This document shows, one piece after another, positions 1 through 35,079 of a stretch of DNA of 35,079 nucleotides. The first letter of the stretch is position 1, and every line of letters begins with the position of its first letter. Both the position numbers and the translations under genes were made by a program. The stretch is taken from the NCBI GenBank assembly GCA_902766965.1, contig CACXFJ010000118.1, positions 1 to 35,079 on the forward strand, read 5' to 3'. Under the pieces are notes generated by a model that made no database searches, was not told the origin of the DNA, and saw nothing but the letters and a program-made list of their open reading frames with translations. This stretch comes from an uncultured Eubacteriales bacterium (GTDB taxonomy: Bacteria > Bacillota > Clostridia > Christensenellales > DTU072).

Positions 1-75
1 GCGGTAAATTCGCTCGGCGTAAGCCGAAATTCGTTTAACACCCGTTAGGGCAATTCACGCCCATAGGGCAATTAT

Positions 76-102
76 CCCGCTTCGCGTCGGCGGGCTGTTT
101 TT
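76..102 (+). terminator. Possible intrinsic terminator of an upstream transcript
   Basis: CCCGC(76-80)/GCGGG(90-94) stem followed by CTGTTTTT; short stem, imperfect U-tract. Confidence 0.35.
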
Positions 103-105
103 CTC

Positions 106-134
106 TTGTAAATTACTTGTTTAAGTGTTACAAT
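106..134 (+). promoter_or_regulatory. Sigma-A-type promoter (extended -10), probably giving a leaderless mRNA
   Basis: TTGTAA(106-111)-17 bp-TACAAT(129-134) with TG at 126-127; ATG 142 lies 7 nt after the -10; no SD. Confidence 0.65.
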
Positions 135-141
135 AATAAAT

Positions 142-1953
142 ATGAAAAGACGGTTTTTACTAATTACTATCGTTTTACTTTGTTTACTCGCCGCGGTTCT
201 TACCGGGTGCGGGAAGAAGAAAGAAAACGCATATTTCGTTAATTTTGCGTCGCAGGGGCAGTTCGCCAAAGCGGAGCAGACTCTTCTTGTGGACTCGCCC
301 GACACGTCTATTTATTCCTACGACGTAGAAAACGACCTTTTTATTACGATACAGCCCGTCGTCAACGATTACTCTTCGTCGGGGTATTCGTACCTTTACG
401 GTATAGCTTCGCCCACGGAGGGGGTGCTGGCAAAGCCTACTTACAATTCCGTCATTTCAATAAGGGGCGATTACGCGATAGTGACTAAACCCGCCGTCGT
501 CGATAACGGCAACGGAACCACTTCTTACGCTCCCACGATAGGGGTTGTTAAGTTCCGCGGAGAAAACAAGGGCGACCTTACCGACTTTATGACGGTTTAT
601 AATTCGGGGTTTAATCAATTCTTTTTCGCGGGGGATTACGTCGCTTGTCCCGGGACGAAAACATATCCTTTCAGCACGGCTACGTTTACTACGTTTTACG
701 ATTATAAGACCGCGGGACAGATGTTGGAAGTGTTTAAGATAAGGTGCGGTTACAATTATACGATTTCCATATACGACGACTATCTCGTAGCCGAGAACAA
801 GGACCACGCCTTTTTCTATAACGTGAACGACATACAGACAGACGGGTATCTTACTTACGACGAAAGGGGTACCTATATCGCATATCCCGAAGATACCGAC
901 TCGCAATATACCGACAATATTCAGATGAATATTTATTATATCGGCAACGGCTGGTTCACCCGCACGGCTCGTCTTAAATCTACTCAAAAATTCGACGGAT
1001 ACAATATAGAATACGAAGAAACCGATTTAGCCAACGGCTCGACTACCGTATACTACGCCAATATCCGTTGCGATATGTACAACGCGAAAAATAAAACCAC
1101 GACGGACAGGGAATGGCTTATTGTCGACAACGTGGCTAATTCCTATTACGTAAACTACTACGCGCAGTTAAGTTCTTACTTAAACAATTTAGCTACTTTT
1201 GACGAAAGCACGGGTATTTACGATTACGTTCTTCCTTATATGGACGTGTCGGCTATGATAAAGAAGGGTTACAGCATAGTTTATTATTACTATTTTCCGT
1301 ATGCGGACAGCGGCAGCAAGCAGAGTGAAGTCACGTTCTGTATCATGGACGAGAACGCCAACATTATTACTGTAAAGGATATGCTTATGCCGAGCGTGTT
1401 TGTGGACGGAGTGGGTACGGAAACGAGCGACCCTATGTACGAACAGTATTTCGGGAGCGTGCATTATTTTACTAAAAACCTTGAAAAACGCGAACAGATT
1501 GCTTTGCAAGAGAGGAAAAATACTTACTCCACGCATATTTATAACGGAATCGGCGTAGTCGCGGGCAAAATCGACTATTCGAGCAAGGAAATAAAGTACG
1601 GAATAGTAAGTACCGACGGAAAGATTATAGTTCCGTTCGAATACGACGAACTTTCTCCTTTCTACGGTGATTACGCCGTGGGCAGTAAAAAAGCAAACGG
1701 CAAAAAGAGATACAGAATATCGACCGACGGAACAGCCGTAGAAATTACCGACGCCGTAAACGTCCGTCAGGGGGTATACGTCTACGAACACTACGGAAAG
1801 TTGGGACTTAAAAACTACGCCGGGGATATTTTACTTAACGCGGAATACGAAAAACTCGACGTTTACGACGTATTCCTTACCGGCGGTAAGTTTCAGAGCG
1901 GATACGTCATTGCGGTAAAAAGCAAAGTTAATTATATATTTACCATATCATAA
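142..1953 (+). CDS. Tyr-rich lipoprotein with WG-repeat-like segments, function unknown
   Basis: 603 aa; basic N-terminus, hydrophobic stretch and lipobox LTGC; C-terminal KYGIVSTDGKIIVPFEYDEL and GKLGLKNYAGDILLNAEYEKL resemble WG beta repeats. Confidence 0.7.
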   Translation: MKRRFLLITIVLLCLLAAVLTGCGKKKENAYFVNFASQGQFAKAEQTLLVDSPDTSIYSYDVENDLFITIQPVVNDYSSSGYSYLYGIASPTEGVLAKPTYNSVISIRGDYAIVTKPAVVDNGNGTTSYAPTIGVVKFRGENKGDLTDFMTVYNSGFNQFFFAGDYVACPGTKTYPFSTATFTTFYDYKTAGQMLEVFKIRCGYNYTISIYDDYLVAENKDHAFFYNVNDIQTDGYLTYDERGTYIAYPEDTDSQYTDNIQMNIYYIGNGWFTRTARLKSTQKFDGYNIEYEETDLANGSTTVYYANIRCDMYNAKNKTTTDREWLIVDNVANSYYVNYYAQLSSYLNNLATFDESTGIYDYVLPYMDVSAMIKKGYSIVYYYYFPYADSGSKQSEVTFCIMDENANIITVKDMLMPSVFVDGVGTETSDPMYEQYFGSVHYFTKNLEKREQIALQERKNTYSTHIYNGIGVVAGKIDYSSKEIKYGIVSTDGKIIVPFEYDELSPFYGDYAVGSKKANGKKRYRISTDGTAVEITDAVNVRQGVYVYEHYGKLGLKNYAGDILLNAEYEKLDVYDVFLTGGKFQSGYVIAVKSKVNYIFTIS

Positions 1954-1965
1954 GAAGGATTTACT

Positions 1966-2949
1966 ATGTACGACACGATAATGGGCGGAGAAGAGCTTAT
2001 AGAAAGGGGAGCGGAACTTATACGACAGGGGGAAGTAGTCGCGTTCCCGACGGAAACGGTTTACGGTTTAGGAGGCAACGCTCTCGACAAGAACGCTATT
2101 AACAAAATTTACGAAGCGAAAAATCGTCCCAAAGACAATCCTTTTATAGTTCACGTCACCGATTTAGAACAAGCCGACAGAGCGGCGGTTATGACCAAGG
2201 AAGCGGAAGGGTTGTTTAACGTGTTCGCCCCCGGACCCATAACCATAGTTTTGCAAAAAAGAGACTGTATTCCTTACGAAGCTACGGCAGGACTCGACAC
2301 CGTGGGGATAAGAATGCCGTCGCACCCTTTATGCCGTAAGTTTTTGGCGGCGTGTAAAGTACCCGTGGCGGCTCCGAGCGCAAACGCGTCGAAAAGGATA
2401 AGTCCGACGAGAGCGGAATACGTCTACGACGATATGAAAGGGCGTATTCCCATGATAATAGACGGCGGAGAATGCGAAGTCGGGATAGAAAGTACCGTTA
2501 TTACTCTCGCTACCGAAATTCCCACTATCCTGCGACCCGGTATAATAACGGCGGAAAAACTTACTAATTACCTGCCCGCGGTCAAAACGCATAAAGGCGA
2601 AGTTCTCGTAGCCCCCGCTCCGGGAATGAAATACAAACACTACGCCCCGGTAGTTCCTTGTTATCTTTTCGACGACAAGGATAAGGTCAAAAACTTTTAT
2701 CGACAAGGAATAGCCGAGGGGAAAAAGACCGCGGTAATAGTAAGGAGCGGAACGGAAAGAGAATACGGCGACGTCCCCGTTTTGCCGGTAGGTTATAACG
2801 GCGTGGAGATAGCTCATAATATATTCGACTTTTTGAGGATATGCGAAAAGACTTACGACGCGATTCTTATAGAAAAGTTTTCCGACGAAGGGGAAGAAGG
2901 GGCGGTAATGAACAGAATTTACAAAAGCTGCGAAGGAAAAATTCTGTAA
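1966..2949 (+). CDS. sua5: L-threonylcarbamoyladenylate synthase (Sua5/YwlC, YrdC + SUA5 domains)
   Basis: VAFPTETVYGLG, KNRPKDNP, APSAN, PGMKYKHYAP motifs. Confidence 0.95.
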   Translation: MYDTIMGGEELIERGAELIRQGEVVAFPTETVYGLGGNALDKNAINKIYEAKNRPKDNPFIVHVTDLEQADRAAVMTKEAEGLFNVFAPGPITIVLQKRDCIPYEATAGLDTVGIRMPSHPLCRKFLAACKVPVAAPSANASKRISPTRAEYVYDDMKGRIPMIIDGGECEVGIESTVITLATEIPTILRPGIITAEKLTNYLPAVKTHKGEVLVAPAPGMKYKHYAPVVPCYLFDDKDKVKNFYRQGIAEGKKTAVIVRSGTEREYGDVPVLPVGYNGVEIAHNIFDFLRICEKTYDAILIEKFSDEGEEGAVMNRIYKSCEGKIL

Positions 2950-2985
2950 ATAAAAAAATAAAATCCCGTATATCGGTTACTTTGC

Positions 2986-3014
2986 TTGTAAAGAAAATCG
3001 GGATATGTTAGAAT
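2986..3014 (+). promoter_or_regulatory. Sigma-A-type promoter upstream of rpiB
   Basis: TTGTAA(2986-2991)-17 bp-TAGAAT(3009-3014) with TG extension at 3006-3007; SD GGAGG before ATG 3048. Confidence 0.6.
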
Positions 3015-3047
3015 AGAAAAGATAAAAACCGTACTACGGAGGCAAAA

Positions 3048-3494
3048 ATGATTATAGCCATAGGTTGCGACCACGGTGGAATCGTATTGAAAGAAGCGTG
3101 TATAAGAGCCGTTAACGATTACGGCGCGAAAGTAATCGATTTGGGGACGTATAGTTCCGAATCGGTAGATTATCCCGATTATGCCCTTAAGGTAGCTCTT
3201 GCAGTTAAAAGCGGAGAAGCCGATAAGGGTATTTTATTATGCGGAACGGGTATAGGTATATCCATAGCGGCGAACAAAGTCAAAGGTATCCGTTGCGCCC
3301 ACGTGACGAACCCTTTCTGCGCGCAGATGGCGGCGGAACACAATAACGCCAATATCATCGCCATGGGCGGGAGGATTTCCACTCCCGAAGAAGCCTACGA
3401 AATGGTGACGGCTTACCTTAACGCGAAGTTTGCGGGCGGGAGACATGCAAAACGCGTGGACAAAATCACCGCGATAGAAGAAGGGAATTATTAA
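3048..3494 (+). CDS. rpiB: Ribose-5-phosphate isomerase B
   Basis: IGCDHGG, SVDYPDY, CGTGIGISIAANK, HNNAN, FAGGRHAKRV motifs. Confidence 0.96.
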   Translation: MIIAIGCDHGGIVLKEACIRAVNDYGAKVIDLGTYSSESVDYPDYALKVALAVKSGEADKGILLCGTGIGISIAANKVKGIRCAHVTNPFCAQMAAEHNNANIIAMGGRISTPEEAYEMVTAYLNAKFAGGRHAKRVDKITAIEEGNY

Positions 3495-3524
3495 GAGTAA
3501 ATTAAACAAAAGGAGTAAAATAAA

Positions 3525-4151
3525 ATGCAAGTTAACATTATTAACCATCCGTTGATTACACATAAGGTATCCATGATGAGAGACGTTCATACCACTTCCA
3601 AGGACTTTCGCCAGTTGCTGAAAGAAATATCCTTATTGATGGCGTACGAAGTCACTCGCGACCTTCCCTTAAAGGACGTCGAGATAGAAACTCCCATTAC
3701 GAAATGTACCGGAAAGATGCTCGGCGGAAGAAGCATAGGAATAGTACCCATTTTAAGAGCCGGTCTCGGAATGGTGGACGGCGTGTTGGAACTCGTCCCC
3801 GCCGCAAAGATAGGACATATAGGTTGCTATCGCGACCCCGATACCAAACAGCCCGTTGAATATTACTGCAAACTTCCCGTAGACGTCGACCAGAGAACGG
3901 TTATCGTAGTTGACCCGATGCTCGCTACCGGCGGAAGCGCGTCCATGGCAATAGACTTTATCAAACAAAGAGGAGTCACCGACATTAAGTTTATGTGTCT
4001 TATCGCCGCACCCGAAGGCGTAGCCGCTCTCAACAAAGCTCATCCCGACGTGCCTATTTATACCGCGGCGCTCGACGAAAAACTGAACGAACACGCCTAT
4101 ATCGTTCCCGGTCTCGGAGACGCAGGCGACAGATTGTTCGGAACGAAATAA
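3525..4151 (+). CDS. upp: Uracil phosphoribosyltransferase
   Basis: [12 protein letters not shown] motif [12 protein letters not shown]-terminal [17 protein letters not shown]. Confidence 0.98.
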
Positions 4152-4200
4152 CGAAAAAAGACCGATAACGATTTATTTTACGAAAAGCGAAGGAGAATCG

Positions 4201-4507
4201 ATGATTACCGAAACCGTAAATGCCGTATTAAAGGCGGAAGAAGAAGCGAGAGTTATTACGTCGCAGGCGTCGGAAGAAGCTAAAAAGATAGTGGAAGACG
4301 CCGACGTTTACGCGGAAAAACTGCGTAAAGACGCGGTAAAGAACGTTAAAGAAGAACGGAAGTCGGTAGCGGAAGCCGCCGAAAAGGAAGGCGAGGAAGA
4401 GTACGACAAGATTCTCCTTGCCGGAAAACAGATTACGGAAAAATTGGCAAAGGAAGCCGACGTCTATTCGGCAGCCGATTTTATAAGAGGAAAGGTTTTA
4501 GATAGCT

Positions 4508-4521
<14 letters not shown>
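4201..4521 (+). CDS. V/A-type ATPase peripheral stalk subunit G/H (NtpF-like)
   Basis: 106 aa E/K/A-rich coiled coil; first gene of the operon, overlapping subunit I; SD AAGGAG. Confidence 0.8.
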
Positions 4522-7017
<2,496 letters not shown>

Positions 7018-7038
7018 AAAACGTAACCGAGGAAAGGT

Positions 7039-7614
7039 ATGAACGGAAAAGAAGCGATTATCGAAAAGATATTGTCCGACGCGAGAGGAATAGCCAATTC
7101 CACTTTGGAAGAAGCCGGCGCGTTCGGTAAACAAACCATAGAGACTGCCGAAAACGACGTCCGCATTTATCGCGAAAAGAATATGCGGGAATCCTACGAT
7201 GAACGCAAAGAGATTATCCGCAGAAAGATGACCGTCGCAAATCTCGAAGTCAAGAAAGAAATTCTTGCGAAAAAACAAGAGATGATGACGGCGGCTTTCG
7301 ACGAAGCGATAAAACTTATCAAAGACGACGGAAAAAGTTATCTCGATTTGTTGAGAGGAATGATAGAGAAGGCTTCCGACGGCGATAAAGTGGTTTTTTC
7401 CGAACGCGATAAGAATTTAGTCGGCGAGAAGTGGCTTGCCGGCGTAGCCGACGACTTGAATAAGAAGTTGGTTTTCGGCGGATACGGCGATTTTTGCGGC
7501 GGAATCATAGTCGAGAGCGACGGAAGCGATAAGAATATGTCGCTCGAAGTGGAACTCAAATCGGTAAGAGAAGAGTACGAACCCGAAATAGCGGCTATTT
7601 TATTCGGAGAATAG
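7039..7614 (+). CDS. ntpE: V/A-type ATP synthase subunit E
   Basis: N-terminal coiled coil, GGIIV, C-terminal IAAILF; operon position. Confidence 0.9.
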   Translation: MNGKEAIIEKILSDARGIANSTLEEAGAFGKQTIETAENDVRIYREKNMRESYDERKEIIRRKMTVANLEVKKEILAKKQEMMTAAFDEAIKLIKDDGKSYLDLLRGMIEKASDGDKVVFSERDKNLVGEKWLAGVADDLNKKLVFGGYGDFCGGIIVESDGSDKNMSLEVELKSVREEYEPEIAAILFGE

Positions 7615-8592
7615 ATGAAAGACGGACTTATATTCGCGAATGCGAGAGCGAAAGGCAAGGAGGGCAATTTACTGTCCAAAGAAAGACTTATGCGTATGAC
7701 GGAAGCAAAAAACCTTTCCGACGCTATGCGTATTCTGTTGGAAGTAAACTATGCCGCAGGGTTTATCCCCGAAAAAGAAGATTTTTATTCCCTGCTCGAA
7801 GAGGAGGAGCGTTTGACCGCGGCTTTCGTGAGAGAAGCTGCCCCTAAAGAATCGGGAATAGAATGTTACTTTTTAAGGAACGATTATCATAACCTTAAAG
7901 TCCTTTTCAAGCAAAAGTACGCGAATTTAATCGATATAGACAGCCTCGTTTTGCCCGACGGCAATTATACTTTCGGGTACCTTAAAGAAAGGTTCGACCA
8001 AAACAAAACAGATTTCAGTCCGTACGTCGAAAAGGCTTGCGAACAAATAAACAAAGCGTTTGAAGTAGGCAACGGAACTCCGAGGCTTATCGACGTGGTT
8101 TTGGACAAGGCTCTGTACGACGATATAAATTCCCGTCTCGGGAAAAACGCCGATAAATACATCAAGCAGTATTTCCGTGCGAACGCCGATTTGACTAACG
8201 TATTGAGTTATCTCCGCGCCGAAAAGATAGGAGCCGGCGGAAACTTTTTTGCCGAAGGCTTTATAGAGGGCGGAAACATTACCGAAAAGGAGTTTCTTGG
8301 TTTTTCGGGAGATAAAAACAAGTTAAGCAATTACCTTGCGGGAAGTTATCTTAAAGAATTCGCCGACAAAGTATCGAGCGACGACTTCGCCGCGTACGAA
8401 ACGGCGCAGGACGAGTATTTGTTGAAAATATTTTCCGTGAACAAAACCGATATGTTTTCGGTGGCTCCGATTTTAGGGTATTATCTTGCGAAGCTGAACG
8501 AAATAAAGGTAATAAGGGTGGTTCTCGTTTGCATAAAGAACGGCGTGCCCGAAGACCAGATGAAAAAGAGAGTGAGGGAGTTGTATGCGTAG
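7615..8592 (+). CDS. ntpC: V/A-type ATP synthase subunit C (d)
   Basis: ANAR..LL, DYHNLK, DLTN, GYYLAKLNEIKVIR; operon position. Confidence 0.9.
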   Translation: MKDGLIFANARAKGKEGNLLSKERLMRMTEAKNLSDAMRILLEVNYAAGFIPEKEDFYSLLEEEERLTAAFVREAAPKESGIECYFLRNDYHNLKVLFKQKYANLIDIDSLVLPDGNYTFGYLKERFDQNKTDFSPYVEKACEQINKAFEVGNGTPRLIDVVLDKALYDDINSRLGKNADKYIKQYFRANADLTNVLSYLRAEKIGAGGNFFAEGFIEGGNITEKEFLGFSGDKNKLSNYLAGSYLKEFADKVSSDDFAAYETAQDEYLLKIFSVNKTDMFSVAPILGYYLAKLNEIKVIRVVLVCIKNGVPEDQMKKRVRELYA

Positions 8593-8905
8593 GGGAAACA
8601 TAGCCGTAATAGGCGACAAGGACAGCATACTCGCGTTCAAGGCGGTGGGCGTTGACGTCTATCCCGTCAGAAACGAATTCGATTGTGCCGACACGTTAAA
8701 AAAACTCGCCCGTACTTACGCCGTGATTTTCATCACGGAAGACATCGCGGAAAAAATCCCCGATTTGTTAAAGCGATACAAAACCCGCCCCTATCCCGCG
8801 GTCATACCCATACCGGGAGCGCAGGGCAGTACGGGACTCGGAATGAAAGGAATATCCGACGACGTGGAAAAGGCGATAGGCACGGATATTTTAAGCGATA
8901 AATAG
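8585..8905 (+). CDS. ntpG: V/A-type ATP synthase subunit F
   Basis: IAVIGDKDSILAF, YAVIFITE, PAVIPIP, VEKAIG (E. hirae name NtpG). Confidence 0.92.
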   Translation: MRRGNIAVIGDKDSILAFKAVGVDVYPVRNEFDCADTLKKLARTYAVIFITEDIAEKIPDLLKRYKTRPYPAVIPIPGAQGSTGLGMKGISDDVEKAIGTDILSDK

Positions 8906-8926
8906 TTTTTCTTAAAGGAGAAATAG

Positions 8927-10678
8927 ATGGAAAAGGGAAAAGTAATCAAGGTAAGCGGACCGCTTATTGTGGCGGGCGGAATGTCCGAAGCTAAGCTGTT
9001 CGACGTGGTCAAAGTATCCTCGTCGCACCTTATCGGCGAAATCATAGAACTTAGGGGCGACAAGGCGTCTATACAGGTCTATGAAGAAACGGGCGGAATA
9101 GGACCGGGGGACGAAGTGTTCTCCACCGAAATGCCCCTTAGCGTGGAGTTGGGGCCCGGACTTATCGAATCCATATTCGACGGTATCCAGAGACCTCTTA
9201 ACAAACTTTGGGAAAAGAGCGGCGACCGTATAGGACGCGGCGTTGAAGTAAACGCTCTCGACCACGGCAAAGTATGGCGTTTTTACCCCACTGCGAAAGT
9301 AGGCGATACTCTTATTCCCGGCGACGAAATAGGTTACGTTATGGAAAACGAACTTATACGTCACAGCATAATGGTTCCGTCGGGCAAAAAAGGCGTGGTG
9401 GAAAGCGTAGAAGACGGCGAATTCACGTTGGACGACGTGATAGCCACGTTGGACGATAACGGAATTAAGCATAACTTAACGATGGTTCAGAAATGTTCCG
9501 TCCGTAAAGGCAGACCGTACAGAGAAAAACTTTCTCCGAGTATGCCTATGGTCACCGGTCAGAGAGTAATAGATACCTTTTTCCCGATTACGAAAGGCGG
9601 CGTGGCGGCCGTTCCCGGTCCGTTTGGCAGCGGCAAGACGGTAGTTCAGCACCAGCTTGCAAAATGGGCGGACGCCGACATTATTATTTACGTCGGTTGC
9701 GGCGAAAGAGGCAACGAAATGACCGACGTTCTTAACGAATTCCCCGAGCTTATCGACCCGAAGACGGGAGAACCTCTTATGAGAAGAACCGTCCTTATAG
9801 CAAACACTTCCGATATGCCGGTTGCGGCGCGTGAAGCAAGCATATACACGGGTATCACGATAGCGGAATATTTCAGAGATATGGGATATAACGTAGCCAT
9901 AATGGCGGACTCCACTTCCCGTTGGGCGGAGGCGTTGCGTGAAATGAGCGGACGACTCGAAGAAATGCCCGGCGAAGAAGGATATCCCGCGTATCTGTCG
10001 AGCCGACTTGCCGAATTTTACGAAAGAGCGGGTATAGTCAAGGTACTCGGAAGCAAAGGCAAGACGGGCAGCGTCACCGCGATAGGAGCGGTAAGTCCTC
10101 CAGGAGGAGACCTTTCCGAACCGGTAAGCCAGGCTACCTTGCGTATAGTAAAGGTATTCTGGGGATTGAGCGCGTCGCTTGCGTACAAACGTCACTTCCC
10201 CGCTATAGACTGGTTGCAGAGTTATTCCCTGTACGCCGACAGATTAGCTCCGTGGTACAACGATAATATAGGAAGCGAATGGAACGTTTTACGCGGTAAG
10301 GCTATGACGGTGTTGCAGGAAGAAGCGTCTTTGGACGAAATAGTAAGGCTCGTCGGTATGGACGCTTTGGGGGCGAAAGACAGACTTACTATGGAAACAG
10401 CCAAGACCATAAGAGAAGACTATCTCCATCAGAACGCTTTCCACGAAGTGGATACCTACGCTTCGCTCGAAAAGCAGTTACGGATGTTGCGTCTTATAAT
10501 AAACTTCTACGAATTAGGGCAGGACGCCTTACTCAAAAACGTGGATATAGAAGACCTTATCGAAATCCCCGTAAGAGAGAAGATAGGCAGAGCCAAATAT
10601 ATAGAAGAAAGCGATATGGCTCGTTTCGACGAAATAGAAAAAGAATTAAAATCCGAAATACAGGAATTGATAGGATAG
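8927..10678 (+). CDS. ntpA: V/A-type ATP synthase catalytic subunit A
   Basis: P-loop [41 protein letters not shown]; no intein. Confidence 0.98.
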
Positions 10679-10688
10679 GAGGTACGGA

Positions 10689-12062
10689 ATGTTAAAGGAG
10701 TATAAGACCATAAAAGAAGTAGTCGGACCTCTTATGCTCGTCGAGGGCGTCGAAGGAGCAAAATACGACGAACTCGTCGAAATAGAACAGGAAGACGGAG
10801 AAAAGAGAAACGGCAAAGTCCTCGAAGTCAACGGCGACAAGGCGCTCGTTCAGCTTTTCGAAGGTTCTTCTGGAATTAAAATCTCCACCGCGAAAGCGAG
10901 ATTTTTGGGGAAGAGTATAGAGCTCGGCGTAAGCGAAGATATGCTCGGAAGAGTATTCGACGGTATGGGCAGACCGAGAGACAACGGCGCGCCCATTATC
11001 CCCGATAAGAGAATAGACATTAACGGACAACCTATAAACCCCGTCGCCCGTAACTATCCCGACGAATTCATTCAGACCGGGATATCGGCTATTGACGGAC
11101 TTAATACCCTTGTCAGAGGGCAGAAACTTCCCGTGTTCAGCGCGTCCGGACTTCCCCATGCGGAACTCGCCGCCCAGATAGCGAGACAGGCGAAAGTTCT
11201 TAACAGCGACAGTAAGTTCGCCGTAGTGTTCGCCGCTATCGGTATCACCTTCGAAGAAGCCGATTACTTTATATCCGACTTCCGTAAGACGGGAGCTATC
11301 GACAGAACGGTACTTTTTATGAACCTTGCCAACGACCCCGCGATAGAACGTATCGCTACGCCCCGTATGGCTCTTACCGCCGCCGAATATCTCGCGTTCG
11401 AAAAGGATATGCACGTCCTCGTAATCATGACAGATATAACCAACTATTGCGAAGCGTTGCGTGAAGTCAGCGCGGCAAGAAAAGAAGTTCCCGGAAGAAG
11501 AGGTTACCCCGGGTATCTGTACACCAACCTCGCTACAATCTACGAAAGAGCGGGCAGAATAAGGGGCAAAAAGGGCAGTATCACGCAGATACCTATCCTT
11601 ACCATGCCCGAAGACGATAAGACGCACCCTATCCCCGACCTTACGGGATACATTACCGAAGGACAGATTATTCTTAATCGAGAACTCAACAAGAGGGGAA
11701 TAAATCCGCCTATCGACGTTCTTCCGTCGCTGTCCCGTCTTAAAGATAAAGGTATCGGAGCGGGCAAGACGAGAAAGGACCACGCCGACACGATGAATCA
11801 GCTTTTCAGCGCCTACGCAAGAGGAAAAGAAGCGAAAGAGCTTTCCGCAATCTTAGGCGAAGCAGCCCTTACCGAAACCGACAGGAAGTTTGCTCACTTT
11901 GCCGAAGAGTTTGAAAAACTGTATATCAATCAAGGTTTTGACTGTAACAGAACGATAGAAGAAACTCTTGATTTGGGATGGAGTTTGTTAAGACTTCTTC
12001 CGAGAGGGGAGTTGAAACGTATAAGAGACGCTTATCTCGAAGAATATTACGATAGGAAGTAA
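10689..12062 (+). CDS. ntpB: V/A-type ATP synthase subunit B
   Basis: [41 protein letters not shown]. Confidence 0.98.
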
Positions 12063-12075
12063 TCGGAGAAAATAA

Positions 12076-12705
12076 ATGGCAAGACTTAACGTAAACCCGA
12101 CCAGAATGGAGCTTCGTCGCTTAAAGACGAGGTTAAAGACGGCGGTCAGGGGACACAAACTTCTTAAAGACAAGGCGGACGAAACCATAAGACAGTTTAT
12201 GGCGTACGTCAAGGAAAACAAACGCCTCAGAGAAGAGATAGAGACGGAACTTTCGCTTGCTCTCCGTTCTTTTATGCTCGCAAGCGCGGTCACCACTTCG
12301 CAGGTACTCGAAGAAGCGGTGGCTATGCCCGCTTTCAGCGTGGAACTTACCACCGCCGAAAAGAACGTCATGGGAGTCACCGTGCCGCAGATTGCGGTCA
12401 AAGCGGGAGATAAAAAGGAGCTTTATCCGTACTCTTTCGCTTCGGTATCGTCGGAACTTGACGGCAGTATCGCGAATCTCAGCGAACTGCTCGAAAAAAT
12501 GGTCAAACTCGCCGAAGTGGAGAAGACCTGCAATATGCTCGCCGACGAGATAGAGAAGAACAGACGAAGAGTAAACGCTCTCGAATACGTCATGATACCG
12601 CAACTCGAAGAAACGATAAAGTATATCACGATGAAACTCGACGAGAACGAGCGTAGCAATACGATAAGGCTAATGAAAGTAAAAACGATGCTCGAAGAAA
12701 GATAA
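12076..12705 (+). CDS. ntpD: V/A-type ATP synthase subunit D
   Basis: PTRMEL, RGHKLLKDK, RRRVNALEYVMIP, LDENER. Confidence 0.97.
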   Translation: MARLNVNPTRMELRRLKTRLKTAVRGHKLLKDKADETIRQFMAYVKENKRLREEIETELSLALRSFMLASAVTTSQVLEEAVAMPAFSVELTTAEKNVMGVTVPQIAVKAGDKKELYPYSFASVSSELDGSIANLSELLEKMVKLAEVEKTCNMLADEIEKNRRRVNALEYVMIPQLEETIKYITMKLDENERSNTIRLMKVKTMLEER

Positions 12706-12729
12706 GGATAAATTATCTTCAAGAGTACT

Positions 12730-12760
12730 CAAAAGCCGCTTGATTTCCAAGCGGCTTTTG
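12730..12760. terminator. Bidirectional intrinsic terminator between the V-ATPase operon and the RluA-family gene
   Basis: CAAAAGCCGCTTG-ATTTC-CAAGCGGCTTTTG, a perfect 13-bp inverted repeat between convergent genes. Confidence 0.85.
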
Positions 12761-12775
12761 ACATAGGTTAGGGTT

Positions 12776-13510
12776 TTAATAAATGTTTTTAATGGATATG
12801 GAAAGGTATCTCGGAATATCGAACTGATTCCACGGTATTCTGTCCGTCGGGGGATAAACTCTGAAAACGTGGGTTTCTTTCGTGACGGGGTGAATAAGTT
12901 TAAGTTCCGTCGCCCAGAGAGCGAGTCCGAATTCCGCAGGAGACTTGCCCTGCCCGTACTTGTTGTCGCCAAATAGCGGATGACCTAACGTAGCCATCTG
13001 CACTCTAATCTGATGCGCTCTTCCCGTGTGAAGTTTTATCCAAAGCAAGCTCGACGTGTGGTCGGTAGCGATGGTAGTGTAGTCGAGCACGGCTTTTTTC
13101 GCTCCTTCCGTAGCCATCGGCACGCTGTACACAATGTTCTTTTCGGTATCCTTAATAAGGTAGTTTGTAAGCCCGACCAAGGATTTTTCGCGAGGTTCGC
13201 CTACGACTACGGCGAGATATTTTTTCTCTAATTCTCCGTTTCGGAGACTTTCCGAAAGGCGTGAAGCGGCTTTGGAGGTTTTCGCAAAGACCATTACTCC
13301 GCCGGTGGGTCTGTCGAGTCTGTGGACGAGTCCTACGAAAGCGTCGCCGGGTTTGTTATACTTTACGATAAGGTATTCTTTCACGACGGTAAGCATATCC
13401 TTGTCGCCCGTTCCGTCGGGGCAGGAAGGTACGTTTATCGGTTTTACCGCCACGATAATATGGTTATCTTCGAATACTACGTTGAGGTCTTCATAAGTAA
13501 ATTGTTTCAT
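12776..13510 (-). CDS. RluA-family RNA pseudouridine synthase (no S4 domain)
   Basis: VHRLDRPTGG catalytic motif, KKYLAVV, TGRAHQIRVQ, HPLFGD. Confidence 0.93.
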   Translation of the reverse strand: MKQFTYEDLNVVFEDNHIIVAVKPINVPSCPDGTGDKDMLTVVKEYLIVKYNKPGDAFVGLVHRLDRPTGGVMVFAKTSKAASRLSESLRNGELEKKYLAVVVGEPREKSLVGLTNYLIKDTEKNIVYSVPMATEGAKKAVLDYTTIATDHTSSLLWIKLHTGRAHQIRVQMATLGHPLFGDNKYGQGKSPAEFGLALWATELKLIHPVTKETHVFRVYPPTDRIPWNQFDIPRYLSISIKNIY

Positions 13511-13519
13511 AATGATTAT

Positions 13520-13548
13520 ATCTTAGTTATTTCGTGTTTTTTTGTCAA
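13520..13548 (-). promoter_or_regulatory. Sigma-A-type promoter of the RluA-family gene
   Basis: Minus strand TTGACA(13548-13543)-17 bp-TAAGAT(13525-13520); an overlapping TATAAT at 13520-13515; no SD before ATG 13510. Confidence 0.55.
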
Positions 13549-13627
13549 GTAAATTAGTTTATCCGACGAGAAAACGTAACTTCGCCGCGAGGGTTTTTTT
13601 CGGGGGGAAACATAGGTTGTTTTTGCC

Positions 13628-13656
13628 TTGACAAAAAAGTGTTTAAGCGTTACAAT
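13628..13656 (+). promoter_or_regulatory. Sigma-A promoter of the F1Fo operon
   Basis: TTGACA(13628-13633)-17 bp-TACAAT(13651-13656). Confidence 0.75.
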
Positions 13657-13702
13657 AAACTATTATTAAAAAATATATATTATTATTTGAGGTAATTATA
13701 TT

Positions 13703-14389
13703 ATGTTAGGCGTTTTACTTGCGGCAAACGACGTCAACGAAAAGCTGACGGAAACGTTATCTCCCGAAAAGGTAAGTCTTTTCGGCACGAGCGTAATGGT
13801 CAATCCGTCTTTCTACACCGCTCTCGCCGTGTCCGCTATTCTTATCGTTGCGGCGATTATTTTAAGATTTACCGTCGTGAACAAGATGAAAGACGTTCCC
13901 GGTAAGGTTCAGACGATACTCGAAATGTTCGTGGGCGGATTTTCGAAAATGGCGGAAGGCAAGTATTCCGGTTTTGTCGGCGGATATATAGCGATAGCCG
14001 CTATCTACATAGGCTTAGGCACGCTTGTGGAACTTTTAGGTTTTCGTCCCATCATGGCGGACCTTAACGCCTGCGTGGCTATGGGCGTGTCCACTTTCGG
14101 ACTTATATTTTTCTACGGTTTCAAAGCCAACGGAAAAAACCGTCTTAAACATTTCCTTAACCCGATTAACATCGTTACGGACTTAGCGGTTCCCGTAAGT
14201 CTGTCTTTCCGTCTGTTCGGTTCTATAATGAGCGGTTTGCTTATTACCGAACTTGTCTATTCGTTCCTGTTTACGTCGTTCGTCGTACCCGTAATAGTGA
14301 GCGTCATCACTACGTTATTCCACGCCTTCATTCAGGCGTATATATTTGCTACTTTGTCCACTCTGTTTATCGCAGAGGCGACGGAATAA
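13703..14389 (+). CDS. atpB: F1Fo ATP synthase subunit a
   Basis: Hydrophobic; VPGKVQ, PIMADLN, SLSFRLFG (essential Arg), FIQAYIF. Confidence 0.92.
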   Translation: MLGVLLAANDVNEKLTETLSPEKVSLFGTSVMVNPSFYTALAVSAILIVAAIILRFTVVNKMKDVPGKVQTILEMFVGGFSKMAEGKYSGFVGGYIAIAAIYIGLGTLVELLGFRPIMADLNACVAMGVSTFGLIFFYGFKANGKNRLKHFLNPINIVTDLAVPVSLSFRLFGSIMSGLLITELVYSFLFTSFVVPVIVSVITTLFHAFIQAYIFATLSTLFIAEATE

Positions 14390-14653
<264 letters not shown>

Positions 14654-14664
14654 CGAGGTAAGAA

Positions 14665-15195
14665 ATGGATTTTTTCAGCAAGGAAATTATTCTCGGACTT
14701 ACCGTTCAGGAATTTTTGTTGCATTTGCTTAACTTCGTCATACTCATCGTAGTGTTAAGACTTCTTCTTTACAAACCCGTAAAGAAGTTTATGAAAAAAC
14801 GCGACGAAAAGTATAAAGCGGCGCAGGAAAGTTACGAAAATGCGATAAAAAAGACCGAAAGTGCGGAGAAAGACGCCGAGAAGATAATTGACGACGCGCA
14901 CGAAGAGGCGGTTCATATCGCGGAAGAAGCGCATGCTACCGCTATGGTTCAGGCGAGCGAAATTATTGAAGGCGCCAACGAAGAAGCGAAAAGAATAAAA
15001 AAGAGAGCGATAGAAGACGGCGAAAAGGCGAGAGAAAAGGAGAAAGAGAATCTCTACTATTCCATCTCCGACCTTGCCGTGGATATATCGAAAAAGATTA
15101 TCGGCAGGGAAATAAATTCCGCCGACAACGACGCCTTTATCGACAATTTGCTCGACGGTATAAAGAAGAAGGACGAAGAAAAGAAAGATGCGTAA
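14665..15195 (+). CDS. atpF: F1Fo ATP synthase subunit b
   Basis: N-terminal TM with LNF..L...LLYKPV..FMKKR, long coiled coil, SKKII. Confidence 0.9.
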   Translation: MDFFSKEIILGLTVQEFLLHLLNFVILIVVLRLLLYKPVKKFMKKRDEKYKAAQESYENAIKKTESAEKDAEKIIDDAHEEAVHIAEEAHATAMVQASEIIEGANEEAKRIKKRAIEDGEKAREKEKENLYYSISDLAVDISKKIIGREINSADNDAFIDNLLDGIKKKDEEKKDA

Positions 15196-16931
15196 TATCA
15201 CGGTAAAAACATCGGTGACTCTTACCTCGCCGCAACGTAAAAGGTTGGCGGACTTTCTTAAAGAGAGATACGCGGGCGAAGAAATAACGATTACCTACGC
15301 CGAAGAGAAAAATCTTATCGGCGGTATCGTCATAGAGGACGGAGAAACCGTTTTCGACGGTAGCGTAGCGTCGGCGTTGTTCTCGTTCCGAAACAAAAGT
15401 AACGCGTACATAACCGAGTCCGTCTCGAAAGGCGAACTCCCCGCGATGTGGAAAAGAGAACTGTTAGAAAAAGTTCCCACCACGCCGCATACCGTCAATT
15501 ACGGCAGAGTCATTACTTGCGCCGACGGTATTCTTACCGTCGAAGGGCTTAAAGAATGTCGGTATTACGAACTTCTCGAAATAGGCACCGGCGGCTACGC
15601 AGTCGCTATGAACCTTATGTCCGACTCGGTAAAAGCGATGCTTATTACCGCCGACAGGAACATAGAATACGGCGTAACCGTCAAGTGTACGGGAAGAATA
15701 GTCGAAGTACCCGTAGGCGAAACCCTTTTAGGGAGAGTGGTAAATCCCCTCGGAAAGCCTGTCGACGGAAGAGAAATTTTACATTTCGACAAGGTAAGAC
15801 CTATCGAAAATCCCGCTCCGCCCATAATAGACCGAGCGAAAGTAAGCAGACCTTTGCAGACGGGTATACTTGCTATAGACAGTATGATACCTATCGGTAA
15901 AGGACAGAGAGAGCTTATTATAGGCGACAGACAGACGGGTAAATCGAGCATAGCCGTAGACGCTATCATAAATCAACGCGACAAGGACGTAATCTGCGTG
16001 TACGTCGCGATAGGACAGAGAGCAAGTTCGGTAAGTAAACTTATCGCTAAACTGAAAGACGCCGACGCAATGAAGAATACGGTAATCGTGGCAAGCACCG
16101 CGTCCGACTCGGCGGCGTTGCAGTACATAGCTCCGTACACGGGTTGCGCCATAGGCGAAGAGTTTATGGAACAGGGTAAAGACGTACTTATTATTTACGA
16201 CGACCTTACAAAACACGCCAACGCGTACAGAACGATAAGCCTTCTCTTAAAACGCCCGTCGGGAAGAGAAGCGTACCCCGGCGACGTGTTCTATATCCAT
16301 TCGAGACTTCTTGAAAGAAGCGCGCAGCTGTCGCAGGAAAAGGGCGGCGGAAGTATGACCGCGATACCCATAATAGAAACGCAGGCGGGGGATATTTCTC
16401 AATACATTCCGACCAACGTAATCAGTATAACCGACGGACAGATTTATCTCGAAAGCGAACTTTTCCACGCAGGTATAAGACCTGCCGTAAACGTAGGACT
16501 TTCGGTAAGCCGCGTCGGCGGAAGCGCGCAGTATCCCGCCGTAAGGAAACTGTCGAGTAAATTAAGGTTGGAACTCGCGCATTTCAGAGAGATGGCGTTG
16601 TTTACGCAGTTCGGCGCGGAAGTGGACGAAGATACGAGAAGAATACTTCAAAAAGGCGAAAAAGTCACCGAAGTTCTGAAACAGAAAGAAGGCGACCCGA
16701 TGAGCGTGGACAGAGAGATAATAACGCTGTACCTAATTAACGGCGAACTCGAATATATTCCGAAAGAAGAAGTCAAACGCTATATAGAAGGTTTTTACAA
16801 CTATATGGTGAACACCGATTTCAGCACGTTGAAACATCTTCGAGCCGAAGGAAAACTTACCGACGATATAGTAAAGGTCTTGGAAGATAACCTGACTAAC
16901 TACAACGCATATTATTTTAACGAGAGAAAGA

Positions 16932-16945
<14 letters not shown>
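15188..16945 (+). CDS. atpA: F1 subunit alpha with N-terminally fused delta (OSCP) C-terminal domain
   Basis: GQRELIIGDRQTGKS, PSGREAYPGDVFY, PTNVISITDGQ; extra ~75 N-terminal aa with delta-like VKTSVTL...NLIGGIVIEDGETVFDGSV. Confidence 0.93.
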
Positions 16946-19608
<2,663 letters not shown>

Positions 19609-19626
19609 ACGAAGGAGGATTCGCCG

Positions 19627-21849
19627 ATGACGCTCAAAAAAACCAACAGGAAAGCGTATTATTATAAGGGAAGAAAATTATCGGGGAAAGAACTATCGTC
19701 ATACGACCTTACGGACGCGTACAAAGGCACTGTCGCGTTCTCGATTTTGGACGCGCACAACGTCGACAAACCCACCGAAAAGGGAAAACAGCTAAAACTT
19801 AAATTCGACTGTCTTGCGTCGCACGACATAACGTACGTCGGAATAATTCAGACCGCCAAGGCGAGCGGACTTAATAAGTTTCCTATCCCGTACGTTTTAA
19901 CAAACTGCCACAACAGCCTTTGCGCCGTCGGCGGCACGATTAACGAAGACGACCACAATTTCGGATATTCCGCCGCAAAAAAGTACGGCGGTATTTACGT
20001 CCCCGCCCATCAGGGAGTAATCCACAGCTATATGAGAGAGAGAATGGCGGGTTGCGGCAAAATGATTCTCGGCAGCGATTCTCACACCCGTTACGGCGCG
20101 CTCGGCACGCTTGCGATAGGCGAAGGGGGAGGAGAACTCGTAAAACAACTCCTTGACCAAACCTACGATATACTCTATCCCGACGTCGTCGGGGTGGAAC
20201 TCGTCGGCAAACCGAAAAAAGGCGTCGGACCGCAGGACGTGGCGCTCACCATAATAAAAGAAACTTTCAAATGCGGTTTCGTCAAAAACAAAATTATGGA
20301 GTTTTTCGGATCGGGAATAAAAAATCTCCCCGTCGAATACAGAAACGGTATCGACGTAATGACTACGGAAACCACTTGTTTAAGTTCGGTTTGGGTTACC
20401 GACGAAGCGGTTAAGGAATACCTTACAGAGCATAACCGTGCCGACGAATACAAGGAATTAAAGCAAAAAAACCTTTGCTGTTACGACGCGGTCATTAAGG
20501 TAAATTTATCTAAGATAGAACCTATGATAGCGTTGCCGTTCCATCCGAGTAACGCGATAACCATTAAAGAACTTTTGTCAAATCCGTATAAATATCTGTC
20601 GGAATGCGAAAAACGCGGAAACGAACTTATAAAGAAAGGTTTTTTCCGTCTTACCGATAAAATTACCCCCGACGGAAAAATCAAAGTAGACCAAGCGATT
20701 ATCGCGGGCTGCGCCGGCGGAACTTACGACAATATCGAAGAGGCTTGCGCTATTTTACGAGGACACGGAGTGGGCGGAAAACTATCGGTAAGCGTTTATC
20801 CCGGAAGTATGCCCACATATATCGACCTGTCGAAAAAAGGTTTGCTCGCAGAACTTATGACGGAAGGGGTGAACGTAAAGACGGCGTTTTGCGGACCGTG
20901 TTTCGGAGCGGGCGACGTCCCCGCGAACAACGGACTTTCGATAAGACACACGACGAGAAACTTCGAGTCGAGAGAAGGGAGCAAGCCGGGCGAAGGACAG
21001 CTTGCCTGCGTCGCTTTGATGGACGCAAGGAGCATAGCCGCTACCGCGCGTAACGGCGGATACCTTACTCCCGCGACCGACGTAGATTACGTTTATAAGA
21101 AGAAAAAGGCAGTTTACGACGATAGTATTTACAAGATAAGAATCACCGATTGTTTCGGTAAAGGCGATATAAACTACCCTCTTTGCTACGGACCGAACAT
21201 AGCCGACTGGCCCGAAATGCAACCGCTTAAAGACAATCTTATTATGAAAGTGGCTGCGAAAATCGACGACGCGGTGACTACCACGGACGAACTTATTCCG
21301 AGCGGAGAAACGAGTTCTTACAGATCCAATCCCTTACGTCTTGCGGAATTTACGTTGAGCAGGAAACGTCCCGACTACGTCGGAAAGGCGAAAAAAATAG
21401 CGGAAGACGCCCTGTCGGAAAGTTTGCCCGACGAGTACGCCGAGGCGGTTAAACTTACAAAAATAGACGGAAGTATCGAAATAGGCAGCGTAATTTACGC
21501 CGTTAAACCGGGGGACGGAAGCGCGAGAGAACAAGCGGCGTCGTGTCAGAGAGTTTTGGGCGGAGTAGCGAATATAGCTAAAGAGTACGCGACGAAACGA
21601 TACAGAAGTAATTTAATAAACTGGGGAATGTTGCCATTTATTTACGACGGCGACGACATTCTTTGCGACGATATAATAGTAGTTAAGGACGTAAAGAAAG
21701 TGTTTGACGAAGGGAAGACGGACGCGTACGTCGTAAGAAACGGTCAAGTCAAAAAAATAGTTTTGCGTATGGACGCCGTCACGGCGAGAGAAAAGGAAAT
21801 AATACTTGCCGGGTGCCTTATAAACGCTAACAGAAAGGACGTAAAATAA
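19627..21849 (+). CDS. ybhJ: Aconitase-family Fe-S hydratase (YbhJ-like)
   Basis: SHDITYVGIIQTA, LTNCHNSLCAVGGTINEDDH, GSDSHTRYG, cluster Cys in AGCAGG and FCGPCFG, TTTDELIPSGE, GSAREQAASCQ. Confidence 0.88.
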   Translation: MTLKKTNRKAYYYKGRKLSGKELSSYDLTDAYKGTVAFSILDAHNVDKPTEKGKQLKLKFDCLASHDITYVGIIQTAKASGLNKFPIPYVLTNCHNSLCAVGGTINEDDHNFGYSAAKKYGGIYVPAHQGVIHSYMRERMAGCGKMILGSDSHTRYGALGTLAIGEGGGELVKQLLDQTYDILYPDVVGVELVGKPKKGVGPQDVALTIIKETFKCGFVKNKIMEFFGSGIKNLPVEYRNGIDVMTTETTCLSSVWVTDEAVKEYLTEHNRADEYKELKQKNLCCYDAVIKVNLSKIEPMIALPFHPSNAITIKELLSNPYKYLSECEKRGNELIKKGFFRLTDKITPDGKIKVDQAIIAGCAGGTYDNIEEACAILRGHGVGGKLSVSVYPGSMPTYIDLSKKGLLAELMTEGVNVKTAFCGPCFGAGDVPANNGLSIRHTTRNFESREGSKPGEGQLACVALMDARSIAATARNGGYLTPATDVDYVYKKKKAVYDDSIYKIRITDCFGKGDINYPLCYGPNIADWPEMQPLKDNLIMKVAAKIDDAVTTTDELIPSGETSSYRSNPLRLAEFTLSRKRPDYVGKAKKIAEDALSESLPDEYAEAVKLTKIDGSIEIGSVIYAVKPGDGSAREQAASCQRVLGGVANIAKEYATKRYRSNLINWGMLPFIYDGDDILCDDIIVVKDVKKVFDEGKTDAYVVRNGQVKKIVLRMDAVTAREKEIILAGCLINANRKDVK

Positions 21850-21853
21850 GTTT

Positions 21854-22855
21854 ATGAGAGTAATTGCGGGGAAATATCGGGGAAGAAAAATAATAAGCCC
21901 CGTCGGAAACGACGTAAGACCTACTACCGACAAGATTAAAGAAACCCTCTTTAATATTTTGCAGTACGATATTGCCGACGCGGTAGTGGTAGACCTTTTC
22001 GGCGGTACGGGCGGACTCGGAGTGGAAGCGCTTAGTCGCGGCGCGAAAAAGGTCTATTTTTGCGATATAGATAACCGCTCTCTTAACCTCATCAAACAAA
22101 ACGTTTCTTTTTGCGACAGGTCGGAGTACGAAATAATAAAGGGCGATTACGCCGATTGCATCCGCCGACTTGCGTTAAGGGGAGTTAAAGCCGATATAAT
22201 AATTTGCGATCCGCCGTACAGATTTAAGGAAGGGGAAAGGATACTCGCTAAAATAAAAGAATACGATTTTCTTAACGACGGCGGCGTAATAACGATAGAG
22301 AGAGCTGCCGACGACGGAGCTTTGCCCGACAGAGAGTATTTTCTCGAATCGACGAGAGTTTACGGCAACGTTTCTTTGGACATATTCCGTAACGCGTCGA
22401 AAGTGGCGGTCACGGGTAGTTTCGACCCATTCACGACGGGGCATAAATTTCTTGTGGAAAAGGGGCTGGAAAGTTTCGGCGCGGTGTACGTAGTAATGTT
22501 AGTTAACGAAAACAAAACTCCGTTTCTCTCGGTCGAAAACCGCCTTAAAATAATAGAAAACTCGTTGAGAGAGTATAAAAGACGGGTAAAAATCGAGTTT
22601 TTTAGCGGACTTACTATTGACTATTGCCGTGAAAAAGGTATACCATATATAATAAGAGGGGTAAGAAGCCCCGAAGATTTTGCTTATGAAAGAGCAATGG
22701 CGGATTACAATCTGCGTAACGGCGGAGTAGAAACTCTTTTTATCGAAGCCGAAGATAAAAAGTTGAGCAGCACTCTCGTAAAAGACAAGTTTTTGAAAGG
22801 AGAATCGTTGTCGGAATACGTTTGCGAAGACGCGGTAAAGTACGTCAAGCCGTAA
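21854..22855 (+). CDS. rsmD-coaD: Fusion of 16S rRNA m2G966 methyltransferase RsmD and phosphopantetheine adenylyltransferase CoaD
   Basis: aa 1-180: MRVIAG, RPTTD, DLFGGTG, EALSRGA, DPPY; aa ~183-333: GSFDPFTTGH, IRGVR..DFAYE, LSSTLVK; one uninterrupted ORF. Confidence 0.9.
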   Translation: MRVIAGKYRGRKIISPVGNDVRPTTDKIKETLFNILQYDIADAVVVDLFGGTGGLGVEALSRGAKKVYFCDIDNRSLNLIKQNVSFCDRSEYEIIKGDYADCIRRLALRGVKADIIICDPPYRFKEGERILAKIKEYDFLNDGGVITIERAADDGALPDREYFLESTRVYGNVSLDIFRNASKVAVTGSFDPFTTGHKFLVEKGLESFGAVYVVMLVNENKTPFLSVENRLKIIENSLREYKRRVKIEFFSGLTIDYCREKGIPYIIRGVRSPEDFAYERAMADYNLRNGGVETLFIEAEDKKLSSTLVKDKFLKGESLSEYVCEDAVKYVKP

Positions 22856-22874
22856 CTACGGCCGAGGAGGAAAA

Positions 22875-23321
22875 ATGGAAGATATAAATTTATTGCTCAG
22901 TTATATAGAAACGGAAGTTATCGAAGGGAAAAGAACCATTATGGGCAACGGGATTATAGTAAACGGCGAAAACGTACTTAATCTCGTGAAAAGAATCCGC
23001 ATTTCGCTTAACGAACTCGACGGGAGCAACGTTCTTGCCGAAGCCAACGACAAAGCGCAGAAAATAGTCGCCACCGCCGAACAGCGTAAAGAGCAAATTC
23101 TGGACGAAAGCATAATAATAGCCGAAGCCAAAGCCATCGCCGAAAAGACGGTAAGAGACGCGGCGGTAAAGAGAGAGCAGATAGAAACCATTACCGCGCA
23201 AAACGTAATAAGGAACTTGAATCAGCTGCAAAATATGTTAAAGGGCGTAAGCACGGAAGTAGACTCTTCTATAAAATATTTCGCAGACCAAGTAAGTCCG
23301 AACAGACAGTCAAAGCAGTAG
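22875..23321 (+). CDS. Coiled-coil hypothetical protein (type often found after coaD in Clostridia)
   Basis: SD GAGGAGG; 148 aa with A/E/K-rich helical middle. Confidence 0.7.
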   Translation: MEDINLLLSYIETEVIEGKRTIMGNGIIVNGENVLNLVKRIRISLNELDGSNVLAEANDKAQKIVATAEQRKEQILDESIIIAEAKAIAEKTVRDAAVKREQIETITAQNVIRNLNQLQNMLKGVSTEVDSSIKYFADQVSPNRQSKQ

Positions 23322-24290
23322 CAAAGACAGTAAAAAACATATTAAAAAAGCCAATATCCCTTGCGTCGCCTTAAAAAGCAGATAATACGCAGGGGATATT
23401 TTACATTTACCCAAAAAAGTAAGACTTTGCATAGTCACGCTCAAACCGCCGTTCGTTATTAAAAGGGCGCATATAGGAGCGGTTGTTTTTACGGGAAACC
23501 CCGATTTCGACACGAGAAGACAGCCTTTCGTTATTTCTATAAAAGCCGATACTATTCCTTCGGCGAGCGACTTGTCCACGCCGCATTTTATTAGCGGAAT
23601 AGAAAAAAAATCGATTATTTTCACGTCGGCGCATATATCGAGGACGAGATTGAATACCGCGATGAAGCCTCCCACCACGGCAACGGACAGCAAAGCGGAT
23701 ACCATACTTTTTTTCAACACGCCGTCGGCGTCTATTACGGGAGGAGCGAGAGCGGATTTTTCTTCCGTCGATTTTTTTCTGCGGAAAATAAGACCGTTTA
23801 TCGCTGTCGCGAGATAATGACTTATCAATATGATAAACCCCGCCGTTTTGTCGCCGAGCATCGTTACGCCCACCGTCCCCACGATAAAAAGAGGTCCCGA
23901 AGTGGACGTGAAAGTCGCTGCCGATTTTGCTTCTTCTTTCGTAATAAGTCCGTCGGAATAAAAGTCGGACAGGAGTTTCGCTCCGATAGGGTATCCGCAC
24001 AGAAGGCTCATTACGAAGACGTAACCGGCTACGGGAGGTGCGTTGTAAAGTTTTTTTAACGGTTTTTTCATTACGAGACCCAAGTCGTAGCCGAAGTTAA
24101 GCCCCGAAAGGATAGTGGAAAAGAAGAAGAAAGGGAACAACGCCGGGAAAACGTTAAGGACGAACAAATTAAGACCGTAGCTTACCGACGGCAGATATCT
24201 GTCGGGGAAAATTACGATAGGAACAGTCGCGGCTACCACTAAGGCTATATAAAAATATCGTTTGGAAAAACGAGGCGTCTTTACTTTCAC
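23310..24290 (-). CDS. ylbJ: Sporulation integral membrane protein YlbJ-like
   Basis: VFPALFPFF, SLLCGYPIGAKL, SGPLFIVGTVG, EITKG, GGLSV..Q; position next to rsmD/coaD as in Bacillus and Clostridium; GTG start. Confidence 0.85.
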   Translation of the reverse strand: MKVKTPRFSKRYFYIALVVAATVPIVIFPDRYLPSVSYGLNLFVLNVFPALFPFFFFSTILSGLNFGYDLGLVMKKPLKKLYNAPPVAGYVFVMSLLCGYPIGAKLLSDFYSDGLITKEEAKSAATFTSTSGPLFIVGTVGVTMLGDKTAGFIILISHYLATAINGLIFRRKKSTEEKSALAPPVIDADGVLKKSMVSALLSVAVVGGFIAVFNLVLDICADVKIIDFFSIPLIKCGVDKSLAEGIVSAFIEITKGCLLVSKSGFPVKTTAPICALLITNGGLSVTMQSLTFLGKCKISPAYYLLFKATQGILAFLICFLLSLLLL

Positions 24291-24344
24291 GTTTTAGTTT
24301 ATGAAAAAGAAACGTCGACAAGAATAATTTTTGTTTTTTCGCAG

Positions 24345-24373
24345 GTATAAAAGAAAAAATCCTGACCATAATC
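24345..24373 (+). promoter_or_regulatory. Candidate forespore sigma-F/sigma-G promoter
   Basis: GTATA(24345-24349)-17 bp-CATAAT(24367-24372) resembles the B. subtilis sigF/sigG consensus. Confidence 0.45.
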
Positions 24374-24413
24374 GTAGGGAAAATAAAAAAGCAAGTCCAT
24401 ATGGAGGTAAAAC

Positions 24414-25100
24414 ATGGAAAAGAAACGCGCAACGAACGGAAAATTCAAAACTTTCCTTAAAAAGAACGTGTATTACATTATTATGGGAGTTTGTCTTATC
24501 GCGATAGCCGCGATGATAACGGTAGCTCTCGTAGTCAAAGACAATAAGGACGCAGTCGATCCCGCAGGTCCTTCGCAGGATATCACTCCGCCCGCCGACG
24601 ACGTGGTAAAACCCGACGACGATAAGCCCACGGTAGACCCTACGCCCATAGACCCCGACCCCGTCGTTCCTACGCCCACGGCGATAGTGTTCGCTTGCCC
24701 CGTAGCCGACGTCAATATCCTTAAAGATTATTCTATCGATACGTTGGTTTGGAACGGAACGTTAAAGCATTATGCGGTTCATACCGGTATCGACTTTGCG
24801 GGTAACGACGGCGACAGCGTAATGAGCGCGTATTCGGGGACGGTAAGCAATATCAAATACGACGTCCTTAACGGTTATACCGTGACTATTACCCATAACG
24901 ATAAACTTACCACTACCTATTCTTCTCTTAACGAACCTACCGTAACCGTAGGACAGAGCGTGCTGAAAGGGGAAGTGATAGGCACTATGGGGGTCACCGC
25001 CACTAACGAATATCTCGACGGAGCGCACGTTCATTTCTGTCTTTACGAAAACGGCGAAGTAGCCAATCCGTACGCCTATCTCACCATAGGCGAGAAATAA
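24414..25100 (+). CDS. Membrane-anchored M23 (LytM) peptidase, SpoIIQ-like
   Basis: N-terminal TM after KKNVYY, Pro/Asp-rich linker, HTGID and HVHF zinc motifs. Confidence 0.8.
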   Translation: MEKKRATNGKFKTFLKKNVYYIIMGVCLIAIAAMITVALVVKDNKDAVDPAGPSQDITPPADDVVKPDDDKPTVDPTPIDPDPVVPTPTAIVFACPVADVNILKDYSIDTLVWNGTLKHYAVHTGIDFAGNDGDSVMSAYSGTVSNIKYDVLNGYTVTITHNDKLTTTYSSLNEPTVTVGQSVLKGEVIGTMGVTATNEYLDGAHVHFCLYENGEVANPYAYLTIGEK

Positions 25101-25165
25101 AACGGATAATAAATAACCGCTTTAAAAAAATAAATTACGGTTACTTCGCAACTTAGGAAAAAGCC

Positions 25166-25194
25166 TTGAAAAAAAACGTCGGAAGTTATATACT
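25166..25194 (+). promoter_or_regulatory. Sigma-A promoter of the DUF1858 gene
   Basis: TTGAAA(25166-25171)-17 bp-TATACT(25189-25194). Confidence 0.65.
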
Positions 25195-25237
25195 ATATCC
25201 GTACCAAATAAAAAACAATTACGGAGGTAAAGGATAT

Positions 25238-25444
25238 ATGTTGACCAAAGATATGCTCTTAATCGACGCTTTCAAGACCGAAGGCGTAAACGTAGAAGCT
25301 ATGGCGGAAGTTCTCGGTAATTTCGGAATGCACTGTTTAGGTTGCGCTTTAAGCCACGGCGAAACCATCGAACAAGCCGCTATCGCTCACGGATACGATC
25401 CCGACGAAATGCTCAAAGCTCTTAACGAAGCTGCGAAAGCGTAA
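25238..25444 (+). CDS. DUF1858 / hybrid-cluster-protein-associated redox disulfide domain protein (68 aa)
   Basis: FGMHCLGC, ETIEQAA..HG.D motifs; start moved to ATG 25238 behind SD GGAGGT. Confidence 0.85.
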   Translation: MLTKDMLLIDAFKTEGVNVEAMAEVLGNFGMHCLGCALSHGETIEQAAIAHGYDPDEMLKALNEAAKA

Positions 25445-25468
25445 TACGGTAACGTAAAAATTTATAAT

Positions 25469-25501
25469 TAAGGCGTCGCGAAATGCGACGCCTTAGTTTT
25501 T
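25469..25501. terminator. Intrinsic terminator, probably bidirectional
   Basis: TAAGGCGTCGC-GAAAT-GCGACGCCTTA 11-bp stem followed by GTTTTT, between convergent genes. Confidence 0.85.
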
Positions 25502-25522
25502 GTTAAAAATCAGTTTTTAACA

Positions 25523-26443
25523 TTAAAGAATAAGCAGAACGAGCGGTATAGTCAGCATCGAAAAGATAGTCGACGCAAGCACCGTATAAGACGCCGTTTT
25601 TTGCCCGTCGCCGTAGACTTCGGCGAAGTTAAGCACAAGGCTTGCCGTAGGACAGGCGCAGAGTATTACCATAGTGGCTTTTATCGGATAATCGACGGGA
25701 AGCCAATTTACCGCAAGGAAAGCCAAAAGGGGCATCGCTATAAGTTTCAGCGCGGCGGCTATATATACTCTCGGTTCGGTAAAGAGAGCTTTAATATCGG
25801 ACGTAGCGAAACGCATACCCGCTATCATCATGCATAAAGGAGTGGTCATTTTTCCCAAAAGCCCGATACCGTTGCCTAAGACCGTCGGCAGAGTAGTGCC
25901 TGTGAAGAATAAAGGTAAGGATACGAGAAGAGAAAGCACCGGCGGATTAAGGAAGATTTTTTTCGGGTGAAAATATTTTTTGTCGCCGGTAAGGATAAAA
26001 AATCCGAGCGTCCAGCTCATCACGTTCATTGCGACGATAAAGACCGCGTTGTAGGCGATTACTTCGGGGTTATCGGGGAGTAAGGCTTCGAGTAAGGGTA
26101 TACCGATAAAACCCACGTTACCGAAAGCGGCGGCGAGAGTAAGTATTCTGTTCCGGCAGTCGTCGTACCTTTTGCGGAGTACAACGTAGCACCCTAAAAG
26201 GATAATAAGCATCAAACCGATATTGAGTCCGACGAATATCCCCATATTTTTAACGAGTTCTAATGAGTAGCTCGCTTTTTGAAAAGAATATATGGACAGA
26301 CAAGGTTGACAAACGTACAAAAGAACTTTCGCAAAAGCTTTTATTTGGTCTTCCTTAACGGCTTTCGCCTTTATCAGAATATATCCGGGGATAAAATAAA
26401 GGAAGAGTATAAGAACGTTTATCGCGGTGGCGGAGAACTGCAT
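25523..26443 (-). CDS. AEC (auxin efflux carrier) family transporter
   Basis: About 10 TM helices; FGNVGFIGIP, NPP, KLIAMP, ACPTA motifs; start overlaps the upstream stop (TAATG). Confidence 0.88.
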   Translation of the reverse strand: MQFSATAINVLILFLYFIPGYILIKAKAVKEDQIKAFAKVLLYVCQPCLSIYSFQKASYSLELVKNMGIFVGLNIGLMLIILLGCYVVLRKRYDDCRNRILTLAAAFGNVGFIGIPLLEALLPDNPEVIAYNAVFIVAMNVMSWTLGFFILTGDKKYFHPKKIFLNPPVLSLLVSLPLFFTGTTLPTVLGNGIGLLGKMTTPLCMMIAGMRFATSDIKALFTEPRVYIAAALKLIAMPLLAFLAVNWLPVDYPIKATMVILCACPTASLVLNFAEVYGDGQKTASYTVLASTIFSMLTIPLVLLIL

Positions 26444-27126
26444 TAAATTACTCCGTACAGCCTTAAAGTAGAAGTCAATAGATTTTCCGCTTCGGTTTTC
26501 ACACCGTACAGACGGAGGGTTACCATAAGTCCGTTGTAGGCTATCTCGGTAAGGAAAGAATCCTTGAAAGTGAGAGCATAGATAAGTCCGTTGCCGGCGA
26601 ACTTAACGTTTGCCTTTATTTCTTCCGACTGATACGACGAAGCTACGTTGGCGATAATTTCGTTCACCGCGGCGGTGACGTCGGATTCCATTTTATCTAA
26701 AATCGGCGTTTTCGGCTCCTTAATATCGGGGATAGGTTCTCCTATCGCGAGATTGACAAAACTTTCGGCATACGGACGCAAGAAGGTTTTCGTAAATTCG
26801 GAGTATCCGTCCGCCGTGTCGAGCTGCGGAAAAAGTTTTTTAAGAAGGTCGGATAAGTCCAGTCTGCCCGTGTCTATCGCAAACAAAAGAGCCGTCACGA
26901 ACGCCACTTTTTTCGAGTCGGAAGTAGGTAGCTGTCCGCGTTCTATTACCACTCTTTTATAATCTTCGTTGATTAAATATCCGCTGCTTACCGAACGCAA
27001 AATGTCTTTCGTTTCTTCGTCTTCGGTAAGAGTTATGAGAAAACTTCTTATCTCTCTTCCGGCAGTAATAACGTTGCTGTCGAGCAGGCGTTCCATGGCG
27101 TTAAGAAAACTGTTCACGACTTTCAT
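26443..27126 (-). CDS. Hypothetical soluble protein (~227 aa)
   Basis: Long ORF with host-like codon usage; SD GGAG 6 nt before ATG 27126; translationally coupled to the AEC gene; family not recognised. Confidence 0.7.
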   Translation of the reverse strand: MKVVNSFLNAMERLLDSNVITAGREIRSFLITLTEDEETKDILRSVSSGYLINEDYKRVVIERGQLPTSDSKKVAFVTALLFAIDTGRLDLSDLLKKLFPQLDTADGYSEFTKTFLRPYAESFVNLAIGEPIPDIKEPKTPILDKMESDVTAAVNEIIANVASSYQSEEIKANVKFAGNGLIYALTFKDSFLTEIAYNGLMVTLRLYGVKTEAENLLTSTLRLYGVI

Positions 27127-27282
27127 AATCATCTCCGTAGTCCTTGTTTGTAATAATAAGTATAACATTGCGGTAAAAAAAACACAACTCACGCCGTGTG
27201 TTTCGTAAATTTCGTTTGGTTTTGTCCGAAAATAATTACGGTAAATATTTCGTATATTTATCGAATTGTACGGGGCTTTTTC

Positions 27283-27311
27283 TTGACAGAATTGCGGATT
27301 TGGGGTAAAAT
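27283..27311 (+). promoter_or_regulatory. Sigma-A promoter of the Crp/Fnr regulator
   Basis: TTGACA(27283-27288)-17 bp-TAAAAT(27306-27311). Confidence 0.75.
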
Positions 27312-27318
27312 CTCATTT

Positions 27319-27332
27319 GTAGCTTATGCTAC
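27319..27332. promoter_or_regulatory. Candidate Crp/Fnr (HcpR-type) operator
   Basis: Perfect GTAGC-TTAT-GCTAC palindrome at the predicted +1. Confidence 0.5.
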
Positions 27333-27349
27333 GGAACAGTGAGGATAGA

Positions 27350-28048
27350 ATGAGAATTATTAAGCAAATCAAAAAATGCTCCCTTTTCGACGGTTTTACC
27401 GACGCGGAAATCAACGAGGCTTTCGATTATCTGCAAGCCCGTATAGTAAAATATTCCCGCGGACAGCTCGTCGCTAAAGAGAACGACCTTCCCGAAGAAA
27501 TCTGTATACTTCTCGAAGGTAATTTAGTGGAGTTCACCACGAAAAACAGCGGAAAGAGGGAAGTTATACGTTCTCTTATAGACGGCGAATACTTCGGACT
27601 TTCGCACTGTTATAATCCCGGCAGGAATTTAGGATATTACGTCGTGGCGGCTCTCGACAGCACCGTTTTGTACGTAGCGGCGGACAGCATTTTCGGTTCC
27701 GACATAGGCGACGGGGAGTTTAAGTCAAAACTTATAAAGAATCTTTTGCGCGCGTTGAGCGAAAAAATCGAAGCTCTCGAAGACAACAACGATTACATAA
27801 CCACGAAAGGTATGCGTAATAAGATAGCGAAACTTATTTACGACAAGTATTGCGAACAGAATTCCCTTACGGTAAGTCTCGGTATGAATCGTAACGAAAT
27901 GGCTAAGTACCTTAACGTAAGCCGTCCGAGTATGTCCAGAGAAATGGGCAGAATGAGAGATAACGACGATATGTTCACTTTCCGTAAAGAAATTATAGTA
28001 ATCAAGGATTTGGAAGCCTTGAAAAAACTCGCCGAATCGGCTGAATAG
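27350..28048 (+). CDS. Crp/Fnr-family transcriptional regulator (HcpR-like)
   Basis: cNMP-binding-like domain (LFDGF, LLEG, GEYFG) and HTH RNEMAKYLNVSRPSMSRE; start moved to ATG 27350 behind GAGGA. Confidence 0.88.
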   Translation: MRIIKQIKKCSLFDGFTDAEINEAFDYLQARIVKYSRGQLVAKENDLPEEICILLEGNLVEFTTKNSGKREVIRSLIDGEYFGLSHCYNPGRNLGYYVVAALDSTVLYVAADSIFGSDIGDGEFKSKLIKNLLRALSEKIEALEDNNDYITTKGMRNKIAKLIYDKYCEQNSLTVSLGMNRNEMAKYLNVSRPSMSREMGRMRDNDDMFTFRKEIIVIKDLEALKKLAESAE

Positions 28049-28069
28049 TTTTTTTATAAACTGTGAAAT

Positions 28070-28093
28070 AAACGGCGGCAAACGCCGTTTTTT
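28070..28093 (+). terminator. Intrinsic terminator after the Crp/Fnr gene
   Basis: AAACGGCG-GCAAA-CGCCGTTT followed by further Ts. Confidence 0.7.
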
Positions 28094-28116
28094 AATATAT
28101 AAAAGGAGATAACAAT

Positions 28117-29043
28117 ATGAAAATATACGACGACGCAACTCTACTTATCGGTCACACTCCGCTCGTAAGACTGAAAAGACTTGAAAAAAAGTATAATCTT
28201 TGCGGAAAAATCTACGCAAAAGCGGAATTTTTTAACCCCGGTTCTTCCGTAAAGGACAGAGCGGCGTTATTTATGATTAACGACGCCGAAAACAAAGGAC
28301 TTCTCAAAAAAGGCGGAACGGTCGTCGAACCCACCAGCGGCAACACGGGGATAGGTCTTGCCTGGATATGCGCCGTAAGGGGATACAGACTTATATTGAC
28401 CATGCCCGAAACGATGAGCGCGGAAAGGCGGAAACTCGCCAAAGCGTACGGAGCGGAAATAGTCCTTACTCCCGGTGCTCTCGGTATGCAGGGAGCTGTC
28501 GACAAGGCGAAAGAATTAGTAAAAGAACTCGACGCCTTTATGCCCGACCAGTTCGCAAATCCCGCCAACGCGTTAGCGCACGAACGGACCACCGCTATCG
28601 AGATACTCGAAGACACCGACGGCAAGGTAGATTATTTCGTGTCGGCTTTCGGCAGCGGCGGAACGGTCACCGGAGTAGGCAAAGTCTTAAAAAGAGAACT
28701 CCCCGACGTGAAAGTAATCGGTGTAGAACCCGCTTCTTCTCCGCTTTTATCCGAAGGACGTGCAGGAAAACATAAAATTCAGGGGATAGGAGCGAACTTT
28801 ATTCCCTCCCTTCTCGACGTAAAGGTAATGGATAAAGTCGTTACCGTAAGCGACGAAGAAGCCTTCGAATACGCGAGAGATTTGGCAAAAACCGAAGGCC
28901 TTTTGTGCGGTATAAGCAGCGGAGCCGCCCTTTGCGCCGCTTGCAAAATAGCCGCCGACGGCGAGAATAAAGACAAAAATATAGTAGTCGTGTTCCCCGA
29001 CACAGGCGAAAGATATTTAAGTACCGACCTTTATTCGCTGTAA
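28117..29043 (+). CDS. cysK: Cysteine synthase A (O-acetylserine sulfhydrylase)
   Basis: IGHTPLV, NPGSSVKDR (PLP Lys), EPTSGNTG, HKIQGIG, GISSGA, PDTGERYLST. Confidence 0.96.
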   Translation: MKIYDDATLLIGHTPLVRLKRLEKKYNLCGKIYAKAEFFNPGSSVKDRAALFMINDAENKGLLKKGGTVVEPTSGNTGIGLAWICAVRGYRLILTMPETMSAERRKLAKAYGAEIVLTPGALGMQGAVDKAKELVKELDAFMPDQFANPANALAHERTTAIEILEDTDGKVDYFVSAFGSGGTVTGVGKVLKRELPDVKVIGVEPASSPLLSEGRAGKHKIQGIGANFIPSLLDVKVMDKVVTVSDEEAFEYARDLAKTEGLLCGISSGAALCAACKIAADGENKDKNIVVVFPDTGERYLSTDLYSL

Positions 29044-29060
29044 TTTATTTTAAGACGTCG

Positions 29061-29117
29061 GCGAAGCGAAAGGATATTCGGATTACGCCTTGACGTTTCG
29101 GCTACGCTCAACGTGAC
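29061..29117. repeat. Degenerate REP-like palindromic element
   Basis: GCGAAGC-GAAA(29061-29071) pairs imperfectly with TTTCGGCTACGC(29096-29107), followed by TCAACGTGAC. Confidence 0.4.
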
Positions 29118-29145
29118 GATAAGGCAAATAACGAAAAAATCGACG

Positions 29146-29171
29146 AAAAAGCCCCGAATTTCGGGGCTTTC
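29146..29171. terminator. Intrinsic terminator between convergent cysK and metQ
   Basis: AAAGCCCCGA-ATT-TCGGGGCTTT; longer U-tract on the minus strand. Confidence 0.85.
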
Positions 29172-29191
29172 GCATTATAAGCGGATAGTAA

Positions 29192-30097
29192 TTATTTGAA
29201 TTTCCATTCGGTAGCTTTTCCGTAGTAAATTCCGAGAGGTTCGTAATGAACTTTGCACGCGGCGAAAAGGCTTGTTTTACCGGTGTAAGTTTCGAGATAG
29301 GGGATATGTTGGAAATAGTTGGCGTCGTATTCTCCGTTAGCTACGGCGTCGTTTTGCAAGGTCCAGTCGAGGACGGTGACTTTAAGGTCGTAGCCTTTGT
29401 CGGCAAGGAGAGCCTTGACGGAACCGTTAAGAACTTCCGCATGGGGCGTGTCGGACGCGCAGACTTTTATTTCCGTTCCGTTTCCGTTTACGGTAGCGTC
29501 TTTGGTTTCTCTCAAATCTATCTGGGTGGAAGAGTCGCAGGTCATCGCGCCCAAGTATTTATTTTTGAAGTAGTCGGACACTTCCGCGGACAGAAGCGCG
29601 TTCGTAAGAGCGTCTATTTTCTGTTTGTATGCGGCGTCGTTTGCGTAATCGTTCTTTCTGGCGGCAAGCACGTTGGCTTTGCCGGATACCTGAACGGGGT
29701 CGTTTTCGACTTCGGCTCTCTTATCGGCGGATAGTTTGCCGGTGTAAGCGGTGTTGCAGGGAAGGAGAGCGTAGTCGTAGTCGCCCATGGACGGTACGAG
29801 TAAGTTCTCGGCGACCAAAGTAACTTTGACGGTACCCGCCTTGTTTACCCACGATTTGCTCGCTTCTGATATGTTCAGTTTGCCGTCGTCGGTTACGGGA
29901 TAGTTTTTGCCTTCGGCTTCTTTCGAGATTACGCCTTTCGCTTCGAGAAGTTGGAAAGCGCGGACGGCGTTGGATTCGTCGTCGCAGATTTCGAAAGTAA
30001 TCGCTTTTGAATTTTTACACGCGGCAAGAGCGAACACGGAAAAAACACATACGACGCACAGCGTCAGGACGAGAAGGGCAGAGGTTAGTTTTTTCAT
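29192..30097 (-). CDS. metQ: MetQ/NlpA-family methionine-binding lipoprotein, circularly permuted
   Basis: Lipobox LAAC27; MetQ motifs DESNAVRAFQLL, ASDTPHAEVL, DANYFQHIPYL and VHYEPLGIY all present but in swapped order. Confidence 0.88.
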   Translation of the reverse strand: MKKLTSALLVLTLCVVCVFSVFALAACKNSKAITFEICDDESNAVRAFQLLEAKGVISKEAEGKNYPVTDDGKLNISEASKSWVNKAGTVKVTLVAENLLVPSMGDYDYALLPCNTAYTGKLSADKRAEVENDPVQVSGKANVLAARKNDYANDAAYKQKIDALTNALLSAEVSDYFKNKYLGAMTCDSSTQIDLRETKDATVNGNGTEIKVCASDTPHAEVLNGSVKALLADKGYDLKVTVLDWTLQNDAVANGEYDANYFQHIPYLETYTGKTSLFAACKVHYEPLGIYYGKATEWKFK

Positions 30098-30765
30098 TTT
30101 AATATTCTCCTTTTGTCGATTTTTTTGGCAAGTTTAAGTCCTAATTCCTGTATGAGTTGGACGATGACTACGACTACGGCAATGAGTATCCAAAAGACGG
30201 ATTGTTTTAGATAATCTCCCGTATGTCTGGTGTAGTAGGTGTATATTCCCGAAATAAGTCCGCCCGCGCCTATATTGTACGCAAACGAAGTGTAGCCTAT
30301 TATGCTTACCGCGACTACCGCCGCGCCCGTAACGAGCGACGCTTTGGATTCGGGGAGTAAAACTTTGGTTATTAACTGGAAATCGGTCGCGCCGAGGGAA
30401 CGAACGGCTTCTATTTCGCCGGCGGGTACTTCGGCAAGCGACTGTTCGACCATTCTCGAAACGAAACCGAACGCGCAAACGGTAAGGGGAATAAGGATAG
30501 TGTACCATTCTCCCGTGCCGGTGCCGAACCAGGCTCGCGACCAGGGTATACACAGCACGATTATTATAAGGCAGGGGACGGAACGCAGTATGTTCACGAT
30601 AAGTCCCACTATTGCGTTAAGCCACTTGCAGGGTTTAAGTCCGTTTTTGCTCGTCACGTTGAGAAGAATTCCGCAAGGAAGACCGAAGAGGTAGGCAAGA
30701 GCCGTCGAAAGGACGGTCATAAGCAGAGTTTCTCCGCTAAGTAAAAGAATATCAGCAAAAGTCAT
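30094..30765 (-). CDS. metI: Methionine ABC transporter permease
   Basis: ETLLM, VNILRSVP, SRMVEQSL.EV..GEIEAVRSLGA (EAA loop), IGAGGL. Confidence 0.92.
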   Translation of the reverse strand: MTFADILLLSGETLLMTVLSTALAYLFGLPCGILLNVTSKNGLKPCKWLNAIVGLIVNILRSVPCLIIIVLCIPWSRAWFGTGTGEWYTILIPLTVCAFGFVSRMVEQSLAEVPAGEIEAVRSLGATDFQLITKVLLPESKASLVTGAAVVAVSIIGYTSFAYNIGAGGLISGIYTYYTRHTGDYLKQSVFWILIAVVVVIVQLIQELGLKLAKKIDKRRILK

Positions 30766-31744
30766 CGCTGTCCACCTCCTCGAATTTTACGCCGTTTTCG
30801 TTAAGATAAGCGGAAAGTTTTTCTATATCTTCGTCGTAATACGGCAGTCTGAATATCGTCTGTCCGTAGATTTTATCGTTTATTACTTTCGTCTCCGCGT
30901 AGATTATGGACAGAAGAATATTACATTCCTGTATGATATTCGTTATTATGGGTTTGTCGGTAGACCCGTCGAAAACGAGCTTAACGAACTTCTCTCCCCT
31001 GAAGCCCGCGTTTATTTTGCCGGCATAGATAAGTTTTTTCGCAATAGGCTCTTTGGGTGACAAAAATACGTCTTGCAGATACCCTTGCGTCACTATTTCG
31101 GAGTGGTCTATTATAGCTACCTTGTTGCAGACGGCTTCGATTACCGACATCTGATGAGATATTATTACTATCGTAAGACCGAGTTTTTTGTTGAGTTCTT
31201 TAAGTAATTCCAATATGGATTTCGTCGTTTCCGGGTCGAGAGCGCTCGTCGCTTCGTCGCATAAAAGGATTTTCGGATTAGTCATAAGAGCGCGGGCGAT
31301 AGCCACTCTCTGTTGCTGTCCGCCCGACAGCTGCGACGGATAGGCGTCGAGTTTGTCGCCGAGTCCCACCGTCTCCAAAAGTTCTTTCGCGCGTGCTTTT
31401 CTTTCGGCGTCTTTATGCAGTTCTCCCGCGAGTTCTACGTTTTTCAGTACGCTCCGTTGTTGCAACAGGTTAAACTGTTGAAAAATCATCGACACGCTTT
31501 TGCGTATTTCACGCAGCCTTTTTTTGTCGGCGGAAGTGAGGTCTTCGCCGTCGATGAGAATTTTGCCGCAGGTGGGGCGTTCGAGTAAGTTTATGCACCT
31601 GACGAGCGTAGATTTTCCCGCCCCCGACAGACCGATTATTCCGTAGATATCGCCGTCTTCGATTTTAAGATTGACGTCGTGCAGGGCGACGAATTTTTCT
31701 TTCGCTCCGCCGTAGGCTTTGCTTAGATTCTGTATCTCTATCAT
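30752..31744 (-). CDS. metN: Methionine ABC transporter ATP-binding protein
   Basis: GLSGAGKSTLVRCINLLERPT, YPSQLSGGQQQRV, LLCDEATSALDP, C-terminal NIL-like domain. Confidence 0.95.
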   Translation of the reverse strand: MIEIQNLSKAYGGAKEKFVALHDVNLKIEDGDIYGIIGLSGAGKSTLVRCINLLERPTCGKILIDGEDLTSADKKRLREIRKSVSMIFQQFNLLQQRSVLKNVELAGELHKDAERKARAKELLETVGLGDKLDAYPSQLSGGQQQRVAIARALMTNPKILLCDEATSALDPETTKSILELLKELNKKLGLTIVIISHQMSVIEAVCNKVAIIDHSEIVTQGYLQDVFLSPKEPIAKKLIYAGKINAGFRGEKFVKLVFDGSTDKPIITNIIQECNILLSIIYAETKVINDKIYGQTIFRLPYYDEDIEKLSAYLNENGVKFEEVDSDDFC

Positions 31745-31767
31745 ATAATCTCCTTTACGTTATTCAT

Positions 31768-31799
31768 AAAAAAAGCAGTAAGTCCGTAAACTTACTGCT
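31768..31799 (-). terminator. Leader (attenuator) terminator upstream of metN
   Basis: Minus strand AGCAGTAAGT-TTACGG-ACTTACTGCT, a perfect 10-bp stem running into a 7-T tract that ends 23 nt before the metN ATG. Confidence 0.9.
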
Positions 31800-31827
31800 C
31801 CTTACCGTCTGAAAAAAGGGAATAGGC

Positions 31828-31917
31828 TTACGACTTTTCGGCAACACGAAAATTACACATGACACCCGTCATGCGCATAATCATATCCATAGCCATAGTA
31901 GAACCGAAATTTGTCAT
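31828..31917 (-). CDS. Met-rich leader peptide, 29 aa: MTNFGSTMAMDMIMRMTGVMCNFRVAEKS
   Basis: SD AAGGAG, ATG at 31917, TAA at 31830-31828; 7 Met codons; lies between the promoter and the leader terminator; below the ORF-track length cutoff. Confidence 0.85.
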   Translation of the reverse strand: MTNFGSTMAMDMIMRMTGVMCNFRVAEKS

Positions 31918-31937
31918 AAACTTCTCCTTGCTCTCAA

Positions 31938-31967
31938 AGTGTATCATTAAGAAATACGCCTTGTCAA
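31938..31967 (-). promoter_or_regulatory. Sigma-A promoter of the leader-metNIQ transcript
   Basis: Minus strand TTGACA(31967-31962)-18 bp-TACACT(31943-31938) with TG extension. Confidence 0.7.
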
Positions 31968-32041
31968 CGACTTGACGCCATTAAAAGAAATTTTTACCTA
32001 TTATTTACCGTAATCGTCAAAAAGACTTTTTTCTTTCGGAA

Positions 32042-32287
32042 TCAGTCTAAATCTATGTTTTGCGCAAGAAAAGAATCATCGTCCAAAAATTCGCTCGGCG
32101 TAATGCCGAGACCGTTCGACAACATAATAACGGTTTTTAACGAAACTCCGTTCGTACGCCTTTGCATAATGCTTTTTATCGTCGGGAAAGGAACTCCGCT
32201 GAGCTGGGATAGTCTGTATTGCGAAATTTTTCGTTCTTCGAGATATTTGCACAACCTGTCGGCGACGACGTTATTTATTGTTTTCAT
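32042..32287 (-). CDS. XRE/Cro-family HTH transcriptional regulator (~81 aa)
   Basis: LEERKISQYRLSQLSGVPFPTIKSI...LSNGLGITPSEF; start uncertain (ATG 32287 or 32296). Confidence 0.85.
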   Translation of the reverse strand: MKTINNVVADRLCKYLEERKISQYRLSQLSGVPFPTIKSIMQRRTNGVSLKTVIMLSNGLGITPSEFLDDDSFLAQNIDLD

Positions 32288-32343
32288 ACTTAACATTTTA
32301 ATATACCAAATATATAAGATAGGACGGCGTATCATTCTTTGGG

Positions 32344-32390
32344 TTGACATATCGTCTTATATGTGTTAACATTAGGATTATACATAATCC
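32344..32390 (+). promoter_or_regulatory. Sigma-A promoter of the LRR gene with two overlapping palindromes
   Basis: TTGACA(32344-32349)-17 bp-TAACAT(32367-32372) with TG; ACATAT-N6-ATATGT(32347-32364); GGATTAT-AC-ATAATCC(32375-32390). Confidence 0.6.
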
Positions 32391-32414
32391 CAAATATTAT
32401 ACTGGAGGCTCAAA

Positions 32415-35063
32415 ATGAAAAAAGGGGTATTTCAAATAGTGACGTTAGCTGTGTTCGTGATACTTCTGAGTGTGACGCTATGCGCGTGTTCGCTACTCGG
32501 TAGCGGTTCCAAAGATAAAGACAAAGACGGAAATGTCGATAAAAAACTATCCGGAATATTCCCGACGACGGAAACGCCTAAATGGAGTTCGGCGTCCGGT
32601 GAAATTTTCGAATACAGAGAAGAATCCGACGCAGATACGGGCAGTCAAAAAATTATAGTCACCGGATTGAAGAAAAAGACGGAAAAACAAGTAGTGATAC
32701 CCGACGGCGTAAACGAGATAGCCGAAAATGCTTTCACCGGGTGTAATAATATTATAAGTCTTGTAATATCGGATACCGTGACGAGTATAGGAAGAGCCGC
32801 ATTCTACGAGTGTACGGGACTCATCGGAGTGTCCGTAGGCAAGAACGTATCGAATATAGGCGACGAAGCCTTCGGCGGATGTTATAAGCTCGTTGAAGTA
32901 TATAATAAGTCGTCCCTCGATATTATGGCAAGAAGCGGAGATAACGGAAATATAGGGTATTACGCGAAGAACGTGTATGACAAAGCGGACCTAACGAGAC
33001 TTGACGTAGACGATAACAATTATATAAGTTATATAGACGGCGACAAAAAGACTCTTATGGGGTACTCCGGCACGCAGACCGAACTTGCTTTGCCCGACGG
33101 AGTGACCGATATCTATCATTACGCATTTGCTTTCAATGGTTCCGTCAAGAAAGTGACTATGAGTAAGGACGTTATTATGACGGGAGACGGTGTGTTTACC
33201 GGTTGCACCGCTCTTAAATACGTAGAGTTCAGCGGAAAAATAAAGAAAATCAGCCGCGGCGCATTCTATGGGTGTACCGCCCTTAACGGCATAGCGATAC
33301 CGGAGACCGTGACGAGCGTCGGCGAATATGCTTTCGCTTTATGTACCTCTCTGACGAGAGTTATTGTCGGAACAAACGTAAAGAAAATAGAGGAAGCCGC
33401 TTTTTATAATTGTTACAAACTCGTAGAGGTATATAACAAATCCTCTCTCGATATCAAGGCGGCAGCCGCAAGCGACAACGAGCCGAGCAGCGCGGTTGGC
33501 GATAACGTAGGTTACGGCGACATAGGAAAATACGTTAAATACGTGTACAAAGAAAGCGGCAAGAGCAGACTTGCTACCGACGAAAAAGGTTTTGTCGTTT
33601 ATGCCGACGGAATAAACAAGATACTCGTCAATTATATCGGAGAAGAAACCGCTCCCACTTTGCCGTCCGAAGTTACGGAAATAAACGATTACGCATTCTA
33701 CGATTGCGATAAGATTACCGAAATAAAGATTCCGAGCGGTGTGACGAGTATCGGGAAATCCGCCTTTTTAGGATGCGACGAACTTACCGAAGTAACCATT
33801 CCTGCCGAAACGACGAGCATAGGAAGAGACGGAATTTTAAGAGATTGTCCTAAATTAGCCAAGGTTTCACTTCCGACGTCGGCTATAAAGGCGTTGAACG
33901 GAGCAAGAGTAAAGAAAGTAGTCGTTACGAGCGGAGAGACGATACCGGAAATGGCATTTTCTGGACTGAAAGAAATGACGGAAATAATTCTCCCAGCCGG
34001 CTTGAAGGTCATAGGCGACGGGGCTTTTTACGGCTGTACCGGCTTGACCGACGTAATTATTCCCGATACCGTGACGGGCATAGGCGACGGGGCTTTTTAC
34101 GACTGTACCGGCTTGACCGACGTAATTATTCCCGATACCGTGATGGTCATAGGCTCCGCTGCGTTCGCAGGCTGTGAAGGAATGAAAGCCTTATATTATA
34201 AAGGGACGGCTGAACAGTGGAATAAAATAACGGTGTCAGGAGAAATCGGCACAGAAGCGAAACGTTACTTCTATTCGGAGACCGCTCCGACTAAAGAAGG
34301 AAATTATTGGCGCTACTTCGACGGTAAAGTTTTCGTTTGGGAAACGGTACACATTCATTCTTTCGGCGAATGGACGGAGAAGACGCCCGCTACCTGCGTG
34401 ACGGATAAAGTAGAACGCAGAGAGTGTCTCTCTTGCGGCGTGGAGCAGACGAGAACGGTAGAAAAAACCGCGTTGGGACACGAGTTGGAACGACACGAAG
34501 CGCAAGTGCCCACTTGCACCGAAGTAGGGTGGGACGAGTATGAAACCTGTACCCGTGGCGGGTGTGACTATACTACAAGAAAAGAAAAACCGGCATTGGG
34601 ACACGACTACGATGAGAACGATATTTGCAGAAGATGTAGAGAAGAAAAACAAACGGACGTGAGCAAGTTTACGTTTGAATACGATGCAGAACAAGGCGGA
34701 TATACCATTATAGGATATGCCGGAGAAGAAGCAGATGTAATTATTCCCAAAAAGTACAATGACGGAACGAATGGCGTAAAGGATGTCAAAGCGATAGCTA
34801 ATCATGTTTTCAATAACAAAGTTGGACTAATCAGTGTAAAAATTCTTGACAACGTGACGAGTATCGGTGCAAATGCGTTCAGTGGTTGCGTCAGTCTTAT
34901 AGACGTTCACTATAACGGAACGAAAGAACAATGGAACGAAATAACGAAAGCCGAAGATATAGGATTTAACGACGGAGTTACGAGGACGATTCATTGCACC
35001 GACGGAACTATAGTAATAGGCGACGTTAGCGGTGGCGGAAGCGAAGAAGCGGTAGGCGAATAA
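32415..35063 (+). CDS. BspA-like leucine-rich-repeat (LRR_5/TpLRR) surface lipoprotein with Cys/His-rich modules
   Basis: Signal peptide with lipobox-like LCAC; many IPxxVTxIGxxAFxxCxxL repeats; ATC..CxxC..ALGH modules; SD GGAGG. Confidence 0.9.
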   Translation: MKKGVFQIVTLAVFVILLSVTLCACSLLGSGSKDKDKDGNVDKKLSGIFPTTETPKWSSASGEIFEYREESDADTGSQKIIVTGLKKKTEKQVVIPDGVNEIAENAFTGCNNIISLVISDTVTSIGRAAFYECTGLIGVSVGKNVSNIGDEAFGGCYKLVEVYNKSSLDIMARSGDNGNIGYYAKNVYDKADLTRLDVDDNNYISYIDGDKKTLMGYSGTQTELALPDGVTDIYHYAFAFNGSVKKVTMSKDVIMTGDGVFTGCTALKYVEFSGKIKKISRGAFYGCTALNGIAIPETVTSVGEYAFALCTSLTRVIVGTNVKKIEEAAFYNCYKLVEVYNKSSLDIKAAAASDNEPSSAVGDNVGYGDIGKYVKYVYKESGKSRLATDEKGFVVYADGINKILVNYIGEETAPTLPSEVTEINDYAFYDCDKITEIKIPSGVTSIGKSAFLGCDELTEVTIPAETTSIGRDGILRDCPKLAKVSLPTSAIKALNGARVKKVVVTSGETIPEMAFSGLKEMTEIILPAGLKVIGDGAFYGCTGLTDVIIPDTVTGIGDGAFYDCTGLTDVIIPDTVMVIGSAAFAGCEGMKALYYKGTAEQWNKITVSGEIGTEAKRYFYSETAPTKEGNYWRYFDGKVFVWETVHIHSFGEWTEKTPATCVTDKVERRECLSCGVEQTRTVEKTALGHELERHEAQVPTCTEVGWDEYETCTRGGCDYTTRKEKPALGHDYDENDICRRCREEKQTDVSKFTFEYDAEQGGYTIIGYAGEEADVIIPKKYNDGTNGVKDVKAIANHVFNNKVGLISVKILDNVTSIGANAFSGCVSLIDVHYNGTKEQWNEITKAEDIGFNDGVTRTIHCTDGTIVIGDVSGGGSEEAVGE
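34010..34154 (+). repeat. Intragenic 69-bp tandem repeat (one LRR unit), 2 copies plus a partial third
   Basis: Units start at 34010 and 34079 and are 66/69 nt identical; a third CATAGGC starts at 34148. Confidence 0.92.
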
Positions 35064-35079
35064 CGCCGTCGATTGAATA

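Follow-up and report, generated by a model that had tools for sequence, protein, structure and literature searches.

The locus described here raises the question of how an F-type ATP synthase holds its stator when the delta subunit has lost its N-terminal domain and the remaining C-terminal domain is joined to alpha. In the usual enzyme the N-domain of delta lies on the three-fold axis, and the delta C-domain clamps the C-terminus of the b2 stalk. The ion/ATP ratio of such an enzyme fixes the lowest membrane potential permitting ATP synthesis, and before 2025 this ratio was held to depend on the size of the c-ring alone. The window (the whole stretch of 35,079 nucleotides that was analysed) comes from a gut Christensenellales found in ruminant and pig gut samples, and it was found to contain a conserved deltaC-alpha fusion in a complete F1Fo operon. 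The reading towards which the evidence tips slightly is that the stator of this enzyme would be held through alpha, with two or three stalks and a raised ion/ATP ratio.

The fused gene and its operon

The F1Fo operon was found to be complete on the forward strand, in the order a-c-b-[deltaC-alpha]-gamma-beta-epsilon. It contained atpB (13703..14389; Fo subunit a, 228 aa; Pfam ATP-synt_A, 93.8 bits), followed by atpE (14405..14653; c subunit, 82 aa; Pfam ATP-synt_C and matches to c subunits of the PDB) and atpF (14665..15195; single b subunit, 176 aa; TIGR01144, 78.9 bits), the last being the only b match in the genome. The fused gene (15188..16945) was followed by atpG (16932..17792; gamma, 286 aa; Pfam ATP-synt, 239.9 bits), atpD (17795..19195; beta, 466 aa; PF00006 match at 18191-18832), and atpC (19192..19608; epsilon, 138 aa; PF02823 and PF00401). 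The stop of atpF and the start of the fused gene overlap by 8 nt (15188..15195, forward strand), which is an arrangement of translational coupling, and an equal overlap was found in split relatives, there between b and a separate mini-delta.

The fused gene was found to be a single open frame of 585 aa on the forward strand in which deltaC is followed by alpha, as supported by Pfam, NCBIfam, relatives, and independent contigs. Residues 1-70 (15188..15397) contain the delta/OSCP C-terminal domain with four strands and two helices. Positions 104-170 of the 172 positions of the Pfam OSCP profile (PF00213) were found to match aa 3-69, with a score of 47.2 bits (E 3.5e-12) for the whole protein and 51.4 bits (E 1.7e-13) for aa 1-100 alone, against a cut-off of 22.3. 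The full-length delta model TIGR01145 gave 35.7 bits, which is under its cut-off of 57.5 and is expected if just half of delta is present. The junction, residues 71-100 (15398..15487), contains the end of the last delta-C helix and the N-terminal helix of alpha as the linker, according to the alignment with 9jc1 and the model. Residues 101-585 (15488..16942) are F1 alpha proper, with the beta-barrel (PF02874, 105-169), the nucleotide-binding domain (PF00006, 226-441), and the C-terminal domain (PF00306, 448-569) in order. The NCBIfam atpA model TIGR00962 gave 689.8 bits (cut-off 484.45), with aa 96-575 matched to profile positions 18-500 of 503, and the protein is an F1 alpha by this full-length match as well as by its three domains. 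In the alignment of 36 fused sequences the P-loop residues and the catalytic-site motifs were found to be invariant.

The predicted fold was found to agree with the profile matches. The AF2 model of the fused protein (36 fused homologues; pLDDT 77.1) contained strand-helix-strand-strand-strand-helix elements in residues 2-80, followed by a helix at 85-93 and the alpha barrel from residue 101, the helices of the junction region being at 60-80 and 85-93. The model of residues 1-100 alone reached a pLDDT of 89.4. With this delta-C model as the Foldseek query, all 33 matches at E ≤ 0.001 were delta, OSCP, or b-delta chains (rmsd 1.3-2.7 Å).

The N-domain of delta was found to be absent from the fused ORF, where OSCP profile positions 1-103 were without a match. 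The frame begins 8 codons 5′ of the ATG, right after a TAA, and thus a delta N-domain is not encodable in frame upstream. A candidate remnant of the N-domain 5′ of the fused gene was rejected: the OSCP match reached profile position 85 only by crossing the TAA, and the stretch past it is a lysine/arginine-rich other-frame read of the 3′ end of atpF. DeltaC is placed directly N-terminal to alpha in one polypeptide without the N-domain, i.e., in the DeltaDeltaN-alpha arrangement.

The own genome assembly (1.67 Mb in 141 contigs, 96.2% complete) was found to contain no second delta, the fused ORF being the sole OSCP match at E ≤ 10, and within the same assembly neither a b gene beyond atpF nor a second F-type alpha or beta was found. 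A complete V/A-type ATPase operon is present directly upstream of the F-type operon. Genes for an RnfD-like protein and for the beta subunit of a Na+-decarboxylase are present in the genome, and no match to an H+-pyrophosphatase was found in this 96.2%-complete genome. The best PDB matches of the c subunit were the c subunits of A. woodii, I. tartaricus, and F. nucleatum. It aligned to I. tartaricus c (1yce) without a numbering shift, and at the positions which we take to be the Na+ ligands of the c-ring (Gln32, Glu65, Thr66, Thr67, and Tyr70) it contained Met in place of Gln32 and kept the other four. The ion site by its residues resembles Na+-type rings except for this Met, which leaves one Na+ ligand fewer, so that Na+ as the coupling ion, and with it a tie to the Na+ pumps, would be tentative.

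The junction was found in independent sequences. Two long contigs from other studies span positions 14600-17000 without indels: one of 30.8 kb from DNA (run X2), with 13 substitutions, and one of 9.8 kb from an RNA library (X17), with 9. Shorter contigs also cross the junction (X4, 15150-15473; X12, 15034-15431). Within the first 100 codons (15188-15500) the substitutions, as read by hand, were R19K, S80A, or synonymous. Contigs from RNA libraries cover the fused gene, which is no proof of its transcription. A 1-kb stretch around the junction was present in runs of 14 studies, mostly of bovine, sheep, and pig gut. A word-based protein search limited to long proteins gave seven fused clusters of 585-586 aa from other assemblies, which were 64-100% identical over the first 100 residues and all kept the OSCP and alpha domains. 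A hidden stop or frameshift at the junction is ruled out by the four contigs X2, X17, X4, and X12, and the fusion is genuine and conserved. The initial annotation had described atpF as running into a 585-aa ORF that continues without a stop into alpha, with a delta/OSCP C-domain in about the first 70 aa, no delta N-domain, and no standalone atpH, and had named a sequencing error at the junction as a hazard; the description was confirmed in each of these points and the hazard was removed.

Delta architectures in relatives and the history of the fusion

The same fusion was found to recur in the genus and the order of the host, and frames of similar length were found in its class. In a single-protein search four close relatives were found, and the closest named ones were 93, 92, 75, and 55% identical over the first 130 aa. 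They are MAGs named "uncultured Christensenella sp.", "Christensenella sp. UBA6420", and "Christensenellales bacterium". Among the 25 genomes of the host genus (its own included), delta-C was contained in a frame of 580-609 aa in 12 and in a frame of 76-136 aa in 10, and no OSCP match was found in the remaining 3.

In the host order, 220 of 401 genomes were found to contain an OSCP match, with 234 matches in total, of which 150 were listed and sorted by hand on the length of the open frame. Canonical full-length delta (match from profile position 22 or earlier, frames of 174-200 aa) made up 32 of the 150 listed matches, whereas delta-C was contained in frames of at least 566 aa in 59 and in frames of 71-116 aa in 54. 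The other five comprised a 71-aa mini-delta (G357), a frame of equal length (G342), two with tandem delta-C domains (G004 and G029), and a b-deltaC fusion (G200). Most of the delta matches listed for the order are thus without the N-domain and are either a free mini-delta of 71-116 aa or a fusion to alpha. Sixty loci were retrieved from the surveys for a check of their frames, and the loci checked comprised 33 closed fused ORFs of 571-732 aa (34 with that of the window) and 30 split b / mini-delta / alpha arrangements, the b-deltaC of G200 among them; in the split loci that were read the mini-delta was about 71-94 aa long.

At the level of the class (401 genomes), the other orders were found to contain mostly full-length delta, and 9 of the 150 listed rows had frames of 593-683 aa, together with a few short frames. 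A search of 1.84 billion representatives with a profile built from residues 1-200 of 24 fusions yielded 871 matches at E ≤ 1e-30, and among the best 150 of these 871 there were 89 in which one matched stretch runs from delta-C into the alpha barrel. A b-deltaC-alpha triple fusion of 732 aa (L065) was found beside a free b of 139 aa, and four further representatives contained triple fusions of 724-753 aa. Such a fusion implies three membrane-anchored b segments per F1. Across Clostridia, the variants of delta comprise the free mini-delta, deltaC-alpha, b-deltaC-alpha, doubled delta-C, and full delta-alpha.

For the history of the fusion, a maximum-likelihood tree of alpha only was used, with 71 rows picked from the surveys and the delta part cut off (34 fused, 30 split, and 7 beside canonical delta). 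The "fused" state required 9 changes on this tree (9-11 in the bootstrap range), of which at least 8 were forced by well-supported branches, and the fused rows formed a single group in 0 of 200 bootstrap trees. The alpha of the window was placed in a clade of 8 rows that are all fused, and the clade next to it, of 12 rows, is mostly split. The linker from delta-C to the alpha barrel was variable in length, with alpha starting at residue 97-151 among the fusions. Since the fused and the split states are both without the N-domain, the loss of delta-N is primary and the covalent link secondary. The initial annotation had proposed that a covalent tether replaces the delta N-domain, and this did not hold: in relatives of the same genus and order, delta is a separate, unfused mini-delta of 71-116 aa, and it too is without the N-domain. 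As read from the tree and the surveys, the loss of the delta N-domain appears to be the basic change and the fusion a labile addition to it.

Attachment of the stator and the number of stalks

The delta-C domain was predicted to contact b2. Prediction of a complex between residues 1-180 of the fused protein and two copies of b residues 95-176 gave a score of 0.63, against 0.00 for the best of three controls; of the solved complexes 116 of 157 reached the mark applied to such scores, as did 2 of 215 mismatched pairs. The runs agreed in at least 96% of contacts, with a partner pLDDT of at least 72, and the predicted interface was formed by the helices and the sheet of delta-C together with the linker helix, and on the side of b by residues 128-170. 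Since delta-b interfaces have already been solved, this score shows likeness and is no proof of binding, and the result may reflect memory of those interfaces. The identity of residues 1-70 as the delta/OSCP C-domain is given by the Pfam score and the fold, and the predicted b2 interface, which may be likeness only, agrees with it; the structure prediction with b2 that the initial annotation had put forward came out in its favour to that extent.

As the delta N-domain is absent from the genome, the stator would be held through alpha itself. Each of the three alpha subunits would bear a delta C-domain at its N-terminus and would thereby offer one docking site for b2. With two or three of these sites occupied, the enzyme would have as many b2 stalks, each paired with an a-subunit, and the extra stalks and a-subunits would raise the ion/ATP ratio. 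More ions would pass per turn, which would permit ATP synthesis at low ion-motive force, or more ions would be pumped per ATP. The initial annotation had reasoned that, with three delta-C domains per F1, two copies are idle unless more than one stalk attaches, and this logic matches the reasoning published for an engineered fusion in Bacillus PS3 (Ueno et al., PMC12229609, in the part of the paper available). The stalk number and the bioenergetic consequence are probably as set out here, by analogy with that enzyme. Counted against more than one stalk are the single a and b genes of the operon, together with no sign of raised expression.

In the account of Ueno et al., as far as the available text goes, residues 2-104 of PS3 delta were deleted and the remainder was fused to alpha, with a, b, and c left unaltered. 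The fused enzyme was reported to contain about 2 stalks and a-subunits on average, and up to 3, with an H+/ATP ratio of 5.8 versus 3.0, and it was concluded that the limit of one stalk is imposed by delta-N. On the cryo-EM grids few particles had three stalks and many had one, and the activity was reduced (PMC12229609, same part).

An unlikely but serious alternative is that the fusion serves just to tether delta-C to F1, with a single b2-a stalk bound to one delta-C domain and the two other domains idle, the limit of one stalk being set by the geometry of the c-ring, the order of assembly, or the supply of a and b. It agrees with the single a and b genes, with the many one-stalk particles of PS3 on the grids (PMC12229609, available part), and with the natural F-type enzymes solved, which all have one stalk except that of Chloroflexus with two (PMC12002316, in the part available). 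Against it, the PS3 fusion alone gained stalks and a-subunits and its H+/ATP ratio doubled in bulk assays (PMC12229609, available part), the b-deltaC-alpha triple fusions of relatives make three b anchors unavoidable, and the N-domain, as the enforcer of one stalk, has been lost in most of the delta matches listed for the order.

A quite improbable alternative is that internal initiation or proteolysis at the junction gives mixed mature subunits, with fewer than three delta-C domains per F1. Close relatives do make mini-delta and alpha as separate proteins, and Met87 lies in frame within the fused ORF, 13 nt downstream of a weak purine-rich stretch. Met87 was, however, not conserved in the closest fused relatives (Ala in L069, Asn in L070 and L071, and a shifted Met in L072), and as a conserved internal start of alpha it was rejected; neither a start nor a Shine-Dalgarno site was found to be conserved at the junction, and the linker length varies from about 0 to 50 aa among the fusions, which argues against a conserved cleavage site. 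An assembly error with a lost stop, or a decaying operon redundant with the V/A-type ATPase, could be read from the full V/A-type operon directly upstream and the assembly in 141 contigs, but is already contradicted and has hardly any probability left, given the same frame in contigs of other studies, the closed fused ORFs of relatives (34 of 71 rows of the alpha tree, with that of the window included), the intact operon genes with strong family scores, and the invariant catalytic-site motifs of the 36 aligned sequences.

The preferred reading of two or three stalks held through alpha may be extended from this locus to its relatives. Tentatively, and with a little less than even confidence, multi-stalk F-type ATP synthases would be common in gut anaerobes. 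The symmetry-breaking N-domain of delta has been given up by much of the Christensenellales sampled, whose enzymes would bear two or three b2-a stalks whether delta-C is free, fused to alpha, or fused to b and alpha, with two to three times the ion/ATP ratio that the c-ring alone would give. Within this proposal the fusion state would flip easily because the fusion just fixes an interaction that already works non-covalently.

The engineered delta-alpha fusion showed that extra stalks and a-subunits can double the ion/ATP ratio. At the locus described here the design proves to be real and intact, and it is apparently used by an abundant lineage of the livestock gut that also has Rnf and a decarboxylase pump. 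The natural variants of Clostridia are test cases for the setting of the stalk number, and also for the life of fermenters on small ion gradients.

Comparison with known systems

The architecture is already in print, and the protein described here adds a natural example of it. In the literature searched, natural delta-alpha fusions were mentioned only in the available parts of PMC12229609 and of a 2026 preprint (bioRxiv 10.64898/2026.10.01.756066), and no characterised natural enzyme of this type was found there. The former, in its Discussion, names natural fusions in Acidaminococcus fermentans and in the UniProt entries G4Q3K6 and A0A1I2C5T3, for which its authors consider a multi-stalk enzyme "highly likely". 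The latter, as far as its text was available, is a phylogenomic survey that lists delta-alpha fusions and ties short deltas to large predicted c-rings. Neither source, within these parts, describes the free mini-delta as a sister state or repeated switching between the two. The present analysis adds the extent of N-domain-less delta in Christensenellales, the alternative of a free mini-delta, and further architectures in relatives.

The b-delta fusion of mycobacteria was the sole fusion known to the initial annotation, which was too narrow in view of the delta(C)-alpha fusions of these two sources (in their available parts). The mycobacterial protein (7JG5) is likewise a stator fusion involving delta, and its delta-C part matches the one described here. 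In it, delta is carried on b and retains its N-domain, and the enzyme has one stalk, whereas b is here a separate protein of 176 aa. The b-delta fusion model NF009961 gave 28.6 and 42.8 bits (cut-off 328), and the protein is thus not of the mycobacterial type. The b subunit of the N-ATPases (TIGR03321) contains a delta-C-like tail without an N-domain, and the match to it was weak (22.8 bits). The N-ATPases carry this segment on b and have a different operon order, and their models stayed below their cut-offs (TIGR03324 for alpha, 587.3 vs 750.5 bits; TIGR03321, 36.1 vs 224.7 bits).

The F1Fo of Chloroflexus aurantiacus (PNAS 2025, PMC12002316, in the part available) is a natural enzyme in which a change in delta permits stalks and a-subunits beyond the first. 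There, delta-C rests on the alpha barrel and binds the b C-terminus, and the delta chain of this enzyme (9itj) was among the best fold matches to the delta-C described here. According to the same part of that paper, delta is in Chloroflexus a separate protein whose shortened N-domain dimerises to give exactly two stalks, unlike in the fused protein.

The natural fusions of the Acidaminococcus type and of the preprint, as their published descriptions available in part have it, are of the same kind as the one described here: the delta N-domain is missing, the hosts are anaerobes, and the same multi-stalk hypothesis applies. Acidaminococcus has low-energy ion pumps of the same kind as the RnfD-like and Na+-decarboxylase genes of this genome. 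The lineages differ, being Acidaminococcus there and Christensenellales here, and the two are likened through these published descriptions.

The closest likeness was found to the engineered PS3 enzyme (9JC1; Nat Commun 2025;16:5410, PMC12229609), which in the available part of its description contains the same order of delta from about residue 105 to its end, a short link, and the alpha N-terminal helix, and which is also without the delta N-domain. Chain I of 9jc1 has 580 aa versus 585 in the fused protein, and query residues 11-566 were found to align with chain residues 13-570 in one stretch (E 7.7e-163), with a 1-residue indel at the junction; the two proteins are 46% identical. The chain was the best structural match, with 9jc1 chains I, K, and J at ranks 1, 2, and 5 in the Foldseek search of the whole model (TMq 0.79-0.83 over 570-572 columns), whereas chains of alpha only reached a TMq of about 0.72 over about 475 columns. 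The alpha N-terminal helix had initially been called divergent; the helix is present, it has the role of a linker, and it aligns to the engineered construct with just that single indel. The stalks of 9JC1 were counted, and the protein described here is known from sequence and models. 9JC1 is man-made, from an aerobic thermophile, and is joined by an artificial Gly/Ser link, whereas the present fusion is natural and uses its own sequence as the linker.

Fusions of b, delta and alpha in related genomes

A triple fusion of b, the delta C-domain and alpha was found in a related genome, G282 (locus L065 on contig C47, minus strand, with loci L084 and L083), as a protein of 732 aa, and further triple fusions of 724-753 aa were found in four representative clusters (P0047, P0049, P0065 and P0085). 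By Pfam, the triple fusion was found to contain ATP-synt_B, the C-terminal part of OSCP and the domains of alpha. In G282, the operon that carries this fusion also encodes subunits a, c, gamma and beta, an epsilon of 97 aa and a short, free-standing b of 139 aa, and the same contig carries an additional canonical operon with a delta of 178 aa. Any F1 built with the triple fusion would inevitably have three b segments anchored in the membrane.

The clusters P0033, P0035, P0063 and P0074 were found to contain a full-length delta joined to alpha (667-699 aa); the match of the delta part to the OSCP profile begins at position 3-24 and ends at 171-172. The three-fold axis cannot accommodate all three N-domains per F1.

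In two loci from Clostridia orders other than that of the window, L085 (G739:C84) and L086 (G461:C25), delta (261 and 253 aa, respectively) was found to carry a tandem pair of C-domains after a normal N-domain, by which two stalks might be held. The c subunits of both operons contained Gln and the Glu-Thr-Ser motif of the Na+ type. Within the order of the window, three further variants were found: a 131-aa protein made of two tandem delta C-domains (L009, genome G004), a protein of 182 aa in which delta-C-like units are repeated and in part degenerate (L056, G029), and a b-deltaC fusion of 227 aa accompanied by a separate alpha (L057, G200).

Alpha lineages within genus g1

In the alpha tree, the genomes of genus g1 were found to span three distant alpha lineages: one is the fused clade of the window, one is split, and the third is another fused clade (L073, L074 and L076) placed near the canonical-delta clade. 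This distribution suggests operon replacement or transfer inside the genus.

Neighbouring genes, ion pumps and the c subunit

Two rotary ATPases are kept side by side by the organism of the window. Immediately upstream of the F-type operon is a complete V/A-type operon (4508-12705), which encodes subunits I (666 aa), c/K (158 aa, double-hairpin), E, C/d, A (583 aa), B (457 aa) and D (209 aa). The two operons are separated by a gene on the minus strand for a pseudouridine synthase (12776-13510). The window also encodes an 882-aa BspA-type leucine-rich-repeat protein (32415-35063) and a protein of 603 aa whose beta repeat contains WG (142-1953); both are probably surface proteins and have no relation to the deltaC-alpha fusion.

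The own genome (96%-complete) gave no match for an H+-pyrophosphatase; it encodes an RnfD/NqrB-family subunit (G000:C136:14190-15128) and a Na+-translocating decarboxylase beta subunit (G000:C108:1227-2513), from which a small ion gradient could possibly stem. The ion specificity of the window c subunit (14405-14653) is uncertain. Its Na+-type site is nearly complete, with Glu65, Thr66, Thr67 and Tyr70 present and Met at the position of Gln32 (I. tartaricus numbering).

Follow-up and report, generated by a model that had tools for sequence, protein, structure and literature searches.

MetQ and its relatives (MetQ/NlpA, PF03180) are known from several solved structures of canonical chain order (4IB2, 4GOT, and 4K3F; NmMetQ, 3IR1/6CVA; and E. 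coli MetQ, 4YAH/6CVL). Lipidation of MetQ has been reported to be important for how the protein interacts with MetNI (PMC8416018), and in NmMetQ methionine is contacted by R156, N213, N238, Y81, F98, H100, and Y103 (PMC6739813). Natural circular permutation has been described for other binding proteins. TpMglB-2 (Tp0684) of Treponema pallidum is a circularly permuted glucose-binding lipoprotein (Type Ic/Cluster Bc); this type occurs mostly in treponemes and Gram-positive gut bacteria, and a link to tethering was proposed by the authors (PMC4990184). The glycine-betaine binding proteins OpuAC and ProX were identified by CPSARST as circular permutants with less than 24% identity, and permutation by duplication is known in lectins, swaposins, methyltransferases, and others (PMC2395249). 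No paper on a naturally permuted MetQ was found in the literature searched, subscription journals and supplements lying mostly outside the search; what turned up for circular permutation together with MetQ concerned biosensors only.

The window, that is, the whole 35,079-nt stretch of DNA analyzed here, carries on its minus strand a MetQ gene (29192..30097; 301 aa plus stop; protein P0001) in which the two MetQ halves are in swapped order. The position given for it in an earlier note on this DNA proved correct, the ORF list and the translation placing it on the minus strand; as the note also had it, the ORF is intact and contains each half once, both profile stretches (see below) lying in one frame. 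The product starts with a signal peptide and the lipobox LAAC (aa 1-27; 30017..30097, on the minus strand like all parts of the gene), as read from the sequence, with Cys27 as the predicted lipidated residue. Lipoprotein signal peptides follow the lipobox rule, and the N-terminus, MKK..LAAC27, has the lipoprotein signal peptide that characterizes MetQ/NlpA. After Cys27 follow the normally C-terminal 165 residues, a 13-aa junction, and the normally N-terminal 85 residues. The normally C-terminal part (aa 33-196; 29510..30001; columns 128-294 of the canonical model) comprises the lobe with R46, N115, and N142, then returns to lobe 1 and ends with the conserved tail TCDSSTQIDLR. The former termini meet in the junction (aa 197-209, ETKDATVNGNGTE; 29471..29509), from which the chain passes into the normally N-terminal part (aa 210-292; 29222..29470; columns 29-121), which comprises the lobe with W245, F262, H264, and Y267 and has the hinge strand HYEPLGIYY at its end. 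The chain closes with a new C-terminal tail, GKATEWKFK (29192..29221, including the stop), in place of the canonical loop GKA..GTAVT.GK, which leads into the next strand.

The swapped order was confirmed by four independent comparisons. The Pfam profile PF03180 (Lipoprotein_9) matched P0001 with 95.4 bits (cut-off 27; E = 3.9e-27) in two stretches, the best of which pairs aa 210-294 with profile positions 1-87 of 236. When the whole genome was scanned with this profile, positions 1-87 were found at 29216-29470 and positions 101-231 at 29546-29992, both on the minus strand and in one frame; within the gene, profile 101-231 thus lies upstream of profile 1-87, and there is no single colinear full-length match. 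Two partial matches in reversed order are what the earlier note had expected of this profile. In a phmmer search against the PDB, aa 207-294 corresponded to residues 10-99 of 4ib2 and aa 36-185 to its residues 113-248; the pairing was reversed in the same manner with 4got and 4k3f, and none of the PDB sequence matches was colinear, as all 22 paired the C-terminal part of the query with the N-terminal region of the chain. A colinear full-length alignment to MetQ, which the note had named as one observation that would speak against permutation, was accordingly not obtained from either search. When compared by BLASTP with the canonical relative P0026, aa 34-196 matched its residues 131-294 (76% identity) and aa 204-296 its residues 29-121 (80%). 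Doubling the mature P0026 sequence head to tail resulted in a single colinear alignment over aa 34-296 (75.4% identity, 264 columns, three gaps). The NCBIfam models TIGR00363 (31.3 bits; cut-off 228.85) and PRK11063 (25.8 bits; cut-off 374) matched only aa 207-271 and scored far below their cut-offs, as is expected for a permuted chain.

The linker of about 20 residues previously proposed to connect the halves does connect them, but its length had been overestimated: the first residues counted into it, TCDSSTQIDLR, are the conserved tail in which canonical relatives end, and only aa 197-209 are new. Joining the canonical tail to a mature N-terminus would be expected to give 11 aa, compared with the 13 aa observed, and the end of the junction resembles the canonical segment following the lipobox (GN.TE-IKVCAS versus C-GNNAKT-IKVCAS). 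The junction is common to all type A and type B proteins, was modeled with a pLDDT of 91-97 (AF2), and contains no non-synonymous change relative to the two nearest species. As judged from motif spacing, the lipid anchor has probably moved: Cys27 would now precede the strand and helix with R46, the counterpart of NmMetQ R156, which would place the anchor before the amino/carboxyl-binding lobe, whereas in canonical MetQ it stands before the aromatic-pocket lobe. The shift of the anchor to the other lobe, as claimed before, is borne out by this spacing.

The AF2 model of the permuted protein (pLDDT 90.8, pTM 0.80; below 60 in the signal peptide, as expected for such a segment) has the two-lobe α/β fold of type II binding proteins, and VIA likewise gave Z scores of 9-12 to such proteins (PstS-like, OpuAC, HisG, and LAO) over residues 31-301. 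The models of the permuted protein and a canonical relative share the same secondary-structure elements in rotated order, so that sequence and model both support the natural circular permutation that had been put forward. No MetQ structure was among the matches listed by Foldseek or VIA for the permuted model, for which OpuAC, HisG, and PstS came first (top sequential structural match OpuAC, 2b4m; E = 3.5e-7; Z = 11). This is attributed here to the sequential mode of alignment, given that the model of the canonical relative, used as a control, did retrieve MetQ structures in roughly the first 30 matches listed (E = 7.8e-21; TMt reaching 0.80).

In the explanation favored here, Cys27 would carry the lipid once signal peptidase II has cleaved, and five residues further on the chain would enter the normally second lobe, whose R46, N115, and N142 would serve the amino and carboxyl groups of the ligand. 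The chain would return to the first lobe via the usual C-terminal helices and tail, the ordered 13-residue junction would join the old termini, and the normally N-terminal part would then provide W245, F262, H264, and Y267 as a pocket for the thioether. It would end with the hinge strand HYEPLGIYY, re-entering lobe 2, and the new ends would lie in the surface loop which canonically joins this strand to the next one. Venus-flytrap fold and binding site would be retained, while the tether would leave the aromatic-pocket lobe for the other one.

By motif spacing, which is not a residue-numbered alignment, R46, N115, N142, F262, H264, and Y267 correspond to R156, N213, N238, F98, H100, and Y103 of NmMetQ, and W245 to Y81 (PMC6739813). 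Six of the seven methionine-contacting positions are therefore identical and the seventh stays aromatic. All of 33 aligned permuted proteins have R46, N115, N142, N260, Y261, and Q263, and at least 90% of them keep F262, H264, Y267, and the lipobox cysteine C27. Judging from these residues, the permuted protein probably binds methionine.

The gene is the last of a metN(NIL)-metI-metQ operon on the minus strand. The stop codon of metI (permease, BPD_transp_1; 30094..30765) overlaps the metQ start by 4 nt, and metN (30752..31744) encodes an ATPase (ABC_tran) with a C-terminal NIL domain. Upstream of metN, the sequence TTGACA-18-TACACT (31938..31967, minus strand) resembles a promoter by its match to the consensus. 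A terminator-like, GC-rich hairpin followed by a T run can be seen in the sequence at 29146..29170 (minus strand), between the convergent metQ and cysK; it was absent from the list returned by a consensus scan, and the ends of RNA-library contigs at 29146, 29154, and 29178 give a weak hint at termination there.

The permuted order is shared by 25 of 121 proteins (the query, included in the count, and its best 120 homologs), that is, by 24 other 90%-identity clusters, which supplies the homologs of the same order sought since the earlier note. Seven species-representative genomes (L011-L017) carry the permuted gene, six of them with metN-metI directly upstream. Canonical-order relatives are 68-80% identical per half. 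Two further break points occur in the same subfamily (three in all), and Clostridia frequently carry permuted proteins of a separate group; the permuted form was found in 18 of the 111 genomes with the family in a sample of the order and in about 43 of 164 in a sample of the class. This wider recurrence, in the clade and in many Clostridia, makes the gene less rare and the phenomenon broader. The type B genes are mosaics, the 5′ part being nearest to canonical genes and the 3′ part nearest to type A. The FastTree placement of P0038 inside type A and of P0060 beside the canonical P0055 was not relied on because both are mosaics by segment identity. A search with P0060 for further type B loci in 401 genomes of the order returned only type A or canonical genes, in six genomes.

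That a chimeric contig or faulty binning has produced the swapped order is a practically negligible prospect. The source is indeed a draft genome of 141 contigs; however, an independent contig of 36,395 nt (X8) spans 28900-30900 with five differences, X5 spans the same stretch entirely, and 29178-30900 is contained in X16, a contig from an RNA library (a kind of source in which contaminating DNA may be present). The misassembly that the earlier note had considered is thus not seen: both junctions are crossed by the 36-kb contig and by RNA-library contigs, no joints or indels were reported in the spanning contigs from other runs, and the stretch is present in 19 run rows from 13 studies. The other clusters and species of the same order, as well as selection operating across the junction, also argue against an artefact. 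The latter bears equally on the notion that the gene is a decaying, non-functional leftover of a duplicated one. Non-functional intermediates are conceivable for a gene that arose by duplication and trimming, and the family is patchy in the genus (PF03180 in 2 of 24 other species, both with the permuted form only). But the frame is intact, dN/dS of the mature protein is 0.08-0.11 against five comparators with unsaturated dS (∼0.1 in the junction as well as in both halves, which behave alike), the ligand residues are conserved, the gene is present in RNA libraries, and, in an intact metNIQ operon, it is the sole PF03180 gene of a 96%-complete genome, as revealed by the whole-genome profile scan. 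A leftover is accordingly very improbable; conservation, operon context, and purifying selection are evident, the permuted protein looks functional, and it presumably docks to MetI. Somewhat more room is left for a MetQ-fold binder that is permuted but takes another ligand, e.g., another sulfur amino acid. Compared with typical MetQ, the subfamily has CDD for PND before the Arg helix, Trp (W245) for Tyr, an insertion of ∼35 aa in lobe 2, and five conserved cysteines, so the ligand could differ; furthermore, cysK adjoins the operon, and a riboswitch/RNA-family scan of the window gave no match at gathering score, neither a SAM nor a T-box riboswitch. Yet the near-identity of the methionine-contacting positions, the MetN-type NIL domain of the ATPase, and the lack of any other MetQ in the genome make a different ligand unlikely.

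As to origin, the window clade and the large Clostridia group have their break in one and the same loop, which could be taken to mean that one ancient permutation gave rise to all permuted MetQ, the window gene being a divergent member. This is highly unlikely, since the window clade (12 rows) is monophyletic (SH-aLRT 98) and nested in the canonical proteins of its own subfamily, since its operon order (metN-metI-metQ versus metQ-metN-metI) and its junction sequences differ from those of the large group, and since the AU test rejects a single clade (p = 2e-6 for all 23 permuted rows, p = 0.0037 for the nine other-family rows). The permutation thus seems to have arisen several times. The best-supported route, already suggested by the earlier note, is duplication followed by trimming: a metQ gene would have been duplicated in tandem and fused in frame, the second copy losing its signal peptide, after which copy 1 would have lost its N-terminal part and copy 2 its C-terminal part. 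One such event would suffice for the window clade, whose members all share the junction, with independent ones in other MetQ lineages. Candidates for the tandem double-MetQ intermediates that the note had proposed to look for occur in other subfamilies but not among the proteins retrieved for the window's own, the best 120 of which are all 248-308 aa long. P0139 (554 aa) consists of two MetQ copies fused in tandem and in frame, 94.7% identical to each other, and the permuted P0151 is colinear with its middle (aa 36-292 versus 156-408, 62%). The N-C-N protein P0135 aligns colinearly, in its C-N part, with P0141 (60%) and P0220 (74%). In the C-N-C protein P0230, the first 297 residues share 97% identity with the permuted P0220 over 301 alignment columns. 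All these fused forms, whether tandem, N-C-N, or C-N-C, are predicted from metagenomes and known without genomic context. At L018, reading on in frame past the stop codon of a type B gene leads into the terminal strand and tail of type A, present as an intact copy; this, together with the junction length and the forms in other subfamilies, supports the route. No remnant of the lost copy was found past the window stop in a three-frame translation of 28991-29230, and no clear one past the stops of 13 other permuted genes, where "1 TAA" flags merely reflect profile matches running a few residues beyond the stop. Other candidates were rejected as well: P0122 and P0123, the only finds of a search for longer homologs, are unrelated SBP_bac_3 + Lipoprotein_9 fusions, and of the long frames in G565, G664, G220, G404, and G715, two encode SBP_bac_3 fused to a canonical MetQ, two are spuriously extended upstream, and one is a canonical MetQ. 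The missing intermediate in this subfamily (best 120 homologs and longer-homolog search) could favor permutation without a tandem duplicate, by fission and reversed re-fusion or by recombination between halves of two metQ genes, and the type B mosaics indicate that recombination does reshape these genes. The junction, however, has the length and in part the sequence that joined canonical termini would give, both window halves are nearest to one canonical group (72-80% identity), other branches of the family contain fused tandem forms, and adjacent half-gene pairs were not seen in the parsed loci; a route without duplication is thus quite unlikely. Taken together, the gene very probably encodes a working, circularly permuted lipoprotein of a MetNI-type methionine importer, derived by tandem duplication and trimming.

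A more far-reaching reading, in which MetQ is a hot spot of repeated permutation in Clostridia, with migrating break points and selection acting on tether or hinge, is offered tentatively, being possible rather than probable. Tandem fusion and varied trimming may repeatedly yield the C-then-N order in Clostridia, which as monoderms anchor the protein as a lipoprotein, and break points could migrate via intermediates with a redundant element at both ends. L018, its 5′ part closest to canonical genes, its 3′ part closest to type A, and the former terminal strand left past a stop codon, fits such an intermediate. Were this reading true, repeated fixation would mean selection for a tether on the amino/carboxyl-binding lobe or for a free hinge strand, and moving the tether or freeing the strand would alter opening of the tethered protein or its docking to MetI. 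As the tether was naturally moved several times, pairs of permuted and canonical proteins could reveal whether tether or hinge affects docking and opening, and such comparisons could also point to places where the chain tolerates a cut, for use in MetQ-based methionine sensors. For annotation it matters that permuted MetQ fail the curated full-length models, yet many gut Clostridia seem to have no other MetQ; naming is inconsistent, P0038 being listed as "hypothetical protein" and the canonical P0066 as MetQ/NlpA.

The protein resembles canonical MetQ/NlpA in belonging to PF03180, in its ligand-contacting residues, in its MetN(NIL) and MetI partners, and in lipid anchoring; it differs in its rotated chain, with the anchor placed before the other lobe, 13 aa linking the former termini, and a C-terminal end formed by what was the first hinge strand. 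With the canonical-order members of its own subfamily (e.g., P0026, P0025, and P0047; from MAGs of Christensenellales and other Clostridia) it shares the tail TCDSSTQIDLR, the motif LDWTxQND, conserved cysteines, the order metN-metI-metQ and, in some cases, a similar signal peptide, but in these the halves stand in the normal order, N before C, and the loop of 10-12 residues (GKA..GTAVT.GK) in which the window protein is cut is still present. Like TpMglB-2, which still binds its ligand, it is a naturally permuted, lipid-tethered ABC binding protein; TpMglB-2, however, has a type I fold, belongs to a sugar-binding family, and gained a fourth hinge crossing, and its permuted segment is almost without similarity to the canonical form, which leaves the route obscure (PMC4990184), whereas the window MetQ has a type II fold, canonical relatives ∼75% identical, and visible candidate intermediates. 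OpuAC and ProX likewise combine a type II fold with circular permutation, but they represent another family with another ligand, are 12-14% identical to the window protein, and are described without intermediates (PMC2395249). The route proposed for lectins, swaposins, and methyltransferases, tandem duplication, in-frame fusion, and loss of the outer parts (PMC2395249), is the one favored here. Unlike in these cases, the canonical form and the N-C-N-C, N-C-N, C-N-C, and C-N forms all occur naturally within one family, MetQ; one of its subfamilies alone has three break points, and one locus seemingly shows a break point shifting. With canonical relatives ∼75% identical, permutation by duplication becomes traceable step by step.

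The permuted metQ gene of the window is real. It lies at 29192..30097, where the earlier note had placed it, on the minus strand, which that note had left unsaid, and encodes P0001, a protein of 301 aa. The Pfam family Lipoprotein_9 (PF03180) matched P0001 with 95.4 bits in two stretches of reversed order, as had been anticipated for this search, and the best stretch paired aa 210-294 with profile positions 1-87 of 236. In a six-frame genome scan, profile positions 101-231 mapped to 29546-29992 and positions 1-87 to 29216-29470, both on one strand and in one reading frame. Among PDB sequences, residues 10-99 of 4ib2 aligned with aa 207-294 and residues 113-248 with aa 36-185; 4got and 4k3f paired in the same manner. 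In 22 of 22 PDB matches the C-terminal part of the query met the N-terminal region of the chain, and the permuted order is therefore absent from solved structures. BLASTP against P0026, a close relative of canonical order, returned two pieces with swapped order (76% and 80% identity); when mature P0026 was doubled head-to-tail, a single colinear alignment resulted (aa 34-296, 75.4% identity, three gaps). The reversal of the MetQ halves and its interpretation as a natural circular permutation were thus upheld. Only the linker had been drawn too long: TCDSSTQIDLR is the normal C-terminal tail in canonical relatives, and the new junction sequence is limited to aa 197-209.

The swapped order is not an assembly artefact. 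A 2-kb stretch of the locus is present in 19 run rows from 13 studies, all of animal gut according to their records. It is spanned by a 36,395-nt contig of sequencing run X8 with five differences and likewise by a contig of run X5, possibly the source sample itself; neither joints nor indels across the stretch were reported in the run contigs. A contig from RNA library X16 covers 29178-30900. A GC-rich hairpin with a T run is located 3′ of metQ (29146-29170), and RNA-library contig ends at 29146, 29154 and 29178 lie around it, a weak hint that they mark the transcript end.

The window metQ is the last gene of an operon ordered metN-metI-metQ, its start overlapped by the metI stop; MetN carries the domains ABC_tran and NIL, and MetI is BPD_transp_1. 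Downstream and convergent with the operon is the gene for a PALP enzyme, read as cysK-like, with a Crp-type regulator further out. In the window genome (1.67 Mb, 141 contigs, 96% complete), the six-frame scan detected no second PF03180 gene, and of 24 other species in the genus, two have the family, both with the permuted form only. The dN/dS of the mature protein was 0.08-0.11 (Nei-Gojobori; five comparators with usable dS) and alike in its two halves, and the junction contained no non-synonymous changes versus the two nearest species. When 33 colinear permuted proteins were aligned, R46, N115, N142, N260, Y261 and Q263 were invariant, and F262, H264 and Y267 were conserved in at least 90%. 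The ligand residues of NmMetQ, a solved MetQ, include R156, N213, N238, F98, H100, Y103 and Y81 (PMC6739813). Judged by motif spacing, R46, N115, N142, F262, H264 and Y267 correspond to the first six of these, in that order, and W245 stands in for Y81. We infer that the ligand of P0001 is an amino acid, most likely methionine.

The window protein, which is extracytoplasmic, and its subfamily share five conserved cysteines (VCASD, ACKVHYEP, EICDD, LPCNTAY and MTCDSS) that typical MetQ does not have; they may form disulfides or bind metal in an anaerobe. The metNIQ operon is patchily distributed, with the two carriers among 24 other species of the genus and the subfamily detected in only six of 401 genomes of the order (two permuted, four canonical), which suggests transfer or frequent loss. 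Elsewhere in the window (32415-35063, plus strand), a predicted lipoprotein of 882 aa has BspA-type leucine-rich repeats in five regions (PF13306, E 2.2e-94) and is rich in Cys around residues 640-700.

The AF2 model of P0001, built from the alignment of the 33 permuted proteins, reached pLDDT 90.8 and pTM 0.80; with pLDDT 91-97, the junction is predicted to be ordered. With sequential aligners, residues 31-301 matched type II binding proteins (a PstS-like protein, OpuAC, HisG and LAO, each with Z 9-12), the top Foldseek match was OpuAC 2b4m (E 3.5e-7), and no MetQ structure was among the Foldseek matches listed. For the AF2 model of canonical P0026 (pLDDT 90.3), which served as control, MetQ structures filled about the first 30 matches listed (best E 7.8e-21, highest TMt 0.80). 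Both models have an identical set of strands and helices in rotated order. The new chain ends fall in the loop that in the canonical order leads from HYEPLGIYY, the hinge strand, to TFEICDD, the strand that comes next in lobe 2, and the lipid anchor is now N-terminal to the lobe with R46, N115 and N142.

A homologue search gave 793 matches. Among the best 120 plus the query, 25 of 121 had the window's order (type A: P0001-P0024 and P0100), 2 another break point (type B: P0038 and P0060) and 94 the canonical order; homologues of like order, which the earlier note had wanted sought, thus number 24 in the best 120. On a 296-column model made from canonical members, type A runs through columns 128-294, then 29-121; type B through 98-294, then 29-95; and a third type (P0126, P0132) through 175-295, then 26-153. 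Every type A and type B protein carries the junction QIDLR-(E/T)xKxATVxGNxTx-IKVCAS, which suggests a single fusion. In an IQ-TREE phylogeny of 80 rows, type A (12 rows) was monophyletic (SH-aLRT 98) and nested among the subfamily's canonical members. The type A species-representative genomes (loci L011-L017) are labeled Christensenella sp., Christensenellaceae or Clostridia MAGs, and metN-metI lies immediately 5′ of the type A gene in six of the seven loci. As one ordinary and apparently functional clade member among others, the window gene is less singular than the earlier note had supposed. Near-identical Clostridia-type metNIQ loci also sit in bins named Bifidobacteriaceae, Bacteroides, Alistipes, Parasutterella and Slackia (record titles of L020, L027, L030, L037, L041, L044, L048, L058, L064 and others), labels that look like binning errors.

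Type B proteins, with first strand LFATCKVHYEPLGIYYGKA and terminus PYLESY, are mosaics: from the signal peptide through the strand and loop to most of the C-half they are nearest canonical genes, and from the end of the C-half through the junction into the N-core they are nearest type A. At locus L018, the type B stop (..PYLESYLK) is followed in frame by an intact type A terminal strand and specific tail (..CKVHYEPLGIYYGKATEWKF, then two stops); the gene therefore once had the strand at both ends, and its 3′ copy was silenced. From this one locus, the break point seems to have moved in the type B lineage. P0060 terminates at the matching codon position. P0024 (271 aa) combines a type A start with a type B-like end, PYLSEYK, which may be cut by the edge of its 1,094-nt contig.

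Fused and partly trimmed forms (P0139, P0135 and P0230), candidate intermediates of the permutation, and the proteins compared with them (P0141, P0151, P0220 and P0173) were found as protein sequences without genomic context. P0139 (554 aa), a tandem double MetQ of the kind the earlier note had suggested looking for, is an in-frame fusion of two complete copies, 94.7% identical over 244 aa; C-N protein P0151 is colinear with its middle, across the junction (aa 36-292 versus 156-408, 62%). P0135 is N-C-N (402 aa), and C-N proteins P0141 and P0220 match its C-N part with 60% and 74%. P0230 is C-N-C (442 aa, Tat signal), its first 297 residues matching P0220 at 97% identity across 301 alignment columns. 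Canonical P0173 has a C-terminal tail like the junction of the P0141 group. In P0122, P0123 and P0252, an SBP_bac_3-type amino-acid-binding domain is fused to a complete canonical MetQ; such single lipoproteins of about 550-580 aa are encoded next to metN-metI at L130 (1546-3285, minus strand) and L131 (1567-3288, minus strand). Six further proteins (P0138, P0183, P0186, P0207, P0259 and P0269), in which an unrelated N-terminus runs into a permuted MetQ C-terminal part, probably arose from chimeric assembly or from gene calling at contig edges.

The phenomenon behind the window gene is broader than the single gene. Among the best 150 of 1079 matches in an exhaustive representative search, distant proteins colinear with the permuted query included P0141, P0143, P0145-P0147, P0151, P0206, P0218 and P0222. 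In a Pfam scan of the order, 111 of 401 genomes had the family, 18 of them with a split, reversed match: two of the window type (G000, G011) and 16 whose sequence is more typical of MetQ. The latter genes were all C-then-N, and in 15 of them metQ was directly followed by metN and metI, L104 being metN-metI-metQ. The large permuted group L091-L123 is usually metQ-metN-metI, unlike the window type and its canonical relatives, both of which are metN-metI-metQ. Of 399 scored genomes drawn at class level, 164 had the family, 42 of these with a partial best match (E between 1e-42 and 1e-51, at least two matches); the 17 of the 42 that were inspected all had C-then-N genes, 15 with metN adjoining, and 42 is therefore an estimate of the permuted carriers. 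In the IQ-TREE phylogeny, the other permuted proteins were dispersed among canonical ones. A single clade was rejected for all 23 permuted rows (AU test, p=2e-6) and for nine other-family rows (p=0.0037), with groups set by architecture and tests run after the tree was inspected.

No description of a permuted MetQ/NlpA was found in the literature searched, supplements and most subscription journals being outside its scope; as far as found, the broader phenomenon of MetQ permutation is undescribed. Two other families of ABC binding proteins are described as having natural circular permutants (PMC4990184, PMC2395249). OpuAC and ProX form a circular permutation pair in a family other than MetQ (PMC2395249). 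TpMglB-2 is a circularly permuted type I sugar-binding lipoprotein whose authors noted homologues in Gram-positive gut bacteria as well as treponemes and speculated on a link to tethering (PMC4990184).

What the first reader, a model, noticed from the sequence alone, without database searches (positions are those of the whole stretch)
31745..31967. Methionine-sensing leader-peptide attenuator upstream of metNIQ
Seen on the minus strand, in order: a promoter (TTGACA-18-TACACT); SD AAGGAG; a 29-codon ORF MTNFGSTMAMDMIMRMTGVMCNFRVAEKS with 7 Met codons, five in strict alternation (M-A-M-D-M-I-M-R-M); a 28-nt spacer; a perfect 10-bp terminator with a U7 tract; then the metN SD and ATG. The spacer holds CUAUUCCCUU, which can pair imperfectly with AAGGAGCAG overlapping the terminator 5' arm. 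That segment lies directly after the leader stop, so a ribosome reaching the stop would mask it. A further hairpin UUUUCG/CGAAAA (31852-31835) sits at the end of the leader ORF. Established: this is the layout of the his/trp/thr/leu/ilv/phe attenuators, whereas Firmicute met genes are typically controlled by SAM (S-box) riboswitches, Met T-boxes or LysR-type regulators. I see no S-box or T-box here. Inference: ribosome stalling on AUG codons when Met-tRNA is scarce permits antitermination. I know of no characterised Met leader-peptide attenuator, but I cannot check the literature.
Basis: partly seen in the sequence, partly recalled or inferred. Interest (0 to 1): 0.95.

Follow-up and report, generated by a model that had tools for sequence, protein, structure and literature searches.

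The report
Methionine-codon leader peptide attenuator before metNIQ
A tiny upstream reading frame packed with methionine codons, followed by a transcription stop signal, sits in front of a methionine-import operon and most likely lets the cell switch the importer on when charged methionine tRNA runs low, a kind of control well known for other amino acids but not yet tested for methionine.

Summary
On the minus strand lie a promoter, a Shine-Dalgarno site (SD), a 29-codon ORF with 7 Met codons (31917-31828), a perfect 10-bp terminator with U7, then metN-metI-metQ. Rfam gives no SAM, T-box or other credible hit.

Comparative data support a leader-peptide attenuator:
- Of 35 species-representative loci with MetN at least 65% identical, 31 carry a 24-32-codon upstream ORF with a Met-codon cluster and a terminator-like hairpin.
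- Three of the 35 instead carry a T-box with AUG at the specifier position.
- Among 1208 upstream regions in the window's own genome, this ORF is the single outlier for Met codons.
- The terminator and a hairpin inside the Met cluster covary.
- A sister leader type has a covarying antiterminator between the ORF and the terminator 5' arm.

The weak point is the focal antiterminator. A stop-codon-spanning strand can pair with the terminator 5' arm, but this is only modestly supported and is not conserved in register.

Prior art is thin. A Streptomyces lividans reannotation paper names an untested 'metL' leader before metNIQ. My searches found no characterised Met attenuator.

Verdict: a real feature, and a new variant (new amino-acid specificity) of a known mechanism.

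The parts
31938..31967 (-). Sigma-70-type promoter: -35 TTGACA, 18-nt spacer, extended -10 TG-n-TACACT. The predicted transcript start is around 31931.
   Evidence: 10 of 12 matches, TG present. The -35 and -10 are invariant in the three genus copies. The start site is inferred, not measured.
31924..31929 (-). Shine-Dalgarno AAGGAG of the leader ORF, 6 nt before the ATG.
   Evidence: Invariant in G000, G005 and G011. Purine-rich SD scores are present before 40 of 42 leader ORFs examined.
31828..31917 (-). Leader ORF of 29 codons plus stop TAA. Met codons are at 1, 8, 10, 12, 14, 16 and 20, with one Cys codon at 21.
   Evidence: The reading frame and all 7 Met codons are kept in G005 and G011, while 9 other codons change.
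31870..31896 (-). Regulatory Met-codon cluster (codons 8-16, M-x-M-x-M-x-M-x-M). This is the proposed ribosome stalling zone.
   Evidence: Met clusters recur in 40 distinct related leaders: 175 of 1112 internal codons are Met, against 2.1% in the genome's long ORFs.
31854..31877 (-). Hairpin A. It is formed by the distal Met codons (codons 14-21) and is followed by a U-rich run. It is a candidate RNA polymerase pause or 1:2-type hairpin.
   Evidence: 10 pairs. Across 12 type I leaders 85.8% of cells are paired and 3 pairs changed on both sides; slid controls gave 31-53%. The pause role is inferred.
31835..31852 (-). Small hairpin UUUUCG/CGAAAA at the end of the ORF.
   Evidence: It is predicted in masked folds and is invariant in the three genus copies. 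It is not obviously conserved in other subgroups.
31816..31832 (-). Region 2, the putative antiterminator 5' strand. It spans the leader stop codon and the pyrimidine-rich spacer. It can also pair with the leader SD and start region.
   Evidence: a 16-pair helix of about -10.7 kcal/mol with the terminator 5' arm and loop. Alternative duplex with the SD and start region: -14.1 kcal/mol. A ribosome at the stop codon would cover it. Support is modest.
31785..31803 (-). Region 3: AAGGAG plus the terminator 5' arm and loop. It is the partner of region 2 in the antiterminated fold and a 10-nt near-repeat of the leader SD region.
   Evidence: The direct repeat 31794-31803 / 31920-31929 is 90% identical.
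31767..31799 (-). Intrinsic terminator: 10-bp perfect stem, 6-nt loop, U7.
   Evidence: I1. The terminator is predicted with P=0.996 at equilibrium. Across 12 type I leaders 78.9% of cells are paired and 5 pairs changed on both sides.
30752..31744 (-). metN, the methionine ABC transporter ATPase. It is the first gene controlled by the leader.
   Evidence: NCBIfam TIGR02314 ABC_MetN, E 7e-98, full length but below the equivalog cut-off.
30094..30765 (-). metI, the permease.
   Evidence: NCBIfam NF008049 MetI, E 1.6e-43.
29192..30097 (-). metQ-like substrate-binding lipoprotein (NlpA family).
   Evidence: Pfam PF03180 Lipoprotein_9, E 3.9e-27, above the cut-off. NCBIfam hits are weak.

Best explanation
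This is a ribosome-mediated (leader-peptide) transcription attenuator. It reads the supply of charged elongator tRNA-Met and controls the metN-metI-metQ import operon.

Proposed sequence of events:
1. Transcription starts about 14 nt before the leader ATG.
2. A ribosome translates the 29-codon leader while RNA polymerase moves toward the terminator.
3. When Met-tRNA is plentiful, the ribosome reaches the stop codon. There it covers the stop-proximal strand (31832-31816), so the terminator (31799-31767) folds and transcription ends before metN.
4. When Met-tRNA is scarce, ribosomes stall on the alternating AUG codons 8-16. The stop-proximal strand stays free, pairs with the terminator 5' arm and loop, and polymerase reads through into metNIQ.
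5. Without any translation, that same strand can be held by the leader's own SD and start region, so the default state is termination.

Shown: the parts; the conservation of the ORF, the Met cluster and the terminator; and the gene context.

Inferred: translation of the ORF, stalling, and the identity of the antiterminator.
For: 1. Anatomy confirmed.

2. No known riboswitch or T-box in the leader. The genome has 0 SAM-I hits and 3 T-boxes, all elsewhere.

3. Within the genus, the leader DNA is found in exactly the 3 of 28 genomes that also hold this metN at 94% identity or more. In those three copies all 7 Met codons are invariant, 9 other codons change, and the frame is kept. In one copy the terminator changes in a compensatory way. 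An RNA-library contig variant changes three codons, one of them Thr17 to Met.

4. Wider relatives: of 35 genome-contig loci with MetN at 65-83% identity, 31 have a short ORF with at least 2 internal in-frame Met codons plus a terminator-like hairpin. One has a single Met, and 3 have a T-box instead. Seven more distant loci (MetN 51-60%) have unrelated Met- or Met/Cys-rich upstream ORFs with terminators. They include a cultured Herbinix hemicellulosilytica strain.

5. In 40 distinct leaders, internal ATG triplets fall 175 in frame, 7 in frame +1 and 1 in frame +2. Met makes up 15.7% of codons against 2.1% genome-wide. The ORFs were picked to maximise Met, so this is biased. The focal ORF alone gives 6, 0 and 0.

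6. In the own-genome control, the leader is the single outlier among 1208 upstream regions.

7. Orthologous metN genes (71-72% identity) carry T-boxes with AUG at the specifier position. The same operon is therefore elsewhere controlled by tRNA-Met charging.

8. Structure: the terminator and hairpin A are 81.7% paired, against 31-53% in slid controls. In the sister type II leaders, a long-range helix between the ORF segment just after the Met cluster and the terminator 5' arm is 88.4% paired in 24 sequences. Five of its 9 pairs changed on both sides, and slid controls gave 16-51%.

9. In 9 of 11 type I leaders, the terminator 5' arm is predicted to pair with the 22 nt around the stop codon more than in the shuffle mean. 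Summed over five subgroup representatives the count is 43 against 20.3, P=0.003.

10. The genome (96% complete) shows no metE or metH but does have metK. Import is therefore probably its main methionine source.
Against: - No direct evidence of translation, stalling, termination or a response to methionine.
- The focal antiterminator is weak. Its energy is not exceptional against shuffles: z = -1.6, with 24 of 300 shuffles as good. Across 11 leaders z ranges from -2.05 to +0.8.
- The G000-register antiterminator is not conserved in the 12-sequence alignment: 59.4% paired against 56.5% in shuffles, reached by 37 of 500 shuffles.
- Pairing of the 5' UTR and start region with the stop region is only weakly supported: 54.7% against 50.2%.
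- Equilibrium folding always gives the terminator.
- A single-footprint MFE model does not reproduce a consistent on/off logic across the family.
- For the test, two of my five representatives were the best of their subgroup.
- RNA-library contigs say nothing about transcript ends or levels.
- Methionine starvation should also limit initiator tRNA charging and hence leader translation itself.
- The loci are relatives of one another, so the counts are not independent.
Confidence: 0.72

Rival explanations
1. The leader is an undescribed metabolite-binding riboswitch (for SAM, methionine or a related compound) with a terminator expression platform. The open reading frame would be incidental.
For: The whole leader folds strongly (z = -5.6) into a long closed stem. 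Its 3' strand could alternatively pair with the terminator 5' arm, which is S-box-like logic. Hairpin A is conserved with compatible changes. Type II leaders have a highly conserved nucleotide core.
Against: - There is no Rfam hit.
- The only feature shared by sequence-unrelated leaders (type I, type II, Herbinix, Agathobaculum and others) is an SD-preceded short ORF with clustered in-frame ATG codons.
- The outer stem is broken without compensation in G011 (by eye) and is only weakly supported overall.
- Indels inside the aligned ORF come in threes.
- The ORF length stays within 22-37 codons as my script called them (24-32 once starts that look over-extended are discounted by eye).
Confidence: 0.08
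2. The leader is translated, but the signal is a ligand-dependent arrest by the nascent peptide (in the style of TnaC or SpeFL, for example sensing methionine or SAM in the exit tunnel) rather than hungry AUG codons.
For: Type II leaders keep an amino-acid-like motif after the Met cluster (Met-Arg-Met-Leu-x-Ser-Arg-Ala) across 24 sequences. Met and Cys co-occur in many leaders.
Against: - In the focal type I group the peptide sequence drifts freely apart from the Met codons.
- The conserved Ser-Arg-Ala codons of type II coincide with an RNA strand that covaries with the terminator arm, which explains their conservation at the RNA level.
- For an importer, arrest caused by abundant ligand would give the wrong regulatory sign, unless arrest promoted termination.
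Confidence: 0.08
3. The small ORF encodes a functional Met/Cys-rich micropeptide (or is a chance ORF), and the hairpin is simply a leaky terminator or an RNA-stability element with no sensing role.
For: Cys is enriched as well as Met (3.7% against 1.4%), which could suggest a metal- or redox-related peptide. There are no expression data.
Against: - The peptide sequence is not conserved outside the Met positions.
- The ORF is always placed between a promoter and a terminator directly upstream of metN.
- It is replaced by a Met T-box in orthologous loci.
- Among 1208 upstream regions of the genome it is the only one of its kind.
Confidence: 0.05

Closest known systems
Classical leader-peptide transcription attenuators of amino-acid operons (trp, his, leu, thr, ilv, phe; Proteobacteria, some Actinobacteria)
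   Same: A short SD-preceded ORF with a cluster of codons for the regulating amino acid, followed by an intrinsic terminator, ahead of an operon for that amino acid. Alternative RNA pairings depend on the position of the ribosome. (Established knowledge. PMC3766115, passages read, lists His, Leu, Thr and Trp in Rfam, plus Ile/Val and Phe.)
   Different: - The regulatory codon is AUG, a specificity absent from that list.
- The controlled operon is a transporter, not a biosynthetic pathway.
- The host is an uncultured Clostridia lineage.
- The putative antiterminator strand spans the leader stop codon. The competing strand is the leader's own SD and start region rather than the regulatory-codon region.
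- The antiterminator is not demonstrated.
'metL' leader peptide upstream of metNIQ in Streptomyces lividans TK24 (PMC8079986; passages read)
   Same: A 29-residue upstream peptide before metN of a MetNIQ importer, annotated by the authors as methionine-dependent. Its Met and Cys codons cluster near the C-terminal end, like several leaders found here.
   Different: - It is leaderless.
- It has only two internal Met codons.
- The authors state that a typical Rho-independent terminator is missing and that termination is unclear.
- It is in a different phylum.
- It has not been functionally tested.
- I did not test sequence relatedness to the present leader. The paper's supplements were not seen.
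Polycysteine leaderless short-ORF attenuators of mycobacteria (bioRxiv 10.1101/834739; search listing and start of abstract only)
   Same: Short upstream ORFs rich in one sulfur amino acid's codons that tune downstream operon expression according to that amino acid's supply.
   Different: - They use Cys, not Met.
- They are leaderless.
- They are reported as attenuators of operonic expression. I did not read the mechanism.
- They are actinobacterial.
Met-specific T-box leaders (Rfam RF00230)
   Same: They occupy the same place, upstream of orthologous metN in sister lineages (L170, L173, L174 at 71-72% MetN identity; also L182, L189), with AUG at the specifier position. They also read tRNA-Met charging and act through a terminator.
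   Different: A T-box binds uncharged tRNA directly and needs no translation. The focal leader has no T-box match.
SAM-I (S-box) riboswitch upstream of met transporter genes in Bacillota
   Same: A terminator-based leader before metN. A more distant relative (G025, MetN 49%) has an S-box-looking leader (by eye only).
   Different: It senses SAM through a conserved aptamer. There is no SAM-I hit in the window or in the whole genome.

Membership tests
Ribosome-mediated leader-peptide transcription attenuator | A short ORF with its own SD and start codon in the 5' leader, just downstream of the promoter. | tested here: met
   Conserved in 3 of 3 genus copies and in 42 related loci chosen for having an upstream ORF.
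Ribosome-mediated leader-peptide transcription attenuator | A cluster of codons for the amino acid that the downstream operon supplies. | tested here: met
   7 of 29 codons are AUG. The ORF is the single outlier among 1208 upstream regions. Met clusters appear in 40 distinct related leaders. The operon is metN-metI-metQ.
Ribosome-mediated leader-peptide transcription attenuator | An intrinsic terminator between the leader ORF and the first structural gene. | tested here: met
   (10-bp perfect stem, then U7). Compensatory changes across 12 leaders.
Ribosome-mediated leader-peptide transcription attenuator | A mutually exclusive antiterminator whose formation depends on where the ribosome sits. 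| tested here: inconclusive
   A stop-codon-spanning helix with the terminator 5' arm is predicted, and the stop-proximal placement is enriched. However, its energy is not exceptional, it is not conserved in register, and simple footprint modelling is inconsistent. A covarying antiterminator does exist in the sister type II leaders.
Ribosome-mediated leader-peptide transcription attenuator | The leader is translated, and read-through rises when the cognate charged tRNA is scarce. | not testable with these tools
   Only contigs from RNA libraries were available. They cannot show transcript ends or levels.
SAM riboswitches (SAM-I/S-box and other Rfam SAM classes) | A match to the aptamer covariance model. 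| tested here: not met
   No hit at gathering score in the window. No SAM family among hits up to E=10 in 31600-32100. 0 SAM-I hits in the genome.
T-box leader (RF00230) | A match to the T-box model (specifier loop, T-box sequence, antiterminator). | tested here: not met
   No hit in the window. The three T-boxes of the genome lie on other contigs.

The most novel reading that the evidence does not exclude
Methionine has its own widespread family of leader-peptide attenuators, overlooked because it lives mostly in uncultured gut Clostridia (Christensenellaceae-like lineages, with independent-looking versions in Herbinix, Agathobaculum and others).

The family would come in at least two architectures. 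In one, the antiterminator strand lies over the leader stop codon. In the other, it lies just after the Met cluster and covaries with the terminator arm.

It swaps evolutionarily with Met T-boxes at the same metN operon. Because Cys codons are interleaved with the Met codons in many members, it may read both sulfur amino acids at once.
Probability: 0.5. Interest if true: 0.75.

Novelty: new variant of a known kind. Interest (0 to 1): 0.62.

Why it matters
Leader-peptide attenuation is a textbook mechanism. The passages I read (PMC3766115) list its specificities as His, Leu, Thr, Trp, Ile/Val and Phe, and I recall no other characterised amino-acid specificity.

Methionine control in Gram-positive bacteria is usually attributed to S-box riboswitches, T-boxes or protein regulators. 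A methionine-codon attenuator would matter for several reasons:
- It adds a new specificity to the list.
- It shows that the same operon is switched between T-box and leader-peptide control in sister lineages, and both of these read tRNA-Met charging.
- It raises a mechanistic question: how does a leader that needs Met to initiate still report Met starvation?
- It gives an annotation rule for methionine importers in poorly known gut Clostridia that appear to be methionine auxotrophs.

A cultured carrier, Herbinix hemicellulosilytica, makes it testable.

Tried and rejected
**Known RNA families.** Rfam at a permissive threshold on 31600-32100 gave only four sub-threshold hits (Plastid-psbA-2, istR, Mahella-1, rne5; 10-17 bits against cut-offs of 45-180). 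I read these as chance.

**Folding models.**
- Equilibrium folding with ribosome masks always kept the terminator (P=0.996), so it cannot show switching.
- Single-footprint MFE modelling of truncated transcripts gave no consistent logic across 40 leaders.
- The G000-derived antiterminator, mapped on the 12-sequence alignment, was not better than controls.
- The antiterminator energies were not exceptional against shuffles.
- I looked for pairing between the 3' arm of hairpin A and the terminator 5' arm, which is the classical 2:3 arrangement. By eye I found at most about 5 pairs, and I dropped the idea.

**RNA libraries.** Only Logan contigs were available. A 3.1-kb contig in X1/X2 spans the leader and metN. 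A 250-nt contig in X3 covers 31726-31975. Depths are per contig and DNA carry-over is possible, so I draw nothing about transcript ends, attenuation or habitat. I used only the three letter differences in the X1/X2 contig.

**Other Met-rich small ORF.** The second one in the genome (contig C83, around 19750) lies inside a 1165-codon ORF in another frame, so it is chance.

**Type II logic.** I did not resolve which ribosome position favours the type II antiterminator.

**Literature.** Eight searches found no characterised methionine leader-peptide attenuator. The library lacks most subscription journals, and supplements were closed, so absence from print is not proven.

- I did not use the large protein searches, structure prediction or complex prediction, because the question concerns RNA and a peptide too short for them.
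Full report
**1. The observation**

- A promoter, TTGACA-18-TACACT, has 10 of 12 consensus matches and a TG upstream of the -10.
- The SD AAGGAG lies at 31929-31924.
- A 29-codon ORF runs from ATG 31917 to stop TAA 31830-31828. Its Met codons are at 1, 8, 10, 12, 14, 16 and 20.
- A 28-nt spacer follows, then a perfect 10-bp inverted repeat with a 6-nt loop (31799-31790 / 31783-31774) and seven T.
- Then come the metN SD and ATG at 31744.

The ORF list shows the same frame open from an ATG at 31947. That ATG lies inside the -10 hexamer and so is probably not transcribed.

The downstream genes are:
- metN (TIGR02314, E 7e-98, full length);
- metI (NF008049, E 1.6e-43);
- an NlpA/MetQ-family lipoprotein (PF03180, E 3.9e-27).

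**2. Is it chance?**

I took the best small ORF (12-45 codons) in the 260 nt upstream of 1208 crude genes of the same genome (1274 called; 66 lay too near a contig end). Internal Met counts were 0:786, 1:321, 2:79, 3:18, 4:2, 5:1 and 7:1. The 7 is this leader. The 4s and the 5 look like the ends of upstream genes.

A window scan of the whole genome found one other small ORF with four Met codons. It lies inside a 1165-codon ORF in another frame.

All six internal ATG triplets of the focal ORF are in frame.

**3. Not a known RNA element**

- Rfam 15 finds nothing at gathering score in the whole window.
- At E up to 10 in 31600-32100 it finds only four weak hits, far below their cut-offs.
- The genome has no SAM-I match. 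It has three T-boxes, all on other contigs.

**4. Close relatives**

In the genus, 3 of 28 genomes (G000, G005, G011) carry the leader DNA at 100, 92 and 84% identity. The same three are the only ones with this metN at 94% identity or more.

In the three-way alignment:
- the promoter hexamers, SD, all seven Met codons, the end of the ORF and the spacer are invariant;
- nine other codons change, mostly non-synonymously, and one change adds a Met;
- the frame is kept;
- G011 changes the terminator stem on both sides.

The gene upstream differs in G005, so the leader travels with metN.

A contig from two RNA libraries of one sample differs at three leader positions. I translate these as D11N, T17M and V25I.

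**5. Wider relatives**

MetN was used to fetch 80 metagenome loci and 80 species-representative loci with organism titles. The two sets overlap in part.

For the 35 species loci at 65-83% MetN identity (L144-L178), whose titles are mostly Christensenellaceae, Christensenella sp. or Clostridia MAGs:
- 31 have an SD-preceded short ORF, which I read as 24-32 codons once script-called starts that look over-extended are discounted, with at least two internal in-frame Met codons, followed 18-67 nt later by a terminator-like hairpin (L155 by eye);
- 1 (L178) has one internal Met;
- 3 (L170, L173, L174) have a T-box at Rfam gathering score, with AUG where I recall the specifier codon to lie.

For the 45 loci below 65%:
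- seven have Met-rich upstream ORFs with terminators: L190, L191, L199 (Agathobaculum), L201 (Herbinix hemicellulosilytica T3/55T), L202, L212 and L214;
- the Herbinix leader alternates Met and Cys;
- at least 14 show a T-box by motif or by Rfam;
- I did not classify the rest.

None of the 13 upstream-ORF leaders that I scanned with Rfam had a cis-regulatory hit.

I selected 42 loci because they showed such an ORF, which gave 40 distinct ORFs. In these:
- internal ATG triplets fall 175, 7 and 1 in frames 0, +1 and +2 (the ORF choice maximised Met, so this is biased);
- Met is 175 of 1112 internal codons (15.7%) and Cys is 41 (3.7%), against 2.1% and 1.4% in long ORFs of the genome.

**6. Two architectures**

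*Type I* comprises the focal leader and 11 others aligned. It has 6-8 Met codons.
- A hairpin built from the distal Met codons and the terminator are both conserved. Together they are 81.7% paired, against 31-53% in slid controls. The hairpin alone is 85.8% paired and the terminator 78.9%, with 3 and 5 pairs changed on both sides.

*Type II* comprises 24 sequences aligned. It has a conserved core with 2-4 clustered Met codons.
- Directly after the cluster lies a strand that can pair locally or with the terminator 5' arm.
- The long-range helix is 88.4% paired, with 5 of 9 pairs changed on both sides and slid controls at 16-51%. One of its columns pairs with the terminator arm but not with the local partner.

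So a covarying, ORF-embedded antiterminator exists in the sister group.

**7. The focal switch**

When the transcript is cut before the terminator 3' arm and the upstream RNA is masked, the strand 31832-31816 pairs with 31803-31785. The second is AAGGAG, the terminator 5' arm and the loop. The helix has 16 pairs at about -10.7 kcal/mol.
- A ribosome with the stop codon in its A site would cover that strand. With that mask the helix is lost.
- The same strand can instead pair with the leader's SD and start region (-14.1 kcal/mol). That is the minimum-energy fold of the free leader.
- The SD region and the terminator flank are a 10-nt near-repeat.

This gives a 1:2 / 2:3 / 3:4 scheme.

The support is only modest:
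- z = -1.6 against shuffles for the focal helix, with a range of -2.05 to +0.8 over 11 leaders;
- no conservation in register;
- weak support for the 1:2 pairing;
- no consistent behaviour in a single-footprint model.

In its favour, in 9 of 11 type I leaders the terminator 5' arm pairs with the 22 nt around the stop codon more than the shuffle mean. Over five subgroup representatives the sum is 43 against 20.3, P=0.003. Two of those representatives were the best of their subgroup; using the others would give about 34.

**8. Physiology**

The genome (96% complete) shows no metE or metH match but does have metK. It is probably a methionine auxotroph for which this importer matters. Absence from a draft genome is not proof.

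**9. What is known**

- A review-type comparative paper lists amino-acid attenuators for His, Leu, Thr and Trp, and outside Rfam for Ile/Val and Phe (PMC3766115, passages).
- A 2005 actinobacterial survey found no conserved RNA element before methionine operons (PMC1262725, passages).
- The S. lividans TK24 reannotation names a 29-residue leaderless 'metL' peptide before metNIQ. It says several hairpins follow but a typical Rho-independent terminator is missing. No test is reported in the passages I read (PMC8079986). Its supplements were not available.
- Polycysteine upstream-ORF attenuators are described for mycobacteria (10.1101/834739, listing only).
- Eight full-text searches found no characterised methionine leader-peptide attenuator.

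**10. Verdict**

The feature is real. It is best read as a methionine-codon leader-peptide attenuator of metNIQ and as one member of a sizeable, mostly uncultured clostridial family.

It works like the classical attenuators. Four of the five defining features that I could test are met. The antiterminator remains inconclusive for this member. Translation and the response to methionine are untestable here.

It is a new variant of a known kind rather than a new kind, and an untested Streptomyces annotation anticipates the idea.

Noticed in passing
L146-L149, L156-L169, L171-L172, L175-L178, L190-L191 (alignment A3): A second leader architecture ('type II') occurs before orthologous metN. It has a conserved core with 2-4 clustered Met codons. 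Four related segments (A, B, C, D) follow, in which A resembles D and B resembles C. The long-range A:C helix covaries (88.4% paired). I did not resolve its ribosome logic.
   Followed up: partly
L170:1216-1458, L173:1203-1442, L174:1175-1416, L182:1216-1455, L189:1195-1440: T-box leaders with AUG at the apparent specifier position sit before metN genes 61-72% identical to the window's. This suggests evolutionary swapping between T-box and upstream-ORF control of the same operon.
   Followed up: partly
L201:1211-1403 (Herbinix hemicellulosilytica T3/55T) and L202, L199, L212, L214: Sequence-unrelated Met- or Met/Cys-rich upstream ORFs with terminators lie before more distant metN genes in other Clostridia orders. 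The Herbinix ORF alternates Met and Cys with a period of three codons. Cys codons are enriched in leaders overall (3.7% against 1.4%).
   Followed up: partly
whole genome G000: There is no match to the metE or metH models, while metK is present, in a 96%-complete draft. There is no SAM-I riboswitch. The organism may be a methionine auxotroph. Only 3 of 28 genomes of the genus carry this metNIQ.
   Followed up: partly
window 28117-29043 (+) and 27326-28048 (+): Just beyond the metQ-like gene, on the opposite strand, lie a cysteine synthase A gene (TIGR01139, E 1.8e-132) and a Crp/Fnr-type regulator gene. This makes a small sulfur amino-acid neighbourhood.
   Followed up: no
window 32042-32350 (-): A 102-codon Cro/C1-type HTH protein gene lies directly upstream of the leader promoter. 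It is also present upstream in G011 but not in G005, so it is probably not part of the unit.
   Followed up: partly
window 32415-35063 (+): An 882-codon ORF has leucine-rich-repeat adhesin-like matches (HupY/LrrG model, far below its cut-off). It is divergently oriented from the HTH gene.
   Followed up: no
window 31845, 31868, 31887: A contig found in two RNA libraries of one animal-gut sample carries three differences in the leader. Read on the minus strand they change codons 25, 17 and 11. One of them creates an extra Met codon, the same change seen in G005.
   Followed up: partly
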